Translations under genes and position numbers: made by a program
Notes under the pieces: generated by a model
Seen by the model: the letters and a program-made list of their open reading frames with translations, nothing else
Database searches by the model: none
What the model was told of the DNA's origin: nothing
NCBI GenBank assembly: GCA_016839585.1
Contig: JAEOTZ010000026.1
Location: 1 to 64,000 of the forward strand
Direction of reading: 5' to 3'
Origin: Promethearchaeota archaeon
GTDB lineage: Archaea; Asgardarchaeota; Lokiarchaeia; Sigyniarchaeales; SOKP01
Length of the DNA: 64,000 nucleotides
In this document: piece after piece, positions 1 through 64,000 of the stretch
Position numbering within the stretch: the stretch's first letter is position 1
Layout of the letters: the number at the start of each line of letters is the position of its first letter

Positions 1-2
1 AT

Positions 3-1457
3 GTTCCAAGCGGAGCTGATTTCGATTTACATTTATATTCAAATGATCCTTCTTCTATAGGAGAACCTACTATGGTTGCTTCAAGCACACAATCTGGTTT
101 GGGAACGCAGGAAGTTATAATATATACGGCTGCAAGCACAGGTAAATATTATTTAATCGCAAAAGCAATTTCTGGTGAAGGAATGGCAAATATTTCTTAT
201 CCCATTATTGACCATGATTTAGGTGTTCAATTAGAAGTTCCAACTAATCCTGAGCTTTATTCTAGTTATACTGTCAATGCAACTATCTTCAATGCTGGAC
301 TAAATGATGAGACTGATGTCGATCTATTTCTTTATCTTAATGATGCACTTATAGATTTTACTACTATTCCAACACTTCTCGTTGGAACCAGTGAGACCAT
401 AAATTATATTTGGACCCCCGTGGATTATGGAAAACATAATTTTACTGCCTATACTCCAAGTGTACCCGGAGACCCAATAATATTAAATGATAGCGCAACT
501 GAACTAATAAGCATCTGGATGAATTATACCATGATCCTGGGAGTTCCGTATACTTGGATAGATGCCTCTGATGGAACGTCGATCTGGGTAGGTAATGAGG
601 GATCTGAGGAAGTATCCTTACCTTTTGATTTTCAATTTTACAATGAAACCTTTTCAACTATATACATAAGTGAAAATGGATATTTTAGTTTTGTCGATAC
701 AGATCCCGATGACTATTGGGAAATGGAATTTCCCTTGCCATGGCCTGAATATTCATATATGATTGCACCATTCTGGGACGATATAGATACCACTTTTGTT
801 GACATAAAATCATTTGGCCACTATTGGGTTGCAGAGTGGGAGAATGTTTATCATGGTGATGGTCCTAGCATTGGCACTTTTGAAGTAATTTTATATGATA
901 ATGGAGACATCATCTTTAACTATGATGATATTAACTATGTGGCAGATGGATATACTTGTGGATTAAATTTTGGACTAGATACAAGATATTATAATTATTA
1001 TCAAGGATTAGATGCTTCAACTAACGACTTTTCAATTAAATTTACTTTACCTGATTCTCTCACAGTTAAAACACCTCAGAGTTCTAGTTTGTGGGAAAAA
1101 GGGTCTTCTTATAATATCTATTGGAACTCAACAGGCACTATTTCTGATGTAAAGATTGAACTTTATGAAGGTGGTGTATTTGAAAGGGAAATTATTTCAA
1201 GTACGAGCAACGATGGTGTATTTTACTGGACTGTTCCCTCAGATCTAGATTATTCTACTCAATATCAAATAAAAATCACCGACATTTCTAATCCCCTTAT
1301 CAATGATTTCAGTGACTTTTTTGAAATAAAAAGTCCACCAAAGAAAAAGACAACAATTCCAGGGTACAACCTGTACTTCATAATCGGTGTAATTTGTGTC
1401 GTTTCTATGCTGCTAGCTAAAAAAAGAAACAGAAAACAATCTGGTTCAAATAAATAA
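3..1457 (+). CDS. 5'-truncated cell-surface protein (PPC-like, CARDB/Ig-like, nidogen-like, Ser/Thr-rich domains) with Loki-CTERM tail; possibly C-terminal part of a secreted peptidase
   Basis: Frame is open from base 3 (VPSGADFDLHLYS... before the ATG at 72), so the gene starts upstream of the window. PPC-like DFDLxLY, CARDB-like 'HDLGVQLEVP..VNATIFNAG', NIDO-like 'IAPFWDD', and C-terminal IPGY + hydrophobic helix + KKRNRK. Confidence 0.75.
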   Translation, partial: VPSGADFDLHLYSNDPSSIGEPTMVASSTQSGLGTQEVIIYTAASTGKYYLIAKAISGEGMANISYPIIDHDLGVQLEVPTNPELYSSYTVNATIFNAGLNDETDVDLFLYLNDALIDFTTIPTLLVGTSETINYIWTPVDYGKHNFTAYTPSVPGDPIILNDSATELISIWMNYTMILGVPYTWIDASDGTSIWVGNEGSEEVSLPFDFQFYNETFSTIYISENGYFSFVDTDPDDYWEMEFPLPWPEYSYMIAPFWDDIDTTFVDIKSFGHYWVAEWENVYHGDGPSIGTFEVILYDNGDIIFNYDDINYVADGYTCGLNFGLDTRYYNYYQGLDASTNDFSIKFTLPDSLTVKTPQSSSLWEKGSSYNIYWNSTGTISDVKIELYEGGVFEREIISSTSNDGVFYWTVPSDLDYSTQYQIKITDISNPLINDFSDFFEIKSPPKKKTTIPGYNLYFIIGVICVVSMLLAKKRNRKQSGSNK

Positions 1458-1494
1458 ATTAAATTTTTTTTTATTTTCTTCAAATTTAGAGAAG

Positions 1495-1533
1495 AAGTAT
1501 AACCAATCTCTTAAAATTAAGTATAACCAATCT
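1495..1533. repeat. 15-bp direct repeat AAGTATAACCAATCT
   Basis: Copies at 1495-1509 and 1519-1533. They duplicate the last codons (IGYT) of the NUDIX remnant. Confidence 0.85.
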
Positions 1534-1615
1534 TTAATTGTTTCAACAGCTCTATCATAGAATCTGTTAGCTCATAATTTTTTAATTCTTCATAGGGGAC
1601 AAATTTTGCTTTTAA
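1517..1615 (-). pseudogene. Orphan 3'-end fragment of a NUDIX hydrolase allele
   Basis: Minus strand reads LKAKFVPYEELKNYELTDSMIELLKQLKIGYT*, 22/32 aa identical to the end of the NUDIX CDS at 2445-2915 (LVAKFVHFDDLKNYKLTESLIELLKQLKIGFK*). No start codon or 5' part. Confidence 0.85.
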
Positions 1616-1717
1616 CGTAGATTAAACATAAATTTTATAATATTAATCTATAAAAAAAATCACTAACAAATAAATAAAAATAATCGTGATCAATTATAGA
1701 GAGACAGTGAACATTTA

Positions 1718-2368
1718 ATGAAAGAAAATAAACTATGGTCAGAAACGGAACTTTTTGATTTTAAGAAAAGATGGAAAGCAGTGACTATTCCTGTTAACGT
1801 ACAAATTGAAAATAGACAAATTGCCTTAGATTTGACTAGAACCAATCGTATTATAGAGCAAGCAGAAAAAATAGCTTTAGGGGATTGTGTCTGTCGGGTT
1901 ACTCTTGGAAATTGCAACATGCCACAGAATACTTGTATATTCTTAAATAAGCGGGCAGAAACATTTGTTGAAAATGAAAATAGACGAGCTAAATTTATAA
2001 CTCAGGAACAGGCAAAAACTATTGTTTCTGAAACTCATAAAAAAGGATTAGTTCACTTAGCGTTACATCAATCAAATGAAACTGATCGATTCCCTTCTGA
2101 AATATGTAGTTGTTGCTCCTGTTGCTGTCAAGCACTTCAGGGATTACAAGTAATGAATATGAAGGGAGTTGTAGAACCCAGCGAGTTTGTAGCTACTTTC
2201 GACTTAGAAAAATGTAATCAATGTGGTATATGTGTCGATCGATGTCAATTTGGAGCAAGAATATTTGATTCTAAAAAAAAAATTATTTTTTACCAAGATT
2301 TATGTTTTGGTTGTGGTCTTTGCGTAACCACTTGTCCTGAAAAATTAATAGACCTAATTCCAAGATAA
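1718..2368 (+). CDS. 4Fe-4S dicluster (ferredoxin-type) protein with Cys-rich N-terminal domain
   Basis: CVCR...C...C, ICSCCSCCC, then CNQCGICVDRC and CFGCGLCVTTCP motifs. Confidence 0.85.
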   Translation: MKENKLWSETELFDFKKRWKAVTIPVNVQIENRQIALDLTRTNRIIEQAEKIALGDCVCRVTLGNCNMPQNTCIFLNKRAETFVENENRRAKFITQEQAKTIVSETHKKGLVHLALHQSNETDRFPSEICSCCSCCCQALQGLQVMNMKGVVEPSEFVATFDLEKCNQCGICVDRCQFGARIFDSKKKIIFYQDLCFGCGLCVTTCPEKLIDLIPR

Positions 2369-2444
2369 TTCGATATTTACAATTATTGCTAATACTTTGA
2401 TAAATTATGAAAATATTAAATGGGTTAATTATAAAAAAAAGTTA

Positions 2445-2915
2445 TTATTTGAATCCAATTTTTAATTGCTTTAAAAGTTCAATTAAAGATTCAGTTAATT
2501 TGTAATTCTTCAAATCATCAAAATGTACAAATTTTGCTACTAAAGCATCATCATCAGCTTTAGGGGGTTGATTGGCGTCTCCTTCAATTTGTTCTACAAA
2601 ATAATTTATCAAAACATAGTGATATTCGATTTTTCCTTTATCATCGTACATAATTTTATCAATTATCCCTGCTAATTTTGCTACTTTCACTTTAAAGCCT
2701 GTTTCTTCGAAGCCTTCTCTTTCAGCAGCAGACTGTACTTTTTCACCAAGATCTAAATGACCCCCTGGAATTGACCAATATCCGGCATCTGGATCAAATT
2801 TTCTCTTAACTAATAATAAGTTTTTATCCCTAACAAGAAGGATCCCAACTCCAACATGAGGTCGTACAGGATATTTTCTTGTATCAAATGCAGTTAATTT
2901 TTCTCTATCTACCAA
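2445..2915 (-). CDS. NUDIX hydrolase (ADP-ribose pyrophosphatase-like)
   Basis: Nudix box GGHLDLGEKVQSAAEREGFEETG; PxVGVG N-terminus; 'HYVLINY'. Confidence 0.9.
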   Translation of the reverse strand: MVDREKLTAFDTRKYPVRPHVGVGILLVRDKNLLLVKRKFDPDAGYWSIPGGHLDLGEKVQSAAEREGFEETGFKVKVAKLAGIIDKIMYDDKGKIEYHYVLINYFVEQIEGDANQPPKADDDALVAKFVHFDDLKNYKLTESLIELLKQLKIGFK

Positions 2916-2995
2916 ATATTTTCACGCAATCTTTGTCATTAAGTATTATTAGATTTGAACTATTATAAAGATTAAAGATAACTTTTTCTTTAATA

Positions 2996-3496
2996 GTGAA
3001 CAATTTGGTGCGCCCATGGTATTGGCCAGAAGAAGGACAACCTGATAGAACAGAATCTTTTACATGGATCGTTAAAGGTAAATTAGCGGCTTCTTGGTGG
3101 CCTGATTCTAAACTAATTGAGAGATATAAAAAGGAAGGAATAAAAGTCATAATCAATTGTTCGGAATTTGATAATCAAAAGGATCTATCTAAAGATTTCA
3201 CCTATTTTCATATAAATATCCCGGATTATGGAACCCCTACAGATGCCCAATTAGAAAGATTTTTCAATATTACTAATAAACATGGAGATAATAGAGAATC
3301 TATGGTAGTGCATTGTGTAGCAGGCTGTGGGAGAACGGGCATAATGGTTGTAGCATGGGCAGCTCATAATGGATTTATTCCTGATGATATTGATCCAGTA
3401 AGTTGGATTCGAAAGTTAAGACCATGCAGTTTAGAATCAAAAGAACAAATGGATCTGGCTCGTAAAATAGCTAAAAAATATAAGAAAAGAGAATAA
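2996..3496 (+). CDS. Dual-specificity/tyrosine protein phosphatase
   Basis: CX5R loop VHCVAGCGRTG, acid loop IPDYGTP, 'IRKLRP..ES..Q'. Confidence 0.9.
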   Translation: MNNLVRPWYWPEEGQPDRTESFTWIVKGKLAASWWPDSKLIERYKKEGIKVIINCSEFDNQKDLSKDFTYFHINIPDYGTPTDAQLERFFNITNKHGDNRESMVVHCVAGCGRTGIMVVAWAAHNGFIPDDIDPVSWIRKLRPCSLESKEQMDLARKIAKKYKKRE

Positions 3497-3515
3497 AAAA
3501 ATTCTTTCCAGTTAA

Positions 3516-4127
3516 TTACTTTTCCTCTTTAGCAATAGCTAAAATAATTATCATTAATAAATTAACCAAATCTTCATCAGAGCCAAACATATTTCTGTAA
3601 TAAATGTGTCGATGAATTATAGCATCAACTGCTTGTAAAATAATTTTTTCTTTTCTTTCAATATTAAAATTGCTTTTTTTAAATTTTTTTGCTGCAATGA
3701 TTATTGGTTTCATTATTATGTCAATTTCAGGTTCAAGATATTCAGATAATTTAAGATAAGAATCCATATTTGAGATGATTTCTATTTCCATTGCAATAGA
3801 AAATTCTCGAAACTTACGATGATTATCTATATTTCGATATAATATTGCTTTAAGAGCCTCAGTGAAATTATCAAAATCATCAACAGAAAAAAACCTTTCT
3901 ACCTCTAAGTTTTGCATAGATTTCTTAAATATTATTTTCAAAATTTCAGATTTCCCATTTTTAAAATGATAAAATAAAGTTCCTGGACTTATTTCCGCAC
4001 TTCTGGCAATTTCTCTCATGCTTATATTGCTATATCCCTTTCTAGTTATTAAATCTGTTGCTACTCGTATAATATGATCTCTTGTAGAGTGTTCTATCTT
4101 TTTTTTCTCCTTTAAGTTTGAGTCCAT
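3516..4127 (-). CDS. TetR/AcrR family transcriptional regulator
   Basis: N-terminal HTH 'GYSNISMREIARSAEISPGTLFYHFKNGK'. Confidence 0.92.
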   Translation of the reverse strand: MDSNLKEKKKIEHSTRDHIIRVATDLITRKGYSNISMREIARSAEISPGTLFYHFKNGKSEILKIIFKKSMQNLEVERFFSVDDFDNFTEALKAILYRNIDNHRKFREFSIAMEIEIISNMDSYLKLSEYLEPEIDIIMKPIIIAAKKFKKSNFNIERKEKIILQAVDAIIHRHIYYRNMFGSDEDLVNLLMIIILAIAKEEK

Positions 4128-4161
4128 ATATATTTAATAAGCTTCTAAAAATATAAATTCA

Positions 4162-4288
4162 TCGTTCATCGATCGAAAAAAAATACTTATAGGTGGATTC
4201 GATCATTGATCGAAATATTTAAATATTTATCTTTAATATTATATTATTGGTTGATCATTGATCGAGGAAAAAAAATGATCATTGATCA
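4162..4288. promoter_or_regulatory. Four palindromic operators (TCGATCA-T-TGATCGA consensus) in the divergent tetR/ABC promoter
   Basis: 4162-4176 tcgttcatcgatcga; 4198-4214 ttcgatcattgatcgaa (perfect); 4251-4265 ttgatcattgatcga; 4276-4288 tgatcattgatca (perfect). Confidence 0.85.
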
Positions 4289-4305
4289 AAGAGGTGTGAT
4301 AAAGT

Positions 4306-5034
4306 ATGATCTTGAATACAAAACAAACTTATTTTCAATTCGTTGCTAGAGATGTTAAAAAAAGCTATTGGACAGGCGATATAGAAATAAAAGCATTAGA
4401 CGGAATAAGTTTAAAAGTTGCAAAAGGGGATTTCAAAATGATACTAGGACCATCAGGAAGTGGAAAAACAACATTGATGAATATTTTAGGAGGATTGGAC
4501 TCTGCAGATTCAGGAGAAATAATAATTAATCTTGGTAATGGAAAGTTTAAGGATATTAGAAAATTCACGAAAAATGAGTTAACAAATTATCGTAGAATGT
4601 ATATTGGAATAATTTTCCAATTTTATAATCTAATTCCAATCCTTACAGCTTTGGAAAATATTGAATTAGCTGCAAGATTTTCGGGGATTTCTAATCCTAA
4701 AAGAAAATCTAAAGAATATTTATCTGAATTAGGTCTTGGAGATAAGTTTAATCGATACCCAAATCAACTTTCTGGAGGAGAACAACAGAGAATTGCAATA
4801 GCTCGTGCTTTAGTTAAAGATCCTGCTCTTATACTAGCTGATGAACCTACAGGTAATTTAGATTCTGTTAAAACAAACGAAATTTATAAGATTCTGAAAA
4901 AATTGTCAGAGGATTACAATAAAACTATATTAATAGTGACGCACGATGAAGATATGGCAAATAAATATGCAAAAGAGCATATTCACATTAAAGACGGTAG
5001 ACTTATAAGAAACCAGGAGAAAATAGAGAGGTGA
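4306..5034 (+). CDS. ABC transporter ATP-binding protein (LolD/MacB-like)
   Basis: Walker [17 protein letters not shown] signature, [15 protein letters not shown]. Confidence 0.95.
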
Positions 5035-5040
5035 AATTCT

Positions 5041-7431
5041 TTGAAAAAGATTTCTATATGGTTTATATGGAAGAAAGCTTATAAAACTCTTTTAAAGAAT
5101 AAACGTAAAACAATCCCAGTTATCATTTTACTAACTTTCTCTATTGGATGTGGAACTATACTATTTGACGTTCAAGATATCAGGAGTAGAGTTGTGGAAG
5201 AAATAATTGAAAAAACAAATTTCGCAGACGGTTTTGTATATCTTGAGCCACTTCCAGAAATTTTGGTATCTCAACTTATAGAAGATGAAATTTTCCAATA
5301 CTTAGAGGATTATGAGTTAAATATGATTGTTACTTCAAAATTTGTAATTCTAGGAGAAGATTATGATGGTATTTTAGTTGGCATAAATGTATCAACAGAA
5401 AAGCGTATAAATAAATTAATCAATGAAAAGAAAGAAGAGATTCAGGATTATGAATTTGCTATTAATTGGGCATTTGCTGATGCCAATAATATTAAATTAG
5501 GAACTGAAATATTGGTCTCCTATGGTTCTTATGAAATATTATTAGAAATACAAAATATAGGATATAATCCTGAATTTCAATTCATGCCTTTGTATAGAAA
5601 TATTGCTTTTCCTTCTATTAGACCTTATCCAGTGTTATATGTAGATAAATTTTTTTTAAGTAACACCGTTTTGAATCATTCAACAACCCTAGTAAATTAT
5701 TTTGTGTACAAATTGAAAGACCAAGACAATAAACAAATCGTAAAAGAGAAAATTGAACTTATTCTTGGTGATTATATTAATCAGCAATTTTCACAAGAAC
5801 AGCATCCTTTTGTTAAAACAATGAGAGAGGATGAGAAAAATGATCGGAGCTTATTTTTATTTCTTACAATTATCCTATTGAGTGGAGCCATAATCACATT
5901 AATTTTAGTAACGAATAAATTAGTAGAGGATGATCTGAAATCAATCTCAGTTTTTCAAGCATTAGGAGCAAATAGAAAAGAAATATTAGCGAATTTCCTA
6001 GTTTTTAACATCCTTTTAATAAGTTGTTCTCTATTGTTGGGCTTATTGTTTAGTATAGGTTTTAATATTCCAATAAACAATTTTATGATGGATGCTTTGA
6101 GTATACCATTCGATCTTAGTATAAGTATTTCAATTAAAAATCCACTTTGGATTGGACTAATCTTATTTGGGGTATCGATTCTCTCCACATTGTTTATTGT
6201 AAAAAGAACCTTTAAAATGGATGTTCAACAGACAATGAAATATGAGACTAAATTTTTAGAAAAAATAAATATTATAGAAAAAATTTATCGAAAACTGAAA
6301 AAGAACCCACATCCCTTAGCAAAATATAATATTAGAAGAATTTTCGGCAAAAAATTACATTTGGCTTCTTTAATTTTAGCTCTTAGCTTTTCTGCTTCAT
6401 TAATCATTTTCACTTTCTCTTTTCCAGACAGTATAAAATACTCAATAAATCGGCAGTTCAGTGAAATTGAAAAATGGGATTGTTATGCTAATACTTGGCA
6501 ATATGAAGATGTATTACTAATGAATTCATCATTAAGCTCTATAGAAGAGCTTACTCAATATGAATTTGGTATTTCTGATTCCATTCTTTTCTCTAAAGAC
6601 AACAACAGTGAATTTAAAAAGACATTTAAATTAATGGCATATGAAGATAATTCAGAATTACATGTGATAAAAGTTGAAAAAGGAAGATTTTTTGAGGATA
6701 TTGATGATGTTATTGTTTCAAAAGATATGATTGAGAAATATGATCTAGATATTGGAGATATTATTTATGTTAAAAGTATAGGATTAGAAACGATATACCA
6801 ATTAGAAATTGTGGGCTTAGTAAACGATTTAACTGCCTTAACAATATATCTAATGATGCCGAAAGCTCAAACTATATTGAATAAAACAAATAAAATTAAC
6901 ACGATTTATTTCACTTCTGACAATATAGATATCTGTGTGGAAAAAGTTCAAAATATTCCTCAAGTTGAAATTGTAGTAAAAATGAGCACTTTAAGAGAAG
7001 ATCTTGAATACGTCTTACAAATGATTTCTTCTCTTTTCATTGTGTTTGGATTAGTCTTTCTTTTCTTTGGAGTACTTCTTTTACTAATTATTTTTAAATC
7101 TAATATTGATTATCGCATAGAAGATTATAGCAGCATGAAAGCAATCGGGGTATATAATTCAGAAATTAAAAAAAGTTTAATATATGAATTAACATTTTAT
7201 TTTGTTGTTTCTTTATTACTTGGCTTCTTTTTAGGGGAATTAATATCTAAGTTAATAATCTCTATGTACTCATCAATTATGCCTGGAATCCATTATCATC
7301 TATATTCAATTAGTTACATCTATTATATTGCGATTTTTGGGATTATTATATTAATATCATTTTTAATTAACAATCGAAGAGTTAAAAAAGTCAATCTAGC
7401 AAAAATAATGAGAGAGAAAACATTTGGTTAA
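5041..7431 (+). CDS. FtsX-like ABC permease (duplicated MacB/FtsX architecture)
   Basis: Two repeats of TM + large extracellular domain + 3 TM with 'ALGA'/'KAIG' FtsX motifs; 6 bp downstream of the ATPase; GGTGA RBS before TTG. Confidence 0.88.
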   Translation: MKKISIWFIWKKAYKTLLKNKRKTIPVIILLTFSIGCGTILFDVQDIRSRVVEEIIEKTNFADGFVYLEPLPEILVSQLIEDEIFQYLEDYELNMIVTSKFVILGEDYDGILVGINVSTEKRINKLINEKKEEIQDYEFAINWAFADANNIKLGTEILVSYGSYEILLEIQNIGYNPEFQFMPLYRNIAFPSIRPYPVLYVDKFFLSNTVLNHSTTLVNYFVYKLKDQDNKQIVKEKIELILGDYINQQFSQEQHPFVKTMREDEKNDRSLFLFLTIILLSGAIITLILVTNKLVEDDLKSISVFQALGANRKEILANFLVFNILLISCSLLLGLLFSIGFNIPINNFMMDALSIPFDLSISISIKNPLWIGLILFGVSILSTLFIVKRTFKMDVQQTMKYETKFLEKINIIEKIYRKLKKNPHPLAKYNIRRIFGKKLHLASLILALSFSASLIIFTFSFPDSIKYSINRQFSEIEKWDCYANTWQYEDVLLMNSSLSSIEELTQYEFGISDSILFSKDNNSEFKKTFKLMAYEDNSELHVIKVEKGRFFEDIDDVIVSKDMIEKYDLDIGDIIYVKSIGLETIYQLEIVGLVNDLTALTIYLMMPKAQTILNKTNKINTIYFTSDNIDICVEKVQNIPQVEIVVKMSTLREDLEYVLQMISSLFIVFGLVFLFFGVLLLLIIFKSNIDYRIEDYSSMKAIGVYNSEIKKSLIYELTFYFVVSLLLGFFLGELISKLIISMYSSIMPGIHYHLYSISYIYYIAIFGIIILISFLINNRRVKKVNLAKIMREKTFG

Positions 7432-7621
7432 GTATCTAATTTAATTTTTTTTTACTTTTTTAATAAAATAGTAAGATTTTATGAAAGAGCTTAATTAATA
7501 ATATTTAAAGGTTAAAGTATAAAAGAAGTAACTTTAATTATTTATATGAAAAATTAGAATTTATCTTAAGGTTAAGACCATAATTATTTATATCTAATTT
7601 AACAGTGAGTTCAGAGATAAT

Positions 7622-8785
7622 ATGCAAAAATCAGATTACATTTATATGATTATTGACAATATTATGGTATATAACATAACCCTTCCTACTGATTTTGAAG
7701 GACATAAAATAAATGAACATCTCAGTAAATACGATGAAAAACACTTGAATATTGTAGCTGGTTTTAATAAAAATTTCTTAGAACACTTCTTAATTATATC
7801 AAAAGGAAAAAATCCAGCAGATCTAGACGAAATACTTAAAAAAATGGAAAAAATTTCATTAATGATCGGTCCTACGGGAAATTTACATTATTTATCTTCC
7901 AATCAAATTCAATATATTCTTACAAAGTTAGGATCAATAAAATTAAATGAAATAAAGGAAGCAAATATTAGTAAATTAGCTGATGAACAGTTAGAAAAAG
8001 AATTTGGACCGAGCTACAGTACTTCAGCAGCTCTAGAAAATCAGCTTTCAAGTGCTGCTTTTTATTTATCAAATCTAGGTTATTCATACCAAGAAATCGA
8101 AGATAAATTTAGAGAAGTTAGACAAGATCCTTCAATGCTAGATAATATATTCACCCTCCCTCCAAAAGAGATCTATAATATGCCTCCTGAACTTCAACAA
8201 GAAAGTTCTAGTATATCTGGTTCACAAAATAATATAAGTTCTCACGAGGTACCTGCTATTGATAGTCAAGAAATGCAAAATGTAATCGCACACCATATTG
8301 AATCAATTGAACATGATATAACTGGTGAAAGAGCCCAAAAAGTTGAAGAAATACTACAACTCATCAAAGCTCATGTTAAGGATAAAATGACTGATTATTA
8401 TGAAAGAGTATTTAAGCAAATACATCCTGATAGATTAAACCGGGCATATAAGTGGCTAAAAGATACGAAAAGAAAATCAAAAAGAATGGATCTCTACTTG
8501 GATTGGTTCTTTTGCTCAACACTTTTATCTAAAATTGAATTAAAAGTAGAACACTGGCAAGTTTCTTCCTCAGCAGGTCATGGAAGTGCGGGTGTCTATA
8601 CAGCAGGAATTAATTTTGGAAGATACGATCAAATTATAAAGGATTTTTCTGATGGTAAATTAACAAAAGTCATTCATCTTGCAAGGAGAATATTGCAGAA
8701 TCCTACTAAAAAAGCGATTCAGAAACTTGGACAAGATTTAATAGCCGAAACAGGCTTCGATGAGCATCTCTACTTCACAGATTAA
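7622..8785 (+). CDS. Hypothetical protein (two globular regions joined by a Ser/Gln-rich linker)
   Basis: 387-aa ORF with genome-like codon usage; no family recognised; start could be ATG 7664. Confidence 0.75.
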   Translation: MQKSDYIYMIIDNIMVYNITLPTDFEGHKINEHLSKYDEKHLNIVAGFNKNFLEHFLIISKGKNPADLDEILKKMEKISLMIGPTGNLHYLSSNQIQYILTKLGSIKLNEIKEANISKLADEQLEKEFGPSYSTSAALENQLSSAAFYLSNLGYSYQEIEDKFREVRQDPSMLDNIFTLPPKEIYNMPPELQQESSSISGSQNNISSHEVPAIDSQEMQNVIAHHIESIEHDITGERAQKVEEILQLIKAHVKDKMTDYYERVFKQIHPDRLNRAYKWLKDTKRKSKRMDLYLDWFFCSTLLSKIELKVEHWQVSSSAGHGSAGVYTAGINFGRYDQIIKDFSDGKLTKVIHLARRILQNPTKKAIQKLGQDLIAETGFDEHLYFTD

Positions 8786-8807
8786 TGGATCACTTAATTT
8801 ATTCTAT

Positions 8808-8843
8808 ATAAGCTTTCTTAATTCATTTTATATGAAAGCTTAT
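8808..8843. terminator. Inverted repeat (hairpin) downstream of 7622-8785
   Basis: ATAAGCTTTC-N16-GAAAGCTTAT, perfect 10-bp arms. Confidence 0.35.
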
Positions 8844-9062
8844 GAAAATACTAGAAAGAAAAGGGATGAATATCAATCCTGTGCATAACTATCGTTCAAT
8901 TTATCTGATCTCTGTGGATTTCAGAATAGGTAAAAAATACCTAACTGGAAGAATAACATGTCGGCAAGTTATTGATTTTTGGAATTAAGTTATCAAATAG
9001 TTTATAATCTTAAGAACCCAATACAATTATAAGACAAAATTGTAGATTATAATTTTAGTAAT

Positions 9063-9842
9063 ATGAAAGAATTTAAAGTTAATGAGTACATTTCATTGAA
9101 ACTTGTTTCAGGAAAACTTGACCCAGTAGTAAGAATTAATGTTAATAATCAATTAGCTAATGGAGATTATTTAAGAACAAGAAGTTTTGAAGAATATTGT
9201 AATGTGTTAAAGACTTGGGTTGATAACAATTATGATATGAGTACTATTTCTGATGAAGATATTGATGTTTTTTTCCCACTAGTTAGAACAATTTATGAAG
9301 CAGGAGAACTTAAAGCACAACAAATGTTTAAGAAAGAAATAACCAAAACAATAAAAAATGCTGAATATAGTGATTATGCCTACATAATTCTTTTTTCAGA
9401 GGATTTAATATCATCTCTAAGTAACAAAGAATTAATAGAAGGTATTCTACATCCTGAAGAGGCTTTGACTCTATTTGAAATTCAAAAACATACTACTAAT
9501 AGCTATCATTTGGTAATAGAATTTGAACCAAATGATGAGGAACGTCGTAGAGTTCATCCAGATAGATATTATTTTAGTACATATAAAGGTCACATTATTG
9601 AACTTGATTTGGAATTAAACCAGTTTAATTCTATATTCCCAGAATCAATTTTTAATCTAAAAAAATTAACAAAACTACATTTATTTCTCTACGACATCAG
9701 TGAAGTTAAATTTAGTACTGATAAAATGTTGGAATCTCTGGAGAGATTCTATATATATGAGTTTCAGGAGGTAAAGTCCCCACCCTTATATGATTTTTTT
9801 CCAAATTTATTTGATATAAGAAGGATTAAATGTTACTGGTAA
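9063..9842 (+). CDS. Lokiarchaeal 'MKEFKVNEY' family protein with degenerate LRR-like C-terminus
   Basis: N-terminus MKEFKVNEYISLKL, 'EEYCNVLKTWVDNNYD...PLVRTIYEAGE', and LRR-like 'FPESIFNLKKLTKLHL'. Confidence 0.6.
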   Translation: MKEFKVNEYISLKLVSGKLDPVVRINVNNQLANGDYLRTRSFEEYCNVLKTWVDNNYDMSTISDEDIDVFFPLVRTIYEAGELKAQQMFKKEITKTIKNAEYSDYAYIILFSEDLISSLSNKELIEGILHPEEALTLFEIQKHTTNSYHLVIEFEPNDEERRRVHPDRYYFSTYKGHIIELDLELNQFNSIFPESIFNLKKLTKLHLFLYDISEVKFSTDKMLESLERFYIYEFQEVKSPPLYDFFPNLFDIRRIKCYW

Positions 9843-10065
9843 TAGAAATTACAAAGGCATATAATATAAAATATTGTGTTGATTATAATTATCTCGAGAC
9901 CCTGAATTCCGCAGACTTCTCGATTAATCTACAAAATAACTCAAAAGTAAGAGAATTGACACATTGGTAAAATTTTTATATGTTATTGTATTATTAATTA
10001 TACTATTTATTGAAATTCAAAATTAAAATAGAAGTTAAATAATTACGAATTTGTGAGTAATAATT

Positions 10066-10818
10066 ATGAGTTTAAGTTTTGAAGATCTGAGATCTATTAT
10101 AAGTTCTGGAAAAAAGACGCAATTTGCCAAAGCGATGAGTGATGTATTAAAAGAAAAACAATATAATCTGCCCGATTTTTATGATCTCTATGGTAAATTG
10201 ATTAGAGAAGATACTAATTTTACAATGGGCGAATCCTATATTCAATTTAGATGGAAATATGCAGAAAAAATACTTTCATTAGATAAATTAATGAAAATGG
10301 ATAGAGTTCTAATGGAAAATTATGCGTTAAGTAAATATGAACCCATAGAATTTTGTTTTTCAGGACAGATTATTAGATCTTTTGCTACAGCTGTTATTAC
10401 TTTTTCAGGTATTATATATTTCACTAAATTAAGAGTAATAGGAGTGGGGTTTACTGCAAGAAGAAGTATGGATCCTGTAACGGCTGTTGTAGGAGCAGTA
10501 TCACCTCCTGCCTCTGGAGCATTAGATAAAACATTCAGAAGCACAATGCAAAAAACATTGGGTGATGATTTTTCGGAAACAGAATTTAGTAAGTTCGACC
10601 ACATTTTTCCTATAAATAAACCATATGATATTAAAAGAAGGAAGAATGTTATAGATTTCACTAGTGATATTGAATACGAAAAGAAAGGAAAAACAAAAAA
10701 GAAAAAATTAAATCTTAGAATAATACCTTTAAAAGAAAAACAAGAAGATAAAAACGCTTTTGAGACAAGAAAAGAAGAACTTCTACAAAAAATTGAATCC
10801 TTCCTATTATCATTCTAA
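10066..10818 (+). CDS. Hypothetical protein, possible PH/GRAM-like fold
   Basis: 250-aa ORF; 'GIIYFTKLRVI' resembles the GxLYLTxxRxI strand of GRAM/bPH domains; ends in a helix. Confidence 0.6.
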   Translation: MSLSFEDLRSIISSGKKTQFAKAMSDVLKEKQYNLPDFYDLYGKLIREDTNFTMGESYIQFRWKYAEKILSLDKLMKMDRVLMENYALSKYEPIEFCFSGQIIRSFATAVITFSGIIYFTKLRVIGVGFTARRSMDPVTAVVGAVSPPASGALDKTFRSTMQKTLGDDFSETEFSKFDHIFPINKPYDIKRRKNVIDFTSDIEYEKKGKTKKKKLNLRIIPLKEKQEDKNAFETRKEELLQKIESFLLSF

Positions 10819-10929
10819 TAGTAAGATCTCTAGAACCTTGAACAATGATTAAGTCAATAAAATTTATAATTTCTAATATCAATTTATCAATTATAATCGA
10901 TTTTAATAACCAAATAGTTGAATTTTAAA

Positions 10930-11727
10930 ATGAGTAAGGAACTAGAAATTTATCAGGAATATGGAAGAAAAATTGAGGAATACTTAAGACCCTCTACTTA
11001 TCCAATAGCAATAAAACTGATCAAAAGCAAAGCAGAAATTCCAATTAAGAGTAAAAGGCCTAAAACAAACTTAAAATTACGAAATTATTTATGTCAAAAC
11101 TTTCTTATGGCTCGCTCTTATGGTTGGACAGTGGCAGTCACAGCTGAGGATTGTGCCTGCCCAATGGTTAGAGGAATTTTTGGCTGGGACCCTATGACAG
11201 AGAACTCATTTAATTTGCTGCATCAATTCTTTGTCGGTCGTTATGCAAAGAACCTTGAAATATCAAAAACATTTGAAAAACATATACACTTTTTAAACAA
11301 TGATTTCATTGGTCTTGTAATATCTCCATTAACTCGAACTAAAATAGAACCAGATTTAGTTCAAATATATGGTTTACCTGCTCAAATCATGCGTTTAATC
11401 CATAGTTATCTTTATTTTCAAGGAGAAGTTCTTGAATTCACGTCTTCAGGAAGACAGGCTTCTTGTAATGAAGGAGTTGCTAAAACTTTCTTAACTGATC
11501 AACCTCAGTTAGTGATTTTAGGAAATGGGGATAGGGTATGGGGTGGTGCTGAAGATTCAGAGTTGATGTTTTCTATTCCAAAAAGTAAGTTGGAACTTTT
11601 TATAAAAGGTTTAGAAGCAAGTCATAAAGGGGGAATAAGATACCCAATACCGAAATATATGAATTACACACCAGGCTTTTTAGCAACTTTTACAAAAAGG
11701 ACTAGAAAAAGAGATAAAGAGCAATAA
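10930..11727 (+). CDS. DUF169 family protein
   Basis: 'LRPSTYPIAIK', CQ..ARSYG..., CAC, 'EPDLVQIYG.PAQIMRL', 'ASC', 'GDR..G'. ATG 10930 preferred over TTG 10918. Confidence 0.8.
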   Translation: MSKELEIYQEYGRKIEEYLRPSTYPIAIKLIKSKAEIPIKSKRPKTNLKLRNYLCQNFLMARSYGWTVAVTAEDCACPMVRGIFGWDPMTENSFNLLHQFFVGRYAKNLEISKTFEKHIHFLNNDFIGLVISPLTRTKIEPDLVQIYGLPAQIMRLIHSYLYFQGEVLEFTSSGRQASCNEGVAKTFLTDQPQLVILGNGDRVWGGAEDSELMFSIPKSKLELFIKGLEASHKGGIRYPIPKYMNYTPGFLATFTKRTRKRDKEQ

Positions 11728-11854
11728 GTTACCTTAGGAAAACAAAATTAAATAAGACTTCAATTTTTTTTATATTTTTTTAATTTCTCGTTCAATCTAC
11801 AACATAACTATTATCTTATCAGTAAATTCTTTATATAAGTAAATAATAGATTGG

Positions 11855-13477
11855 TTATTCTAACTCCTTTTTATATACTACTTTTCCCCTTATAATTGTC
11901 TCAAGAACCTGAATTTCTCTAATTTTATCCTTTGGAACTTCAAGGGGATTTTTATTTAATATAACTAAATCTGCTAATTTTCCAACTTCGATACTTCCTT
12001 TTATAGCTTCTTCGAGAGAAGCGTATGCACCATTTATTGTATAAGCCCTTAGAGCATCTTCAATTGCCAAACATTCTTCTGGAATAAATCCATTTCGAGT
12101 AACCATACAGTGAAGTCCTAGAATTGGATCAGGATTCTCAACAGGGCAATCAGAACCGGCAGCAAGAATTACTCCTGCATCAATAATAGATTTGAAAGGA
12201 TATGTATTGTTGCATCTCTCTTTTCCCAATCTTTTTTCAAGCCAGTAAGAGTCTGAATGAATAAAGGCTGGTTGACAGGAAGCTATAATTCCGTAATCTC
12301 TCATGTCTTTTATTATATCTTTTGTTAATATAGATGCATGTTCGATTCGGTGTCTATGATTTTCTCGGGGGAATTCCTTTAAAAGCCTTTTATATAAATT
12401 CACAACTATTCTATTTGCTTCATCACCAATTGCATGAATTGCTATTTGAAAACCAAGATTATGGGCAATTTTCATTCGATTATATAGCTCAACTTCATTT
12501 ATTACAACATATCCATGATTTTTGGGTTGATCTGAATAAGCATCATGCATAAGAGCCGTAGAAGCTCCTAATGCTCCATCCATCCAAGCTTTAATACAAC
12601 CAACTTTAAATTTACTATCTGTTTTTCCTTCATCCAAAGGCGGTTTTTTAATTCTTTTCAGTTTTTTTGGATTTGCAGTAAAGACTATACTATAATAATT
12701 TTGCAAAATGTTTTCTTTAATAATTTTTAAAATTGGGATAGCGACTCCGCCTAAATTCTCTACTCCTCCCTTTCTATCCATTTCAATTACTCCATGAATT
12801 GAGGTTATCCCTTTTGCTGCCAGACTTCCAAAAAATTCTGAAGCTGCTTCTTTAATTGTGTCCGAATCTGGGAGTGTAATAATTGAAAAGATTAAATTAG
12901 TTGCATTTTCTTTTAAAATACCGGTTATCTCACCTTTCTCATTTCGCTGGATTTCACCTCCTTCGGGTGATATGGTATCATTATTGATTCCAGCTATTTC
13001 TAAAGTCTTACTATTAGACACTCCTGAATGAGCATCATGGCGAAAAATAAATACGGGATTGTTAGGGCTCACTTGATCTAAATCCCACCGGGTAGGTAAC
13101 ACAGGATTGTCAAATCTTTGTTCATCTAATTTAAATCCTAAAATTAATTCATTAGGTTTTTTATCCTTAACAATTTCCTTTAAAAATTGTAGTAGTTCCT
13201 TTAAACTTCTTATTTTAGAAAAATCAGGATATAGTAAAAAAAAAAGTGCTCCAATTGCGTGCATGTGACAATCTATAAATCCAGGAAGGAGAGTTTTTCC
13301 TTTTAAGTCTACTAACGCATAATTATCATTTACTTTTGCTTGAATCTCTTCTAGAGAGCCAACAGCAATAATTTTTTCTCCTTCAATGCAGACAGCTTCA
13401 ACAAAAGGTTGAGAGTCGTTCAATGTAATGATCGAACCATCATAAAAAATTTTTTTTTTTAATATATTTTTATTCAT
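11855..13477 (-). CDS. Amidohydrolase (YtcJ/NfdA-like, amidohydro_3)
   Basis: PGFIDCHMH, HAIGD, RHRIEHA, GSDCP, KGSIEVGKLADLVIL. Confidence 0.92.
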   Translation of the reverse strand: MNKNILKKKIFYDGSIITLNDSQPFVEAVCIEGEKIIAVGSLEEIQAKVNDNYALVDLKGKTLLPGFIDCHMHAIGALFFLLYPDFSKIRSLKELLQFLKEIVKDKKPNELILGFKLDEQRFDNPVLPTRWDLDQVSPNNPVFIFRHDAHSGVSNSKTLEIAGINNDTISPEGGEIQRNEKGEITGILKENATNLIFSIITLPDSDTIKEAASEFFGSLAAKGITSIHGVIEMDRKGGVENLGGVAIPILKIIKENILQNYYSIVFTANPKKLKRIKKPPLDEGKTDSKFKVGCIKAWMDGALGASTALMHDAYSDQPKNHGYVVINEVELYNRMKIAHNLGFQIAIHAIGDEANRIVVNLYKRLLKEFPRENHRHRIEHASILTKDIIKDMRDYGIIASCQPAFIHSDSYWLEKRLGKERCNNTYPFKSIIDAGVILAAGSDCPVENPDPILGLHCMVTRNGFIPEECLAIEDALRAYTINGAYASLEEAIKGSIEVGKLADLVILNKNPLEVPKDKIREIQVLETIIRGKVVYKKELE

Positions 13478-13502
13478 TATATTTATCCCTCTTAATAATT
13501 CA

Positions 13503-15116
13503 CTATTTCTTAAATACAGTCTTTCCTCTAATTATAGTTTCAAGAATTTGGATTTTTTGTATTTCTTCTTTAGGAACTTCTAATGGATTTTTATCTAAAA
13601 TGACTAAATTAGCTAATTTTCCAACTTCAATACTGCCCTTTATATCCTCTTCAAACGCGGCATAAGCGGCATTTATCGTGTATGTTTTTAATGCTTCTTT
13701 AATTGTTAAACATTCTTCAGGTACAAAATTATTTCGAGTCACTAATGCATGTAGGCCCGAAATAACATTTGTATCTTCAACAGGACAATCAGAACCGGAG
13801 ACTAAGACTACACCACTATTGACTAAAGATTTGAATGGATATGTATATTTACAACGTTCTTTTCCAATTCTTTTTTCTAACCAAGTATATTCAGAATTTA
13901 TAAATGGTGGCTGGCAAGATGCGATTATTCCATAATTTTTCATATCTTCAATTACATCCTTTGTTAACATAGAAGCATGTTCAATTCGATGTCTATGATT
14001 ATTTCTAGGAAATTCATTTATAAGCCTCTTATATAAATCTACTGCAATTCTATTTGCTTTATCGCCAATTGAGTGCATAACAATTTGAAATCCATTATTA
14101 TGGGCCAATTTCATTTTTTCATATATTTTGTCCTCATCAATTATGCAAAAGCCACACATCTCGGGAGCATCAGAAAATGGTTCAAACATACAAGCTGTTT
14201 TTGCTCCGAAACTTCCATCAAGAAATAATTTTAAACTTCCTACTTTAAATTTTCCATCTTTCTTTCCCTCATCTAAGGGAGGTTTTTTTAAATCTATAAT
14301 TTTTAGTGGATCTTCTGTATTTACCATAATATACCAATCTTGAAGTATTTTGTCTTGAATAGAGGTTAAAATGGAGATCTCCGATGATCCAAAAAGTCCA
14401 TATTCACTTTTTTTACCATAGTAGACAATACCCTGTAATGATGTTATTCCATTGCTAGCAAAAATTTCAAATGCTTTCGAGGCAGTTTTATCCAAATCAA
14501 CTTTCTTTGGAACGGAAATTTTAGAGAGAATAAGGGATAATGATTTTTCTGATAATAGTCCTGTTAGTTCACCCTTCTCATTTTTCCTTATTTCACCACC
14601 TTCTGGAATCTCCGTATTTTCATCTATTCCGGCTAATTCTAGTGCTTTACTGTTTGCCACGCCTATATGCCCATCATATCTTAAAATAAAAACAGGATTA
14701 TTAGGACAAGCCTCATCTAAATCCCATCGAGTAGGTAGAATAGGATTATCAAATTTCTCTTCACAGAAGTTAAATCCAATAGTTAACTCATCTACGCTTT
14801 TTTGTTTCACACCTTTTTTTAAAATTGATTGAAGGTCTTTTAATCGTTTAACATTTGAAAGATCAGGGTTTAATAAGTGTAGAAGAAATTGAATAGGATG
14901 GAGATGACAATCAATAAAGCCAGGAAGCATAGTTTTTCCTTTCAATTCTATCATTTGATATTTAGCACCTAATTCTTTTTTAACTTCTTTTAACTCTCCA
15001 ATAGCTATAATTTTCTCACCCAGAATCCCCACAGCATTTACAAAAGGTTGTTTAGGATTCATAGTAATAATTGAACCCCCATAAAACACTTTTCTCTCAA
15101 ATTGGACTTTACTCAT
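13503..15116 (-). CDS. Amidohydrolase (YtcJ/NfdA-like), tandem paralog
   Basis: PGFIDCHLH, HSIGD, RHRIEHA, GSDCP; closely similar to the adjacent gene. Confidence 0.92.
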   Translation of the reverse strand: MSKVQFERKVFYGGSIITMNPKQPFVNAVGILGEKIIAIGELKEVKKELGAKYQMIELKGKTMLPGFIDCHLHPIQFLLHLLNPDLSNVKRLKDLQSILKKGVKQKSVDELTIGFNFCEEKFDNPILPTRWDLDEACPNNPVFILRYDGHIGVANSKALELAGIDENTEIPEGGEIRKNEKGELTGLLSEKSLSLILSKISVPKKVDLDKTASKAFEIFASNGITSLQGIVYYGKKSEYGLFGSSEISILTSIQDKILQDWYIMVNTEDPLKIIDLKKPPLDEGKKDGKFKVGSLKLFLDGSFGAKTACMFEPFSDAPEMCGFCIIDEDKIYEKMKLAHNNGFQIVMHSIGDKANRIAVDLYKRLINEFPRNNHRHRIEHASMLTKDVIEDMKNYGIIASCQPPFINSEYTWLEKRIGKERCKYTYPFKSLVNSGVVLVSGSDCPVEDTNVISGLHALVTRNNFVPEECLTIKEALKTYTINAAYAAFEEDIKGSIEVGKLANLVILDKNPLEVPKEEIQKIQILETIIRGKTVFKK

Positions 15117-15211
15117 ATAAAATTCTTTCTCTTATTACTTGAAACGAATTAAAAAAAAAAAGATATTAAAAGTTAAATTTTTTCCTAATTTCAAGTCGGT
15201 TGGTTTAACAG

Positions 15212-15577
15212 TTATTGTAGAATTAAAACCATTACTACTACAAAACCTACCATTGCTACACTTGAAGCAAAAATCATTCCTTTTCTGACTTCTGGTGAAA
15301 GTGTGTCATCTCTCAGTCCTCCTAAAAAAGTAGATACGGCAAATAATATCATCCCTAATTGAAAGAAAAGTGCTGTAAACGTTTCAAGTGAGTCTATATT
15401 CCTATCAAAGTCATCCCATTCCCCCGGAGTACTAGGATCAGCGTAAGTATCATATATATTAGTTGCAAATATTAAGATGATTCCCACAATTAATAAGAGG
15501 ATAGATATAACAAAAATCTTTAAATAATCTTTTTCTGCCCAAAATTTACGAAATGCTTCTTTTGAGATAGATCTCAC
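15212..15577 (-). CDS. Small membrane protein (3 TM)
   Basis: Three hydrophobic segments; the GTG start overlaps the RBS, so the true start may be ATC 15568. Confidence 0.75.
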   Translation of the reverse strand: MRSISKEAFRKFWAEKDYLKIFVISILLLIVGIILIFATNIYDTYADPSTPGEWDDFDRNIDSLETFTALFFQLGMILFAVSTFLGGLRDDTLSPEVRKGMIFASSVAMVGFVVVMVLILQ

Positions 15578-15668
15578 CTTTTTTTAAGGGTAGGTTTTTA
15601 TTGATACTAAATTATTTAAACTTTTACCTTATTAAAGAGCAGTAGTCTTCATTTTAACATTTACATAT

Positions 15669-16247
15669 TTATTTTCTTCGAAGTTTTAATTCTATCATTT
15701 TTTTAATAGCAATCTCATTGATTTTCTCTTTAAGGATTTTAGATTTGGTTTTTAAATCTTTTAAATAAATATTTTTATTTTTTATTATTTCCTCACTTTC
15801 TTCAAGGGCTTGTTCTAAATCTTTTATTGGAAGTAAGGCTGTAGCAATACAATAAAAGCTTTTTGATCGTCCTTCATTAAAATCCTCTAACATTTTCTTA
15901 AGCAACTCAATTTTTTTTTCTTGTTGCTCAATGAAAACACTTAAACCACGTGCTTTTATAAAATCCAGATTTGAAAGTGATACCCGATGAGAGATAAACG
16001 AATCATACTTATCCCATTTATTTATTTTTGAACATGGAAATTCGCTACACTCCGCACAAGTCTCAAAATTATGTTTTTTTATGCAACATGTAATTATTGA
16101 GCATGATGGATGTTTATTGAAAAAATCAGGACCACAACATCCTGGACATCTTGAAGGTCCTTTAGTATAATAAACAGGACATAGCCCACAATCTAATCCA
16201 CAGCAAGCGATGGTGGGATACTTTTTCTCTGGATACTCTCGAGTCAT
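15669..16247 (-). CDS. DUF3795 Cys-rich protein
   Basis: CCGLDCGLCP..CPGC..C.I..CC..CAEC.EFPC pattern, plus 'NEGRSKSFYC' C-terminal extension. Confidence 0.85.
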   Translation of the reverse strand: MTREYPEKKYPTIACCGLDCGLCPVYYTKGPSRCPGCCGPDFFNKHPSCSIITCCIKKHNFETCAECSEFPCSKINKWDKYDSFISHRVSLSNLDFIKARGLSVFIEQQEKKIELLKKMLEDFNEGRSKSFYCIATALLPIKDLEQALEESEEIIKNKNIYLKDLKTKSKILKEKINEIAIKKMIELKLRRK

Positions 16248-16371
16248 TATTAGCTCTTTGAATTGTTAAAATTAATACTTTTTACATGCATTTTAAGAAA
16301 TAATAAGGTTATAAGAAAAATATTAAAAATATAAAATAATTCTTAGGATTAACAATTGGAGATCATTTAAA

Positions 16372-18702
16372 ATGAAAGCATCTGTTTTGAAAAAATTAAA
16401 TTTAATGATTGAAGAAGCTAATTCATTTAAAGATAAAAATAAATATCAAAAAGCAATTGACAAATTGCATGAGGCTATAGATTTTGTTAATGAAAAAGTT
16501 AAAGAGCCTGAAGATAAAGAAGTTGAAATTAATAATATTAAAAATGTTATCAATCAAACTTATTCTGTTGAAATTAATGATTATATTCAACAAGCTATTC
16601 GCTTAGTTTCTCAAAAAGAATTTGATAAAGCCTATGCAAATTTCCAGGAAGCATTAAAGGTAGCTGATAACATTGATGACCCAGATTTTAAAGAAGCTGA
16701 AGTACAAGAAATTAATAAATTAAATGACGAAGCAAAACTGAAAGAACTAATAGAAGATGCTATGAATTTAAGAGAAAATAAAAATTTTGATGATGCAATT
16801 GAAACTTTCAATAAAGCATTAATTATTGCTGAGGAAATTTATGAAGGCATCCCTAAAATTGAAGAACAAGATAAAATTAAGGCTGAAATTGATCAAACTT
16901 GTTCAACTCAAATAAAATTAATTATTGAAAATGCAAACCAATTGAAACTAACTGGTAGAAGTGAAGATGCCATAAAAGAGTTTGAGAAGGCTTTAGGATT
17001 CACTGATAGCTTTTACAATTCTGAGCAAAAGAATAAGGAAATTATTAATATAAAAAATCTAGTTAACCAAATTTATTCTAATAAGATTAAACCCATTGTT
17101 GATAAAACCAGGGAATTAGTGACTCAAAAAAATATTAATAGTGCAATTTCAGAATCAAAAAATGCTTTAGACATCGCAAATAGAATGTATGATTCTGATT
17201 TAAAAAGCCTTGAAATTAGTATCATCGCTGAAATCATAAATCCTTTCTATATTGAAAAAATCAAACCAATAGTAGAAAAAGGAAAACAAATAACTCAACA
17301 AGATAAATTTGAGGAACGTACGACTAAAATAAATGAGGCTGTAAATATTTTCAAAGAAGCTTTAGATATAGCACATTCAATGATTCCAGATATAAAAAAA
17401 GACCAAGAAGTAAAAAATATTAGTGATCTAATCAACATTGCGTGTTTAGCAGGTATTAATCTAATCAAAGATAATTCAGTATCTAATATTATGCAAAAAA
17501 AATATGATGACGCTATAAGTCAATTGTATTCGGCATTAAGTATTGCTAAAATTATGACCTATCCAGAGGAAGAAATTGAAAACCTTAAGAACCTAGTCAA
17601 TAAGGTGTATTCTGCCCAAGTAAAAGAAGTTTTAACCCAGGGAAATAAACTGGAGAATGAAGATGAATATGAGGAAGCTATAAAAGTTTACAATGAAGCT
17701 TTGGATATTACGAATAAAATGTATCTCACAGATAAGATGGAAAAAGATGTAGGACAGATTAAAGGTCTAATTTATCAATCAGAAATTAAACAACTTGTAG
17801 GTAAAGGGGGTTTAGCGGAAGCACAGCAACTTAAAGAAAAAGAGATCGAAAAACTTAAAAAACGACTAGATTACGCTAACTCAATTGATGATGAGAAGCG
17901 TAGAATTGAGGAAATGAGTAAAATAAAGAAGTTAATAGACGAGGTTCACTCTGATGAAATTAGGCTTCTAATAGAACGAGGAAATCAATTAGCTAAACAA
18001 TTTAAATGGGAAGAAGGTTTCACATTTTATGAAAGAGCTCTTAAAGTAAATGAGTTAATGGAAGAACCTGATATGCAGAATAAAAATTTAATTAGAGAAA
18101 GGTATAAAACAGAATTGGTTAATAGAACTAAACAAAATTTAAGAAAAAATCCTGATATAGCAATTGAATCGTGCAATAGAGCAACAGAATTAGATGAAAA
18201 CTATGTAGATGCTTATTATCACCTTGGTCTTGCCTATAATAATAAAAGGAGCTACGATGCTGCGATTCAGAATTTTAGCAAAGCTGTCAGATTAAATCCT
18301 AAACATGCTGAATCCTGGAATAACATGGGACTTGCTTATGAAGCTAAAAATGAGTTGGATAGTTCTATTGAATCATATAAAAAAGCCGTTGAAATTGACC
18401 CTAATTATTCATTAGCATATTTTAATATGGCTAATGTATATAAACTTAAAAAAGAATTTGATTTAGCCATCAGTAATTATAGAAAAGCGACTGAAATAGA
18501 CCAAGAATTTGCTAGAGCATGGTTTTTCTTGGGTTATGCTTACTTTGATACAAAGGATTACAATTTGGGTATTCAGTACATTGAAAAAGCTATTAAATTA
18601 AGCCCAGATTTAGGTATTGAAGTAAGTTCTGATATTAAAGAATTCAAAAACTTAATAGATAAATTAGAATTAAATTTATCTGAAAAATTTATTAATAGAT
18701 AA
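16372..18702 (+). CDS. Large tetratricopeptide/helical repeat protein
   Basis: About 4-5 canonical C-terminal TPRs (AYYHLG, SWNNMG, AYFNMA, AWFFLG) preceded by longer ~60-aa helical repeats. Confidence 0.88.
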   Translation: MKASVLKKLNLMIEEANSFKDKNKYQKAIDKLHEAIDFVNEKVKEPEDKEVEINNIKNVINQTYSVEINDYIQQAIRLVSQKEFDKAYANFQEALKVADNIDDPDFKEAEVQEINKLNDEAKLKELIEDAMNLRENKNFDDAIETFNKALIIAEEIYEGIPKIEEQDKIKAEIDQTCSTQIKLIIENANQLKLTGRSEDAIKEFEKALGFTDSFYNSEQKNKEIINIKNLVNQIYSNKIKPIVDKTRELVTQKNINSAISESKNALDIANRMYDSDLKSLEISIIAEIINPFYIEKIKPIVEKGKQITQQDKFEERTTKINEAVNIFKEALDIAHSMIPDIKKDQEVKNISDLINIACLAGINLIKDNSVSNIMQKKYDDAISQLYSALSIAKIMTYPEEEIENLKNLVNKVYSAQVKEVLTQGNKLENEDEYEEAIKVYNEALDITNKMYLTDKMEKDVGQIKGLIYQSEIKQLVGKGGLAEAQQLKEKEIEKLKKRLDYANSIDDEKRRIEEMSKIKKLIDEVHSDEIRLLIERGNQLAKQFKWEEGFTFYERALKVNELMEEPDMQNKNLIRERYKTELVNRTKQNLRKNPDIAIESCNRATELDENYVDAYYHLGLAYNNKRSYDAAIQNFSKAVRLNPKHAESWNNMGLAYEAKNELDSSIESYKKAVEIDPNYSLAYFNMANVYKLKKEFDLAISNYRKATEIDQEFARAWFFLGYAYFDTKDYNLGIQYIEKAIKLSPDLGIEVSSDIKEFKNLIDKLELNLSEKFINR

Positions 18703-19012
18703 TCCCTTGATGATTAAATATTTTCAAAGGACTACTTCTCTTTTTGATTGATATCTTTATTGTTAATGATTTTTATTAGTAGTTCACTTTAGTTTTTATT
18801 TAAAACGAGTAATTATTTTTTGATTAATGATATTCTAAAAAGAATAAAATGTAAAAATTTGAGAATGATTCAAATGAAATAATCGTTCTAATCTTAATTT
18901 TTAAAGTAAAAAAATTTCAATAAAAATTATATAGGTACTAATATATTTCTGTTTATATCTCTTTTTTCAACTTAATTGAAATATTGCTTTATACAAAATC
19001 GAAGGATTTTTA

Positions 19013-20122
19013 ATGAAAAGAATAAAAAGCATAGATACTTTTCGCGGGTGGTGCATGTTTATGATGGTTCTTGGACATACGCTTTCTTGGTGGGTAAGAC
19101 CTGAAGATCGTTGGTTAACTAAAATACTTCATTCAATTTTTGGTGATATAGTAGGTACTGGTTTCTTATTTTTTTCAGGACTAAGCACGGTATTATTTTA
19201 CAGGAGTAGACTTACGAAAGCTGAAGCTTCGGATAATAGTATAAAACAAGTAAATAACGAATACTTATTTCGAGCTTTAATAATAATAGTTCTAGCTTTG
19301 CTATATTCTAGCGTTACAGCAGTAGGAATGTTAAATCCTTTAGATATTTGGAAATGGTATATACCACTTACAATAGGTATTTCCCTATTATTAGCATTTT
19401 TGCTATTAAAAACTTCAAAATCATTTAGAATCATATTAGCTGTGATTATTTGGATTAACCATTATTATATTCTTTCAATTCTTTTGCCTTATGAAGGACA
19501 AGTTAACATTTTTGGAGCCTTATATCATGTTTTGTATAATGGTTTACATCCCATTCTATACTATTTCAGCTTTTTTCTAGTAGGGACAGTTGTAGGAGAT
19601 GTCATGCTTGAAATATATCTCAAAGATGATCAAAAGGAAAGAAGATTAGCATTATTAAATAAATTTTTGCTTCCATCATTAATAATGGGCACAATTCTAA
19701 TATTAATTGCGGTTTTGTTTCTTTTTCCTGGTTTTTTAATAGATGAAACTTTTTCATCGACAATATATTCACTAGGAGTAATTTTAACTACATTTTCTGT
19801 TTTATTAATCTTTGAAGAATTCGAAGTCATAAAAGTAGAAAAGAGCTATAGATTTTTCTATTTCTACTCTTTTTATTCTTTCACCATCTATTTTTCACAT
19901 AATATCATATATTTTATTTTTATCAATCAATTAAATGCATTAACCTACTGGATCGCTGTAATAGGGACATATATTTTGTTAACTCTATTAATTAGACTCA
20001 TATATAAGAAATATGGGTCAAAAGCTTCTTTAAAGGCACAAATTGGCAGAGTAGCGGTAATTTTAGTTAGAAAGGTTGAGAAAAAAAAAGAACGGATAGA
20101 ATTATTAAATATTAAGAAATAA
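19013..20122 (+). CDS. DUF1624 / heparan-alpha-glucosaminide N-acetyltransferase-like membrane protein
   Basis: 'RIKSIDTFRG..M...H' N-terminal motif, FLFFSG, about 10 TM helices. Confidence 0.8.
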   Translation: MKRIKSIDTFRGWCMFMMVLGHTLSWWVRPEDRWLTKILHSIFGDIVGTGFLFFSGLSTVLFYRSRLTKAEASDNSIKQVNNEYLFRALIIIVLALLYSSVTAVGMLNPLDIWKWYIPLTIGISLLLAFLLLKTSKSFRIILAVIIWINHYYILSILLPYEGQVNIFGALYHVLYNGLHPILYYFSFFLVGTVVGDVMLEIYLKDDQKERRLALLNKFLLPSLIMGTILILIAVLFLFPGFLIDETFSSTIYSLGVILTTFSVLLIFEEFEVIKVEKSYRFFYFYSFYSFTIYFSHNIIYFIFINQLNALTYWIAVIGTYILLTLLIRLIYKKYGSKASLKAQIGRVAVILVRKVEKKKERIELLNIKK

Positions 20123-20161
20123 GGAGATAAGAGATAATCCAAATATTTAGATTTTTAATAT

Positions 20162-21433
20162 TCACATTAGCATAGCTTTAAAAAATCGTGGACTTAATGT
20201 TATTTTTGAAAGTACGGGAAGCTTCCCGAACCATTTTTCCCCAAAATATCTGTCATTACTTGTATTATGGTTTGCTAGATCATGGTTAATATATGCTTCA
20301 TATATGTACTTTCTTGCTAATTTATTTTCATTAAGTAGTTCAGTATATAAGCGCCATAAAGACTTCACATAGGACCCCTCATTATATATCAAGTATTCAA
20401 GGGCATTCCCATTCTTAAAATAAGTCATTAAGATGCGTCTAACTTCTTGATCATACTTTTGTAGCTCTGATCGGCTAAAATTACTACCTTTCTCAAATAA
20501 TGGTTTTACAGTATTCGAAGCGATATCTGCACATGCTATTCCAGGCAACAATCCTTCGTAAAAGAAGGCAGTTACAATCCCGGCTGCTTCTCCTAGAACA
20601 AGAACTCGATCGTTTGAGAACCTTTTAATTGGATGTTTAGAGATGTCACCTACAAATGCAGTTGACAAATTATATTTTAACCCTTCAATAAACGGTTGGA
20701 TAGGTTTATAATTTTTTAAAATTCTTTCAAGTCTAGAAATAATTTCCTCCTTGGATTGGTTTTTTTCACCTAAAAATCCTGCTGAAATTCTCTCTTTACC
20801 TTTATTAAAGAAAAAAGGGCCATTCCAACTTATTTTAGGATTGATGTGAAAAGTATAGTTCCATTCAATATTCTCATTTATTTTGTTTTCATCTCCAAAT
20901 AGATGGAGATAGGTCCCGGTATAATGATCTGGAATTTCAAATCCCAAAGATCGCTGTAGATCAAAACCGCGTGAGCCAGTTGCCAATACTAATAGTTTTG
21001 TTGAATAAGAAGCACCTTTAGCATTGATTAATTCTAAATAATCACTGTGTCTGTTTATTTTTGAGATTCTCTCATTAGAGTTAAAGGTTCCCCCTTGTTC
21101 TTCAAATTTATTTATTAATTCTTCAATAAGATTTTCAGTATAACATATATTTCCTAAAGGTATTCCAAATTCATTAGAATCGATAACACCATTAAATTCA
21201 TCACTCATGTAATTTGATTTCGTGTGTTTACAAGGAAATATTGAACTGCTTTCCCAATCAGTTTCATTCTTTATAAAGGGTCTATTATGTTCTGGAAAGA
21301 TATTTGTTCTTATTGGAATATTGGAATGATGATAATCTTGAGCTTCTATAAGGAGTGTCTTTGCATATTTTGAAATTTTATTTGCAAAAGAAGCACCTGA
21401 TACTCCTGCACCGATGACAATTACATCATACAT
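20162..21433 (-). CDS. FAD-dependent oxidoreductase, geranylgeranyl reductase-like
   Basis: YDVIVIGAGVSG, LATG, LVLGEAAG..TAF..EG motif. Confidence 0.8.
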   Translation of the reverse strand: MYDVIVIGAGVSGASFANKISKYAKTLLIEAQDYHHSNIPIRTNIFPEHNRPFIKNETDWESSSIFPCKHTKSNYMSDEFNGVIDSNEFGIPLGNICYTENLIEELINKFEEQGGTFNSNERISKINRHSDYLELINAKGASYSTKLLVLATGSRGFDLQRSLGFEIPDHYTGTYLHLFGDENKINENIEWNYTFHINPKISWNGPFFFNKGKERISAGFLGEKNQSKEEIISRLERILKNYKPIQPFIEGLKYNLSTAFVGDISKHPIKRFSNDRVLVLGEAAGIVTAFFYEGLLPGIACADIASNTVKPLFEKGSNFSRSELQKYDQEVRRILMTYFKNGNALEYLIYNEGSYVKSLWRLYTELLNENKLARKYIYEAYINHDLANHNTSNDRYFGEKWFGKLPVLSKITLSPRFFKAMLM

Positions 21434-21524
21434 AATTAAGTTTCAAAATAAACAACAATAAAAAAGGTTTTTTCTTAAAACCTAATTCTTATTTTCTTTC
21501 TGAAAAGGTTAAGAATATGAAATT

Positions 21525-22277
21525 TTAAATAATGTTTTGTATTGTTTTCGAGATTTTTTCTAAATTGACTTCAGCCATTCCAAGTGGAACTGTAGAATCA
21601 AATAAAATCACGATAATTAGTGGTTCCAATTTCCAAGCTATTTCAATGATTTTTGAAAATACTTTTTGATTATTTTCCAAACTGTAAAAGGTCATATTAA
21701 ATTCATGTGCTACTTTATATCGAACTTCTAATTCTTTTAATGAGGATAATAAGATATCTTGAGGTAGCGATGAATAAATAACTTTTCCATTAATTGAAAA
21801 AAGTGCTGCTCCAATAATTTCGTTTTCAAACACCAGGCTTTTAATGTGATCGATTATTTTCCTATATAAAGCTCGACTTGACGTTAATTCAGCTTCACCT
21901 GTAATTATAGAATCAATCTTGAGATCAAATGCATGGTTCTCAATTATTTGATAATCATCAATATCAGCTGTTTTCAAGAAAACTCCAAATGCATCAATTA
22001 TACTGGCTAATCGAGAACTAATATATAATAGACTTGCGCTTGAATCTGATAATATTGTATATATGAAATCTTTCTGTATTCTGAAAACAAACCTAAAATC
22101 ACCCATTTCGATAATTTCAGGGGTTTGTTGCATTATTACATTTTCAGAGAAGGAAAAGATAGCTGAAAAGAAAGGGGTAATTAAATTTGGCTCTATATTC
22201 TCAAAATCTTCTGTAAAATTCCTGCTATAAATGCAAACTCCTGCTTTTGTTAGAATAAATAGAGAATGTATTTTCAT
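21525..22277 (-). CDS. Longin-like domain fused to roadblock/LC7-like domain (eukaryotic-signature-type protein)
   Basis: N-half 'HSLFILTKAGVCIYSRNF...LITPFFSAIFSFS...IEMGDFRFVF' (longin); C-half 'IIGAALFSINGKVIYSSLP...VPLGMAEVNL' (roadblock). Confidence 0.7.
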   Translation of the reverse strand: MKIHSLFILTKAGVCIYSRNFTEDFENIEPNLITPFFSAIFSFSENVIMQQTPEIIEMGDFRFVFRIQKDFIYTILSDSSASLLYISSRLASIIDAFGVFLKTADIDDYQIIENHAFDLKIDSIITGEAELTSSRALYRKIIDHIKSLVFENEIIGAALFSINGKVIYSSLPQDILLSSLKELEVRYKVAHEFNMTFYSLENNQKVFSKIIEIAWKLEPLIIVILFDSTVPLGMAEVNLEKISKTIQNII

Positions 22278-22532
22278 TAAGATAAAAACTACAAACTTAT
22301 TTTAAATTTAATTAAAGAAATTTAGTCTTATAAGTATTATTAAAAGCAAATTTATGATATTTTTGTACATTTGAATTAGTTGCCCTTAAAAAGATTTATA
22401 GTTGTCAAATATTTTTAATTTATTCGTAATTTATAAAATGATTTTTCTTATGAATTCATATTTTAGTCATGAATTTTTTTTCATAATAAAGATGTTTAAA
22501 TATCAATTTTTATTTGTTTTAAATAAGAAAGT

Positions 22533-22549
22533 TGTGATTACACATCACA
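22533..22549. promoter_or_regulatory. Palindromic operator TGTGAT-N5-ATCACA just downstream of the trx TATA box
   Basis: TATA-like TTTAAATA at 22518-22525; palindrome at 22533-22549 with outer arms GAAAGTT/AACTTTC. Confidence 0.6.
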
Positions 22550-22583
22550 TAACTTTCGACAAATTAAAAAAGAATGTTGAAAA

Positions 22584-22985
22584 ATGACTGATGATGAATT
22601 AGAAAAAATTAGACAGAGAAAAGTAGAAATGTTGCTAAAACAGCAATCAATGCCAAATGAAATTATAAAACTTCATGATATTAACGAATTGAATAAATTG
22701 ACAAAAGATTTTCCAGATAAGATCGTAATTATAGATCTCTGGGCGGTATGGTGCGGACCCTGTAAGATCTTTGCCCCAATTTTTGAGAAATTACAAAAAG
22801 AATATTCTAATGATTTCATATTTGCTAAAGTTAATGTTGATGAAAATCCGTCTATAGCACAATATTTTGGTGTTACAGCAATTCCAACCACTCTCTTTAT
22901 TAACAACGGGAAACTTGTAAGAAAATTTGTTGGAGTACTGAATTATGATACCTTAAAACAAATTCTCGAAAAACTTAAATCTTAA
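22584..22985 (+). CDS. trxA: Thioredoxin
   Basis: WAVWCGPC active site, IPT cis-Pro motif, archaeal 'DDELEKIRQRK' N-extension. Confidence 0.93.
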   Translation: MTDDELEKIRQRKVEMLLKQQSMPNEIIKLHDINELNKLTKDFPDKIVIIDLWAVWCGPCKIFAPIFEKLQKEYSNDFIFAKVNVDENPSIAQYFGVTAIPTTLFINNGKLVRKFVGVLNYDTLKQILEKLKS

Positions 22986-23052
22986 ATCAGCTCAATTTTG
23001 CAATTTATCCTTTTTATTTTAATTTTCAAAAAAGTAAATATGGTGAAACCTC

Positions 23053-23499
23053 TTGGAAAGTATTTCTGACCAATTAAAAAATATGTTAGAAGATAAAAAT
23101 ATTTATAGAAGTGGTAACTTGTTTAAATGCATTCTTGGTCTTAATGAATTAGAATCAACCATTTTTTCTTTCTTATTAAGAAATAAAAAAGTATGTACAG
23201 AAGAATTATCAAATGCTCTTAATAAAGATAGAAGTTCAATTCAAAGAGCACTTCAAAATTTAATTGAACTCAAAATAATTAAGAGAGAATCAATGTCTAG
23301 AAAAGAATTCTTTGAATTTAAAGGAAAAAATGACATAAATAAACGAGGTTATCTTTACGTTTATAGTGCAAAAGATTTAGGATTTGTAAAAAAACAATTT
23401 CGAGAATTATTGGATAAATGGTACAATTCCATGATAAATTATATTGGAAATTTAGATAGTACTTTTGATTGTTATAAAAATGAAGGACGACTATGTTAA
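23053..23499 (+). CDS. TrmB-like winged-HTH transcriptional regulator
   Basis: 'CILGLNELE...EELSNALNKDRSSIQRALQNL...GYLYVY'; GGTGA RBS before TTG. Confidence 0.8.
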   Translation: MESISDQLKNMLEDKNIYRSGNLFKCILGLNELESTIFSFLLRNKKVCTEELSNALNKDRSSIQRALQNLIELKIIKRESMSRKEFFEFKGKNDINKRGYLYVYSAKDLGFVKKQFRELLDKWYNSMINYIGNLDSTFDCYKNEGRLC

Positions 23500-23624
23500 T
23501 TCTTAACTAGTCATTAGCTTCATTCCAAACTTTTTGTAAATATATTATTTAAATTCATTTAATATTTGCCTTGTTTTTATTTTTTAAAAGATTTTAATAT
23601 TTTAGTTTATATTTTAAGATAATT

Positions 23625-24371
23625 ATGAAGGAAATTGATAATGTTGAATATTTTGATATTAATAATATTAGCGAGATGTTCCATAAAAAGATAAGTGCTG
23701 AAGAAATAAGAGGATATTTTGAAGAAGGTAAAATTAAAGGAAAAATAATAGAAAATGAGTGGTATACGAATCAAAATGCGATCGATGACTTCAAGAATTT
23801 ATTAGTCGATGAGAGAGCCATATTCGTAGGTCCTTATAAAATTGATTTATCAAATATTGAATTAAAAGGGAGAATCTTAGATATTGGGGGAGGGGGAGAA
23901 GGCGTAATTGGACAATTTAAGGGGGAACAGGTTGTTGCAATAGATCCTAATAGAAGTGAACTTGAAGAAGCTAAGAGTACTAAAGATTTAAAAATAGTTA
24001 TGGATGCTAAAGATTTACAATTTTTAGATAATACATTTGATACAGTTACTGCATTTTTCACTATGATGTATATCCAAATAGCGGATCACAAAAAAGTCTT
24101 CGAAGAAATATATAGAGTTTTGAAAAAAGATGGTGAATTTGTGCTCTGGGATTTAACTATACCAAATAGAGGTAATATTAAAAAAGACATCTATGGTGTA
24201 AGGCTTAATGTAAAAATTAATGATAAAATTATTGAAAGTGGTTATGGTATATTATGGAATAAAGAACAGGATATGGATCATCACTCAGACTTGGCTAAAG
24301 ATATAGGTTTTAAAATATTAAAAAAAGAAGAAGAAAAAGACACATTCTATTTAAGATTTAGAAAGAGCTAA
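23625..24371 (+). CDS. Class I SAM-dependent methyltransferase with N-terminal excisionase-like HTH
   Basis: ILDIGGGGEG, MDAKDLQFLDNTFD, RVLK..G; N-terminal 'IRGYFEEGKIKGKII...WY'. Confidence 0.82.
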   Translation: MKEIDNVEYFDINNISEMFHKKISAEEIRGYFEEGKIKGKIIENEWYTNQNAIDDFKNLLVDERAIFVGPYKIDLSNIELKGRILDIGGGGEGVIGQFKGEQVVAIDPNRSELEEAKSTKDLKIVMDAKDLQFLDNTFDTVTAFFTMMYIQIADHKKVFEEIYRVLKKDGEFVLWDLTIPNRGNIKKDIYGVRLNVKINDKIIESGYGILWNKEQDMDHHSDLAKDIGFKILKKEEEKDTFYLRFRKS

Positions 24372-24531
24372 TCCATTAGAAAGAGAGATTTAAAATAGAA
24401 TTAATCTCTAAATGGATTGAATATGGGACGAAAAATTATTCTCAGAAAGACTAAAATCCTTAAAGATAAAATAAATTGTTTTTAAATCATTTGAATAATC
24501 TTAATTAATTCAGAATTCGCTTGATTTCTCA

Positions 24532-24753
24532 TTATTTCCAAGCAGAGTGAGATATGATTGCATCATATGGGCATGCTCCTTCACAAGCTCCACACTCGAT
24601 ACATTCAGCAATATCTTCAGCATCTACCTTTCCATCAAGAATATCGTAAACTTGAACTGGGCAGACTTCTACACATTCTCCTGATCCAGCACAGAGATCC
24701 AAATTAATTTCAACCCAGTGATCATTAGCTTCCCATTTTTTTATATTTGACAT
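24532..24753 (-). CDS. Ferredoxin (2 x Fe-S)
   Basis: CAGSGECVEVCP and CIECGACEGACP. Confidence 0.9.
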   Translation of the reverse strand: MSNIKKWEANDHWVEINLDLCAGSGECVEVCPVQVYDILDGKVDAEDIAECIECGACEGACPYDAIISHSAWK

Positions 24754-24978
24754 AAAAAAATCATTACTCTAAAAATTTTACTAGATATTTTTTATAATTT
24801 TTCATCTAAAAAATTAATTCTTATATTCTATAATTTTAGTTTATCTAAATAAAGAAATAAGAGTCTTAATAGAATAATTGAGAGATAGTTCTTTTAAAAC
24901 TAGTGATAATTCTTAATCCATTATTTTATTAGAAAAATATCTTTTTATTATATTGAGAAAATTTTATAGGAATTATTT

Positions 24979-25887
24979 ATGAGTAAAAGTTCTTTTTCTG
25001 AGCATTTATTCCAATATCGGTCTGTAGAAAGGAAGAAACTCTACATTTCACTGATTATTACTACCACTGTTATGGTTTTAGAAATTATTGGTGGTTTAAT
25101 TACAAATAGCATCGCTTTGTTAAGTAATGCTGGTCATATGTTCACTCATAGTTTTGCTATTGGGATAAGTTTATTAGCAATTAATATTGCAAGAAAACCT
25201 CCTTGTCATCATAAAACTTTTGGCTTATACCGAGCTGAGGTGTTAGCAGCTTTTATTAATGGTTTATTTCTTATTCCAATTGTAGGAATAATGATATATG
25301 AAGCAATTCTTAGGTTTTTAAATCCAGAAGAAGTATTTGGTTTTTATATGTTATTGATTGCTCTTATAGGACTTTTTGTGAATCTAACAAGTATCAGAAT
25401 TCTACAAGGAAGCCAGAATAATAATTTGAATGTTAAAAGTGTGTTTTATCATATGATTGGAGATGCTGCTTCTTCAATTGGGATTGTAGTAGCTTCGATT
25501 ATTATACTTTATACTGATTTCAACATACTTGATCCAATTGTAAGTATTGGGATATCAATGGTAATTCTTTTTTGGGCTTGGAGTGTATTAAAAGAATCTA
25601 CAAGAATTCTACTTGAAATGGCTCCAAAAGGATTGAATATTGATACTATTAATGATGATTTGAAAAATAATTTTAAAGAGATTAAGGAAATTTATAATGT
25701 GCATCTCTGGACAATTACCCCTGATATGCTCATGTTTTCTGCTTATATAAAAATTGATGAAGAGATAAAGGCTAATCAGGATAACTTGATTTCTGAAATT
25801 AATAACTTTTTATTCAAAAAGTATAATATAATTGAATCAACGATACAAGTAATGCCTAAAAATGCAATAGAGGCTTGTAATATTTAA
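24979..25887 (+). CDS. Cation diffusion facilitator (CzcD/ZitB-like)
   Basis: SIALLSNAGHM, TFGLYRAEVLAAFING, HMIGD, C-terminal dimerisation domain 'HLW..T'. Confidence 0.92.
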   Translation: MSKSSFSEHLFQYRSVERKKLYISLIITTTVMVLEIIGGLITNSIALLSNAGHMFTHSFAIGISLLAINIARKPPCHHKTFGLYRAEVLAAFINGLFLIPIVGIMIYEAILRFLNPEEVFGFYMLLIALIGLFVNLTSIRILQGSQNNNLNVKSVFYHMIGDAASSIGIVVASIIILYTDFNILDPIVSIGISMVILFWAWSVLKESTRILLEMAPKGLNIDTINDDLKNNFKEIKEIYNVHLWTITPDMLMFSAYIKIDEEIKANQDNLISEINNFLFKKYNIIESTIQVMPKNAIEACNI

Positions 25888-25993
25888 GAACTCGTTTTTT
25901 TAATTATAAAATAAACATTTAAATAATAATATATCGATTCTAATTATTATTAACAATTTATAAAAATAGAATAAAAGGTATAAGTGGTCACAA

Positions 25994-26464
25994 ATGAGTT
26001 TAGAAAGGATAAAAGGTGAATTGTCAAGTTATTTTGTTGGAGCATTAATTTGTAGTGCGATAACTGGAATTTTATTTCTTGCTACTGATTTCGCCGGATG
26101 GTACAATTATAGTCCAAGGATTTATGGATGGGTTGGTTCTTATGCGTTATATGAAGGAGGGGCTCTTGGAGGGCTTGCTTTTGTCTTTATAGGATTAGCA
26201 TTTTTAGGGATTGCTGCTCTTTCATTTATAGCTCTTAGGGATCCAAAGAAAATACCTTCAATAAAGATATTACAAGGATCTATGGTTTTTTCAGCAGTTA
26301 TTGCCATTCTCAGTATAATTGGAGCCATAGTTTTTGAAGTAGAAATGGCTGATGCAGACTACACTGATTGGTGGTTAGGAGAAGCTTTTTATGGCGGATT
26401 AATCGGTGGAATATTAACAGCTGCTTTCCTATATCTTGCACTTAAAGGTTTTGAAGCTAAGTAA
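25994..26464 (+). CDS. Membrane protein (4 TM)
   Basis: Four hydrophobic helices; 'WWLGEAFYGG'. Confidence 0.75.
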   Translation: MSLERIKGELSSYFVGALICSAITGILFLATDFAGWYNYSPRIYGWVGSYALYEGGALGGLAFVFIGLAFLGIAALSFIALRDPKKIPSIKILQGSMVFSAVIAILSIIGAIVFEVEMADADYTDWWLGEAFYGGLIGGILTAAFLYLALKGFEAK

Positions 26465-26531
26465 TAACATCAGTTTATTTATAGGTGTTTATAATTAAAA
26501 TATCTAAATCTTACTATTTTTCCCTTTTTTT

Positions 26532-27188
26532 TTAAATAAGTATTGATGTTATCAAAGTCAACAATCCAATAATTATAAAAACAGAGGAGGAAATAAGTTT
26601 TAGATAAAATTTTGATATTTTTTTAGCTATTATTGCACCAAAAAGAATGCCAATCCAGGCTACACATATAAGAGCAAAAAAAGCACCCAACCATACTTCA
26701 ATTGGATTAGGATACCGGGAAGCCATAGTTATTGTTAAAATTTGAGTTTTATCGCCTAACTCCATTAAAAGTATGAAAATAAATCCTGCTAAATAGGGAT
26801 TGTTTCTTAATTTTACAAGTTTATTTTTAAAATTATGTGTAATTTCATTATCATCTATTTCAATATCTTTTGTTAAAATTTCTCCAGATTTTGATTTACT
26901 TCTTTCAAAGTAAAGTTTTTTCAAAGAACGAGCTTCTAAAATTCCGATTAAAATAAATATTATCGCAGACACTAAAGATATGATAAAGAGTGGAATAAAG
27001 CGGGTTATAATTATTCCAAAAACTACTCCAATTGTTACAATTAACGCAAAACCAATTGTAACTCCTATTCCAACTTTATAAAATTTTTCATATTCTAAAG
27101 CAAGATTAAAAACAATTAATTGAGTTTTATCTCCTAATTCTCCAAGGAATAAGATCCCAAAGGTTAAAAAAAGGATAAATAAGTCCAT
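26532..27188 (-). CDS. TMEM165/GDT1 (UPF0016) Ca/Mn transporter
   Basis: Two ELGDKTQ motifs. Confidence 0.93.
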   Translation of the reverse strand: MDLFILFLTFGILFLGELGDKTQLIVFNLALEYEKFYKVGIGVTIGFALIVTIGVVFGIIITRFIPLFIISLVSAIIFILIGILEARSLKKLYFERSKSKSGEILTKDIEIDDNEITHNFKNKLVKLRNNPYLAGFIFILLMELGDKTQILTITMASRYPNPIEVWLGAFFALICVAWIGILFGAIIAKKISKFYLKLISSSVFIIIGLLTLITSILI

Positions 27189-27459
27189 TACTAAGAAAAA
27201 AATTTATTTAGTTTAAAATTTACTGATTTTACCATTTGATTTTATTATCTTTTGAAGACTTTATCTAAATAAAACAATAAGCTTCTCTTATATTTTGATT
27301 TTTAAATTTCAATTATTATTCTTAATAGAGATGGCAAACTGGGTTATCTTTCGAACTAAAAAATTACTTATACTAGATAAGCCTAAAATTTATAATTAAT
27401 TACTTTTTGATAGATCATAAGATAAAACTAAGTATATGATTAAATAAGAGAAGAATTAA

Positions 27460-28380
27460 TTGGTTTCAATAGTTGATTTAATAATCCCTACGTTTTTAGC
27501 ATTTCGAGAAGGTTTAGAAGCCATATTAGTAATAGTCATAATATTATTATATTTAAAGAATACAAATCAGCAATTTTATTACAAATATGTATTCATTGGT
27601 AGTATTTTAGCAATTATTTCAAGTATAGTATTTGCACTTATTTTTACCGCAATACTAGGCGGATTTAGCGGAACTCTTGAAGAAACTTTTGAGGGTTATA
27701 CTTTTATAATATCTGGAGCTTTTATTATAACGTTAATTTTATGGATGAGTAAAGAAGGTCCCAAAATGAAGAAGACTTTAGAAGAAAAAGTGGAATTTTC
27801 AATTGAGACCGGGAAGATTATATCCATCTCTATACTTACATTTATAATAATTGTAAGAGAGGGAATAGAATTGGTACTTTTGCTAATTGGAGCAACATCA
27901 GTCGGATCTCTTAATCAAATAGGAGTTGTATTAGGATCTTCTATTGGTTTAAGCATTTCAGTTGGAATCGGTTTATTATTTTTTTATGGCATTAAAACCA
28001 TTAATCTATCAAAATTCTTTAAAATTTCTAACTTAGTTTTAATTTTATTTGCAGCTGGTTTGATTACTTATGGAATTCATGAGCTTATAGAAGCGGGTGT
28101 TATAAATCCAATTGTCGAAAATGTGTGGAATATGAAAAATATATTACCAGAAAGCTACCCTGACGGTAACCCAGCAACTCCAGTATGGCTTGAAATTATA
28201 GGTTCACTATTAAAAGCATTATTTGGTTATAACGCGAATCCCTCTTTGTTAGAAATAATAATTTATCCGACATTATTAATTTCAATAGGTTTAATTTCAA
28301 TGAAATTATGGAAACGAAATAATATTATAGTTTTAAACCAATATCCCCAGTATGAAATTCAGGAACAGAAAAATCAATAA
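27460..28380 (+). CDS. FTR1/EfeU-type iron permease
   Basis: Two RExxE motifs (FREGLEA, VREGIEL), 'GIHELIEAG', 'LKALFGY'. Confidence 0.92.
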   Translation: MVSIVDLIIPTFLAFREGLEAILVIVIILLYLKNTNQQFYYKYVFIGSILAIISSIVFALIFTAILGGFSGTLEETFEGYTFIISGAFIITLILWMSKEGPKMKKTLEEKVEFSIETGKIISISILTFIIIVREGIELVLLLIGATSVGSLNQIGVVLGSSIGLSISVGIGLLFFYGIKTINLSKFFKISNLVLILFAAGLITYGIHELIEAGVINPIVENVWNMKNILPESYPDGNPATPVWLEIIGSLLKALFGYNANPSLLEIIIYPTLLISIGLISMKLWKRNNIIVLNQYPQYEIQEQKNQ

Positions 28381-29307
28381 AAAAATTGTTAAGATAATTC
28401 CCTCTTTCCAATAGATCTGCTTCTTTTTAGCAATATAATTAAAATAGATTAATAAAGTAAAGAGAATAAGCCAATTCCAGAAGATGATTAAAGAAAAATT
28501 AAAACTTATGATAATAATTCCACTTATCCCAAAAGTTATTGCTAAATTCCAAAAAACCTTACCAATCATCCCTCCTAGGCCAATTTCTACACTTTTCTTT
28601 CGTATTGATTTAAAAACTAGAGTTAATTCCTCTACATTTGTGACAAAAGCAATTATTACAAGCCCAAAAAATGCTTCTGGGAGATTAGTAAGTTTTATTA
28701 TTTGTTCTGCAGAATAAATGAGCAATTCTCCTCCTAGAAATATGAAAGCAAACCCAATAATAATTAATATAATTTTTTTTCTTTTCGAATTTTGTAAAAT
28801 CTCTTGATTAACATCATTTTGAAGCTCTTTTTTGTCTAAACCAATTTCTACAATTCTATTTTGATTTAATTGTTTTAAATTCAAGTTAAGATAAATAAAA
28901 TAGATGATTATAACGATAATACCAACCATAATATATCCATAATTGACTAAGAATCCAATTGCAATTAAAATCATACAACTATATAATAAAAAGAAATAAA
29001 ATTGGGGAGCCGATTTAAAATTAATTTTATAGAAAAAAGCGGGAATAGCAAAACTAATTGTTAAAGCAATTATGGAATTGCCAATAACATTTCCTACTGC
29101 TATATAAGGAAGCCCATTTATTGCTGCGATTATCGAAGCTATTGATTCCTCAGGGTCAATTCCAAGAACTAATGAACCAATTATAAAAGGAGATAACCCA
29201 TAAATTAGACAAATTTCCTTTAAGTTGTCTAAAAAGAGATCTGCAGCAAAAAATATGATCAAATAACCAATAATAAATAAAAAAAGAAATATTAATAGAT
29301 CCAGCAT
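28333..29307 (-). CDS. Sodium:calcium exchanger family (YrbG-like) antiporter
   Basis: Two inverted 5-TM halves; alpha-repeat-like 'GIDPEE...GNVIGNSI' and 'TNVEEL...GGMIG'. Confidence 0.8.
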   Translation of the reverse strand: MLDLLIFLFLFIIGYLIIFFAADLFLDNLKEICLIYGLSPFIIGSLVLGIDPEESIASIIAAINGLPYIAVGNVIGNSIIALTISFAIPAFFYKINFKSAPQFYFFLLYSCMILIAIGFLVNYGYIMVGIIVIIIYFIYLNLNLKQLNQNRIVEIGLDKKELQNDVNQEILQNSKRKKIILIIIGFAFIFLGGELLIYSAEQIIKLTNLPEAFFGLVIIAFVTNVEELTLVFKSIRKKSVEIGLGGMIGKVFWNLAITFGISGIIIISFNFSLIIFWNWLILFTLLIYFNYIAKKKQIYWKEGIILTIFLLIFLFLNFILGILV

Positions 29308-29364
29308 ATCATTTTTGATTTGTAAGAATTTATTTGAAGAGAATATTATCCATATTTTTGGTTA

Positions 29365-31062
29365 TTATTCTTTTTTTAATGCTCTTTCTCTTAACTTTCT
29401 GCGAAAAATTTTACCAACAGTAGTACGTGGTAATATATTAATGAATTCTATTTGTCGTGGATATTTATAGCCGGCCAATTTTTCCTTTGACCATTCAATA
29501 ATATCTCGTTCTGTAATTTTATCCTTATATTCTGGTTTGAGTACTACATAAGCTTTTATAGTTTCCCCAACATTTGGATCAGGAGCAGATACTACACCTA
29601 CTTCTAATATTGCTGGATGTTCAATTAATTTTTCTTCAACTTCACGAGGCATAACTTTATAACCCTTATATTTAATGATATCCTTCGTCCGTCCCTCAAT
29701 ATAGAAATATCCTTGCTCATCCATTCTTGCTAAATCACCTGTTCTTAACCAGTCACCTTGTACAAATGTTTTTTTAGTATCCTCAGGCCTTTTCCAATAT
29801 CCCTTCATTACTTGAGGTCCATGAATTAATAATTCTCCTACTTCTCCTATGGGAAGCTCTTCTAAAGAATCAGGATTTACGATTTTTGTGTCTGTATCAA
29901 TACAAGGAATTCCAATACTCTCCGTTTTTATTTCAGGCAACCACTGTGGTTGGTGATGAGTAACTGGTGATGTCTCAGTTAGTCCATACCCTTGACCTAC
30001 TTTAAATCCAACAATTTGTTCCCACCTATTATTTATTTCCGGAGCCAATGCCGCTGAACCCGAAGTTGCTGACTCAAGACTTGAAAGATCCCGCTCTGTG
30101 AAGTCAGGGGAATTGACTAACATTTGAAACATTACTGGTACACCTATAAACATATCACATTTATAATATTCAATTGCTTCTAAGACTTCAGAAGGATTAA
30201 ATGATTCAAACATTACTAGCATTGATGCTAAAATTGAAGTCATAATTAAGACCTGAAAACCAAAAGAATGACATATAGGGAGAACTGTTAGACTTACTCT
30301 TTCTCCATAGACTACATCTGCATCATCTCTCGATTCACGTAAATTATACATAGTACAAAGAGCATCAGCTACTAAATTGTTATGAGTTAACATCACTCCT
30401 TTAGGTAGACCCGTGGTACCACCTGTATATAGTAAAATTGCAAGGTCATTAATAGGATCTATGACGATTTCAGGAGGTTTAGGCGTTTTTCCATCAATAA
30501 ATTCTTCTAAAGTAATTGTATCAGGTTTTGCTTCTTCAGCTCGAAGTAAAATCACATTTTCTAATTCAACTACTTTACTAACCTTCTTAATTGTTCTAAA
30601 ATTGTTTTTATGTACAAAAATAGTATTTATATTTCCCGCATCTCTAATGATGTGTGCCACATCTGCCTCTTTAAGAAGAGGATTTATTGGAACCACTGCT
30701 GCCCCAGTTTCCATAATCCCTAAACAACAAAATAAAAATTCAGGACAATTACTTGTCATAATCCCTACTCCATCTCCTTTCTTGACACCCAACTCAAATA
30801 ATGCATTTGCGATCTTGTCTGAAGTGTAGATTGCCTCACGGTAAGTATACTTTTTATCAGTGGGTTTGTAATGTACACAAACATTATTAAGATAATTCGA
30901 AATTCTTAGTTTAATGAGCTCATGCACAGGTATAGGTTCAAATTTTAGTGATTTTGCTATATAATCTGGCCTTAATTTTAACCATGGACGATTGGGATTT
31001 TCTATATAAGGTGATTCATTCTCATAATCTGGTATCGGTTCCCAATCTGAATAATCTTTCAT
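29365..31062 (-). CDS. Long-chain fatty acid-CoA ligase (AMP-binding)
   Basis: YTGGTTGLPKG, QGYGLTE, WLRTGD, GKIFRR. Confidence 0.92.
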   Translation of the reverse strand: MKDYSDWEPIPDYENESPYIENPNRPWLKLRPDYIAKSLKFEPIPVHELIKLRISNYLNNVCVHYKPTDKKYTYREAIYTSDKIANALFELGVKKGDGVGIMTSNCPEFLFCCLGIMETGAAVVPINPLLKEADVAHIIRDAGNINTIFVHKNNFRTIKKVSKVVELENVILLRAEEAKPDTITLEEFIDGKTPKPPEIVIDPINDLAILLYTGGTTGLPKGVMLTHNNLVADALCTMYNLRESRDDADVVYGERVSLTVLPICHSFGFQVLIMTSILASMLVMFESFNPSEVLEAIEYYKCDMFIGVPVMFQMLVNSPDFTERDLSSLESATSGSAALAPEINNRWEQIVGFKVGQGYGLTETSPVTHHQPQWLPEIKTESIGIPCIDTDTKIVNPDSLEELPIGEVGELLIHGPQVMKGYWKRPEDTKKTFVQGDWLRTGDLARMDEQGYFYIEGRTKDIIKYKGYKVMPREVEEKLIEHPAILEVGVVSAPDPNVGETIKAYVVLKPEYKDKITERDIIEWSKEKLAGYKYPRQIEFINILPRTTVGKIFRRKLRERALKKE

Positions 31063-31271
31063 CTAAATTTCCTCTGATATTTTTTAATAATAATTTAACT
31101 ATTTTTAGAATTTTTATGAGTTGCAAATAAACTCAGTAATAGATAAATTGATTTCAGATATATAAAAGTCTTTTCTTATAAAATAATTAGACCTGATCAT
31201 TCTATATTTAAACAATGTTAAATATTAATCATATTAAATAACGTAAAATCCAATAAATTTTACACATAAAA

Positions 31272-32177
31272 GTGAAAAATTTGAAAGATTTGGAAGAAAA
31301 GAATTGTTTTATTACTGGAGCTGCTAGTGGAATAGGGCGATCGTTTGCTATAGCTTTAGCAAATGAAGGAATGAACCTATTTATTTCTGATATTAATATG
31401 GAGGATTTAGAAAGAGTAAAAGAGGAGATCGATAAAATTGGAGTAAAAGTATATACTGGCAAGTGTGATGTTGCTAAATTTAGTGATTGGGAAAAAATTT
31501 CTAAAGATTTTTTCTCAGAGTTAAAAGAACTTGACTTATTAATCAATAATGCAGGAACTGCAATCGGAGGAGATATATTAGAACTTGAATTAGAAGATTG
31601 GAAAAGAGTACTTGATATAAATTTGTGGAGTATTATTCATTCTCTTAAAGTATTTTTACCCCACATGTATAATAAGCACTCGGGACATATTGTGAATGTT
31701 GCTTCTGGAGCGGGTGTTTTTGGGTCAGCAGAACCTGCCTCCTATATTACTTCGAAATTTGCAGTTGTAGGACTCTCAGAAGCACTTTTTGGTCAATTAT
31801 ATAGTCAAAATATAAAAGTTTCAGTAGTAATTCCTTCATACGTAAAAACAAATATTTTTTCTAATGCTAAAATAAAATACTCTAAAAATTTAATAGATGC
31901 TTATGGTGAAGATAAGATAGAGAAGATTTATCACTCATTATTAGATGAACTTATTAGAAATGCAATGTCGCCAGATAAAGCTGTAAAGAGATATATAAGG
32001 GGGATAAAAAAGGATCAATTATATGTATACGATGTGAGAAGTGTATTAGGACCTTTATCTTTAAAAGCAAATCCTCAATTATTTGAAAAATTCTTAATAA
32101 ACTATCATGAGAATGCTATAAAGACAACAAAAGAACATTTTTTGAAATTTGGGATAAATATTGATGATTTTAAATAA
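31272..32177 (+). CDS. Short-chain dehydrogenase/reductase
   Basis: TGAASGIG, NNAG, YITSK. Confidence 0.92.
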   Translation: MKNLKDLEEKNCFITGAASGIGRSFAIALANEGMNLFISDINMEDLERVKEEIDKIGVKVYTGKCDVAKFSDWEKISKDFFSELKELDLLINNAGTAIGGDILELELEDWKRVLDINLWSIIHSLKVFLPHMYNKHSGHIVNVASGAGVFGSAEPASYITSKFAVVGLSEALFGQLYSQNIKVSVVIPSYVKTNIFSNAKIKYSKNLIDAYGEDKIEKIYHSLLDELIRNAMSPDKAVKRYIRGIKKDQLYVYDVRSVLGPLSLKANPQLFEKFLINYHENAIKTTKEHFLKFGINIDDFK

Positions 32178-32219
32178 TATTTCAAAAATATTAAATCATA
32201 AAAATTATGGTAAACCATT

Positions 32220-33068
32220 ATGAAAGATTTTAAAAGTAAAGTGGCAGTAATTACTGGAGCTGGTAGTGGAATAGGGCTTGCATTAGTAAATAAATGTATT
32301 GATGAAGGGATGAAGGTAGTTCTTGCCGATATCGATGAAAGAGCTTTAAAAAGAGCCGAAAGAAAGTTAAATAAAGCAGAAGCAGAAGTATTAACAGTTG
32401 TAACAGATGTATCTAAACCTAAAGATGTTGAAATGTTGGCTAATAAAACAATTGCTATCTTTGGAGAAATTCATTTGTTATTCAATAATGCTGGTGTTGG
32501 TAATACCAAATATACATGGAATTATACATTGAAGGATTGGGAATGGCAACTTGGAGTAAATCTTTTTGGTGTAATTTATGGAATACGAACATTTGTTCCC
32601 ATAATGTTAAATCAAAATAAAGAATGCTTGATAGTAAATATAGCATCTATAGAAGGGTTATTATCCGGTTCAGGTCCCGGTGGTGCAATTTATGGAGTAT
32701 CTAAACATGGTATTATTTCTTTAAGCGAAACATTAAGAACTGAATTAAACCAAATAAATGCTAAAGTTAAAGTTGCTGTAGTGTGTCCTGGTTGGGTTCA
32801 CACAAGAATTTTCAGAATAAATAGAAATCGTCCAACAGAGCTTAAAAATGAACCAAATGAAGAAATTGAGGATTCTAAACTAGAATATTCAGCAGGATTA
32901 TTTCAAGAACTCTTTGATAAATCTCCACCTATACTGCCTGAAACTGCAGCAGATAAGATTTTTCAAGGTATAAAAGAAGATAAATTCTATATTCTGACTC
33001 ATAAAGATGATGTTTTAAAGGAAAGAGTAAAAGAGCGTTTTGATGAGATATTAAAAGCATTCGATTAA
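32220..33068 (+). CDS. Short-chain dehydrogenase/reductase
   Basis: TGAGSGIG, NNAG, YGVSK, CPGWV. Confidence 0.92.
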   Translation: MKDFKSKVAVITGAGSGIGLALVNKCIDEGMKVVLADIDERALKRAERKLNKAEAEVLTVVTDVSKPKDVEMLANKTIAIFGEIHLLFNNAGVGNTKYTWNYTLKDWEWQLGVNLFGVIYGIRTFVPIMLNQNKECLIVNIASIEGLLSGSGPGGAIYGVSKHGIISLSETLRTELNQINAKVKVAVVCPGWVHTRIFRINRNRPTELKNEPNEEIEDSKLEYSAGLFQELFDKSPPILPETAADKIFQGIKEDKFYILTHKDDVLKERVKERFDEILKAFD

Positions 33069-33104
33069 TTACAAGCTCATTTTAAAAAAAAATGTGAGAT
33101 ATTT

Positions 33105-33902
33105 TTATATCTCAATATCCCATTTTAAAAATGAATAGGGTTCAAATTTCTTTGGTTCCATCTCAGCTACAACAGAACCTCTTAGCATGGAATTATTACC
33201 CTTCAGATAAACTGCAGCTAAGGTTTTTACGATTTCAACCTCGCCCCAAGGATCACTATTAGAAGATCGCAAAGTTATTTCAGCACTTCCTAACTTTATT
33301 TCACTAGGGCTTAATACTGTTTCTTGTTTAACAAGACGTGGATTATAATCATAATACTGACCATCGGGTGAGGGAAAATGTTTGTAATTATAAGATATAA
33401 AAGGCATCTCAGGATCAGTACTACCACCAGTTCGTTCTAAATATAACTGAATAAACTCAGAAGAATTAGGTCTCCCATTTAATTTTGCTTTAAATTCAAA
33501 GAAACGTGTTCCGAGACGCTCTACCCAACCTTCAGCGTCTCTTTTTTCACGTTTAAAATAAATATTAGCAATTTTTTTCGGGAAACCAAATACTTCTCGA
33601 CCACCAGCCATTGCTATATCATTAGTAACTGGCATTGCTAAGCAATAACCTCCTTCTACACCTTCAAATTCACAAGTTAGAAATAGTGCACCTTCATTAT
33701 AAGTAACACCAAAATTTGTTTTTGGATAATGTGCAACAAATGCATAAGCAATTGGGGTATCGAGTGGTTTTAGAGGGGGTGGAAGTAATTTTTTAATAAT
33801 TTCTGGTTTCGTTTCCCACCATACAGTTAACATCTCAGCATCATAGAAATCAGCACTTTCTCTGCTACTCATAAAACCTCCTGAATCTCTTAAAAAACTC
33901 AT
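33105..33902 (-). CDS. Acetoacetate decarboxylase (ADC) superfamily protein
   Basis: 'LLPPPL', 'YNEGAL', GREVFGFPKK Schiff-base Lys motif, 'SDPW'. Confidence 0.87.
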   Translation of the reverse strand: MSFLRDSGGFMSSRESADFYDAEMLTVWWETKPEIIKKLLPPPLKPLDTPIAYAFVAHYPKTNFGVTYNEGALFLTCEFEGVEGGYCLAMPVTNDIAMAGGREVFGFPKKIANIYFKREKRDAEGWVERLGTRFFEFKAKLNGRPNSSEFIQLYLERTGGSTDPEMPFISYNYKHFPSPDGQYYDYNPRLVKQETVLSPSEIKLGSAEITLRSSNSDPWGEVEIVKTLAAVYLKGNNSMLRGSVVAEMEPKKFEPYSFLKWDIEI

Positions 33903-33978
33903 AAATTTTCATCTCGGAATAATTTTTTATTAAATTAATAATATTAGAACATTTCATAATAAAAAAATATCTATATAT

Positions 33979-35205
33979 TTATGATAATGCTTGATTTAAT
34001 AACTCCATTAAATCAATCATTTTAATATCAGAATTTAGCTCTTTAATTGCATCATATAAATTTCTATAACAAAAAGGGCAAATACTTACAAGATACTGTG
34101 CCACTGTGTCTTCAGCTTCTTTCACTCTAGATTTAGCAATTTCTAATGCAAGCTCGGGGAAACCCTTTTTAACTCCTCCCCCGGCACCGCAGCATTTGGT
34201 ATTTTCTTTGATCGTTTTCATTTCGACTAAATTTACAATTTTCCTTAGAATTTCTCTCGGTTCTTCGTAAAGAGGATTAATATTTTCCTTAACTCCTGCA
34301 TTTCTTCCTGTATGGCAAGGATCATGGTAAGTTGCTGTTATACCTAAATGTTTTAACTTAATATCTTGTTTATTTATAATGTTATATATGAACTCAATAG
34401 TATGAAGTATTTCGAGACCTAAATCTTCCATGTAATCTGAGTAATCAGTTTTTAAAGTTCGATAACACCCCGCACAACTAGTTATTATTGTTTTTACACC
34501 ACTTTTTTTAAATAATTCATAGTTTTTTGTAGCAACAGAATTAAAAGCATTAAGATCCCCTGTTCTTTTTGCTACACTTCCACAACAAACTTCAAATTCT
34601 CCATACACAGAGAAATCGATGCCTAATTTTTTGAGAACTTTTGCTGTATTTATTGCTACAGTTTGAATTTCTGGAGTTAAAGCAGCAGTACAACCAACAA
34701 AATAAAGGACATCTGCTTTTTCTTTAGTGGCATCCTTAATTTTAAAATCTAACTTTCCCAACCAATCCTTCTTTTGCTTATTATCCCTTTCATATGGATT
34801 TAAAAGCTCAACCATTGCTTTATTCATTGGTACATGTGCTTCTAAACCACATCCGGCATCTATTAATTCAGCTCTTAAAGTTTCATAAATCGCGGCATTA
34901 TCCATATCATAAGCACAAGTTTCAGCACAAGCATTACATGTTGGACATTGGTATATTACTTCACCTAAATCTTTACTTAATTGTAGCTTTCCTTGCCATA
35001 GTGATCGAATGATTTGCATTTTTCCTCTTCCAAAAAAAGCTTCAAAGCCAGAAGTATGATCTCTTGCAACACAAACACCCCACTTTTGTGGTTCTGATGT
35101 ATAGTCAGTTGCTTCTCTACAATCTCCACAGCTAATACATTGTAATATTATATCTCCTAATTTGTTTAAATGCTGGTATTTTTCTTTCGGTTTGAATTCA
35201 GTCAT
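33979..35205 (-). CDS. Fe-S oxidoreductase with CCG domains (GlcF/HdrD-like)
   Basis: CISCGDC, CPTCNACAETC, YFVGC, CCG, TSCAGC, YHDPC, CCGAGGG, CPFC. Confidence 0.9.
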   Translation of the reverse strand: MTEFKPKEKYQHLNKLGDIILQCISCGDCREATDYTSEPQKWGVCVARDHTSGFEAFFGRGKMQIIRSLWQGKLQLSKDLGEVIYQCPTCNACAETCAYDMDNAAIYETLRAELIDAGCGLEAHVPMNKAMVELLNPYERDNKQKKDWLGKLDFKIKDATKEKADVLYFVGCTAALTPEIQTVAINTAKVLKKLGIDFSVYGEFEVCCGSVAKRTGDLNAFNSVATKNYELFKKSGVKTIITSCAGCYRTLKTDYSDYMEDLGLEILHTIEFIYNIINKQDIKLKHLGITATYHDPCHTGRNAGVKENINPLYEEPREILRKIVNLVEMKTIKENTKCCGAGGGVKKGFPELALEIAKSRVKEAEDTVAQYLVSICPFCYRNLYDAIKELNSDIKMIDLMELLNQALS

Positions 35206-35214
35206 TTTTTACAA

Positions 35215-36744
35215 CTACTCTTTTTCTTTTACTATATGTGTTGAGATATCATGATCATAACTATACATGTGAAATTTCTTAGGGCTTAATAGAAAATTTG
35301 GATCTACAGTTTTTTTCATATCCTTAAAGAATTTTAAAAATTCTGGTGTATAAGCATCTGCTTCCACAATTGATTGCGAAATTGCTTCTCCTAACCAATA
35401 ATGAACTCCACCATATTTAACTTGATGTCGTAATTTTTTGTGCCATAGTTCCATAGATTTTTCACGTTGTTCATCAACATTATCAGCATTAAAGCCCCCT
35501 ACAATAACACAATTTCCATTAGGTAATAGGAAAATAACTGTAGCAAATAATGATATACTTCCCAGAGGAAGTTCATTTCTATGTTTATTTTCAAATTCAG
35601 CACTCTGTTGAGCTATTTTAGACAGATCTGAAATGGGTATTTTATGACATGTAGTACATGAAATTTTCGGTGGAGCAATTGAGATATATTTATTGAAGTA
35701 GTTATAAGCATATTTCAATTCAAACTTCCAATCCTTTGAAAGCCTTGCTTCAGTATCTACTTCTTGCCATTCAAATGGTCGAGCGTCCTCCTTCATGATC
35801 TCGTGTACTTTTTCAAGATATATATCGAGAATTCGCTCATCCATAGCTTCAACCATGATTGAAAATACAGGACCTTTCAATCTCGGTCTTTTAGTAGGTT
35901 TGCTTTCAATCATACCTGCCAATAGTTGGACAACAATGAGAGGGACGACAAGTACATCATGCAATCCATCCCTTATTTCTTTCCGTAATTTATTCATAAG
36001 TTCATAGACTTTATTATAATCATTTTTATGGAGCATATAATATCGTTGAGCTTTAAATGGAGTTTCTGGATATAACTTTAAGAAAGCTTTAGTTTTAATA
36101 CCCATACTTCCAACATCTCCCATAAATAGTCCCGTAAAGTCTGGTGCAACTCCATATCTGCAAAATGGTTTAGCATATTTATTTGCAGCAGCTCCAGTTC
36201 TTATTATTGTTCCCTGTGGATTTGGTAATACAACCTCAACACCTAAACAGATATCTGGGACTAGTCCATATTTAGTAGAACCAAAACCAGCTGTACTATT
36301 CGAAAGTCCTCCACCTATAGTAGCTGAGAATCCACTTCCAGGACCTAATACCCCCGTTGTTAATCCTTTTGAATGCAATTGAGAAATTAAATTTCCCCAT
36401 GTAATTCCTGTTTCTACTACACAGTAAAAATCTGTTTCATTGATTTCTATTATTTTATTCATTCTTGTTAAATCTACAAGAATACCCCCTTCTGTAACAG
36501 AACCTCCTACTAAATCTGCACCTCCACCCCTCGGAACCATATGAATTTTGTACTTATTAGCTATTTTAACAATTTCAGAAACTTCTTCAGTGCTTTCTGG
36601 TCTTACTATCATATCTGCCCATCGATCTGGGAAGGCAGGATCAACATTTCGAGAATATGCGGCCTTCATGAAATCTTTATCTGTAATATAATCTGAACCT
36701 ACTACCCCCTCGATTTCTTTGTAAGCATTTTTTACTTTCGACAT
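35215..36744 (-). CDS. FAD-linked oxidoreductase (GlcD/VAO-type)
   Basis: PRGGG..L.GG, SATIGG, 'GSMGIKT', 'KKTVDPNFLLSP'; 9 bp from the GlcF-like partner. Confidence 0.88.
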   Translation of the reverse strand: MSKVKNAYKEIEGVVGSDYITDKDFMKAAYSRNVDPAFPDRWADMIVRPESTEEVSEIVKIANKYKIHMVPRGGGADLVGGSVTEGGILVDLTRMNKIIEINETDFYCVVETGITWGNLISQLHSKGLTTGVLGPGSGFSATIGGGLSNSTAGFGSTKYGLVPDICLGVEVVLPNPQGTIIRTGAAANKYAKPFCRYGVAPDFTGLFMGDVGSMGIKTKAFLKLYPETPFKAQRYYMLHKNDYNKVYELMNKLRKEIRDGLHDVLVVPLIVVQLLAGMIESKPTKRPRLKGPVFSIMVEAMDERILDIYLEKVHEIMKEDARPFEWQEVDTEARLSKDWKFELKYAYNYFNKYISIAPPKISCTTCHKIPISDLSKIAQQSAEFENKHRNELPLGSISLFATVIFLLPNGNCVIVGGFNADNVDEQREKSMELWHKKLRHQVKYGGVHYWLGEAISQSIVEADAYTPEFLKFFKDMKKTVDPNFLLSPKKFHMYSYDHDISTHIVKEKE

Positions 36745-36853
36745 TTCTCTTTACTTTTTTCAAATGTAATAATTATAGAATTGATTTTGTGAATTAATAA
36801 AATTTTTCTTAATGTTTTTATTTTTTAAATTAATAAGATGGAGGAATTTCAAA

Positions 36854-37300
36854 ATGAAAACCTTAAAAGATTCAATAGAGATAAATACTAAACCAGAGAA
36901 AATATATCAATGGTTAAAAAATTTGGATAAGAATTACAAAAAATGGCATAAGGATCATGTTAATTCTATTAAATTAACTAACACAAGGGAATTAGAAATA
37001 GCAGATGTTTTTTGTTATGAAGAATATCTGCATGGGGAATTGCATAAGCTAACGTTTAAGCTCACTACTGTTGAAGAAAATAGAGTTATTGAATTTAAAA
37101 CTTTATTTCCTGCCTCTTTGATTTGTCCAAAGGGATCATTCTTAATAGAGCCTAAAAATGATGGTTCCATTTTTACAGCAACTTTATCCTTTAGAATGGG
37201 TAATATGTTCTCAAAATTGGCTAAATCTCGTGTAGAAGCTATTCAAAAACATATGAAAGAAGAAGGAGAAAATTTGAAAAGATTATTAGAAACTGAATAA
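36854..37300 (+). CDS. SRPBCC (START/Bet v1) family protein
   Basis: 'SIEINTKPEKIYQWL...W', C-terminal helix 'EEGENLKRLLE'; GGAGG RBS before ATG 36854. Confidence 0.8.
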   Translation: MKTLKDSIEINTKPEKIYQWLKNLDKNYKKWHKDHVNSIKLTNTRELEIADVFCYEEYLHGELHKLTFKLTTVEENRVIEFKTLFPASLICPKGSFLIEPKNDGSIFTATLSFRMGNMFSKLAKSRVEAIQKHMKEEGENLKRLLETE

Positions 37301-37349
37301 TAATTTTTTATTCATATGAATTCAATTATATTTTTATTTAAAAAGAAAA

Positions 37350-38567
37350 TTATGGAAAATAAGTTGTAGGTTTCTTTTCTTCTGGAAACTTATTTACATA
37401 ACATCGAAGGGGAAAATTGTTTGGTATAGCAGCAAGACATCGATTACAAGAAATACATGCTACCTTATCTTGCTTCTCTTCCTTAAAATTTTTTACAAGT
37501 AAAGGTTCCCTGATAAAGGGACGTGCCATGGATATTAAATCAACATACTTTTTTTCTATTATCTCTTCCATAAAGGCTTTATGTCTTAGACCTCCCACCA
37601 GGATTAGGGGGATATTTCCGATAATAGGTTTAATCATCTTTGCTGCTTCAAGATTATATCCTTCATCAAAATTATATTTTCCGACCATATCTTGATATAT
37701 CCCCTCTACCATTGCTTTCATATAATCTGGAACAGCTTGTGCAATTTCTTGTACTGGAACGTCTCCCCTGCACATGTTAAATATAGCGTAAACTGTTGAA
37801 CCACAGCTTATTTCAATAGCATCAATTCCTAGTTTTACTAACCATTCAGAATATTTTGCTGCTAATGGTGGTGTTATACCTTCGGTTGGAGTATAATCAT
37901 TGGTATTTAATTTTATTAAAAGAGGTATATTTGCCGGTAATACTTTTTTGGTTTTAGTTATAATCTCTTTCAAGTATCGAAATTGTTTTTCATCAGAACC
38001 ACCCCAATCATCTTGCCTGCGATTATAAAAAGGAGATAGAAATTGATTGATTAAATAACCATGGGCGGCATGGATTTGGATTGCATCTGCACCAGTTTCA
38101 ACTACGCGTCTGGAAGCTTCGACAAAAGCTTCTATAGATTCTTGAATATCTTCTTCAGTCATTTCTCTTGAATAATCCATTGAAACAGGATTTATAATAT
38201 CTCCAGAGGGTCCCATAGGAGTTGCTCCTATTAATCTACTAAATGTTTGCAAACCAGCGTGTACAATCTGAAATGCAACCTTCCCTTCTTCTTTATGTAT
38301 TGCATCAACAATCTTTTTTAGGCCAGGAATCAAATCATTCTTATATATTCCTGTTTGATATTTAAATGCTTGACCTAAAGGGTGAACATACATGTATCCT
38401 GGAATGATTAATCCGATTTCTCCCTTTGCTAGTGTACTATGAAGTTTTATGAGTTTTTCAGTTACCTCGCCATCTTCTTTTGCTAGATTTTCTATTGTGG
38501 CTGACCGCACAAATCTATTATTAACTTCCATTTGTCCAATTTTCGTTGGTTTAAATAAAATAGATAT
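37350..38567 (-). CDS. NADH:flavin oxidoreductase (Old Yellow Enzyme family)
   Basis: NRFVRSAT, QIVHAG, HAAHGYLINQFLSP, ARPFIREP, CISCNRC. The conserved N-terminus SILFKPTKIG lies upstream of ATG 38531, behind ATA 38567. Confidence 0.9.
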   Translation of the reverse strand: MSILFKPTKIGQMEVNNRFVRSATIENLAKEDGEVTEKLIKLHSTLAKGEIGLIIPGYMYVHPLGQAFKYQTGIYKNDLIPGLKKIVDAIHKEEGKVAFQIVHAGLQTFSRLIGATPMGPSGDIINPVSMDYSREMTEEDIQESIEAFVEASRRVVETGADAIQIHAAHGYLINQFLSPFYNRRQDDWGGSDEKQFRYLKEIITKTKKVLPANIPLLIKLNTNDYTPTEGITPPLAAKYSEWLVKLGIDAIEISCGSTVYAIFNMCRGDVPVQEIAQAVPDYMKAMVEGIYQDMVGKYNFDEGYNLEAAKMIKPIIGNIPLILVGGLRHKAFMEEIIEKKYVDLISMARPFIREPLLVKNFKEEKQDKVACISCNRCLAAIPNNFPLRCYVNKFPEEKKPTTYFP

Positions 38568-38644
38568 AATAAATCTCCACTTTTAGTTATTTTCTAATTA
38601 ATTTATCATAAATATTCTTAAATTTTAAATGATTTTGATTTAAC

Positions 38645-39082
38645 ATGCCAGAAAAATCTCCCTTTAATATGAAAGGATTTCATCCTTTTGGGGACCTTAT
38701 AGGATTAAAGTTCACAAAGTCCCATAAAGGTTATTCTCAATGTGTTCTTGATGTCAATGAGAAGTTATTTAACCCTCATATGGTTATACATGGCGGTTTA
38801 ATCTACTCAATGGCCGATACTGGCATGGGCGCTGCTCTTTTTTCTCATTTAGAAAAAGATGAACTATGTGCAACTGTAGAAATTAAAATTCATTACTTTA
38901 AAAGCGTTAAATCAGGCGTCCTTATTTGTAATACAAAAGTAATCAACATTGGGAAAAAGATTGCTACATTAGAATCAGAAATTTTAAATGACAATCAACT
39001 AGTCTCAAAAGCATTAGGAACTTTTTCTATATTTCAAACCAAGGATAAAAGTCTATTACTTGAAAAAATAAGGGGAAGTTAA
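38645..39082 (+). CDS. PaaI family thioesterase (hot-dog fold)
   Basis: N..M.IHGG.....AD..MG.A, 'TVEIKIHYF'. Confidence 0.9.
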   Translation: MPEKSPFNMKGFHPFGDLIGLKFTKSHKGYSQCVLDVNEKLFNPHMVIHGGLIYSMADTGMGAALFSHLEKDELCATVEIKIHYFKSVKSGVLICNTKVINIGKKIATLESEILNDNQLVSKALGTFSIFQTKDKSLLLEKIRGS

Positions 39083-39083
39083 C

Positions 39084-39629
39084 TCATTTTCGAATTAATA
39101 TTCCAATTTTTCCACCTATTTTTTGAATAGAATTACCCTCAGCACCAACTAAAGTTTCTTCTTTGATTAATTCGATGATTGCTTGAGTTATCATGCTTAA
39201 TGGATATTGTTGTATTTCTTTAATGCCAATAAGCTCATCTATAGTTAAAGTTTCTCCAGGCACTATCATTGAAATTATTGCTCTTTTTACTTCATCTAAA
39301 TTACTCACTTTTTCTATTAATTCACGTGTTTCTCTCTTGTTTCTACTTTTTTTAAGTTCACTTAATGTAGATGTTAATAATTTAACTTGTTCCTCAAGCT
39401 TATTAATTCGTGTTTCTAATTCTCTTTTGGAACTTCTATTTATTTTCTTTGATTCTTCCTTATCAGCTAAGAATTTAATTACAAGTTTTTCAAGGTGTTC
39501 TTTCGAAATATTAGCTTTTTTTATCTTTTTTATCTTTTCTATTTTAGTACTACTTTTCTTTAATGTAATATTAAATTCTTTTGCTAACTTTTCCAAGTAA
39601 AATACTGTGAGATCGTTTAAATCTGCCAT
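39084..39629 (-). CDS. Hypothetical protein: Rho_N/HeH-like N-terminus, coiled coil, winged-helix-like C-terminus
   Basis: 'DLNDLTVFYLEKLAKEFNI..K...K..KI'; heptads 'ELETRINKLEEQVKLL'; GAGG RBS before ATG 39629. Confidence 0.65.
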   Translation of the reverse strand: MADLNDLTVFYLEKLAKEFNITLKKSSTKIEKIKKIKKANISKEHLEKLVIKFLADKEESKKINRSSKRELETRINKLEEQVKLLTSTLSELKKSRNKRETRELIEKVSNLDEVKRAIISMIVPGETLTIDELIGIKEIQQYPLSMITQAIIELIKEETLVGAEGNSIQKIGGKIGILIRK

Positions 39630-39819
39630 GTATAGCCTCAATTAAAGAAATTATTAAGTAGATTTAAAACCATGCAAGAGAATTGATAACTAATTTTGGG
39701 GTATGGTTTTAAGGATTATATGTATAAATTATTTCTTGAAATTAAATAAATTCTTTTCTTTCAAAAGTAACTTTAAATATTTGTTAATATTGCCATAATA
39801 AATATTAAGGGGATAGAAT

Positions 39820-41685
39820 ATGGAGTTTGGTTATACTGGGAATATCCTTAGGGTGGATTTATCTAAAGAAGATATATCTATTGAAAATCCAGATGATATA
39901 TTTTATAGAAGATATCTGGGGGGTGAAGGATTTGTGGCATATTTTCTTTTAAAAGAGCTCAAAAAAGGGATAGATCCATTTAGTCAAGAAAATAAATTAA
40001 TTTTCGCTACAGGTCCCCTAACAGGGTGTCCTATTCCTGGTAGTGGTAGAAATTGTGTGGGAGCAAAATCACCCTTAACAGCTGGATTTGGAGAAGCAGA
40101 TGTTGGCGGTTATTGGGGTGCTGAATTAAAACATGCTGGTTTTGATGCTATAATTATAGAAGGAAAAGCCAAAAATCCTGTATATTTATGGGTTCATGAT
40201 AGTGAAATTGAAATAAAAGATGCAAATCATATTTGGGGTAAAAATACAGGAGATACTCAAAATATCATAAAACAAGAGCTAAACGATGACTTTATTCGAG
40301 TGGCCAAAATTGGTCCTGGAGGTGAAAATTTGGTTAGATATGCTTGTATAATTAACGATCTTAGAAATGCTGCAGGACGAACTGGTATGGGGGCTGTTAT
40401 GGGATCAAAAAATCTTAAAGCTATCACTATTAGAGGCCATAATAAACCAAAAATTGCAGCTAAGGAAAAAATTAGAGAAATATTAAAAGCGAACGCTACT
40501 AATATGAAAAACTTAGCATCAGCTTTTACTTTTGGTACAGGAGGGGAATTAATGGAATATTTTTCTACAACAGGGAATCTCCCCACAAGAAACTTTAGGG
40601 ATGGTGAATTTTCAAAGGCTTTAGCAATTGATCCTAAAACTATTCATGATACAATAGGGCTAGGTAAAGATTCTTGTTATGCATGTTCTATCCGATGTAA
40701 AAAGGTTGTACAAATTGACAGTCCTTGGAATGTAGATCCTATATATGGTGGACCTGAGTATGAAACAATTGCAGCATTTGGATCAAACTGTGGAATAGAT
40801 GACATCAATGCCATTTGTAAGGCTGGTGAAATCTGTAATAAATACTCTTTAGATACAATCTCTACAGGTATTTCTATAGGATTTGCAATGGAATGTTATG
40901 AAAAAGGTATTTTAACCGAAAAAGAGACAAATGGTATTAGATTAAATTTTGGTAATGCTGAAGCTATGTTGCAAATGTTAGAGTTGATTGGTAAGCGAGA
41001 GGGTTTAGGAAAAGTTTTAGGGGAGGGGGTTAAGAGAGCTGCTGAAAGAATAGGTAATGGAGCTGATAAGTATGCTATTCACGTAAAAGGTCAAGAAATC
41101 CCAATGCATGAACCAAGATTAAAGCAAGGTTTAGGGCTTGGTTATGCTGTTTCACCTACAGGAGCAGAACATATGGCTAATCTCCACGATACATATATAA
41201 CTACTAAGGAAAGAGTTTTAGGTTTTGCTCCTTTAGGAATTTTAGAACCATTACCACTTGATGATTTAGGACCTAAGAAGGTTAGAGCTTTGATTTATGT
41301 TTCTAACTGGAAAGTTCTAGAAAATTCTCTTATAATGTGCTTTTTCAACGCTTTTTCACCTGAGACTGAAAAAGATTTTCTGAATATAGTTACAGGTTGG
41401 AATACAAGTACTTGGGAACTAATGAAATTAGGAGAACGCATTACTAATATGGCAAGAGTATTTAATATTAGAGAAGGTTTAACTAAAGATGATGATTGGC
41501 TTCCTGAAAGATTTTTTCAACCCACCACATCAGGTGCTTTATCTAACACCGCGATAAATCCAGATAAATTTGAGAAGGCTAGATATACTTATTACAGAAT
41601 GATGGGCTGGGATGATAATGGAATACCAACAAAAGCAAAACTAGAAGAATTAGATATTGAATGGGCATCCAAGATGCTCCCATAA
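39820..41685 (+). CDS. aor: Aldehyde:ferredoxin oxidoreductase (tungstopterin, AOR family)
   Basis: GY.G.ILRVDLS, KSPLT, AGRTGMGAVMGSKNLKAI, CYACSIRC, GPEYET, DTIS, YY..MGWD..G.PT. Confidence 0.93.
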   Translation: MEFGYTGNILRVDLSKEDISIENPDDIFYRRYLGGEGFVAYFLLKELKKGIDPFSQENKLIFATGPLTGCPIPGSGRNCVGAKSPLTAGFGEADVGGYWGAELKHAGFDAIIIEGKAKNPVYLWVHDSEIEIKDANHIWGKNTGDTQNIIKQELNDDFIRVAKIGPGGENLVRYACIINDLRNAAGRTGMGAVMGSKNLKAITIRGHNKPKIAAKEKIREILKANATNMKNLASAFTFGTGGELMEYFSTTGNLPTRNFRDGEFSKALAIDPKTIHDTIGLGKDSCYACSIRCKKVVQIDSPWNVDPIYGGPEYETIAAFGSNCGIDDINAICKAGEICNKYSLDTISTGISIGFAMECYEKGILTEKETNGIRLNFGNAEAMLQMLELIGKREGLGKVLGEGVKRAAERIGNGADKYAIHVKGQEIPMHEPRLKQGLGLGYAVSPTGAEHMANLHDTYITTKERVLGFAPLGILEPLPLDDLGPKKVRALIYVSNWKVLENSLIMCFFNAFSPETEKDFLNIVTGWNTSTWELMKLGERITNMARVFNIREGLTKDDDWLPERFFQPTTSGALSNTAINPDKFEKARYTYYRMMGWDDNGIPTKAKLEELDIEWASKMLP

Positions 41686-41734
41686 TCTAATTATAAAATT
41701 TTTTTAATTTTTAGTAGTAATTTAATTAAAACTA

Positions 41735-42049
41735 CTACTCCATCTCTTTTTCTATAATGGAAATATAATTTTTTATGGGTGTTTCCCAAGAACTATTTGT
41801 TCGATTAAAAAGATCAAATAAGGATTGAGCTGAACTTCTTTTTCCTGTATATGTGAATTGGAAAAAGTAGGAATGAATATATGGTCTTAACAAATCAAAT
41901 CCTCTTAAGAATTTTTGAAAATCATTAGCACTTAATCCCATACTAAGACATAATTTATTAGTAGACTCAATATTTATAACAAACTGATAAGGGAGCTTAA
42001 AAAAACAAGATAAAACGTTATTAATGCATTCCCTAATCTCAAGAAAACA
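41735..42049 (-). pseudogene. Probable C-terminal remnant of a lost gene
   Basis: Stop-free frame of ~104 codons (CFLEIRECINN...SMGLSANDFQKFLRGFDLLRPYIHSYFFQF...W.TP...) in a 570-bp gap. Protein-like composition; the only ATG is internal and has no RBS. Confidence 0.4.
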
Positions 42050-42261
42050 TTAAAAATAGATAAATTCTTCACTTTTTAATAATGAATAATCTAAAAAATA
42101 TAAATAAAAATAAATGGGAAAAAACTTAAATATTGGTTACCTTTACTAATATAAAAATGGCAAGTAACTTAAAAGATTTTTGCCATTAACAAAAATGTGT
42201 AATTAAAATTAAAGGAGAATATAAGATTTCTTCGGCAGAATATTTAGATAATGAGGAAATT

Positions 42262-43488
42262 TTGGATAAAACTCGTGAAATAAAGATAGAGCATGAATAT
42301 CCTAGTAAGAAATATAAGTCTAATATTCCTAAATCATTTTTATTTTATTTCATTTTAGGAATCCATACTGTTCGCGGAGTTATGATTCCATATTTTACTA
42401 TATGGGGTCAACTCACGTTTTTTCAATTAATGATATTACAAAGTTATTTCATGTTGGTAATCTTTTTATTAGAAATTCCTTCGGGTGCTATAGCAGACTT
42501 TTTAGGAAGAAATAAAGCATTATCTTTATCAGCATTATCTTTAGTTTTTGCAGCATTGTTTTATAGTATTGTACCAAATTTCTTTCTATTTGCATTAGCA
42601 GAAACATTTTGGGCTTTTGGAATGGCCTTAATGTCAGGAACAGACGAAGCATTCATGTACTCTACATTGAAAACTCAAGGTAAAGAAAAAGAACTTACAA
42701 AATATATGGCAAGAAATAGAACCATGTTTTTAACTGCTGGAATAATTTCTGCTCCAATGGGTTCTGTTATTGCAGAATTTATTTCATTACAGTTTACAAT
42801 GACTTTTTTAGCAATTATGTATGCATTCGCTTTTATTGTCTCCTTATCATTTAAAGAACCTAAACTTAATAATAATAATAATAATGGATATAAGCCAGAA
42901 CGATACTGGCCATTAATAAAAGAGGGATTTAAAGAATTAAAGAAAAATAAAATTTTAAGGATTCTTTGTTTTGATAGGCTTGCTATAGGTATTTTGATTT
43001 TTCTTTTATTTTGGCTTTATCAAGTATATCTTGAGGAATTGAACGTCCCTATAATCCTCTTCGGATTCATAGCATCTGCGATAAGTATAGTTAATATTGG
43101 GTTTATGAATATTTTGCCAATGATGTTAAAGAAAGCTAAAAAGAAAGTAAATGTCTTAATCACCGTAGATATAATATGCGGAATCGCATATATATTATTA
43201 GGCTTAACTTTTAATCCGATTTTAGGTATTATATTAATTTTTACTATAGTTGCAACTGGTTATCCTAGATTTTTACTATATATGAATGGAATTAATAAAC
43301 AAGTTGAATCAGAAAATAGAGCAACAGTTCTAAGTACTGTTAATATGTTTGGAAGCCTTTTAAGAGCAATCTTATTTCCTATTATAGGGATTATTGTAAT
43401 GTGGAATATCTTTGCAGTTTTTATAATAATAGGAAGTTTAATTATACTTTTCACTCTATTTACTCGTGTGAAAAGTGATTATCTCTAA
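42262..43488 (+). CDS. MFS transporter
   Basis: 'EIPSGAIADFLGRNK', 'SGTDEAF.Y', 'RATVLS'; 12 TM. Confidence 0.92.
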   Translation: MDKTREIKIEHEYPSKKYKSNIPKSFLFYFILGIHTVRGVMIPYFTIWGQLTFFQLMILQSYFMLVIFLLEIPSGAIADFLGRNKALSLSALSLVFAALFYSIVPNFFLFALAETFWAFGMALMSGTDEAFMYSTLKTQGKEKELTKYMARNRTMFLTAGIISAPMGSVIAEFISLQFTMTFLAIMYAFAFIVSLSFKEPKLNNNNNNGYKPERYWPLIKEGFKELKKNKILRILCFDRLAIGILIFLLFWLYQVYLEELNVPIILFGFIASAISIVNIGFMNILPMMLKKAKKKVNVLITVDIICGIAYILLGLTFNPILGIILIFTIVATGYPRFLLYMNGINKQVESENRATVLSTVNMFGSLLRAILFPIIGIIVMWNIFAVFIIIGSLIILFTLFTRVKSDYL

Positions 43489-43523
43489 ATTTTTATTATA
43501 TCAGAGTTATTGAAAATTTAACA

Positions 43524-44153
43524 TTATAATTCAATTTCTTCGCCAATTGCTAAGAATTTTGTGTTGAGATTATTTTCTTTTAAAAATTCCACTAACTTTT
43601 TAGCGCCTTCCTGTTTTTCTGATGTGAAATGATAGGGGATGGCGAATTTAAGGTTAAGATTCCTTAGAAATCCTAAATAATCTTGAAAATTATCTTCAAA
43701 ACATGCAATAAAACAAAGATCAACCTGATCTTTAATACCTTTTAGTTCTTTTGAATAATCTGCTGAATCTGCGGTGTGTAATATTTTTTTTCCTTCCATT
43801 TCTATTAAATAAGCTACACAATCTTCAGCTTTCCAACAGTTATTATCAAATACTTTTACATAACCAACGTTAAGATCAATTTTTGAACCAGGAAGAATAA
43901 GAGTAAAGTCAAGATCAAATTCTTCATGAATGCATTCTGGACCATATATTTCGAGATCCTTGGTTTTATTTGAAAATTGTTTCCCAATTTCCATAATTTT
44001 TTCGAGATTAGTATGATCTGGATGATGGTGCGTTAAAAAGATTGATTCAATTCCTTTTTTTGGTTCTGAAAGAAATGTAGGATCGACAATTATATGATCT
44101 TTTTCACTGATTAGTTCTAAACACGCATTCCCTAAAAAACGACACACAACCAT
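43524..44153 (-). CDS. Metallo-beta-lactamase fold hydrolase (UlaG-like)
   Basis: FLGNAC, VDP, THHHPDH, HTAD, IPYHF; ATG 44153 avoids overlap with the SH3 gene. Confidence 0.85.
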   Translation of the reverse strand: MVVCRFLGNACLELISEKDHIIVDPTFLSEPKKGIESIFLTHHHPDHTNLEKIMEIGKQFSNKTKDLEIYGPECIHEEFDLDFTLILPGSKIDLNVGYVKVFDNNCWKAEDCVAYLIEMEGKKILHTADSADYSKELKGIKDQVDLCFIACFEDNFQDYLGFLRNLNLKFAIPYHFTSEKQEGAKKLVEFLKENNLNTKFLAIGEEIEL

Positions 44154-44213
44154 TGTCTTTATCACTTTATTTTTTTCTTTAAAATATAAATCATTTAATG
44201 ATATAAAATAATT

Positions 44214-44558
44214 ATGAAGAAACAGCATTGCCTAGTCATTAAAGAATATAAAGCAGCTTACCCGGATCCACTAATATTTACTAAAGGAGAGATTTTAAAA
44301 ATTGAAAAGAAAGAGAGTGAATGGAGTGGTTGGGTATGGTGCATAAATGAATTGGGAAAAGGCCGTTGGATACCAGAAAATTATCTCGAAATTTATAAAG
44401 ATACTTGTAAAGTTTTACAAGATTATGAAGCTACAGAACTAACGGTAAAAATAGGTGAAAAATTAGAAATTGAAAAAATAGAAAGTGATTGGATTTGGGC
44501 TACTGATAAAGAAGGGAAACATGGTTGGGTTCCTTTGAAATGTATTCAAATACTTTAG
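44214..44558 (+). CDS. Tandem SH3-domain protein
   Basis: Two units: VIKEY..YPDPL.F.KGE...GWVWC....G.WIPENYL and VLQDY.ATEL.V.IGE...WIW....GWVP. Confidence 0.82.
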   Translation: MKKQHCLVIKEYKAAYPDPLIFTKGEILKIEKKESEWSGWVWCINELGKGRWIPENYLEIYKDTCKVLQDYEATELTVKIGEKLEIEKIESDWIWATDKEGKHGWVPLKCIQIL

Positions 44559-44692
44559 AAGAAAATTTAATCAACATTTTGAATTAAATATCGTATTTAG
44601 AATTAATTTGAAAAACTTTATCTGGTAACATAAGCATTAAATACTTTCATGTCAAATATATCAATAATCCAAAAAATATTTGTGAAAATAAA

Positions 44693-45997
44693 TTGAAATC
44701 TAACACAAAAAATAAATTAGTTTATGTAATACTAGGAATATTTCTAGCGACATTTATTATAAACAATTTCAATCTTTATAGGGAGCAGAATAACATTGAT
44801 GAAAAATCAGAAATTATAGATGATTTCGAATTAAAAAGTGCTTCAAATAATTGGGACCCCTATATTGAAAAACCAGTTGTAGGTCTACCTACTTGTGTTT
44901 TTATTGGAGATGCTAATAATGATGGGTATAATGATATTGTAACAGCAAATCATTATGGTGATGATATCTCAATATTACTCTGGAATGAGGATTCCAATGA
45001 TTGGGAACCTCATTTTGAATTGGATGTTGGTGTATACCCTTATGTGGTTTTTGTAGGAGACGCTAATAACGATGGATATAATGATCTTGTATCTCCGAAC
45101 TGGGGTGATGATAATGTTTCAATAATACTATGGAATCCCATTTTAAGTGATTGGGATAATCAAATTACCAAGCCAGTTGGAGAATGGCCTTATGGTGTGT
45201 CTATAGGAGATGTTAATCATGATGGATATAATGATATTGTTGTAGCAAATAAATATGATGATGATGTTTCAATACTTATTTGGAATTCAAGCTTAGATAC
45301 TTGGGATGACCAAATTACGAGAAATGTAGGAAATATTCCTTGGAACGTCGTAATATCTGATGCTAACAATGACGGTTATAATGACATTGTAACTGGTTGT
45401 GAATCTGATTCTGTTTCTATTTTAGTTTGGAATAATGTTACTGAAACTTGGAATCATCAAACAAGATCAGTTGGAGATGTACCTTTAGGGGTTTCTGTAG
45501 GAGATGCGAATAATGATGGGTATAATGATATTATTACAGCAAATTATAGGGGCGATGATCTGTCAATTCTTTTATGGAATTACACTACTAGTAACTGGGA
45601 TCCGGAATTCAAACGTATTGTTATTAGCCTCCCCAGATGTGTTTTTATAGGAGATGCGAACAACGATGGATATAACGATATTGTTGCGCCAAATTATGAT
45701 GATCGTACATTTTCCATACTATTATGGAACACCACATCCGGTGATTGGGATCCGCAAATTATAGTGGATCTTCCTGAAAGACCTGAGACAATTTTCATTG
45801 GGGATGCAAACAATGATGGGTATAATGATATTGTTACTGATAATAGTTACGGAAATAGTGTTTCAATTATCTTATGGCATGTTAAAAAGCCTTCTAAAGC
45901 AATAATTCCGGGATATGATGGTTTTTTTCTAATAATTATAATTTCTATAATCTCAGCAGTTATTTATAAAAAATGGAGAAATAAATTATTTAATTAG
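44693..45997 (+). CDS. FG-GAP/VCBS repeat (7-blade beta-propeller) surface protein with Loki-CTERM
   Basis: N-terminal signal/TM; seven 'GDANNDGYND(I/L)V..N..D.VSI.LW' repeats; IPGY-TM-KKWRNK tail. Confidence 0.88.
   Translation: MKSNTKNKLVYVILGIFLATFIINNFNLYREQNNIDEKSEIIDDFELKSASNNWDPYIEKPVVGLPTCVFIGDANNDGYNDIVTANHYGDDISILLWNEDSNDWEPHFELDVGVYPYVVFVGDANNDGYNDLVSPNWGDDNVSIILWNPILSDWDNQITKPVGEWPYGVSIGDVNHDGYNDIVVANKYDDDVSILIWNSSLDTWDDQITRNVGNIPWNVVISDANNDGYNDIVTGCESDSVSILVWNNVTETWNHQTRSVGDVPLGVSVGDANNDGYNDIITANYRGDDLSILLWNYTTSNWDPEFKRIVISLPRCVFIGDANNDGYNDIVAPNYDDRTFSILLWNTTSGDWDPQIIVDLPERPETIFIGDANNDGYNDIVTDNSYGNSVSIILWHVKKPSKAIIPGYDGFFLIIIISIISAVIYKKWRNKLFN
44890..45880 (+). repeat. Seven intragenic ~150-bp FG-GAP-like repeats
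   Basis: Recurrent gga/gac-gat-gct-aat-aat-gat-gg(a/g)-tat-aat-gat units about 49-50 codons apart. Confidence 0.85.
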
Positions 45998-46015
45998 ATT
46001 AATAGGTGGAGTTTT

Positions 46016-46846
46016 TTGAAAAATAAAAATAAATGCTTTTTCCTTATAGTGATTATAATCCTACTTTGTCTCAGTGCTTTAATACCATCTTTCCTCATTA
46101 CAAAGAGTCATCTTAGTACTAAAACTAAAGTACTAAATCTTCCAAGGCTTAGCGCTCAAAATAAGACTCTTATACACTCTTATGATTTTGAGAGTGATAC
46201 AGTTGGTGGAAATCCTGCAGGAATAACCTTAACTGTTTCAGAACCAGCAGGAAGTGGAACAGTTGATATAGAAAACTTAGGGGACAGTCAGGAGAATCAT
46301 GTTGCATTACATAAAGATGGTGGATCGGCGCGTATATCTATGACAGATAACATTTCATATTATAACTTAGATTATACTGCAGCAGAATTTCGTTGTATGG
46401 TTTACCATGATACAAGCCTATTTGGTATTCTATTTTTTGATTCAGAGGGGGTCTTGTTTCGATTAGATATGTGGAATGCCCGAGCAGGTAGATATTCATC
46501 TATTACTTATACTAGACATTCACTTAATGAATGGATGCCTTTAATAATTTATTTCGACATCACTAGAGGATGGATGTTTGACTTGGAGGGAGAAAGATAT
46601 GGGGACGGGTATTCTCTAGGATTTGAACATGAAAATGCTAGTATAGTTGAAAGAATTTTCTATTGCTCAGCATTCAGTGGTGGCGGTAATGGTTTCTTCC
46701 GCGTAGATGATATCTACTTTTATACTGTAATATTTACACCCTCTGAAAAAGCGATAATTCCAGGATTTAATATATTTCTAATGATAAGTATAATATGCAT
46801 AGCTTCAATATTTCTGATAAAAAATCAAAAAAAATTATATAAATAA
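46016..46846 (+). CDS. Secreted beta-rich (lectin/LamG-like?) protein with Loki-CTERM
   Basis: Signal peptide, 'YDFESDTVG', 'FRVDDI', and PSEKAIIPGF-TM-KNQKK tail. Confidence 0.75.
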   Translation: MKNKNKCFFLIVIIILLCLSALIPSFLITKSHLSTKTKVLNLPRLSAQNKTLIHSYDFESDTVGGNPAGITLTVSEPAGSGTVDIENLGDSQENHVALHKDGGSARISMTDNISYYNLDYTAAEFRCMVYHDTSLFGILFFDSEGVLFRLDMWNARAGRYSSITYTRHSLNEWMPLIIYFDITRGWMFDLEGERYGDGYSLGFEHENASIVERIFYCSAFSGGGNGFFRVDDIYFYTVIFTPSEKAIIPGFNIFLMISIICIASIFLIKNQKKLYK

Positions 46847-46879
46847 AGATCTTTTTTTTATTTTTCTTATATTAAAAGC

Positions 46880-47713
46880 CTAATAAATTCTAGGTGGTTC
46901 TGGAGGATTCCCTAACAGTTCCATCATTATCTGTTGGAAATTATCAAAGTACCCTGGTAAAACTTTTTGCATAAAAAATGCCTCAGAAGCCTTTAGATTA
47001 ACTTTCTTTCCTAAAGTTATGGCAATTGATTTTAAGAGTCTTTCCGCATATTTAGAAAGTTTCTTTAATTCTTCTGGAGAAACATTAGCAGGATCAATAT
47101 CAGGGGCAAATAATTGAGCTAAAAGTTCTAGTGTAGCTTCAAATTTAAGAGCTGCTTTAATTTTTGTTTCAAGAGTCGATGATATATCAACAAAACAGTT
47201 TGGTACATGACCAAGTAATCCCATAAACCATACTTCAGAACAAGCATAAGGAGCAACATCATTTTTAATTTGCTCAGGATATAATAAGGGAAATGCAGCA
47301 AAAGCACTTGCTTCTGCTGCCATGCGTCTCACGATTACATGATCTGGATGAACTTCATAAGAGAACCACGGATCAAAGGTAATGACCCTATCTGCTTTTA
47401 GTTTCCTAACATAATATACCAAGCTTTCACGTAATTTAACACCATCTATAAATCCTGCGTCAGGATAACCAAGCATTATTGTATCTTTCACTCCAAGTAT
47501 CTTATTTGCTGCTCTGAGTTCTTTTTCTCTCATTTCAGCAACATCTTTCTTAGTTAAATCTGTTCTTAGTGTGCCCACATTGCCACGTGTGACACAAAGA
47601 GCGTATATATTATGCCCCTCTTCTGCCCATTTAGCTATTGTTCCAGCACAGAATAATGTTAAATCATCAGGATGCGCAAAAATTGCAAGCACATTCAAGG
47701 ATTCTGATTTCAT
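46880..47713 (-). CDS. PIG-L/LmbE family deacetylase
   Basis: AHPDD, T.G..G, R..E...A, HPDH; GGTGA-N5-ATG. Confidence 0.92.
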   Translation of the reverse strand: MKSESLNVLAIFAHPDDLTLFCAGTIAKWAEEGHNIYALCVTRGNVGTLRTDLTKKDVAEMREKELRAANKILGVKDTIMLGYPDAGFIDGVKLRESLVYYVRKLKADRVITFDPWFSYEVHPDHVIVRRMAAEASAFAAFPLLYPEQIKNDVAPYACSEVWFMGLLGHVPNCFVDISSTLETKIKAALKFEATLELLAQLFAPDIDPANVSPEELKKLSKYAERLLKSIAITLGKKVNLKASEAFFMQKVLPGYFDNFQQIMMELLGNPPEPPRIY

Positions 47714-47821
47714 TAAATTCACCTTGTTTTTAAAATATTAAAAGATAATTAACTTCAATAAAAATACTTTATACATAAGATAATAAATAAACTTTTATAA
47801 AAGGGAAAACGAGAAGGAGTT

Positions 47822-48646
47822 ATGTTAGAAAAATTAAAAGAAACATTTTTGGCAAAATTATTATTGATAATAATACTTTCCTGGATTATTTTAGCAATTA
47901 TCTTCGGATTTATAGATCTAGAAATATCTAAAGCAGTCGTAGATAGAGACTTCTTATTAGCTAAATTTTTATATTTTTTTGAAGCTCCAGGATGGGGTTT
48001 ATCATTTGCTACTGGAGCATTGTGGATAGGAAGTTATATTGAAGATGTAAAAAAGCAAAAAATCCCTGCAATTGTATTAATTGTTATTGGATTAATCATC
48101 ATCATTATTTCTTTAATTCTTTGGAATCCATGGTTGCTTAATATGAGTGCAGGAATGGCTTTCGGTAATTTAATCCTTTTAATTGCATTTTTGAAAAAGG
48201 ACTGGAGAGAATATAAAAAAATTGCTATGATATTCGTAACAGTTTCCATCATCAATTCATTATTATTTGTACAAGTTACTAAACTATTAACTGGAAGAAT
48301 TCGTTTCAATGATTTAGCATCCGGTTATACAGATTATACTCCTTGGTTTCGCTCTCCTGGACCAGGTTTTGGAAATTTTAGTTTTCCAAGTGGTCATACT
48401 GCTCAAGGTTGGCTATTCTTACCTTTCTTAATCTTAATAAAAGATCGAGAATGGAAAAATCCTCTTCGAATGATCATTACTATACTTACAATAACTTGGG
48501 GCTCATTAGTAGGAATTAGTACTATTATAATTGGAGCTCATTTTGCATCAGATGTTCTTTTTTCAACAGGAGTAACGACAGTTTTGATAATTCTATTATA
48601 TAACAAATTATATCTAGAAAAAGAAAAATCTTCTACTCAAAAATAA
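47822..48646 (+). CDS. PAP2 superfamily membrane phosphatase
   Basis: KxxxGRxR, SFPSGH, GAHFASDV. Confidence 0.85.
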   Translation: MLEKLKETFLAKLLLIIILSWIILAIIFGFIDLEISKAVVDRDFLLAKFLYFFEAPGWGLSFATGALWIGSYIEDVKKQKIPAIVLIVIGLIIIIISLILWNPWLLNMSAGMAFGNLILLIAFLKKDWREYKKIAMIFVTVSIINSLLFVQVTKLLTGRIRFNDLASGYTDYTPWFRSPGPGFGNFSFPSGHTAQGWLFLPFLILIKDREWKNPLRMIITILTITWGSLVGISTIIIGAHFASDVLFSTGVTTVLIILLYNKLYLEKEKSSTQK

Positions 48647-48751
48647 AAATATATTAAGAACTTTTTTTATCTATATTTTGGAAAAAAGTATATAAATTTA
48701 CTTTTTCAATTAGTTGAGGTATTTTAGGCGTTTTAATATCAAGTGTTCTAA

Positions 48752-50017
48752 ATGTCTGAGGAAAGCTTAAGAGAAATTATAGGTTTAGTTGAAACATCAA
48801 AATGGAATCAAGTGAAGAAATTCATTAAGTTTGTGGTTCAAAAAACACTGAAAAAAAATACGGAATATCGATTAACTGCTCTTGATGTCTCAATTACTGG
48901 GAAAAAGCAGCCTAAATATAATTTAATAATTAAAAATAGAGAAAATATTAAAAATATTGACAAAATTGATGATTTCAATCATCTCTCTTTGTATCAATCC
49001 ACCCACACTTCTAATAACCTTATTGACATTTCTCAAAATAATGGTACTATTGTTATTTTAGCTAAATATATGGGACCAAGCTTAAATGATCACCAAATTT
49101 TCGATTTTTCTGTTCATATGGATGTTTTAGAGGATCCTTTCTTTACAAATGGTACAGGAAAAAAACTAAGTTGTTCAGAGTTTTTAAGAACTATCAATCA
49201 TAAAAAACAAACAGAAATTATATCTCAACAGAAGAAAAAAAAGAATGACCTAAAGCAATTGAAAGAAGAAAAAATATCTCAAGATGTAGAGGTGTTTGTA
49301 TTTGAAAAACTTACTAATAGAAATGCTTTTTGGAATGAAACTGAAACTAAAGCTTTTAAAAATTGGAAAGCTAAAAGTGTAAATAAATATCGAATAGAAA
49401 CTGGAAAAATTACTTATTATAAGGGAAAACCTACAAATCAATTTTCCCTATATTTAAAGAGTCTTTTAGAAAATAAAATTTATAAAAAGAAAAAAACACC
49501 TATTAAACCAAAATTTAAAAAGAGTATTCCTAAAAAAGATGATCAAGAATTTTCTGAAGCAATTGTATTTAAAACTTTAACTGGTAAGAATGCTGAATGG
49601 AATGGAAGTGAAACAAAAAATTTTCAAGAATGGAAAGTAAAAGTTGCCAATAAGTATCGTAAAGAAACTGGAAAAATTGCTTATTATAAAGGAAAACCTA
49701 CAAATAATTTTGCTCAATACTTGAGAAATCTTCCTAAAACTAAAACCAATAAAAATAATAACCTTGTTAAAAAGAAGACTTCTAAAGCTAAACCTAAAAA
49801 AGAAGAAAGAGTCATTTCTGAATCTTTTGTGTTTGAAGCATTAACTGGTAAGAATGCTGTATGGAATGGGACTGAAACAAAAAATTTTCAAGAATGGAAA
49901 CGAAAAATAGCTAAAAAATACCAAAAAGAAACGGGAAAGAATACTTATTATGGTGGTAACTTAACTCAAAATTTTAAAAACTTCTTAAAAAACCTTGTAA
50001 ATGAAAAATCCAAATAG
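48752..50017 (+). CDS. Basic hypothetical protein with three ~55-aa tandem repeat domains
   Basis: Three units of FVFE.LTG.NA.WNG.ETK.F..WK.K....Y..ETGK..YY.G..T..F..YL separated by Lys-rich linkers. Confidence 0.85.
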   Translation: MSEESLREIIGLVETSKWNQVKKFIKFVVQKTLKKNTEYRLTALDVSITGKKQPKYNLIIKNRENIKNIDKIDDFNHLSLYQSTHTSNNLIDISQNNGTIVILAKYMGPSLNDHQIFDFSVHMDVLEDPFFTNGTGKKLSCSEFLRTINHKKQTEIISQQKKKKNDLKQLKEEKISQDVEVFVFEKLTNRNAFWNETETKAFKNWKAKSVNKYRIETGKITYYKGKPTNQFSLYLKSLLENKIYKKKKTPIKPKFKKSIPKKDDQEFSEAIVFKTLTGKNAEWNGSETKNFQEWKVKVANKYRKETGKIAYYKGKPTNNFAQYLRNLPKTKTNKNNNLVKKKTSKAKPKKEERVISESFVFEALTGKNAVWNGTETKNFQEWKRKIAKKYQKETGKNTYYGGNLTQNFKNFLKNLVNEKSK

Positions 50018-50045
50018 GTTTATACTTCTATTTCTTATAGAAAGG

Positions 50046-51128
50046 TTAAAGTTTTATTATCGTCCCACACTGGGGACAAATATTTACTTTCTCTGTTAAT
50101 TTCATCCCACAAAATCTACAGGTATAAGAAAATTCTTTAGGTACCTCTTCTTTTTCCTCTCTTATATGGGAAACCTCTGATACTGGCTTCTTTTCCTCTT
50201 TTTTTGAAATTGGTGGAGTGCGTTGCATTTCTTCAGTTTTTATTTGAGGAACTTCTGTTATCACCTTCTCTACTTTTGAAATTGGCGTAGTCGGTTGTAC
50301 TTCTTCAGCTTTTATCTGGGGAACTTCTGTTATTGGCTTCTCTTCCTCTTTTTCTGAAATTGGTGGAGTTGGTTGTATTTCTTCAAGTTTTACGCCACAT
50401 TTGTTACAAAATTTTGAGTTTAAGGGTATTTGCTGTCCACAGTAAGGACAAGTTTTTATTGGTTTCTCTTCTATTTTCTCTGGGATTGATGGAATCGGTT
50501 CTAGGTCTTCTGCTTTTTTTTGATAAACATCAGCTACAAAATAATGAAGTTCTTCATGATGTAAAGTTGAATCTATTTTTCCACTGGTTATCAAATTATT
50601 TAAAATCATTCGAAGATTTTCTCTGATATATTTTCTTTCATTATATGTTTTTACAGAATTTTCTAATCTCACCCCCAAAGCAGAAACTGTGAGCGTAGAT
50701 CCTTTATTTTCTTTTAAATAATTATATACTGCACTTTCGAGATTTCTCGTATCTATCGAGATTTTAGATGTTTGTTCTCTTCTTATAGGTGGTTTTGCAC
50801 TTGCAGCAGCAATAAAGGTTACTATAGCACTCAAGCCCCAAAGTAATGTTTCTGGATTATAAAATCCCTCATAAAAATTTAAAAAAAAGAGAAGTGATAG
50901 AATAAGAATCACACCATTTATAATATATAACATCCGTGCATTCCAATGCCAATCTCTCCCAGTATCAAAAATGTTTTTGCTAGTATATGCATAATCTGTA
51001 GAATCCCAATAAATTGCTATAAATTGTATAATAATACAGACTATACTTAATATAATTACGGTGTTGTTAATTAAGATGTAAAAATAATGTAAAAAAAGTG
51101 ATATAAATAGTAGAAGAATACCCCACAA
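50046..51128 (-). CDS. Membrane protein with two zinc-ribbon domains
   Basis: 4 N-terminal TMs, winged-helix-like middle, CPYCG..CNKCG and CRFCG..CPQCG ribbons, Pro/Glu-rich repeated linker. Confidence 0.82.
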   Translation of the reverse strand: MWGILLLFISLFLHYFYILINNTVIILSIVCIIIQFIAIYWDSTDYAYTSKNIFDTGRDWHWNARMLYIINGVILILSLLFFLNFYEGFYNPETLLWGLSAIVTFIAAASAKPPIRREQTSKISIDTRNLESAVYNYLKENKGSTLTVSALGVRLENSVKTYNERKYIRENLRMILNNLITSGKIDSTLHHEELHYFVADVYQKKAEDLEPIPSIPEKIEEKPIKTCPYCGQQIPLNSKFCNKCGVKLEEIQPTPPISEKEEEKPITEVPQIKAEEVQPTTPISKVEKVITEVPQIKTEEMQRTPPISKKEEKKPVSEVSHIREEKEEVPKEFSYTCRFCGMKLTEKVNICPQCGTIIKL

Positions 51129-51341
51129 AGCAAACTTAATTGATTCCTTAATTAAAAGTCAACTTCAATTATATTGAATATAATCTATTTATATAATTAC
51201 ATTTTATGTATCGAACACTTTAGTATTTAAATTTTTTTTTAGGAGTAGGAATTTTGTTATTTTGTCATAGTGAAAAATATGTAAAAAAAATAGATTTTAA
51301 ATTTTTAATTTTTCAAATCAATAGATTTTCATTGATTAGTT

Positions 51342-51806
51342 TCATTTATTTGATTTTTCATTGAATTCTATTAGATTTTCTAATATCCTTTCTAAATAAT
51401 TCTCGAAATCATCTATTTCTTCGTCGTTAAATTTATTGTAGAATAATTTTCCCATTTCACGAGAAACATCTATATATTTATCTTCTAATAATCTATTTTT
51501 TTCTGTTAAAGTAATTAGAATTTCTCGCCTATCTTCTTTCGATGGAACCCGTTTAATAAATCCTGCCTTTTCAAGATTATCTAACATAGAAGTTAAGGTA
51601 GATTTACTATATTGGGTCTTTTCTACGAGTTCATGAATAGGAATAGTATCCTTTTGCCAAAGTACAAACATAACCCTTCCCTGCGCAGGATTAAACTCCT
51701 CGAGTCTATGATCCTTTAGAATCCTAGCAAATATTCTCTGAGATAATTGATGAATTTTAGATATCAGAAAGCCGCCCTGTCTTTGTTGTTTCATTGTTTC
51801 CTTCAT
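51342..51806 (-). CDS. MarR family transcriptional regulator
   Basis: QGRVMFVLW, 'KSTLTSMLDNLEKAGFIKR..S.EDRR...I.LT'. Confidence 0.92.
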   Translation of the reverse strand: MKETMKQQRQGGFLISKIHQLSQRIFARILKDHRLEEFNPAQGRVMFVLWQKDTIPIHELVEKTQYSKSTLTSMLDNLEKAGFIKRVPSKEDRREILITLTEKNRLLEDKYIDVSREMGKLFYNKFNDEEIDDFENYLERILENLIEFNEKSNK

Positions 51807-52273
51807 AATTCAAAATTAACTAGATTTAATTTAAAATAAAATCTGGCATATTTAGGATTTAATACGAGTAATGTGTAATCTGGATCTTTTGGTCCTTTTA
51901 CATAATATCTGGTCCACCAATCAAGCCATATTATATTTTTAAAATCTTGATCTTCAACGATTTCCACTGATCCTCCAAACATAACTCCTTTAAAATCATC
52001 TGGATCACAATAATAAACACTAATTTTCGGATTATTTTTTATGTGGGCAACTTTGGAGGATGATGTATTAGTTCCAATATATATTGCGAATTTATTTTCT
52101 TGCTTTTGAAAAAATTCAAAAAATTCTGGGAATTGTTCCTTATTTCTAAGGTTAAACATTGCCCTCGTTATAGGAAAACCATCAGGATCAATTGTTGTAA
52201 GATATGCCGCTTTAGACGTTTCTATTAATTCTAAACTTTGCTTTTTTACTTCTTCTAATTCCATTTGTATCAT
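51803..52273 (-). CDS. Pyridoxamine 5'-phosphate oxidase-like FMN-binding protein (general stress protein 26-like)
   Basis: 'LTTID.DGFP.TR.M', 'TNTSSSKV..IKNNP', 'GPKDPDY'. Confidence 0.85.
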   Translation of the reverse strand: MIQMELEEVKKQSLELIETSKAAYLTTIDPDGFPITRAMFNLRNKEQFPEFFEFFQKQENKFAIYIGTNTSSSKVAHIKNNPKISVYYCDPDDFKGVMFGGSVEIVEDQDFKNIIWLDWWTRYYVKGPKDPDYTLLVLNPKYARFYFKLNLVNFEL

Positions 52274-52291
52274 CTCTCAATTAAATAGTTC

Positions 52292-52630
52292 TTATAGATT
52301 TTTCCTAATTTCCTCTAGATTTTGCTTAGCTGAAGGACTTCTTTCAAAGCATTTTGCTAAATTATCACAGATGTACTCCTCGCAATAAGCACAATTTTCA
52401 TATTGTTTCTCCCGACAGCAATTTCTTATATCGCAATCCTTACACCAACTAAAAATTCTTCCTTCCATATTACAATCATCACAGTAGATATCCTCCGGTT
52501 TAAAAGACATCGTCTCACCAGACCATTCTTTAGCAATTCTTTTTATTTCTTCTTCATCTCCTTTTTGAGTAGCTATATAAGCAGGACATTTGGCACAATC
52601 AAGACCACAATATACGATTATTTTATCCAT
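52292..52630 (-). CDS. DUF3795 Cys-rich protein
   Basis: YCGLDCAKCPAY...C.DC...C..C.IR.CC....NCAYC..Y.C. Confidence 0.85.
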   Translation of the reverse strand: MDKIIVYCGLDCAKCPAYIATQKGDEEEIKRIAKEWSGETMSFKPEDIYCDDCNMEGRIFSWCKDCDIRNCCREKQYENCAYCEEYICDNLAKCFERSPSAKQNLEEIRKNL

Positions 52631-52666
52631 AGTTCTATCCTCTCTTTTATTTTTTTTTTCTATTTT

Positions 52667-53236
52667 TTATTCTTTTGTTTTATAACTATTTCCTATATCA
52701 TAAGCTTTTGCGAGATATTCTCCAACTCTTAAATATGGACCATCAGGCATTAAAAATATGAATAAATTCATTTTATTAAAATCTGGTTTATTTTCTGTTA
52801 GGTATTTTTCTTCTGTGTATACTTCAATAATTTCACCTACAAATAATTCTGTTCTTTCAAATTCTATTACTCTAACCAATTTACACTCTATATTTAAAGG
52901 GCAATCTTTTATCATCGGTGCATTTTCAAGATCTCCATAAAAAATCTCAAATACTTCTGATTTATCAACTTTAGAACCCGAATGTAAACCAACATAGTCA
53001 GTTACCGTAACCATTTCAGCAGAAGGTATATTAATGCTAAAAACCTTATTTTCCTTAATACCCTTATTAGTGTAATGCCTTTTGGACATTGCAACTCCTA
53101 TCTGAGAAGGTGGAGAATTCAATAGGTTAAACCAAACTATAGTGTTAAAATTTGGTTTACCATCAACATGAGCCCCTATTATACATACCGGCAATGGTAA
53201 AATGGGCAATTCCATTCCTGTTTTTATCTTATCGAT
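52667..53236 (-). CDS. Flavin reductase / flavoredoxin family protein
   Basis: 'P.PV.IIGA..DGKPNF', 'HYTNKGI', 'FSINIP', 'APMI.DCP...ECK', 'LFVGEI'. Probable start ATC 53236 (ATG 53215 is the alternative). Confidence 0.88.
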   Translation of the reverse strand: MDKIKTGMELPILPLPVCIIGAHVDGKPNFNTIVWFNLLNSPPSQIGVAMSKRHYTNKGIKENKVFSINIPSAEMVTVTDYVGLHSGSKVDKSEVFEIFYGDLENAPMIKDCPLNIECKLVRVIEFERTELFVGEIIEVYTEEKYLTENKPDFNKMNLFIFLMPDGPYLRVGEYLAKAYDIGNSYKTKE

Positions 53237-53246
53237 TTTTCACACC

Positions 53247-53393
53247 TTAATCTATTATTAATATTGAATCTTGTTTTTTAAACAGTTCAGAAACCCTTTT
53301 TCTCTTTATTTCATCATCATCATCTTTCTGAGTTCTTCCATCATTGAGAAACTCAAAATAAACATTTTCGCAAGAATATTTGGTCTTATCCAT
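53247..53393 (-). CDS. Small 48-aa ORF heading the flavin reductase-MarR operon
   Basis: ATG 53393, MDKTKYSCENVYFEFLNDGRTQKDDDDEIKRKRVSELFKKQDSILIID*; its TAA abuts the next gene's AGGTG RBS; it lies between the promoter/operator and the first large gene. Confidence 0.5.
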   Translation of the reverse strand: MDKTKYSCENVYFEFLNDGRTQKDDDDEIKRKRVSELFKKQDSILIID

Positions 53394-53417
53394 TTTTTTT
53401 TGATCTATTTTAATATT

Positions 53418-53446
53418 GTTCCATATCGAACTGTTCTATATAGAAC
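53418..53446. promoter_or_regulatory. Tandem GTTC-N6-GAAC palindromes, probable MarR operator
   Basis: GTTCCATATCGAAC (53418-53431) and GTTCTATATAGAAC (53433-53446, perfect), about 15-45 bp downstream of a minus-strand TTTAAATA box (53462-53469). Confidence 0.7.
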
Positions 53447-53514
53447 TATATGATATTTTCATATTTAAATATATTGATCTAAAAGGGAAAAACTCTTCCA
53501 ATCTACTTTACTTT

Positions 53515-55035
53515 TTATTTGGTAAAATTTTCCCCATCCTTCAAAAGATTAGTTTTTTCAAAATTTTCCGCGAACCATCGGGGATTATCAGTATGTACCG
53601 GAATTATAACATCAGGATCAATTGTCTCAATTGCCCATCTAATATCTTTTTGTGACGCGTGTCCAGAAGCATGAAACCCTTTACTGAATACAGGTTTTAA
53701 TCGTTCCCCTTCCTCAACGATTTTGAATCCATAGATTTTAAAACCAAAATATTCAAGCCATTTACTTAATCTTATAAAATCAAATTCAGATTCTTCCTCA
53801 AACGCTTCACTTGAAGAATAGATATAAGTACCATTTGTTGGTTTTATGTCTAATAAATTTTTTAAATCAAAAAGAGAGAAACATAATATATATCTATTAG
53901 GTTCTTTCGCAATATCTATTGGGTTTAAATAATTAACGTCCTCTTTATTTTTAAGGTAATTTTCTTCCCAATTCGGAGACTTTACTTTTAAACTATTATA
54001 TATTACAACATTTTTTAACCTATTTATCCCATCAACCATCTCAAGAGCTTTTAACAAATAAGCATTCTTAGGGGTTATTAATAACGTCCTTTCAACTTTA
54101 TTTGCAATCTCTCGAAAAGTTTCTAATCTTTCAAAATTCCTAGCTGAAAAATCTGCTACTATAAGATCTTTTGAATTTTTAACTACATCTAAGCAATTAT
54201 TAAAAACTATATCCTCTGATTCATTAATATCTTCTCTCGTTGCTCTTGTTCCTTCAATAATTAAAATTGAAGCATCTTTTGCGCTTTTAATAAAACTTTT
54301 GCTTTTATCACCCAATTTACCATGAAGGCGAAAATCACCTGTGTAAGCAACAGTATTATCCCCACTGACAATAAACCCTATTGCCCCATAAATAGAATGA
54401 TCCACCTCAAAAGCTTTAATTTCGAATGATGTTGAGAATTCATCCAAACTATATAACTTTTCTCTTTCAAATTCTTTATATCTTTTAACACACGTAGATA
54501 AGAACTTTTCCATTGAATCCAAATAACTGAAGGCACTATAAAATGTTCTACATTTTCCCACTTTGCTTCCAGATCTTAATACTCTATTATCATCAGCAGG
54601 GTTTTTTTCAAAAAAATAAGCTACTTCATTGCTAAGACTAGCTTTTGAGCTATCCAATATACCTTTAAGTAATACTATCGTTTTAGGTGATGCAATAATG
54701 GGGATATTAGGATCAAGCAAAGAAATATTACCAAAATGATCCATATGTGCATGGCTAAGTAAAATCGCGTCAACTTTTAGTGAAGGATATAATGATATAT
54801 TAAGATCAGAAGGAATAAGATCTTGTCGGTAAATATTTAGCTTAGGAATTAGATTCAGGTGAATAAGATCATGAATGCCACGTGTAGGACGTTCTTTAAG
54901 AAATTCTTGAAAATATTGGCCGTATTTCTTAAAATTCATACCAAAATCAAGAAATAGACCATTATCTCTTTCCTGTAAATAAATCTTTGTACCTCCAATT
55001 GTTTCTGCCCCATCAAATACAGTTATCGATGTCAT
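53515..55035 (-). CDS. RNase J-like beta-CASP metallo-beta-lactamase ribonuclease
   Basis: 'IGG.KI', DFG, SHAHMDH, VDHS, YTGDFR.HG, EGT, HASGHA, IPVHT. Confidence 0.87.
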   Translation of the reverse strand: MTSITVFDGAETIGGTKIYLQERDNGLFLDFGMNFKKYGQYFQEFLKERPTRGIHDLIHLNLIPKLNIYRQDLIPSDLNISLYPSLKVDAILLSHAHMDHFGNISLLDPNIPIIASPKTIVLLKGILDSSKASLSNEVAYFFEKNPADDNRVLRSGSKVGKCRTFYSAFSYLDSMEKFLSTCVKRYKEFEREKLYSLDEFSTSFEIKAFEVDHSIYGAIGFIVSGDNTVAYTGDFRLHGKLGDKSKSFIKSAKDASILIIEGTRATREDINESEDIVFNNCLDVVKNSKDLIVADFSARNFERLETFREIANKVERTLLITPKNAYLLKALEMVDGINRLKNVVIYNSLKVKSPNWEENYLKNKEDVNYLNPIDIAKEPNRYILCFSLFDLKNLLDIKPTNGTYIYSSSEAFEEESEFDFIRLSKWLEYFGFKIYGFKIVEEGERLKPVFSKGFHASGHASQKDIRWAIETIDPDVIIPVHTDNPRWFAENFEKTNLLKDGENFTK

Positions 55036-55136
55036 TTTTGTAAAAACTTATTATCCTTAATTAAAAAATAAGACTAAAGACATAAAAATTAAACCCTAAA
55101 ATATTAATAATTTACAAATCTTATGGATGAGTAATT

Positions 55137-55940
55137 TTACTCTAAACCTTTAATTTCTTTTGGAGCACGTGGTGGAGAACGAACAAATTTAACAGCAGGA
55201 TACCCTATAATGAACGCCCCGATTCCTTTTCCATCAATATTAGCTAACTTTTTAATTTCAGGGTTAGAATTCATTGCAATTTGAGACCAACCATTCCAAC
55301 ATGTACCTAAGCCAAGTGCTTGAGCAGCTAATCTTCCATAGGTAATAATAATTCCTATATTATTTGCCTCTACTTCATGATGTTCGGGGGAATCTATGAA
55401 AATTACATGCGGAGCATCAAAAAATATAGGACTACGGAAAATTTTTCCAAGAATTCGAAAAACTCGTGTGTATCTTCCCTTTGTTAAAGGATGATTTATT
55501 AATTCCTCTTGAATAGCATCAGAAAGTTTTTTTATTTGCTCAGTATTTGATATAATCGAAAAGTTCTCTGTTCTTCTATTATCTCCAGTAGGCGCATTCT
55601 CCATTGCTTGAAAAACCTTCCTCAGTATTTCAGGTGGTACCTTTTTCTTTTTATAAAGTCGAACTGACCTATTCGCTCTAAGAAATTTGTAAATAGTATC
55701 GTATGAGGCAATTGTTTCAGGTTTAGCAATACCCTCATATTCAAATGCTTCCCCTATACCCTCATGCTGAATAGCATCCTCAGGACACCGAGCAATGCAA
55801 TGAGCACACAAATTACATAAGTTATAAGGATCACTAAAGAGAACTTTTTCCTGCTCTTTATCCCATCTAAACATAAAACATGTAGTTAAGCAGATTCTAC
55901 AATTGCTACATTTCTCATAATCTATTCCTAGTATAGACAT
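55137..55940 (-). CDS. Nitroreductase with N-terminal ferredoxin domain
   Basis: CSNCRICLTTC, CNLCAHCIARCP, RSVRLY, APT..N, LGLGTCW.G, GYP. Confidence 0.9.
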   Translation of the reverse strand: MSILGIDYEKCSNCRICLTTCFMFRWDKEQEKVLFSDPYNLCNLCAHCIARCPEDAIQHEGIGEAFEYEGIAKPETIASYDTIYKFLRANRSVRLYKKKKVPPEILRKVFQAMENAPTGDNRRTENFSIISNTEQIKKLSDAIQEELINHPLTKGRYTRVFRILGKIFRSPIFFDAPHVIFIDSPEHHEVEANNIGIIITYGRLAAQALGLGTCWNGWSQIAMNSNPEIKKLANIDGKGIGAFIIGYPAVKFVRSPPRAPKEIKGLE

Positions 55941-56102
55941 AGTTATTGAATTTTAGTTTTAATGATCAAAAATTAACCTTTAAATTTATAATTTGAGGAT
56001 AAGAAAGCCCTATTGGAACCTTATTAATTTTTACATTAAGTTTTAATAAGATTAATAAATTAACATTACTAATAAAACACAAAATAGAGGAAAGGTGTTT
56101 CC

Positions 56103-57374
56103 ATGGAAAAAGAACAAGTATTTTTGAAAATATTTGGGAGAAACCTCATAAGCTTTAAAATGCTCGACGATGGCGAGATTATTGGTACAGGTATTTTAAA
56201 TCCTCTCATTAAAAAACTACGTCTACTTGTAATGCTTATTTTACAAGCAGGATTTTACAAAAATTATAATCTTGGAAGATGGAAGGGGAAAATAGTTCCA
56301 AATACCTTTGCGCCTCCTATTGGAAGTCGTCCACAATTGCGTGCATTTAGAGGGTTAATAAAGTCTCATTTATTACCATGGCGCGTTCCCATTGCAATGA
56401 CTTTCGCAGTAACTTATAGATGCCAGTGTAATTGCGTTCATTGTAGCGCAGGGAAGCATTTACGAAAGGATGTACCAGAACTCACTACAAAAGAGGCAAA
56501 AAAACTCATTGATGATAGTCAAAAACTTGGTGTGACAATTTTGGCCTTCACTGGAGGAGAACCTTTGCTAAGGGAGGACATTTTCGAACTTATTTCACAT
56601 GTAGATAAGCGAAAGACTATGCCAATTATGTTTACAAATGGACAGTTTCTCACAGATGAAAATGTGGATAAATTGGTCAATGCCGGTCTTTATTCAATCT
56701 TTGTAAGTATTGATAGTCCAATTCCGGAAGAACATGACAGTGTGAGGGGCATGCCAGGGCTTTATGAGGCTGCTATAAAGGGACTCAAGAAATTGAAGGA
56801 AAAAGGAGTATTTGTTGGTCTCTCTTCTTATGCCATTCGTTCTAATACAGAACAGGGAATGTATAAGAAACTGCATAAACTTGGTCAGAAACTCGGTGTT
56901 CATAATATAATTCTCTTTGACGGTGTCCCTACAGGAAATATGTTGCATAATATAGACGAGTTGCTGACTTGGAAGCTGCGTGATGAAATTTATGAATTTT
57001 CCGCTAATATATTCAAAAATAAGATAGTCCCTCCTCTGTCTTCTCAGTCATGGCAAAACTCTATAGAAGCAAATCTTGCAGGTATTGGGTGTATAGCAGC
57101 AAATATCCAATATTACGTTTCTGCTTATGGGGAAGTTGCACCTTGTGATTTTACACCCATTTCTTTTGGAAACATCCGTAAAGAGCCCCTAAAAAAGATC
57201 TGGATAAGGATGGCGAGACATCCTGCCTATAATCATCGAAGCACGTTCTGTAGGATGCAGCATCATAAATTCCGTCATTTTTATATAGATCCAATCCCAG
57301 ATGATGCAAGACTTCCTTATTCGATTGCGAAACTTCCGAGGGTAGATTATCGGACTGCGGAAATTTCTAAGTAA
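56103..57374 (+). CDS. Radical SAM protein with SPASM/twitch domain
   Basis: CQCNCVHC, TGGEPLLR, FTNG, GC.A...Y....G.V.PC..FGNI...C. Confidence 0.92.
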   Translation: MEKEQVFLKIFGRNLISFKMLDDGEIIGTGILNPLIKKLRLLVMLILQAGFYKNYNLGRWKGKIVPNTFAPPIGSRPQLRAFRGLIKSHLLPWRVPIAMTFAVTYRCQCNCVHCSAGKHLRKDVPELTTKEAKKLIDDSQKLGVTILAFTGGEPLLREDIFELISHVDKRKTMPIMFTNGQFLTDENVDKLVNAGLYSIFVSIDSPIPEEHDSVRGMPGLYEAAIKGLKKLKEKGVFVGLSSYAIRSNTEQGMYKKLHKLGQKLGVHNIILFDGVPTGNMLHNIDELLTWKLRDEIYEFSANIFKNKIVPPLSSQSWQNSIEANLAGIGCIAANIQYYVSAYGEVAPCDFTPISFGNIRKEPLKKIWIRMARHPAYNHRSTFCRMQHHKFRHFYIDPIPDDARLPYSIAKLPRVDYRTAEISK

Positions 57375-57426
57375 AACTTTTAAAACCTATAAGAATTTTC
57401 AAAATAATTTCTGTAATATTTCAACT

Positions 57427-58065
57427 TTACTGATGACCTTCTAATACCCATTTGACAGCTCTTTTTATTATTGTTTGCAATTTTTCTTCTTTTAATGATT
57501 TTGGTTTATGTCCTAACGCACAGAAGAAAATTCTTCCTTTTCCATAAGTTTTTGTCCATACTATAGGTTCAGGTTTAGGATGAGTCTCATCATGATAATC
57601 AGCTTCTGCTAAAATATGAACATCTTTACCCGTTGATAAATCATGCCGATATAACTCATCTTTAAATATAAAATCTTCTAAACCTTGAGTTATTGGATGA
57701 TTTTTATCAACTATTTTAATATCAAAATCTCTAACTTTTTTATAACCAATAAATCGTCCCCCAAGCATTTCATAATATTTCGGAAGAGATTTAAAAGAAG
57801 CAGATGCTCCATGGATTCCTACGAATCCTTTTCCACTCGCAACAAAATCTAGCAAATTTTTCTCTTGTTCTTCAGTAAATTCATCAAACGGAGTAAAAAA
57901 TATAGTTGTATCATACTCAAAAAAGTCTCTATCACTAAAAATTTTGGCATCTTCATATTTATCAACAATATAATCGCATAAGATATTTTTAAAAGAAGCA
58001 TAAATCTTATCTCTAAATAAATATCTACTTCTTTGGAAAAGCAAAATTCTCTTTATGATTTTCAT
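57427..58065 (-). CDS. ThuA-like domain protein
   Basis: 'FVASGKGFVGIHGA', 'HPITQGL..F...DELY', 'YGKGRIF..ALGH'. Confidence 0.85.
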   Translation of the reverse strand: MKIIKRILLFQRSRYLFRDKIYASFKNILCDYIVDKYEDAKIFSDRDFFEYDTTIFFTPFDEFTEEQEKNLLDFVASGKGFVGIHGASASFKSLPKYYEMLGGRFIGYKKVRDFDIKIVDKNHPITQGLEDFIFKDELYRHDLSTGKDVHILAEADYHDETHPKPEPIVWTKTYGKGRIFFCALGHKPKSLKEEKLQTIIKRAVKWVLEGHQ

Positions 58066-58150
58066 AGATCATCATAAGAAAAAATGAAAAGTTCTTTATT
58101 AAGGGTTCTCTCTTCTTAATGGAAAATTAGCAACTTTAAATTTGATAAAT

Positions 58151-59074
58151 ATGCCTGTTAAAAACGTTGATGATTCTCTTTATCATATCGATTTAAAACA
58201 ACCAAGAGCAGGTTTTAGGAATTTCATAAGTACATGGGTTTATAAGGATAAGAATTTGTGCTTCATAGTAGATCCAGGTCCAATGTCAACAATATATTTT
58301 TTAAAGGAAAAGTTAGAATCCATTGGGGTCACTAAAGAGAATCTGAATTACATTCTTTTAACTCATATTCACATTGATCATGCAGGAGGAACAGGAAAAC
58401 TCCTTTCCTTTTTCCCAAGAGCTCAGGTTATATGTCATCGACGAGGTATGAAACATCTTATTAACCCCGAGAATTTATGGAATGCTAGTAAGAAAGTGTT
58501 AGGTAAAGTAGCAGATATGTATGGTGAAATTGTGCCGGTGCCAGAAAATAAAATAACATTTCAGGAAGAAATTGGGAGACAAGAAATAAAAGCAATCGAA
58601 ACAATAGGACATGCATCACATCATCTTTGTTACCTCTTTCAGGGATATCTATTTATTGGAGATGCTGCAGGCGTTCACTTTCCCATACAAAATAAATTCT
58701 ACATTCGACCAGCAACTCCACCCATCTTTAATTATGATATTGCTATAGCCTCACTTGACAAACTACTTTCATTAAATTTAACAGATTTTAAGATTTGTTA
58801 TGCCCATTATGGAATTAGAAATAATGCAAAGAAAATGCTTAAGATTGCGAAAGAACAATTAAAAATATGGAAACAAGTTATCGAGAGTACATTAAGTGAT
58901 TCCAGACAATTGGATTTTGAAGATCATGTAATTAAAGAATTAATGAAAAAAGATATTTATTTTGCTAATGTAATCCTATTTGATGAAGAAATTAAGAAAA
59001 GAGAAAAAATGTTTATATCAAATAGCATAAAAGGAATAAAGGAATATATTCAAAAATCTCTTAAAGAAGAATAA
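58151..59074 (+). CDS. Metallo-beta-lactamase fold hydrolase
   Basis: VDPGP, THIHIDHAGG, GHASHH, FIGDAAG, HYG. Confidence 0.9.
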   Translation: MPVKNVDDSLYHIDLKQPRAGFRNFISTWVYKDKNLCFIVDPGPMSTIYFLKEKLESIGVTKENLNYILLTHIHIDHAGGTGKLLSFFPRAQVICHRRGMKHLINPENLWNASKKVLGKVADMYGEIVPVPENKITFQEEIGRQEIKAIETIGHASHHLCYLFQGYLFIGDAAGVHFPIQNKFYIRPATPPIFNYDIAIASLDKLLSLNLTDFKICYAHYGIRNNAKKMLKIAKEQLKIWKQVIESTLSDSRQLDFEDHVIKELMKKDIYFANVILFDEEIKKREKMFISNSIKGIKEYIQKSLKEE

Positions 59075-59199
59075 TTTTAACTTTTATGGCTTTTCACAAA
59101 AATATAAGATTTAAATATTAAAAAATTAAAAAGAAATAACTATTTTATAAATATTGAACTTCTGTTCTTAAGTTTACTAATTTATCAGGAATGTAGATT

Positions 59200-60006
59200 T
59201 TAAGATTTTAGGAATTCCTCACGAAGATTTCCCTCTTCATCAAAAAATTTATATTTTCGTTTTCCAGCAGTCATAAATTTATACGTAGCCTTACTAAATT
59301 TGAGAAATCTAATATGTTTATTGGTTCCTTTAATTTTTCTCATTCGAGGAACAAGGAACTTAACAACAGTTTCAGAGAGCTCAGCCAAAATATTAAATAT
59401 TTTTACCGCTTCAGGTGGAACATCTTGAGCCAAAAGATCTGTTATAACCATACCGGGATTAATTGTATGAATACCAATCATAGTTCCCTCTGCTTCTTTA
59501 CTTAAGGTTTTCGTTAATTGAGGAATTGCTGCTTTTGTAGATCCATAAGCCAAAGCCATAGGGGTAACTCGCCCCTGTGAACCATATCCCTCTATATTGA
59601 ATATTTTACCATGATTTTGAGGGACCATTAGCTTAAGCGCTGCTTTACATCCATAAATAGTGCCCAATAAGTTAGTATTTACTACTTCCTTTAAAGCATC
59701 AGGGTCAAAATCTACCAGATTTGCATTGATATAAGCATTAGTTCCAGCATTATTGACCCAAATATCAATTGGTTTAAAAAATTCTTGAGAAAATTCTGCT
59801 AATTTTTCAACATCCTCATAAATGGTTACATCACAGGTAATACCATTGATCTTATTGTTAGGAAATAACTCCTTTAATTTTTGAATAGCATTTCTGACTC
59901 GTTCTTCATTGCGAGAAGAAACGATTACATTATCACCATGATTTAAAAATTCTTTTGCTAAAGCAAATCCTATACCTTTCGTACTCCCTGTTATTACAAT
60001 ATTCAA
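59200..60006 (-). CDS. Short-chain dehydrogenase/reductase
   Basis: TGSTKGIG, WVNNAG, YGSTK, PGMVITDL. Confidence 0.92.
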   Translation of the reverse strand: MNIVITGSTKGIGFALAKEFLNHGDNVIVSSRNEERVRNAIQKLKELFPNNKINGITCDVTIYEDVEKLAEFSQEFFKPIDIWVNNAGTNAYINANLVDFDPDALKEVVNTNLLGTIYGCKAALKLMVPQNHGKIFNIEGYGSQGRVTPMALAYGSTKAAIPQLTKTLSKEAEGTMIGIHTINPGMVITDLLAQDVPPEAVKIFNILAELSETVVKFLVPRMRKIKGTNKHIRFLKFSKATYKFMTAGKRKYKFFDEEGNLREEFLKS

Positions 60007-60169
60007 CTTAATTCTCCTACTTCCATTTTATAGAACAAAATTATTAATAGTATAGAAAGTTTATTAAAACCTTAAAGTAATAATTTTCTCCAATAACAAT
60101 TAGCCTTATAAATTCTAATATAATTTCTTCAAATATACATCTATATTTAAAAAAAAGTGAAATGATATT

Positions 60170-61051
60170 ATGACTGCAAATAGAACACCAGGAAAAGTTA
60201 ATGAAGATACAACATTAATTGACGCTGAGATGATGGGAATTCCAGGAATAATGTCTATATATCTTATAGAAGCAGGAAAGAAATGCTTAATAGATTCAGG
60301 AACTCATATTGAAGCACGTAAGACTTTTAAAAAGTTAAAAGAGCTGAATTTTTTCCCACCTGATATAATTATTATTACTCATTCCCATTGGGATCATGTT
60401 CAAGCGATTCCTTTTCTAAGCCAGAGAGCTAAGAAGTTAGGAAAAAAAATAGAAATATATGCATCTGAAGCAGCAATTCCCAACTTAAGGGATCAATCCT
60501 TTAACAACGTTTTTGAAACTGGTCCTTTCAATAATATCGAAGAAGATATTATAACTCTTAAAGAAGGTGATACTGTCGATTTAGATGGTTTAATATTGAA
60601 AATTTTTGAGACACCAGGTCATATGAATGATGATATTTCCATTCTTGATGAAAAAAATAAAAATTTGTTCGTAGGAGACATACTTGGGATGAAAGTTGCA
60701 GACAATGTATTCGTCCCTCCATTTATGCCCCCTAAATGCAATCCTGAGGCTTATTTTAAAACAATCGATAAACTTAAAAAAATTGATTATGAGACCATTA
60801 GTTTACATCATTTTGGATACATTTATGATGAGGAGGCTAGAAGTATTCTTGATGAATCTATAGCAAATAATGAGCTATATTGGAAAGCATATGAGGAGAA
60901 TACAGATCATTTGGATGACATTCCTTATTTAATTGAAAATGTTATGGAAAAATTAATACCTAAATCCACTCTTGAAAATTATCCTGAAATGTTAGTTACA
61001 GGAGTTACATATTGGCTTTCCCAAGGTTTTAAAATCTACAAGGGTTTATAA
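60170..61051 (+). CDS. Metallo-beta-lactamase fold hydrolase
   Basis: IDSG, THSHWDH, TPGH, FVGD, HFG. Confidence 0.9.
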   Translation: MTANRTPGKVNEDTTLIDAEMMGIPGIMSIYLIEAGKKCLIDSGTHIEARKTFKKLKELNFFPPDIIIITHSHWDHVQAIPFLSQRAKKLGKKIEIYASEAAIPNLRDQSFNNVFETGPFNNIEEDIITLKEGDTVDLDGLILKIFETPGHMNDDISILDEKNKNLFVGDILGMKVADNVFVPPFMPPKCNPEAYFKTIDKLKKIDYETISLHHFGYIYDEEARSILDESIANNELYWKAYEENTDHLDDIPYLIENVMEKLIPKSTLENYPEMLVTGVTYWLSQGFKIYKGL

Positions 61052-61106
61052 AAAAATTTTTTTCTATATTATTATTTTTCAATTTACTTTTTTACTTCAG
61101 ATATAT

Positions 61107-61583
61107 TCACCAACAGCTAGGATCAAAATATTCCTTGTATTTTTTTAGCCAACTACATAAGGTATATTTAGAGTAATCCTCGGTAATTTCTTCTCCTGGT
61201 TGAATATCTTTTAAAGCTAGAGAACAAAATATGTTTTCATCTTTCGGGGGTCCAGAATTCGAATTAACCGAATGGTTTACAAATCTTGAATTATCTAAGC
61301 ATAAAACCAGTGCATCAAGATCTCTCTCATAATAGGAATATGTGAGCAATATTTTCATAAATCTATCCATTAAAGGTGATTTAATAGAATTATCAAGAGT
61401 TAGAAATTGATTTTTTGCGATTATTAAAACATCCTCTGGACGAGCATACCACCATAATGTACCTTTCAGAATTAATTTCTTGGCAAATAATCCTATTCCA
61501 TGAATTTTACTTGGTCTTACTTCAGTATATTCATCAATTGGATTAATTGTAGTAATATTATAAATCGAATGTGTATTTATCAT
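61107..61583 (-). CDS. SET domain protein-lysine methyltransferase
   Basis: S.IHGIGLFA, RFVNHS..SN, ALKDIQPGEEITEDY. Confidence 0.9.
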   Translation of the reverse strand: MINTHSIYNITTINPIDEYTEVRPSKIHGIGLFAKKLILKGTLWWYARPEDVLIIAKNQFLTLDNSIKSPLMDRFMKILLTYSYYERDLDALVLCLDNSRFVNHSVNSNSGPPKDENIFCSLALKDIQPGEEITEDYSKYTLCSWLKKYKEYFDPSCW

Positions 61584-61788
61584 TAATTACACTTACATTT
61601 AAAAAATGATCCTTATTTTGAATTAATAACTAATTTTTTCTATTTTAAATTTATTTTTTATTTTTAATAAGGTAATTAACTAGTAAAAAAATTAAATAAA
61701 TTAATAAAATCAATAATTATCCTTATAAATTCTAATATCATCTTTTTAACTACTAATCTATATTTGAAAGAAAAATAGAAGGATAAAA

Positions 61789-62838
61789 ATGGAAATAGAT
61801 GACGAAAGATTCTCAGAAGAAGATAATTTATGGGAAGAATATAAAATTCCATTAACTTATGACCAGGAACATATGACAAAGTGGTTTAATGAAGAAAGAG
61901 GAGGCGTAAAAGGAAGAGCAGATGTCTTTTATCTCATGTTTGGAATTACATATAATTGCCAACTTAAATGTCCACATTGTTGTGTCGGTAATTATGAAAA
62001 TGAGCCAAATAGAGAGTTATCAACCGATGAAATTAAGGATGTGTTGGATCAATCAGCTAAGGCATTTGTAGTTAACTTTTTTGGTGGTGAGCCAACCATG
62101 AGGTCAGATATAATGGAATTAATAAAATATGCTTCAGAGAGATCAGTATATGTGTTCTGTGATACAAATGGGTTAAAAATCACGAGAGCCTATGCGAATC
62201 AATTAAAAGAAAGCGGATTAGAAATGCTATATGTGAGTATAGATAGCCCTATCCCAGAAAAGCATGATGAATTACGAGGTGAGAAGGGAACTTTTGAGAA
62301 AGCTGTACAAGGTATAAAAAATGCACTTGATGCAAGATTAAAGTGTACTCTATCAACTTATATCACAAAAGAAAATCTGACTAATGGTGAGTTTAAAAGA
62401 GTTATCCAATTAGCAAAAGATCTAGGAGCTAATGGAGTAAGATATTTGCTACCTACACCCGCGGGAAGATGGTTATATAATCCTGAAGTAGCATTAAGTC
62501 ACGAAGAAGAGCGAAAAGTTAGAAAAATTGTAGATTTCCCTTATGTTTGTCGTGATTTCTATTTTCAAACCCAAAGTTCAAGTCAATGCAGGGGCGTAGC
62601 AGATGGATTGTATTTTTATATTTCTCCTTATGGGGATGTGCAGCCTTGTTGCTTTATGCCCCTTACATTCGGAAATATCAGGGAAGAACCTCTGAAATCA
62701 ATTTTAGATAGAATGTGGGACAATCCAATGTTTAGTGAAGAATGGGTGAGAAAAGAATGCCCTATGTTAAATAAGGATTTTAGAAAAAAATACATAGATA
62801 CAATTCCTTCTAATGCAAAATTACCATTTAAAATGTAA
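61789..62838 (+). CDS. Radical SAM protein with SPASM/twitch domain
   Basis: CQLKCPHC, GGEP, DTNG, C.G....YISPYGDVQPCC..FGNI...CPM. Confidence 0.92.
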   Translation: MEIDDERFSEEDNLWEEYKIPLTYDQEHMTKWFNEERGGVKGRADVFYLMFGITYNCQLKCPHCCVGNYENEPNRELSTDEIKDVLDQSAKAFVVNFFGGEPTMRSDIMELIKYASERSVYVFCDTNGLKITRAYANQLKESGLEMLYVSIDSPIPEKHDELRGEKGTFEKAVQGIKNALDARLKCTLSTYITKENLTNGEFKRVIQLAKDLGANGVRYLLPTPAGRWLYNPEVALSHEEERKVRKIVDFPYVCRDFYFQTQSSSQCRGVADGLYFYISPYGDVQPCCFMPLTFGNIREEPLKSILDRMWDNPMFSEEWVRKECPMLNKDFRKKYIDTIPSNAKLPFKM

Positions 62839-62961
62839 TTTCTTTTTTTATTATTTAAGGAATTATTTAATAAGATTATAAAACTTAAATTATAACTTAT
62901 CCTATTTATCAATACTCAGAAATCTAATTTTTAAAAAATTAAATCAATATGAGGTGATTTT

Positions 62962-63288
62962 ATGGTCATTATAGTAACAACTTCTAATGTTCCATATGGT
63001 AAAGAAAAAGAACTTGCTGAAAAATATCTTGAGGTTTTGAAAAAATACCCTCTCGATAGATCGTTAGAGAAGCCACTTCTCCGTTTGGGAGCAAAAGCTA
63101 CTGAGAAAGGAATTGAAGTAATTTCCATAACAGAAGCTAAAGAAGGAAAATATGAAGAATTAATTAAACGTATTACTAATATGAATCTTGCATACTCAGA
63201 CGTCCCAGGCTACTATTACAAAATAGAAACATATCTCTCAGGAGCAGAAGCGCTACCTATGATCGGGTTATCGATGCCTGAAGAATAA
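62962..63288 (+). CDS. Conserved hypothetical protein (dimeric alpha+beta barrel-like)
   Basis: 108-aa ORF with GAGGTGA RBS; 'KYLEVLKKYP...VPGY.Y.IE.Y....EAL..IG'. Confidence 0.7.
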   Translation: MVIIVTTSNVPYGKEKELAEKYLEVLKKYPLDRSLEKPLLRLGAKATEKGIEVISITEAKEGKYEELIKRITNMNLAYSDVPGYYYKIETYLSGAEALPMIGLSMPEE

Positions 63289-63335
63289 CTAAATAAGATA
63301 ATTTTTAAAATTTAAAAATAAAATTTTTTTTCAAA

Positions 63336-63998
63336 TTAATCATTTTGTCTTGGCACAATCGCAGAATCTGAAGTAACTTCTTTTTGGAGCATTTTGAAAG
63401 CATTTTTAGAGGTGGAGAAAGTTTTTGCATTATAATTTTTAACCAAATCAATGAGTTCTTCGTCAAAAACACGCACAAATACTTCAATTTGAGGGTAGCG
63501 TAAGTTAAGTTTAGATGTTAAATAGAGTAATTCATCGAATTCAGACTCGCGTTTCCAACAAATAAATATTTGAGTCACTTCTTTTAAATTCATATGAGTA
63601 CGTAAATCACTTAGAAAGCAAACAAACTCATTTATTATATGTAATTGTTCATTTACTTCAAACTCGATGCCATCATGCTCATCATCAAAAAGAAAAACTT
63701 CACGTCCTGGTTGTTGAGAAAGATGGTAAGCAATTCGATGAGTTAGGCTGTCACGTCCAATTACAATGACATTACCAGTTTTACCAGTTGTCCATTTTTG
63801 GATGCCTTTCATCGCCCACTTTGATGTGGAAAATGAGAATGCGTTAAAAGCTTGTTTAAGATACACCTGTACATGATCTTCAAATGCACGAACATAAATT
63901 TGACATTCTGGATTCATTTTACGAATTTTTTCCGTACAAATTATTGCTACTCTAAAATCCCCAACATTAATGAATACTTCTTTAGCTCTTTTTATATT
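63336..63998 (-). CDS. 5'-truncated TrkA-N/RCK domain protein (likely K+ channel/transporter regulatory part)
   Basis: Frame open to the window end (NIKRAKEVFINVGD...IRKMNPECQIYVRAF); second RCK 'VIVIGRD...IA..L', 'YPQIEVFVRVFD'. Confidence 0.7.
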   Translation of the reverse strand, partial: NIKRAKEVFINVGDFRVAIICTEKIRKMNPECQIYVRAFEDHVQVYLKQAFNAFSFSTSKWAMKGIQKWTTGKTGNVIVIGRDSLTHRIAYHLSQQPGREVFLFDDEHDGIEFEVNEQLHIINEFVCFLSDLRTHMNLKEVTQIFICWKRESEFDELLYLTSKLNLRYPQIEVFVRVFDEELIDLVKNYNAKTFSTSKNAFKMLQKEVTSDSAIVPRQND

Positions 63999-64000
63999 TG

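Follow-up and report, generated by a model that had tools for sequence, protein, structure and literature searches.

A foreign NUDIX gene tail and its orphan scar in a Lokiarchaeia genome

Introduction

Integrative mobilizable elements and their decayed forms (CIMEs) insert into the 3' end of housekeeping genes of streptococci and other bacteria (PMC5704250). They bring a replacement end so that the target gene stays intact, and the old end remains as a direct repeat on the far side; CIMEs lack an integrase. A product of the same general shape arises when a non-replicating circle integrates by a single crossover (insertion-duplication or Campbell-type integration), which duplicates one target segment as direct repeats around the insert and can be reversed by recombination between them. 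This is known mainly as a laboratory tool for gene disruption, with near-identical homology of hundreds of bases. In homology-facilitated illegitimate recombination (HFIR), described in naturally transformable bacteria and in E. coli conjugation (PMC3240628), one end of the foreign DNA is anchored by homology in a conserved gene and the other is joined illegitimately, with no element-encoded enzyme, and foreign genes are added. HFIR products usually delete recipient DNA between the two junctions. Minimal mobile elements of Neisseria are single accessory genes at fixed places next to conserved genes, which move between lineages by transformation and host recombination, without their own recombinase, through two homologous flanks and leave no duplicated gene end. 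Integron gene cassettes are likewise one-gene units added to a chromosome.

How Asgard archaea gain and exchange genes is little known, and two previous studies describe viruses, plasmids and large transposon-like elements (PMC8813620, PMC11529989). Here, we analyzed a locus in a 64,000-nt window (positions 1 to 64,000 of contig JAEOTZ010000026.1, assembly GCA_016839585.1, Promethearchaeota archaeon, Lokiarchaeia), in which a 0.93-kb piece of foreign DNA carrying a new end for a housekeeping NUDIX gene and one iron-sulfur gene lies within that gene, with the gene's own end displaced downstream. As in the CIMEs, the insert sits in the 3' end of a conserved gene and restores it, but the genome and its relatives show no sign of a cognate integrase, the breakpoints vary between events, the repeats are ~70% identical alleles rather than near-identical att sites, the cargo is a single ordinary gene, and many unrelated genes carry the same kind of scar. 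The topology is identical to that of a Campbell-type product, although here it would be a natural event working through a 12-17-bp identity block. Unlike the usual HFIR product, nothing is lost and the recipient tail is kept, because the illegitimate joint lies at or just upstream of the homologous one, and unlike in the Neisseria elements only one flank is homologous and an orphan tail marks each event. The one-gene, promoter-proximal unit of about 0.75-0.9 kb recalls an integron cassette, but the insertion lies inside a gene's coding end and there is neither an attC-like folded site nor an IntI or attI platform in evidence.

Results

The intact NUDIX hydrolase gene at 2445-2915(-) encodes 156 aa (PF00293, E=1.6e-20). 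Downstream of it, window 1517-1615(-) translates to LKAKFVPYEELKNYELTDSMIELLKQLKIGYT*, an orphan tail corresponding to codons 125-156 plus the stop codon, which still reads open but has no start codon and no gene body. It is 22/32 aa and 70-71% nt identical to the end of the intact gene, and 1516-1615 and 2444-2543 form a 100-nt direct repeat at 71% identity, spaced 928 nt apart. The 12-mer ACAAATTTTGCT lies at 1599-1610 in the orphan and at 2527-2538 in the intact gene. The 15-mer AAGTATAACCAATCT lies at 1495-1509 and 1519-1533 as a perfect direct repeat spaced 24 nt apart, a 24-nt tandem duplication which re-copies the last codons of the orphan (IGYT) and is present only in the genome under study (G000), being absent from its two closest genomes, G063 and G032. 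The similarity of the tails is not due to chance, as a profile of 28 orthologues finds the orphan at E=5.6e-11 within the genome. The observation made in the first-pass annotation, comprising the orphan tail, the 12-mer, the 15-bp duplication and the content between the repeats, therefore holds in full, with one correction: the 12-mer encodes the nearly invariant A-K-F-V motif and is conserved in most orthologues, so its identity alone does not mark a recombination core.

Between the repeats lie only the 4Fe-4S gene and the current NUDIX tail. A 71-nt AT-rich spacer (1617-1687) belongs to the inserted DNA; it has no homology to G063 or G032 or to the other contexts of the Fe-S gene, and it gave only AT-rich noise in 54 genomes of the genus. 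The Fe-S unit (1688-2432, +) is self-contained and holds 30 nt upstream with a putative TATA-like AATTATAG about 27 nt before the ATG (inferred from the sequence alone), an ORF at 1718-2368(+) of 216 aa with a Cys-rich N-terminal half and a 2x[4Fe-4S] ferredoxin domain (Pfam, NCBIfam), and 64 nt downstream. A 12-nt spacer (2433-2444) separates it from the NUDIX stop codon. On the outer side of the orphan lies the 3' part of a surface-protein gene (3-1457, +) with CARDB, NIDO-like and Kre9/KNH-like domains and a C-terminal membrane anchor, which is the native neighbor of the original NUDIX tail. The locus lies 1.5 kb from a contig start; the preceding contig (C59), on which the surface-protein gene starts, overlaps that start by exactly 127 nt and continues the same gene. 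On the other side of NUDIX, a dual-specificity phosphatase gene (PTP; 2996-3496, +) is the conserved neighbor and serves as a synteny anchor, the PTP-NUDIX pairing being seen in about 20 genomes of the genus. TetR and ABC genes were also found among the neighbors.

Each prediction of the first-pass annotation that could be tested came out as expected there. G063 and G032 are empty sites, in which a single NUDIX gene ends ...KIGYT* directly next to the orthologous surface-protein gene. The single G063 tail aligns to both copies in G000, which differs from G063 by exactly 928 extra bases. Homology to these relatives starts at TTAAA (about 1616) and continues through the orphan into the intergenic region and the surface-protein gene, and the region up to window 1615 is colinear with G063 at 90.7%. 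The orphan is the native tail, as it is 93% and 91% nt identical to the G063 and G032 tails, the same level as the flanks. The intact gene is a mosaic, with identity to G063 of 94% in the body, 92% in the middle and only 76% in the tail (2445-2526, -; stop codon plus codons 131-156). The max-chi2 breakpoint falls after CDS nt 389, the end of the 12-mer, with mismatches of 24/389 to the left and 22/76 to the right, and 0 of 5000 permutations reached this chi2 (p<0.0002). Nei-Gojobori counts between the two tails gave 17.5 synonymous differences on 18.8 synonymous sites and 11.5 on 77.2 non-synonymous sites (pS 0.93, pN 0.15), whereas pS between the G000 and G063 bodies is 0.18. Silent sites between the tails are thus saturated, so the tails are old alleles and not a decayed local copy. 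Foreign-type (B') tails occur on the full-length NUDIX proteins P0139 and P0149 of another lineage, whose bodies are only 89-90% identical, while the proteins closest in body (P0136-P0140, P0144; 94-97%) carry A-type tails, one of them with the orphan's LKAKFVPYEEL.

None of 54 genomes of the genus carries two full-length tandem NUDIX paralogues. A second, independent NUDIX orphan was found in G032, starting at codon 95 behind a different cargo, so the 12-mer does not appear to be a fixed att core; a mosaic test on this G032 duplicate gave no clear pattern against G029, another genome.

A metagenome scan with the Fe-S protein showed that the Fe-S unit occurs at 95-97% nt identity on contigs L081 and L101 without any NUDIX tail, with flanks that differ beyond exactly the limits 1688 and 2432, in organisms that are otherwise only ~80-85% identical. 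AATTAT is present at both ends of the unit in all three contexts. Tail and gene do not, therefore, form a fixed cassette. Among 161 genomes of the class, 9 have the Fe-S orthologue, and in none of the other 8 is it beside NUDIX; the orthologues in G061 and G036 share only the coding sequence with G000. A degenerate pattern for the B' tail found no other species representative. No donor with NUDIX(B') followed by the Fe-S gene was found in these searches, which did not cover the contigs encoding P0139, P0149 and Fe-S proteins of 98% identity.

No mobile-element machinery was detected in or near the insert. The insert (1617-2444) holds only the Fe-S ORF, and one PF00589 hit, a tyrosine recombinase identified by this domain alone, was found in the whole genome, far away on contig C35. 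No element with a recombinase lies at this site in any of the 54 genomes, nor next to NUDIX in about 40 inspected loci. The flanks fold no better than shuffled sequence (z +0.35 to +1.05), giving no attC-like hairpin behind the ORF. No terminal inverted repeat lies at the insert ends, and the ends of the Fe-S unit are unique in the 3.45-Mb genome. Searches for a tRNA or tmRNA target, an Rfam family or a relative in IMG/VR viral contigs were negative.

The genome-wide scan for orphan tails, which had been proposed with the annotation, found 15 tail-only fragments downstream on the same strand, 3 upstream and 0 on the opposite strand, all ending within 7 aa of the C-terminus. About 14 further scars of the same type are thus present in unrelated genes, and two of these loci also have clean empty sites in sister genomes, whereas loci C53, C89 and C67 were too rearranged in the sister genomes to give clean empty sites. 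Cargo genes are ordinary accessory genes with no recombinases, one of them a Ras-family GTPase. Breakpoints vary also here; at the C82 site, G000 has a 35-codon orphan and G032 a 15-codon orphan, each with a different cargo. At two loci, sister genomes carry single tails that read as reciprocal recombinants between the intact and orphan copies. C30 versus G063 gives the pattern OIIIIIIIIOIOOOOOOOOOIO, and C82 versus G063 switches from intact-like to orphan-like about 20 nt before the stop codon. The C30 pattern was considered as proof of a circle, but this was rejected because the G000 and G029 orphans share decay mutations and a deletion in G063 explains the pattern equally well.

Discussion

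The first-pass annotation proposed that the two tails are orthologous alleles and that a foreign DNA piece or circle, carrying a new tail and the Fe-S gene, had recombined into NUDIX and kept the gene intact. This history is supported by the empty sites, the allelic divergence and the further scars, except that a circular intermediate remains hypothetical and that neither a dedicated 12-bp core nor a fixed one-gene cassette is upheld.

What the comparisons establish, on the assembled sequence, is that the ancestor of this genome had the order PTP, NUDIX (tail ending KIGYT), surface-protein gene, as G063 and G032 still do, and that a 928-bp segment was then added inside NUDIX at about codon 125. 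The segment consists of the last ~30 codons of a strongly diverged NUDIX allele, the 12-nt spacer, a convergently oriented 4Fe-4S gene with its own short promoter region (the TATA-like element being putative), and 71 nt of DNA of no recognized origin. The gene kept a complete reading frame with a foreign tail, its own tail now lies 0.93 kb downstream as a non-functional orphan, and nothing was deleted. It is our inference, beyond this, that the segment came from another lineage of the same group in which the Fe-S unit sat 12 nt behind a B'-type NUDIX gene, and that it was joined by the host's own recombination and repair machinery and not by an element-encoded enzyme.

Host recombination anchored by homology is the most likely mechanism, although we hold the particular version favored here to be only about as likely as not. 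In this view, a break or stalled fork arose at about codon 124/125, the NUDIX-body end paired with the foreign allele at the conserved A-K-F-V block, and DNA synthesis copied the foreign tail and the Fe-S gene. Because the two tails are only ~70% identical, the new strand could not re-anneal to the other end and would have been joined to the break end by illegitimate or microhomology joining. The flanking diverged repeats could later recombine and delete the cargo, and the same process appears to have operated at about 14 other genes of this genome. A single break predicts that the orphan's start (CDS nt ~373) and the allele switch (nt 351-392) coincide, which they do within about 20 nt, and the same coincidence is seen at C82. 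The variable breakpoints and the lack of recombinases also favor this version. On the other hand, the lack of an identified donor counts against it, and the sharp, shared ends of the Fe-S unit in different contexts hint at a discrete way of moving that the model does not explain. If V126 of the intact gene is native, as in P0137, the intact copy and the orphan share 17 nt, an overlap that a clean break does not predict whereas a crossover in a circle does.

This locus gives a fully resolved before-and-after picture, with an empty site in two sister species, of a single gene being added, apparently without any mobile-element enzyme and without harming the target gene. The same signature at about 14 other genes suggests an everyday route of accessory-gene gain in this group. 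Orphan gene ends can be used as datable markers of gene gain in metagenome-assembled genomes, and mosaic 3' ends of conserved genes can mislead single-gene phylogenies.

A possible but less favored alternative, which is that of the first-pass annotation, is Campbell-type integration of a small circle of about 0.93 kb carrying NUDIX codons 125-156 of a foreign allele and the Fe-S gene, by one reciprocal crossover in the 12-17-bp identity block catalyzed by host homologous recombination. The same repeats would allow excision as a circle, so that the module could cycle and spread. The topology fits exactly, with direct repeats of one target segment flanking the insert and the allele switch at the identity block, the recombinant tails at C30 and C82 speak for it, and the 17-nt overlap would be expected if V126 is native. 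However, the circle's NUDIX fragment would have to begin only 8 nt upstream of the crossover block, an unexplained coincidence that is repeated at C82. The orphan's LK...PYEEL reads as one continuous native haplotype, like P0144, and does not look like a donor 5' piece joined to a native 3' piece. The Fe-S unit is found elsewhere without the tail, no circle was observed, and deletion between direct repeats explains the recombinant tails under any insertion model.

An extension of this idea, which is doubtful but not excluded, is that these archaea possess a recombinase-free, homology-addressed cassette system. Modules made of a gene-end "address tag" and one accessory gene would excise as small circles by recombination between the diverged repeats, pass between lineages and re-insert into the same conserved gene by host recombination. 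Accessory genes (surface proteins, Ras-family GTPases, redox proteins, PIN toxins) would then shuffle across species, and the mosaic 3' ends of conserved genes would be the footprints of repeated insertion and excision cycles. If circles exist, this would be a new kind of host-dependent mobile cassette.

A remnant of a site-specific element comparable to a CIME, which would have targeted the NUDIX 3' end with a tyrosine or serine integrase, carried a replacement tail in its attP and later lost everything except the Fe-S gene, is unlikely. Replacement of the target's end with the old end left as attR is how many IMEs, ICEs and proviruses behave (PMC5704250), and two independent orphans lie at the same gene in G000 and G032. 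Yet there is no integrase in or near the insert, the two orphans start at different codons (125 and 95), one recombinase cannot target all of the other scarred genes, and the only identical "core" is the invariant AKFV motif.

Similarly unlikely is a two-step origin, in which the NUDIX tail was first exchanged, leaving the orphan with little or different cargo, and the 745-bp Fe-S unit later inserted on its own 12 nt behind the stop codon. The sharp limits of the unit and the AATTAT at both ends speak for it, but no intermediate with the B' tail and orphan without Fe-S was seen in any genome examined, the unit has no terminal inverted repeats, hairpins or ends repeated elsewhere in the genome, and two rare events within the same 100 bp would be needed.

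A decayed tandem paralogue or a chimera of two strains, suggested by the closeness of a contig end in a metagenome-assembled genome and by the fact that tandem duplication can also give direct repeats, is largely refuted, since no tandem full-length copies exist among the 54 genomes, the orphan is closer to the sister orthologues than the working tail is (the reverse of what decay would give), silent sites are saturated, the contigs were joined on 127-nt overlaps whereas the junction shares at most 17 nt with NUDIX, and the same architecture occurs in independently assembled genomes, in G032 at NUDIX and in G029 at C30 with shared inactivating mutations.

Structure and genomic setting of the NUDIX locus

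The intact NUDIX gene is the ORF at 2445-2915(-), which encodes 156 aa with a Pfam PF00293 match (E=1.6e-20). On the same strand, 0.83 kb downstream, window 1517-1615 translates to LKAKFVPYEELKNYELTDSMIELLKQLKIGYT, of which 22/32 residues are identical to the working tail ALVAKFVHFDDLKNYKLTESLIELLKQLKIGFK. A repeat search reported 1516-1615 and 2444-2543 as a 100-nt direct repeat of 71% identity, spaced 928 nt apart, as well as a perfect 15-mer at 1495-1509 and 1519-1533, and the 12-mer ACAAATTTTGCT is located at 1599-1610 and 2527-2538. Between the repeats lies a single gene (1718-2368+) encoding a 216-aa protein with a Cys-rich N-terminal half and a 2x[4Fe-4S] ferredoxin domain. The arrangement described in the first-pass annotation is therefore correct in every detail.

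The window is the start of contig C8 of a 3.45-Mb genome in 91 contigs (G000). Contig C59 of the same genome ends with the same surface-protein gene and overlaps the start of C8 by exactly 127 nt, which gives the real gene order as a 438-aa gene (-), the surface-protein gene (+), the orphan tail (-), the Fe-S gene (+), NUDIX (-), and the phosphatase gene PTP (+). A TetR regulator gene and two ABC-transporter genes (window 3516-7431) lie between the phosphatase gene and a 387-aa gene, which are adjacent or nearly so in several relatives (for example genomes G036, G020, and G013), while the related genome G032 has a large surface-protein gene at that place, and the whole neighbourhood is a variable zone. 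Public names attached to homologues are Asgard ones, such as Promethearchaeota, Hodarchaeota, and “Loki_b32”.

Empty sites in related genomes

NUDIX orthologues of 71-92% aa identity occur in about 40 of 54 genomes of the genus, usually next to the phosphatase gene, and none of the roughly 30 loci first inspected has the Fe-S gene there. The closest relative by this gene is genome G063, whose locus is colinear with G000 from the surface-protein gene up to window 1615 (90.7% identity) and again from window 2455 through NUDIX and PTP (88.8%). The two alignments overlap on the single NUDIX tail of G063, so G000 has exactly 928 extra bases. G032 shows the same arrangement, as its NUDIX ends ...KIGYT* and is followed after 53 nt by the end of the orthologous surface-protein gene, and homology to the G000 orphan region starts at TTAAA[A/G]GCAAAATTTG and runs on through the intergenic DNA. 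This is the empty site that the first-pass annotation had predicted.

The working NUDIX gene is a mosaic

Nucleotide identity of the G000 NUDIX gene to that of G063 is 0.94 for codons 1-94, 0.92 for codons 95-123, and 0.76 for codons 124-155, whereas the orphan is 0.93 identical to the G063 tail and 0.91 to the G032 tail. In a three-way alignment, G063 follows the intact gene up to AGCAAAATTTGT and follows the orphan after it. A maximum chi-square scan placed the breakpoint after CDS nt 389, the last base of the 12-mer, with mismatches of 24/389 to the left and 22/76 to the right, and none of 5000 permutations reached this chi2. Between the two tails, pS is 0.93 and pN 0.15, while pS between the G000 and G063 bodies is 0.18. 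The orphan and the G063 tail differ by 2 synonymous and 5 non-synonymous changes (omega about 0.6), which fits relaxed constraint but rests on few sites.

Among 120 database orthologues, those closest in body (proteins P0136-P0140 and P0144; 116-119 of 123 residues identical) carry A-type tails, and P0144 has the orphan's own LKAKFVPYEEL. The B'-type tail (VAKFV[HY]FDDL...GFK) is found on P0139 and P0149, whose bodies differ at about 12-14 positions. The working gene is thus a mosaic of a native body and a foreign tail, and the orphan is the native tail. A decayed local duplicate is all but excluded, and so is a remnant of a tandem paralogue, since none of 54 genomes has two copies. An assembly chimera is very unlikely, as a join would need long shared k-mers (the contigs overlap by 127 nt) while the junction shares at most 17 nt with NUDIX, and independently assembled genomes show the same architecture.

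Composition of the insert

Two metagenome contigs carry the Fe-S gene at 95-97% nt identity with different flanks. Contig L081 matches window 1688-2087 and has a truncated NMO-like ORF upstream, and contig L101 matches window 2250-2432 and then diverges 12 nt before the NUDIX stop codon. The organism behind L081 is a different species, as its conserved DNA is at most 85% identical to any genome of the genus. The 745-bp Fe-S unit (1688-2432) has therefore moved recently between species and does not always carry a NUDIX tail. The unit begins and ends with AATTAT in all three contexts seen (G000, L081, and L101; window 1688-1696 and 2426-2432), which could be chance in AT-rich DNA or a hint of how the unit itself moves.

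Orthologues of the Fe-S protein with 62-72% identity occur in only 9 of 161 genomes of the class. In the 8 other than G000, the gene lies in other contexts, not beside NUDIX, and in the two that were aligned (G061 and G036) only the coding sequence is shared with G000. No donor of the insert was found in these searches. The rest of the insert consists of the B' tail (2445-2526), a 12-nt spacer, and a 71-nt AT-rich spacer of unknown origin.

No sign of a dedicated mobility function was found. The insert encodes nothing but the Fe-S protein, its flanks fold no better than shuffled DNA, there are no terminal inverted repeats, and its ends occur nowhere else in the genome. Neither a tRNA gene nor an Rfam hit was detected, the genome has a single tyrosine-recombinase hit, which is on another contig, and IMG/VR viral contigs hold no relative.

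Recurrence of orphan gene tails

G032 has its own orphan NUDIX fragment (codons 95-155, ending ...KIGYD*), which lies behind its 833-aa surface-protein gene and in front of the genes that follow NUDIX in most relatives. The fragment runs across two contigs that overlap by exactly 77 nt (L066:7206-7291 with L064:1-201, the end of G032 contig C76 and the start of C25). Its breakpoint (codon 95) differs from that in G000 (codon 125).

The presence of similar scars elsewhere in G000 was assessed via the genome-wide scan proposed in the first-pass annotation, in which the last 45 aa of each of 2869 crudely called ORFs of at least 100 aa were searched against this one genome by tblastn. Counting hits outside any called ORF, within 10 kb, and at E<=1e-6, 15 orphan tails lie downstream on the same strand, 3 lie upstream on the same strand, and none lies on the opposite strand. 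Searching each full-length protein against its downstream region returned only the C-terminal part, except on contig C87, where a weak paralogue also matches, and every fragment ends within 7 aa of the C-terminus. Cargo genes between the gene and its orphan include those for a CARDB/solute-binding protein, a Ras-family GTPase, a PIN-domain protein, a beta-propeller protein, an FMN reductase, and an SBP_bac_5 solute-binding protein, and none is a recombinase.

Two of these loci have clean empty sites in sister genomes. At the first (contig C82:5652-8148; L132:1153-3649), an AAT/C45-like gene has a foreign tail, followed by a convergent 279-aa Ras-family GTPase gene as cargo and a 35-codon native orphan. 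Genome G029 is the empty native site, equal to the G000 intact gene up to the orphan's start and to the orphan plus its downstream DNA afterwards, the informative sites being intact-like 22 times and then orphan-like at all but one. G063 carries the “foreign” tail without cargo and switches to orphan-like sequence about 20 nt before the stop codon, and G032 has a different cargo (a 278-aa membrane protein) and a 15-codon orphan at the same gene.

The second locus (contig C30:18674-21725; L131:1675-4726) consists of a DUF3795 gene, a convergent 705-aa CARDB/binding-protein gene, and a 69-codon orphan, and is empty in G063 and G032 and filled in G029. The orphans of G000 and G029 share inactivating changes, namely Cys-to-Phe changes and an in-frame stop codon, and the single copy in G063 reads as intact-like in its 5' half and orphan-like in its 3' half.

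Three further loci were too rearranged in the sister genomes to interpret. Overall, further tail-only gene fragments lie 0.2-4.6 kb downstream of their intact gene on the same strand on G000 contigs C53, C89, C67, C20 (two), C63, C40, C7, C90, C61, and C68. Contig C68 has two in series behind an RNase H-like gene that is multi-copy in relatives, and C61 shows a tail copy and a head copy of two neighbouring genes between them.

Mechanism of insertion

The sequence comparisons show that a foreign tail plus one gene was added at about codon 125 without any loss, that the allele switch and the orphan's start lie within about 20 nt of each other at a conserved motif, that no element-encoded enzyme is present, and that the outcome recurs at many genes with variable breakpoints. 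That host recombination was responsible, anchored by homology in the conserved gene, is our inference, and the topology is unresolved, as two topologies fit. The history and general logic proposed in the first-pass annotation are supported.

In the version we favour, though with no more than even confidence, the insertion arose by break repair or template switching. The body-side end would pair with a foreign NUDIX allele at the AKFV block and copy its tail and the neighbouring Fe-S gene, and, the two tails being too diverged to re-anneal, the new strand would be joined to the break end by microhomology. This would explain why the switch point and the orphan's start coincide here and at the C82 locus, and why the orphan reads as one continuous native haplotype.

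Possible, but less favoured, is the model of the first-pass annotation, in which a 0.93-kb circle carrying the tail and the gene integrates by a single crossover in the identity block. It gives the same product and would explain a 17-nt overlap if V126 is native, but it needs the gene fragment of the circle to begin just 8 nt before the crossover. A decayed site-specific element is unlikely, as is, marginally more so, a two-step history, and a local origin or artefact is the least likely of all. Under any model, the flanking repeats can recombine and remove the cargo, which is the simplest reading of the recombinant single tails in G063.

Comparison with known systems

The logic matches that of integrative elements which restore the 3' end of their target gene, and of their integrase-less remnants, the CIMEs (PMC5704250), but of the defining features tested, a recombinase, a fixed insertion point, and a tag that travels with the cargo were not found here, and the 12-nt identical block at the two junctions encodes the invariant AKFV motif and is conserved in most orthologues. 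The topology is that of laboratory insertion-duplication. The enzyme-free, one-sided use of homology resembles HFIR (PMC3240628), except that recipient DNA is kept rather than deleted. Within a limited literature search, which is no proof of novelty, nothing like this was encountered in studies of Asgard mobile elements (PMC8813620, which describes viruses and tRNA-targeting giant-gene transposons, and PMC11529989), and a search for natural Campbell-type gene acquisition in archaea returned nothing. The locus is an unusually clean example, and the genome-wide pattern points to a common route of gene gain in Asgard archaea.

Other sequences on metagenome contig L081

Contig L081 (Ga0114925_10311699), which carries the Fe-S gene in another species, contains a stretch of about 200 nt (L081:131-336) that is conserved at 75-85% identity in at least 27 of the 53 other genomes of the genus but was not found in G000. 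It has no Rfam or tRNA match, so it may be an undescribed RNA or a conserved gene end. On the same contig, a 46-codon N-terminal fragment of the NMO-like gene (L081:555-695) ends exactly where the Fe-S unit begins, and it may be an orphan “head” scar of the same kind in another organism.
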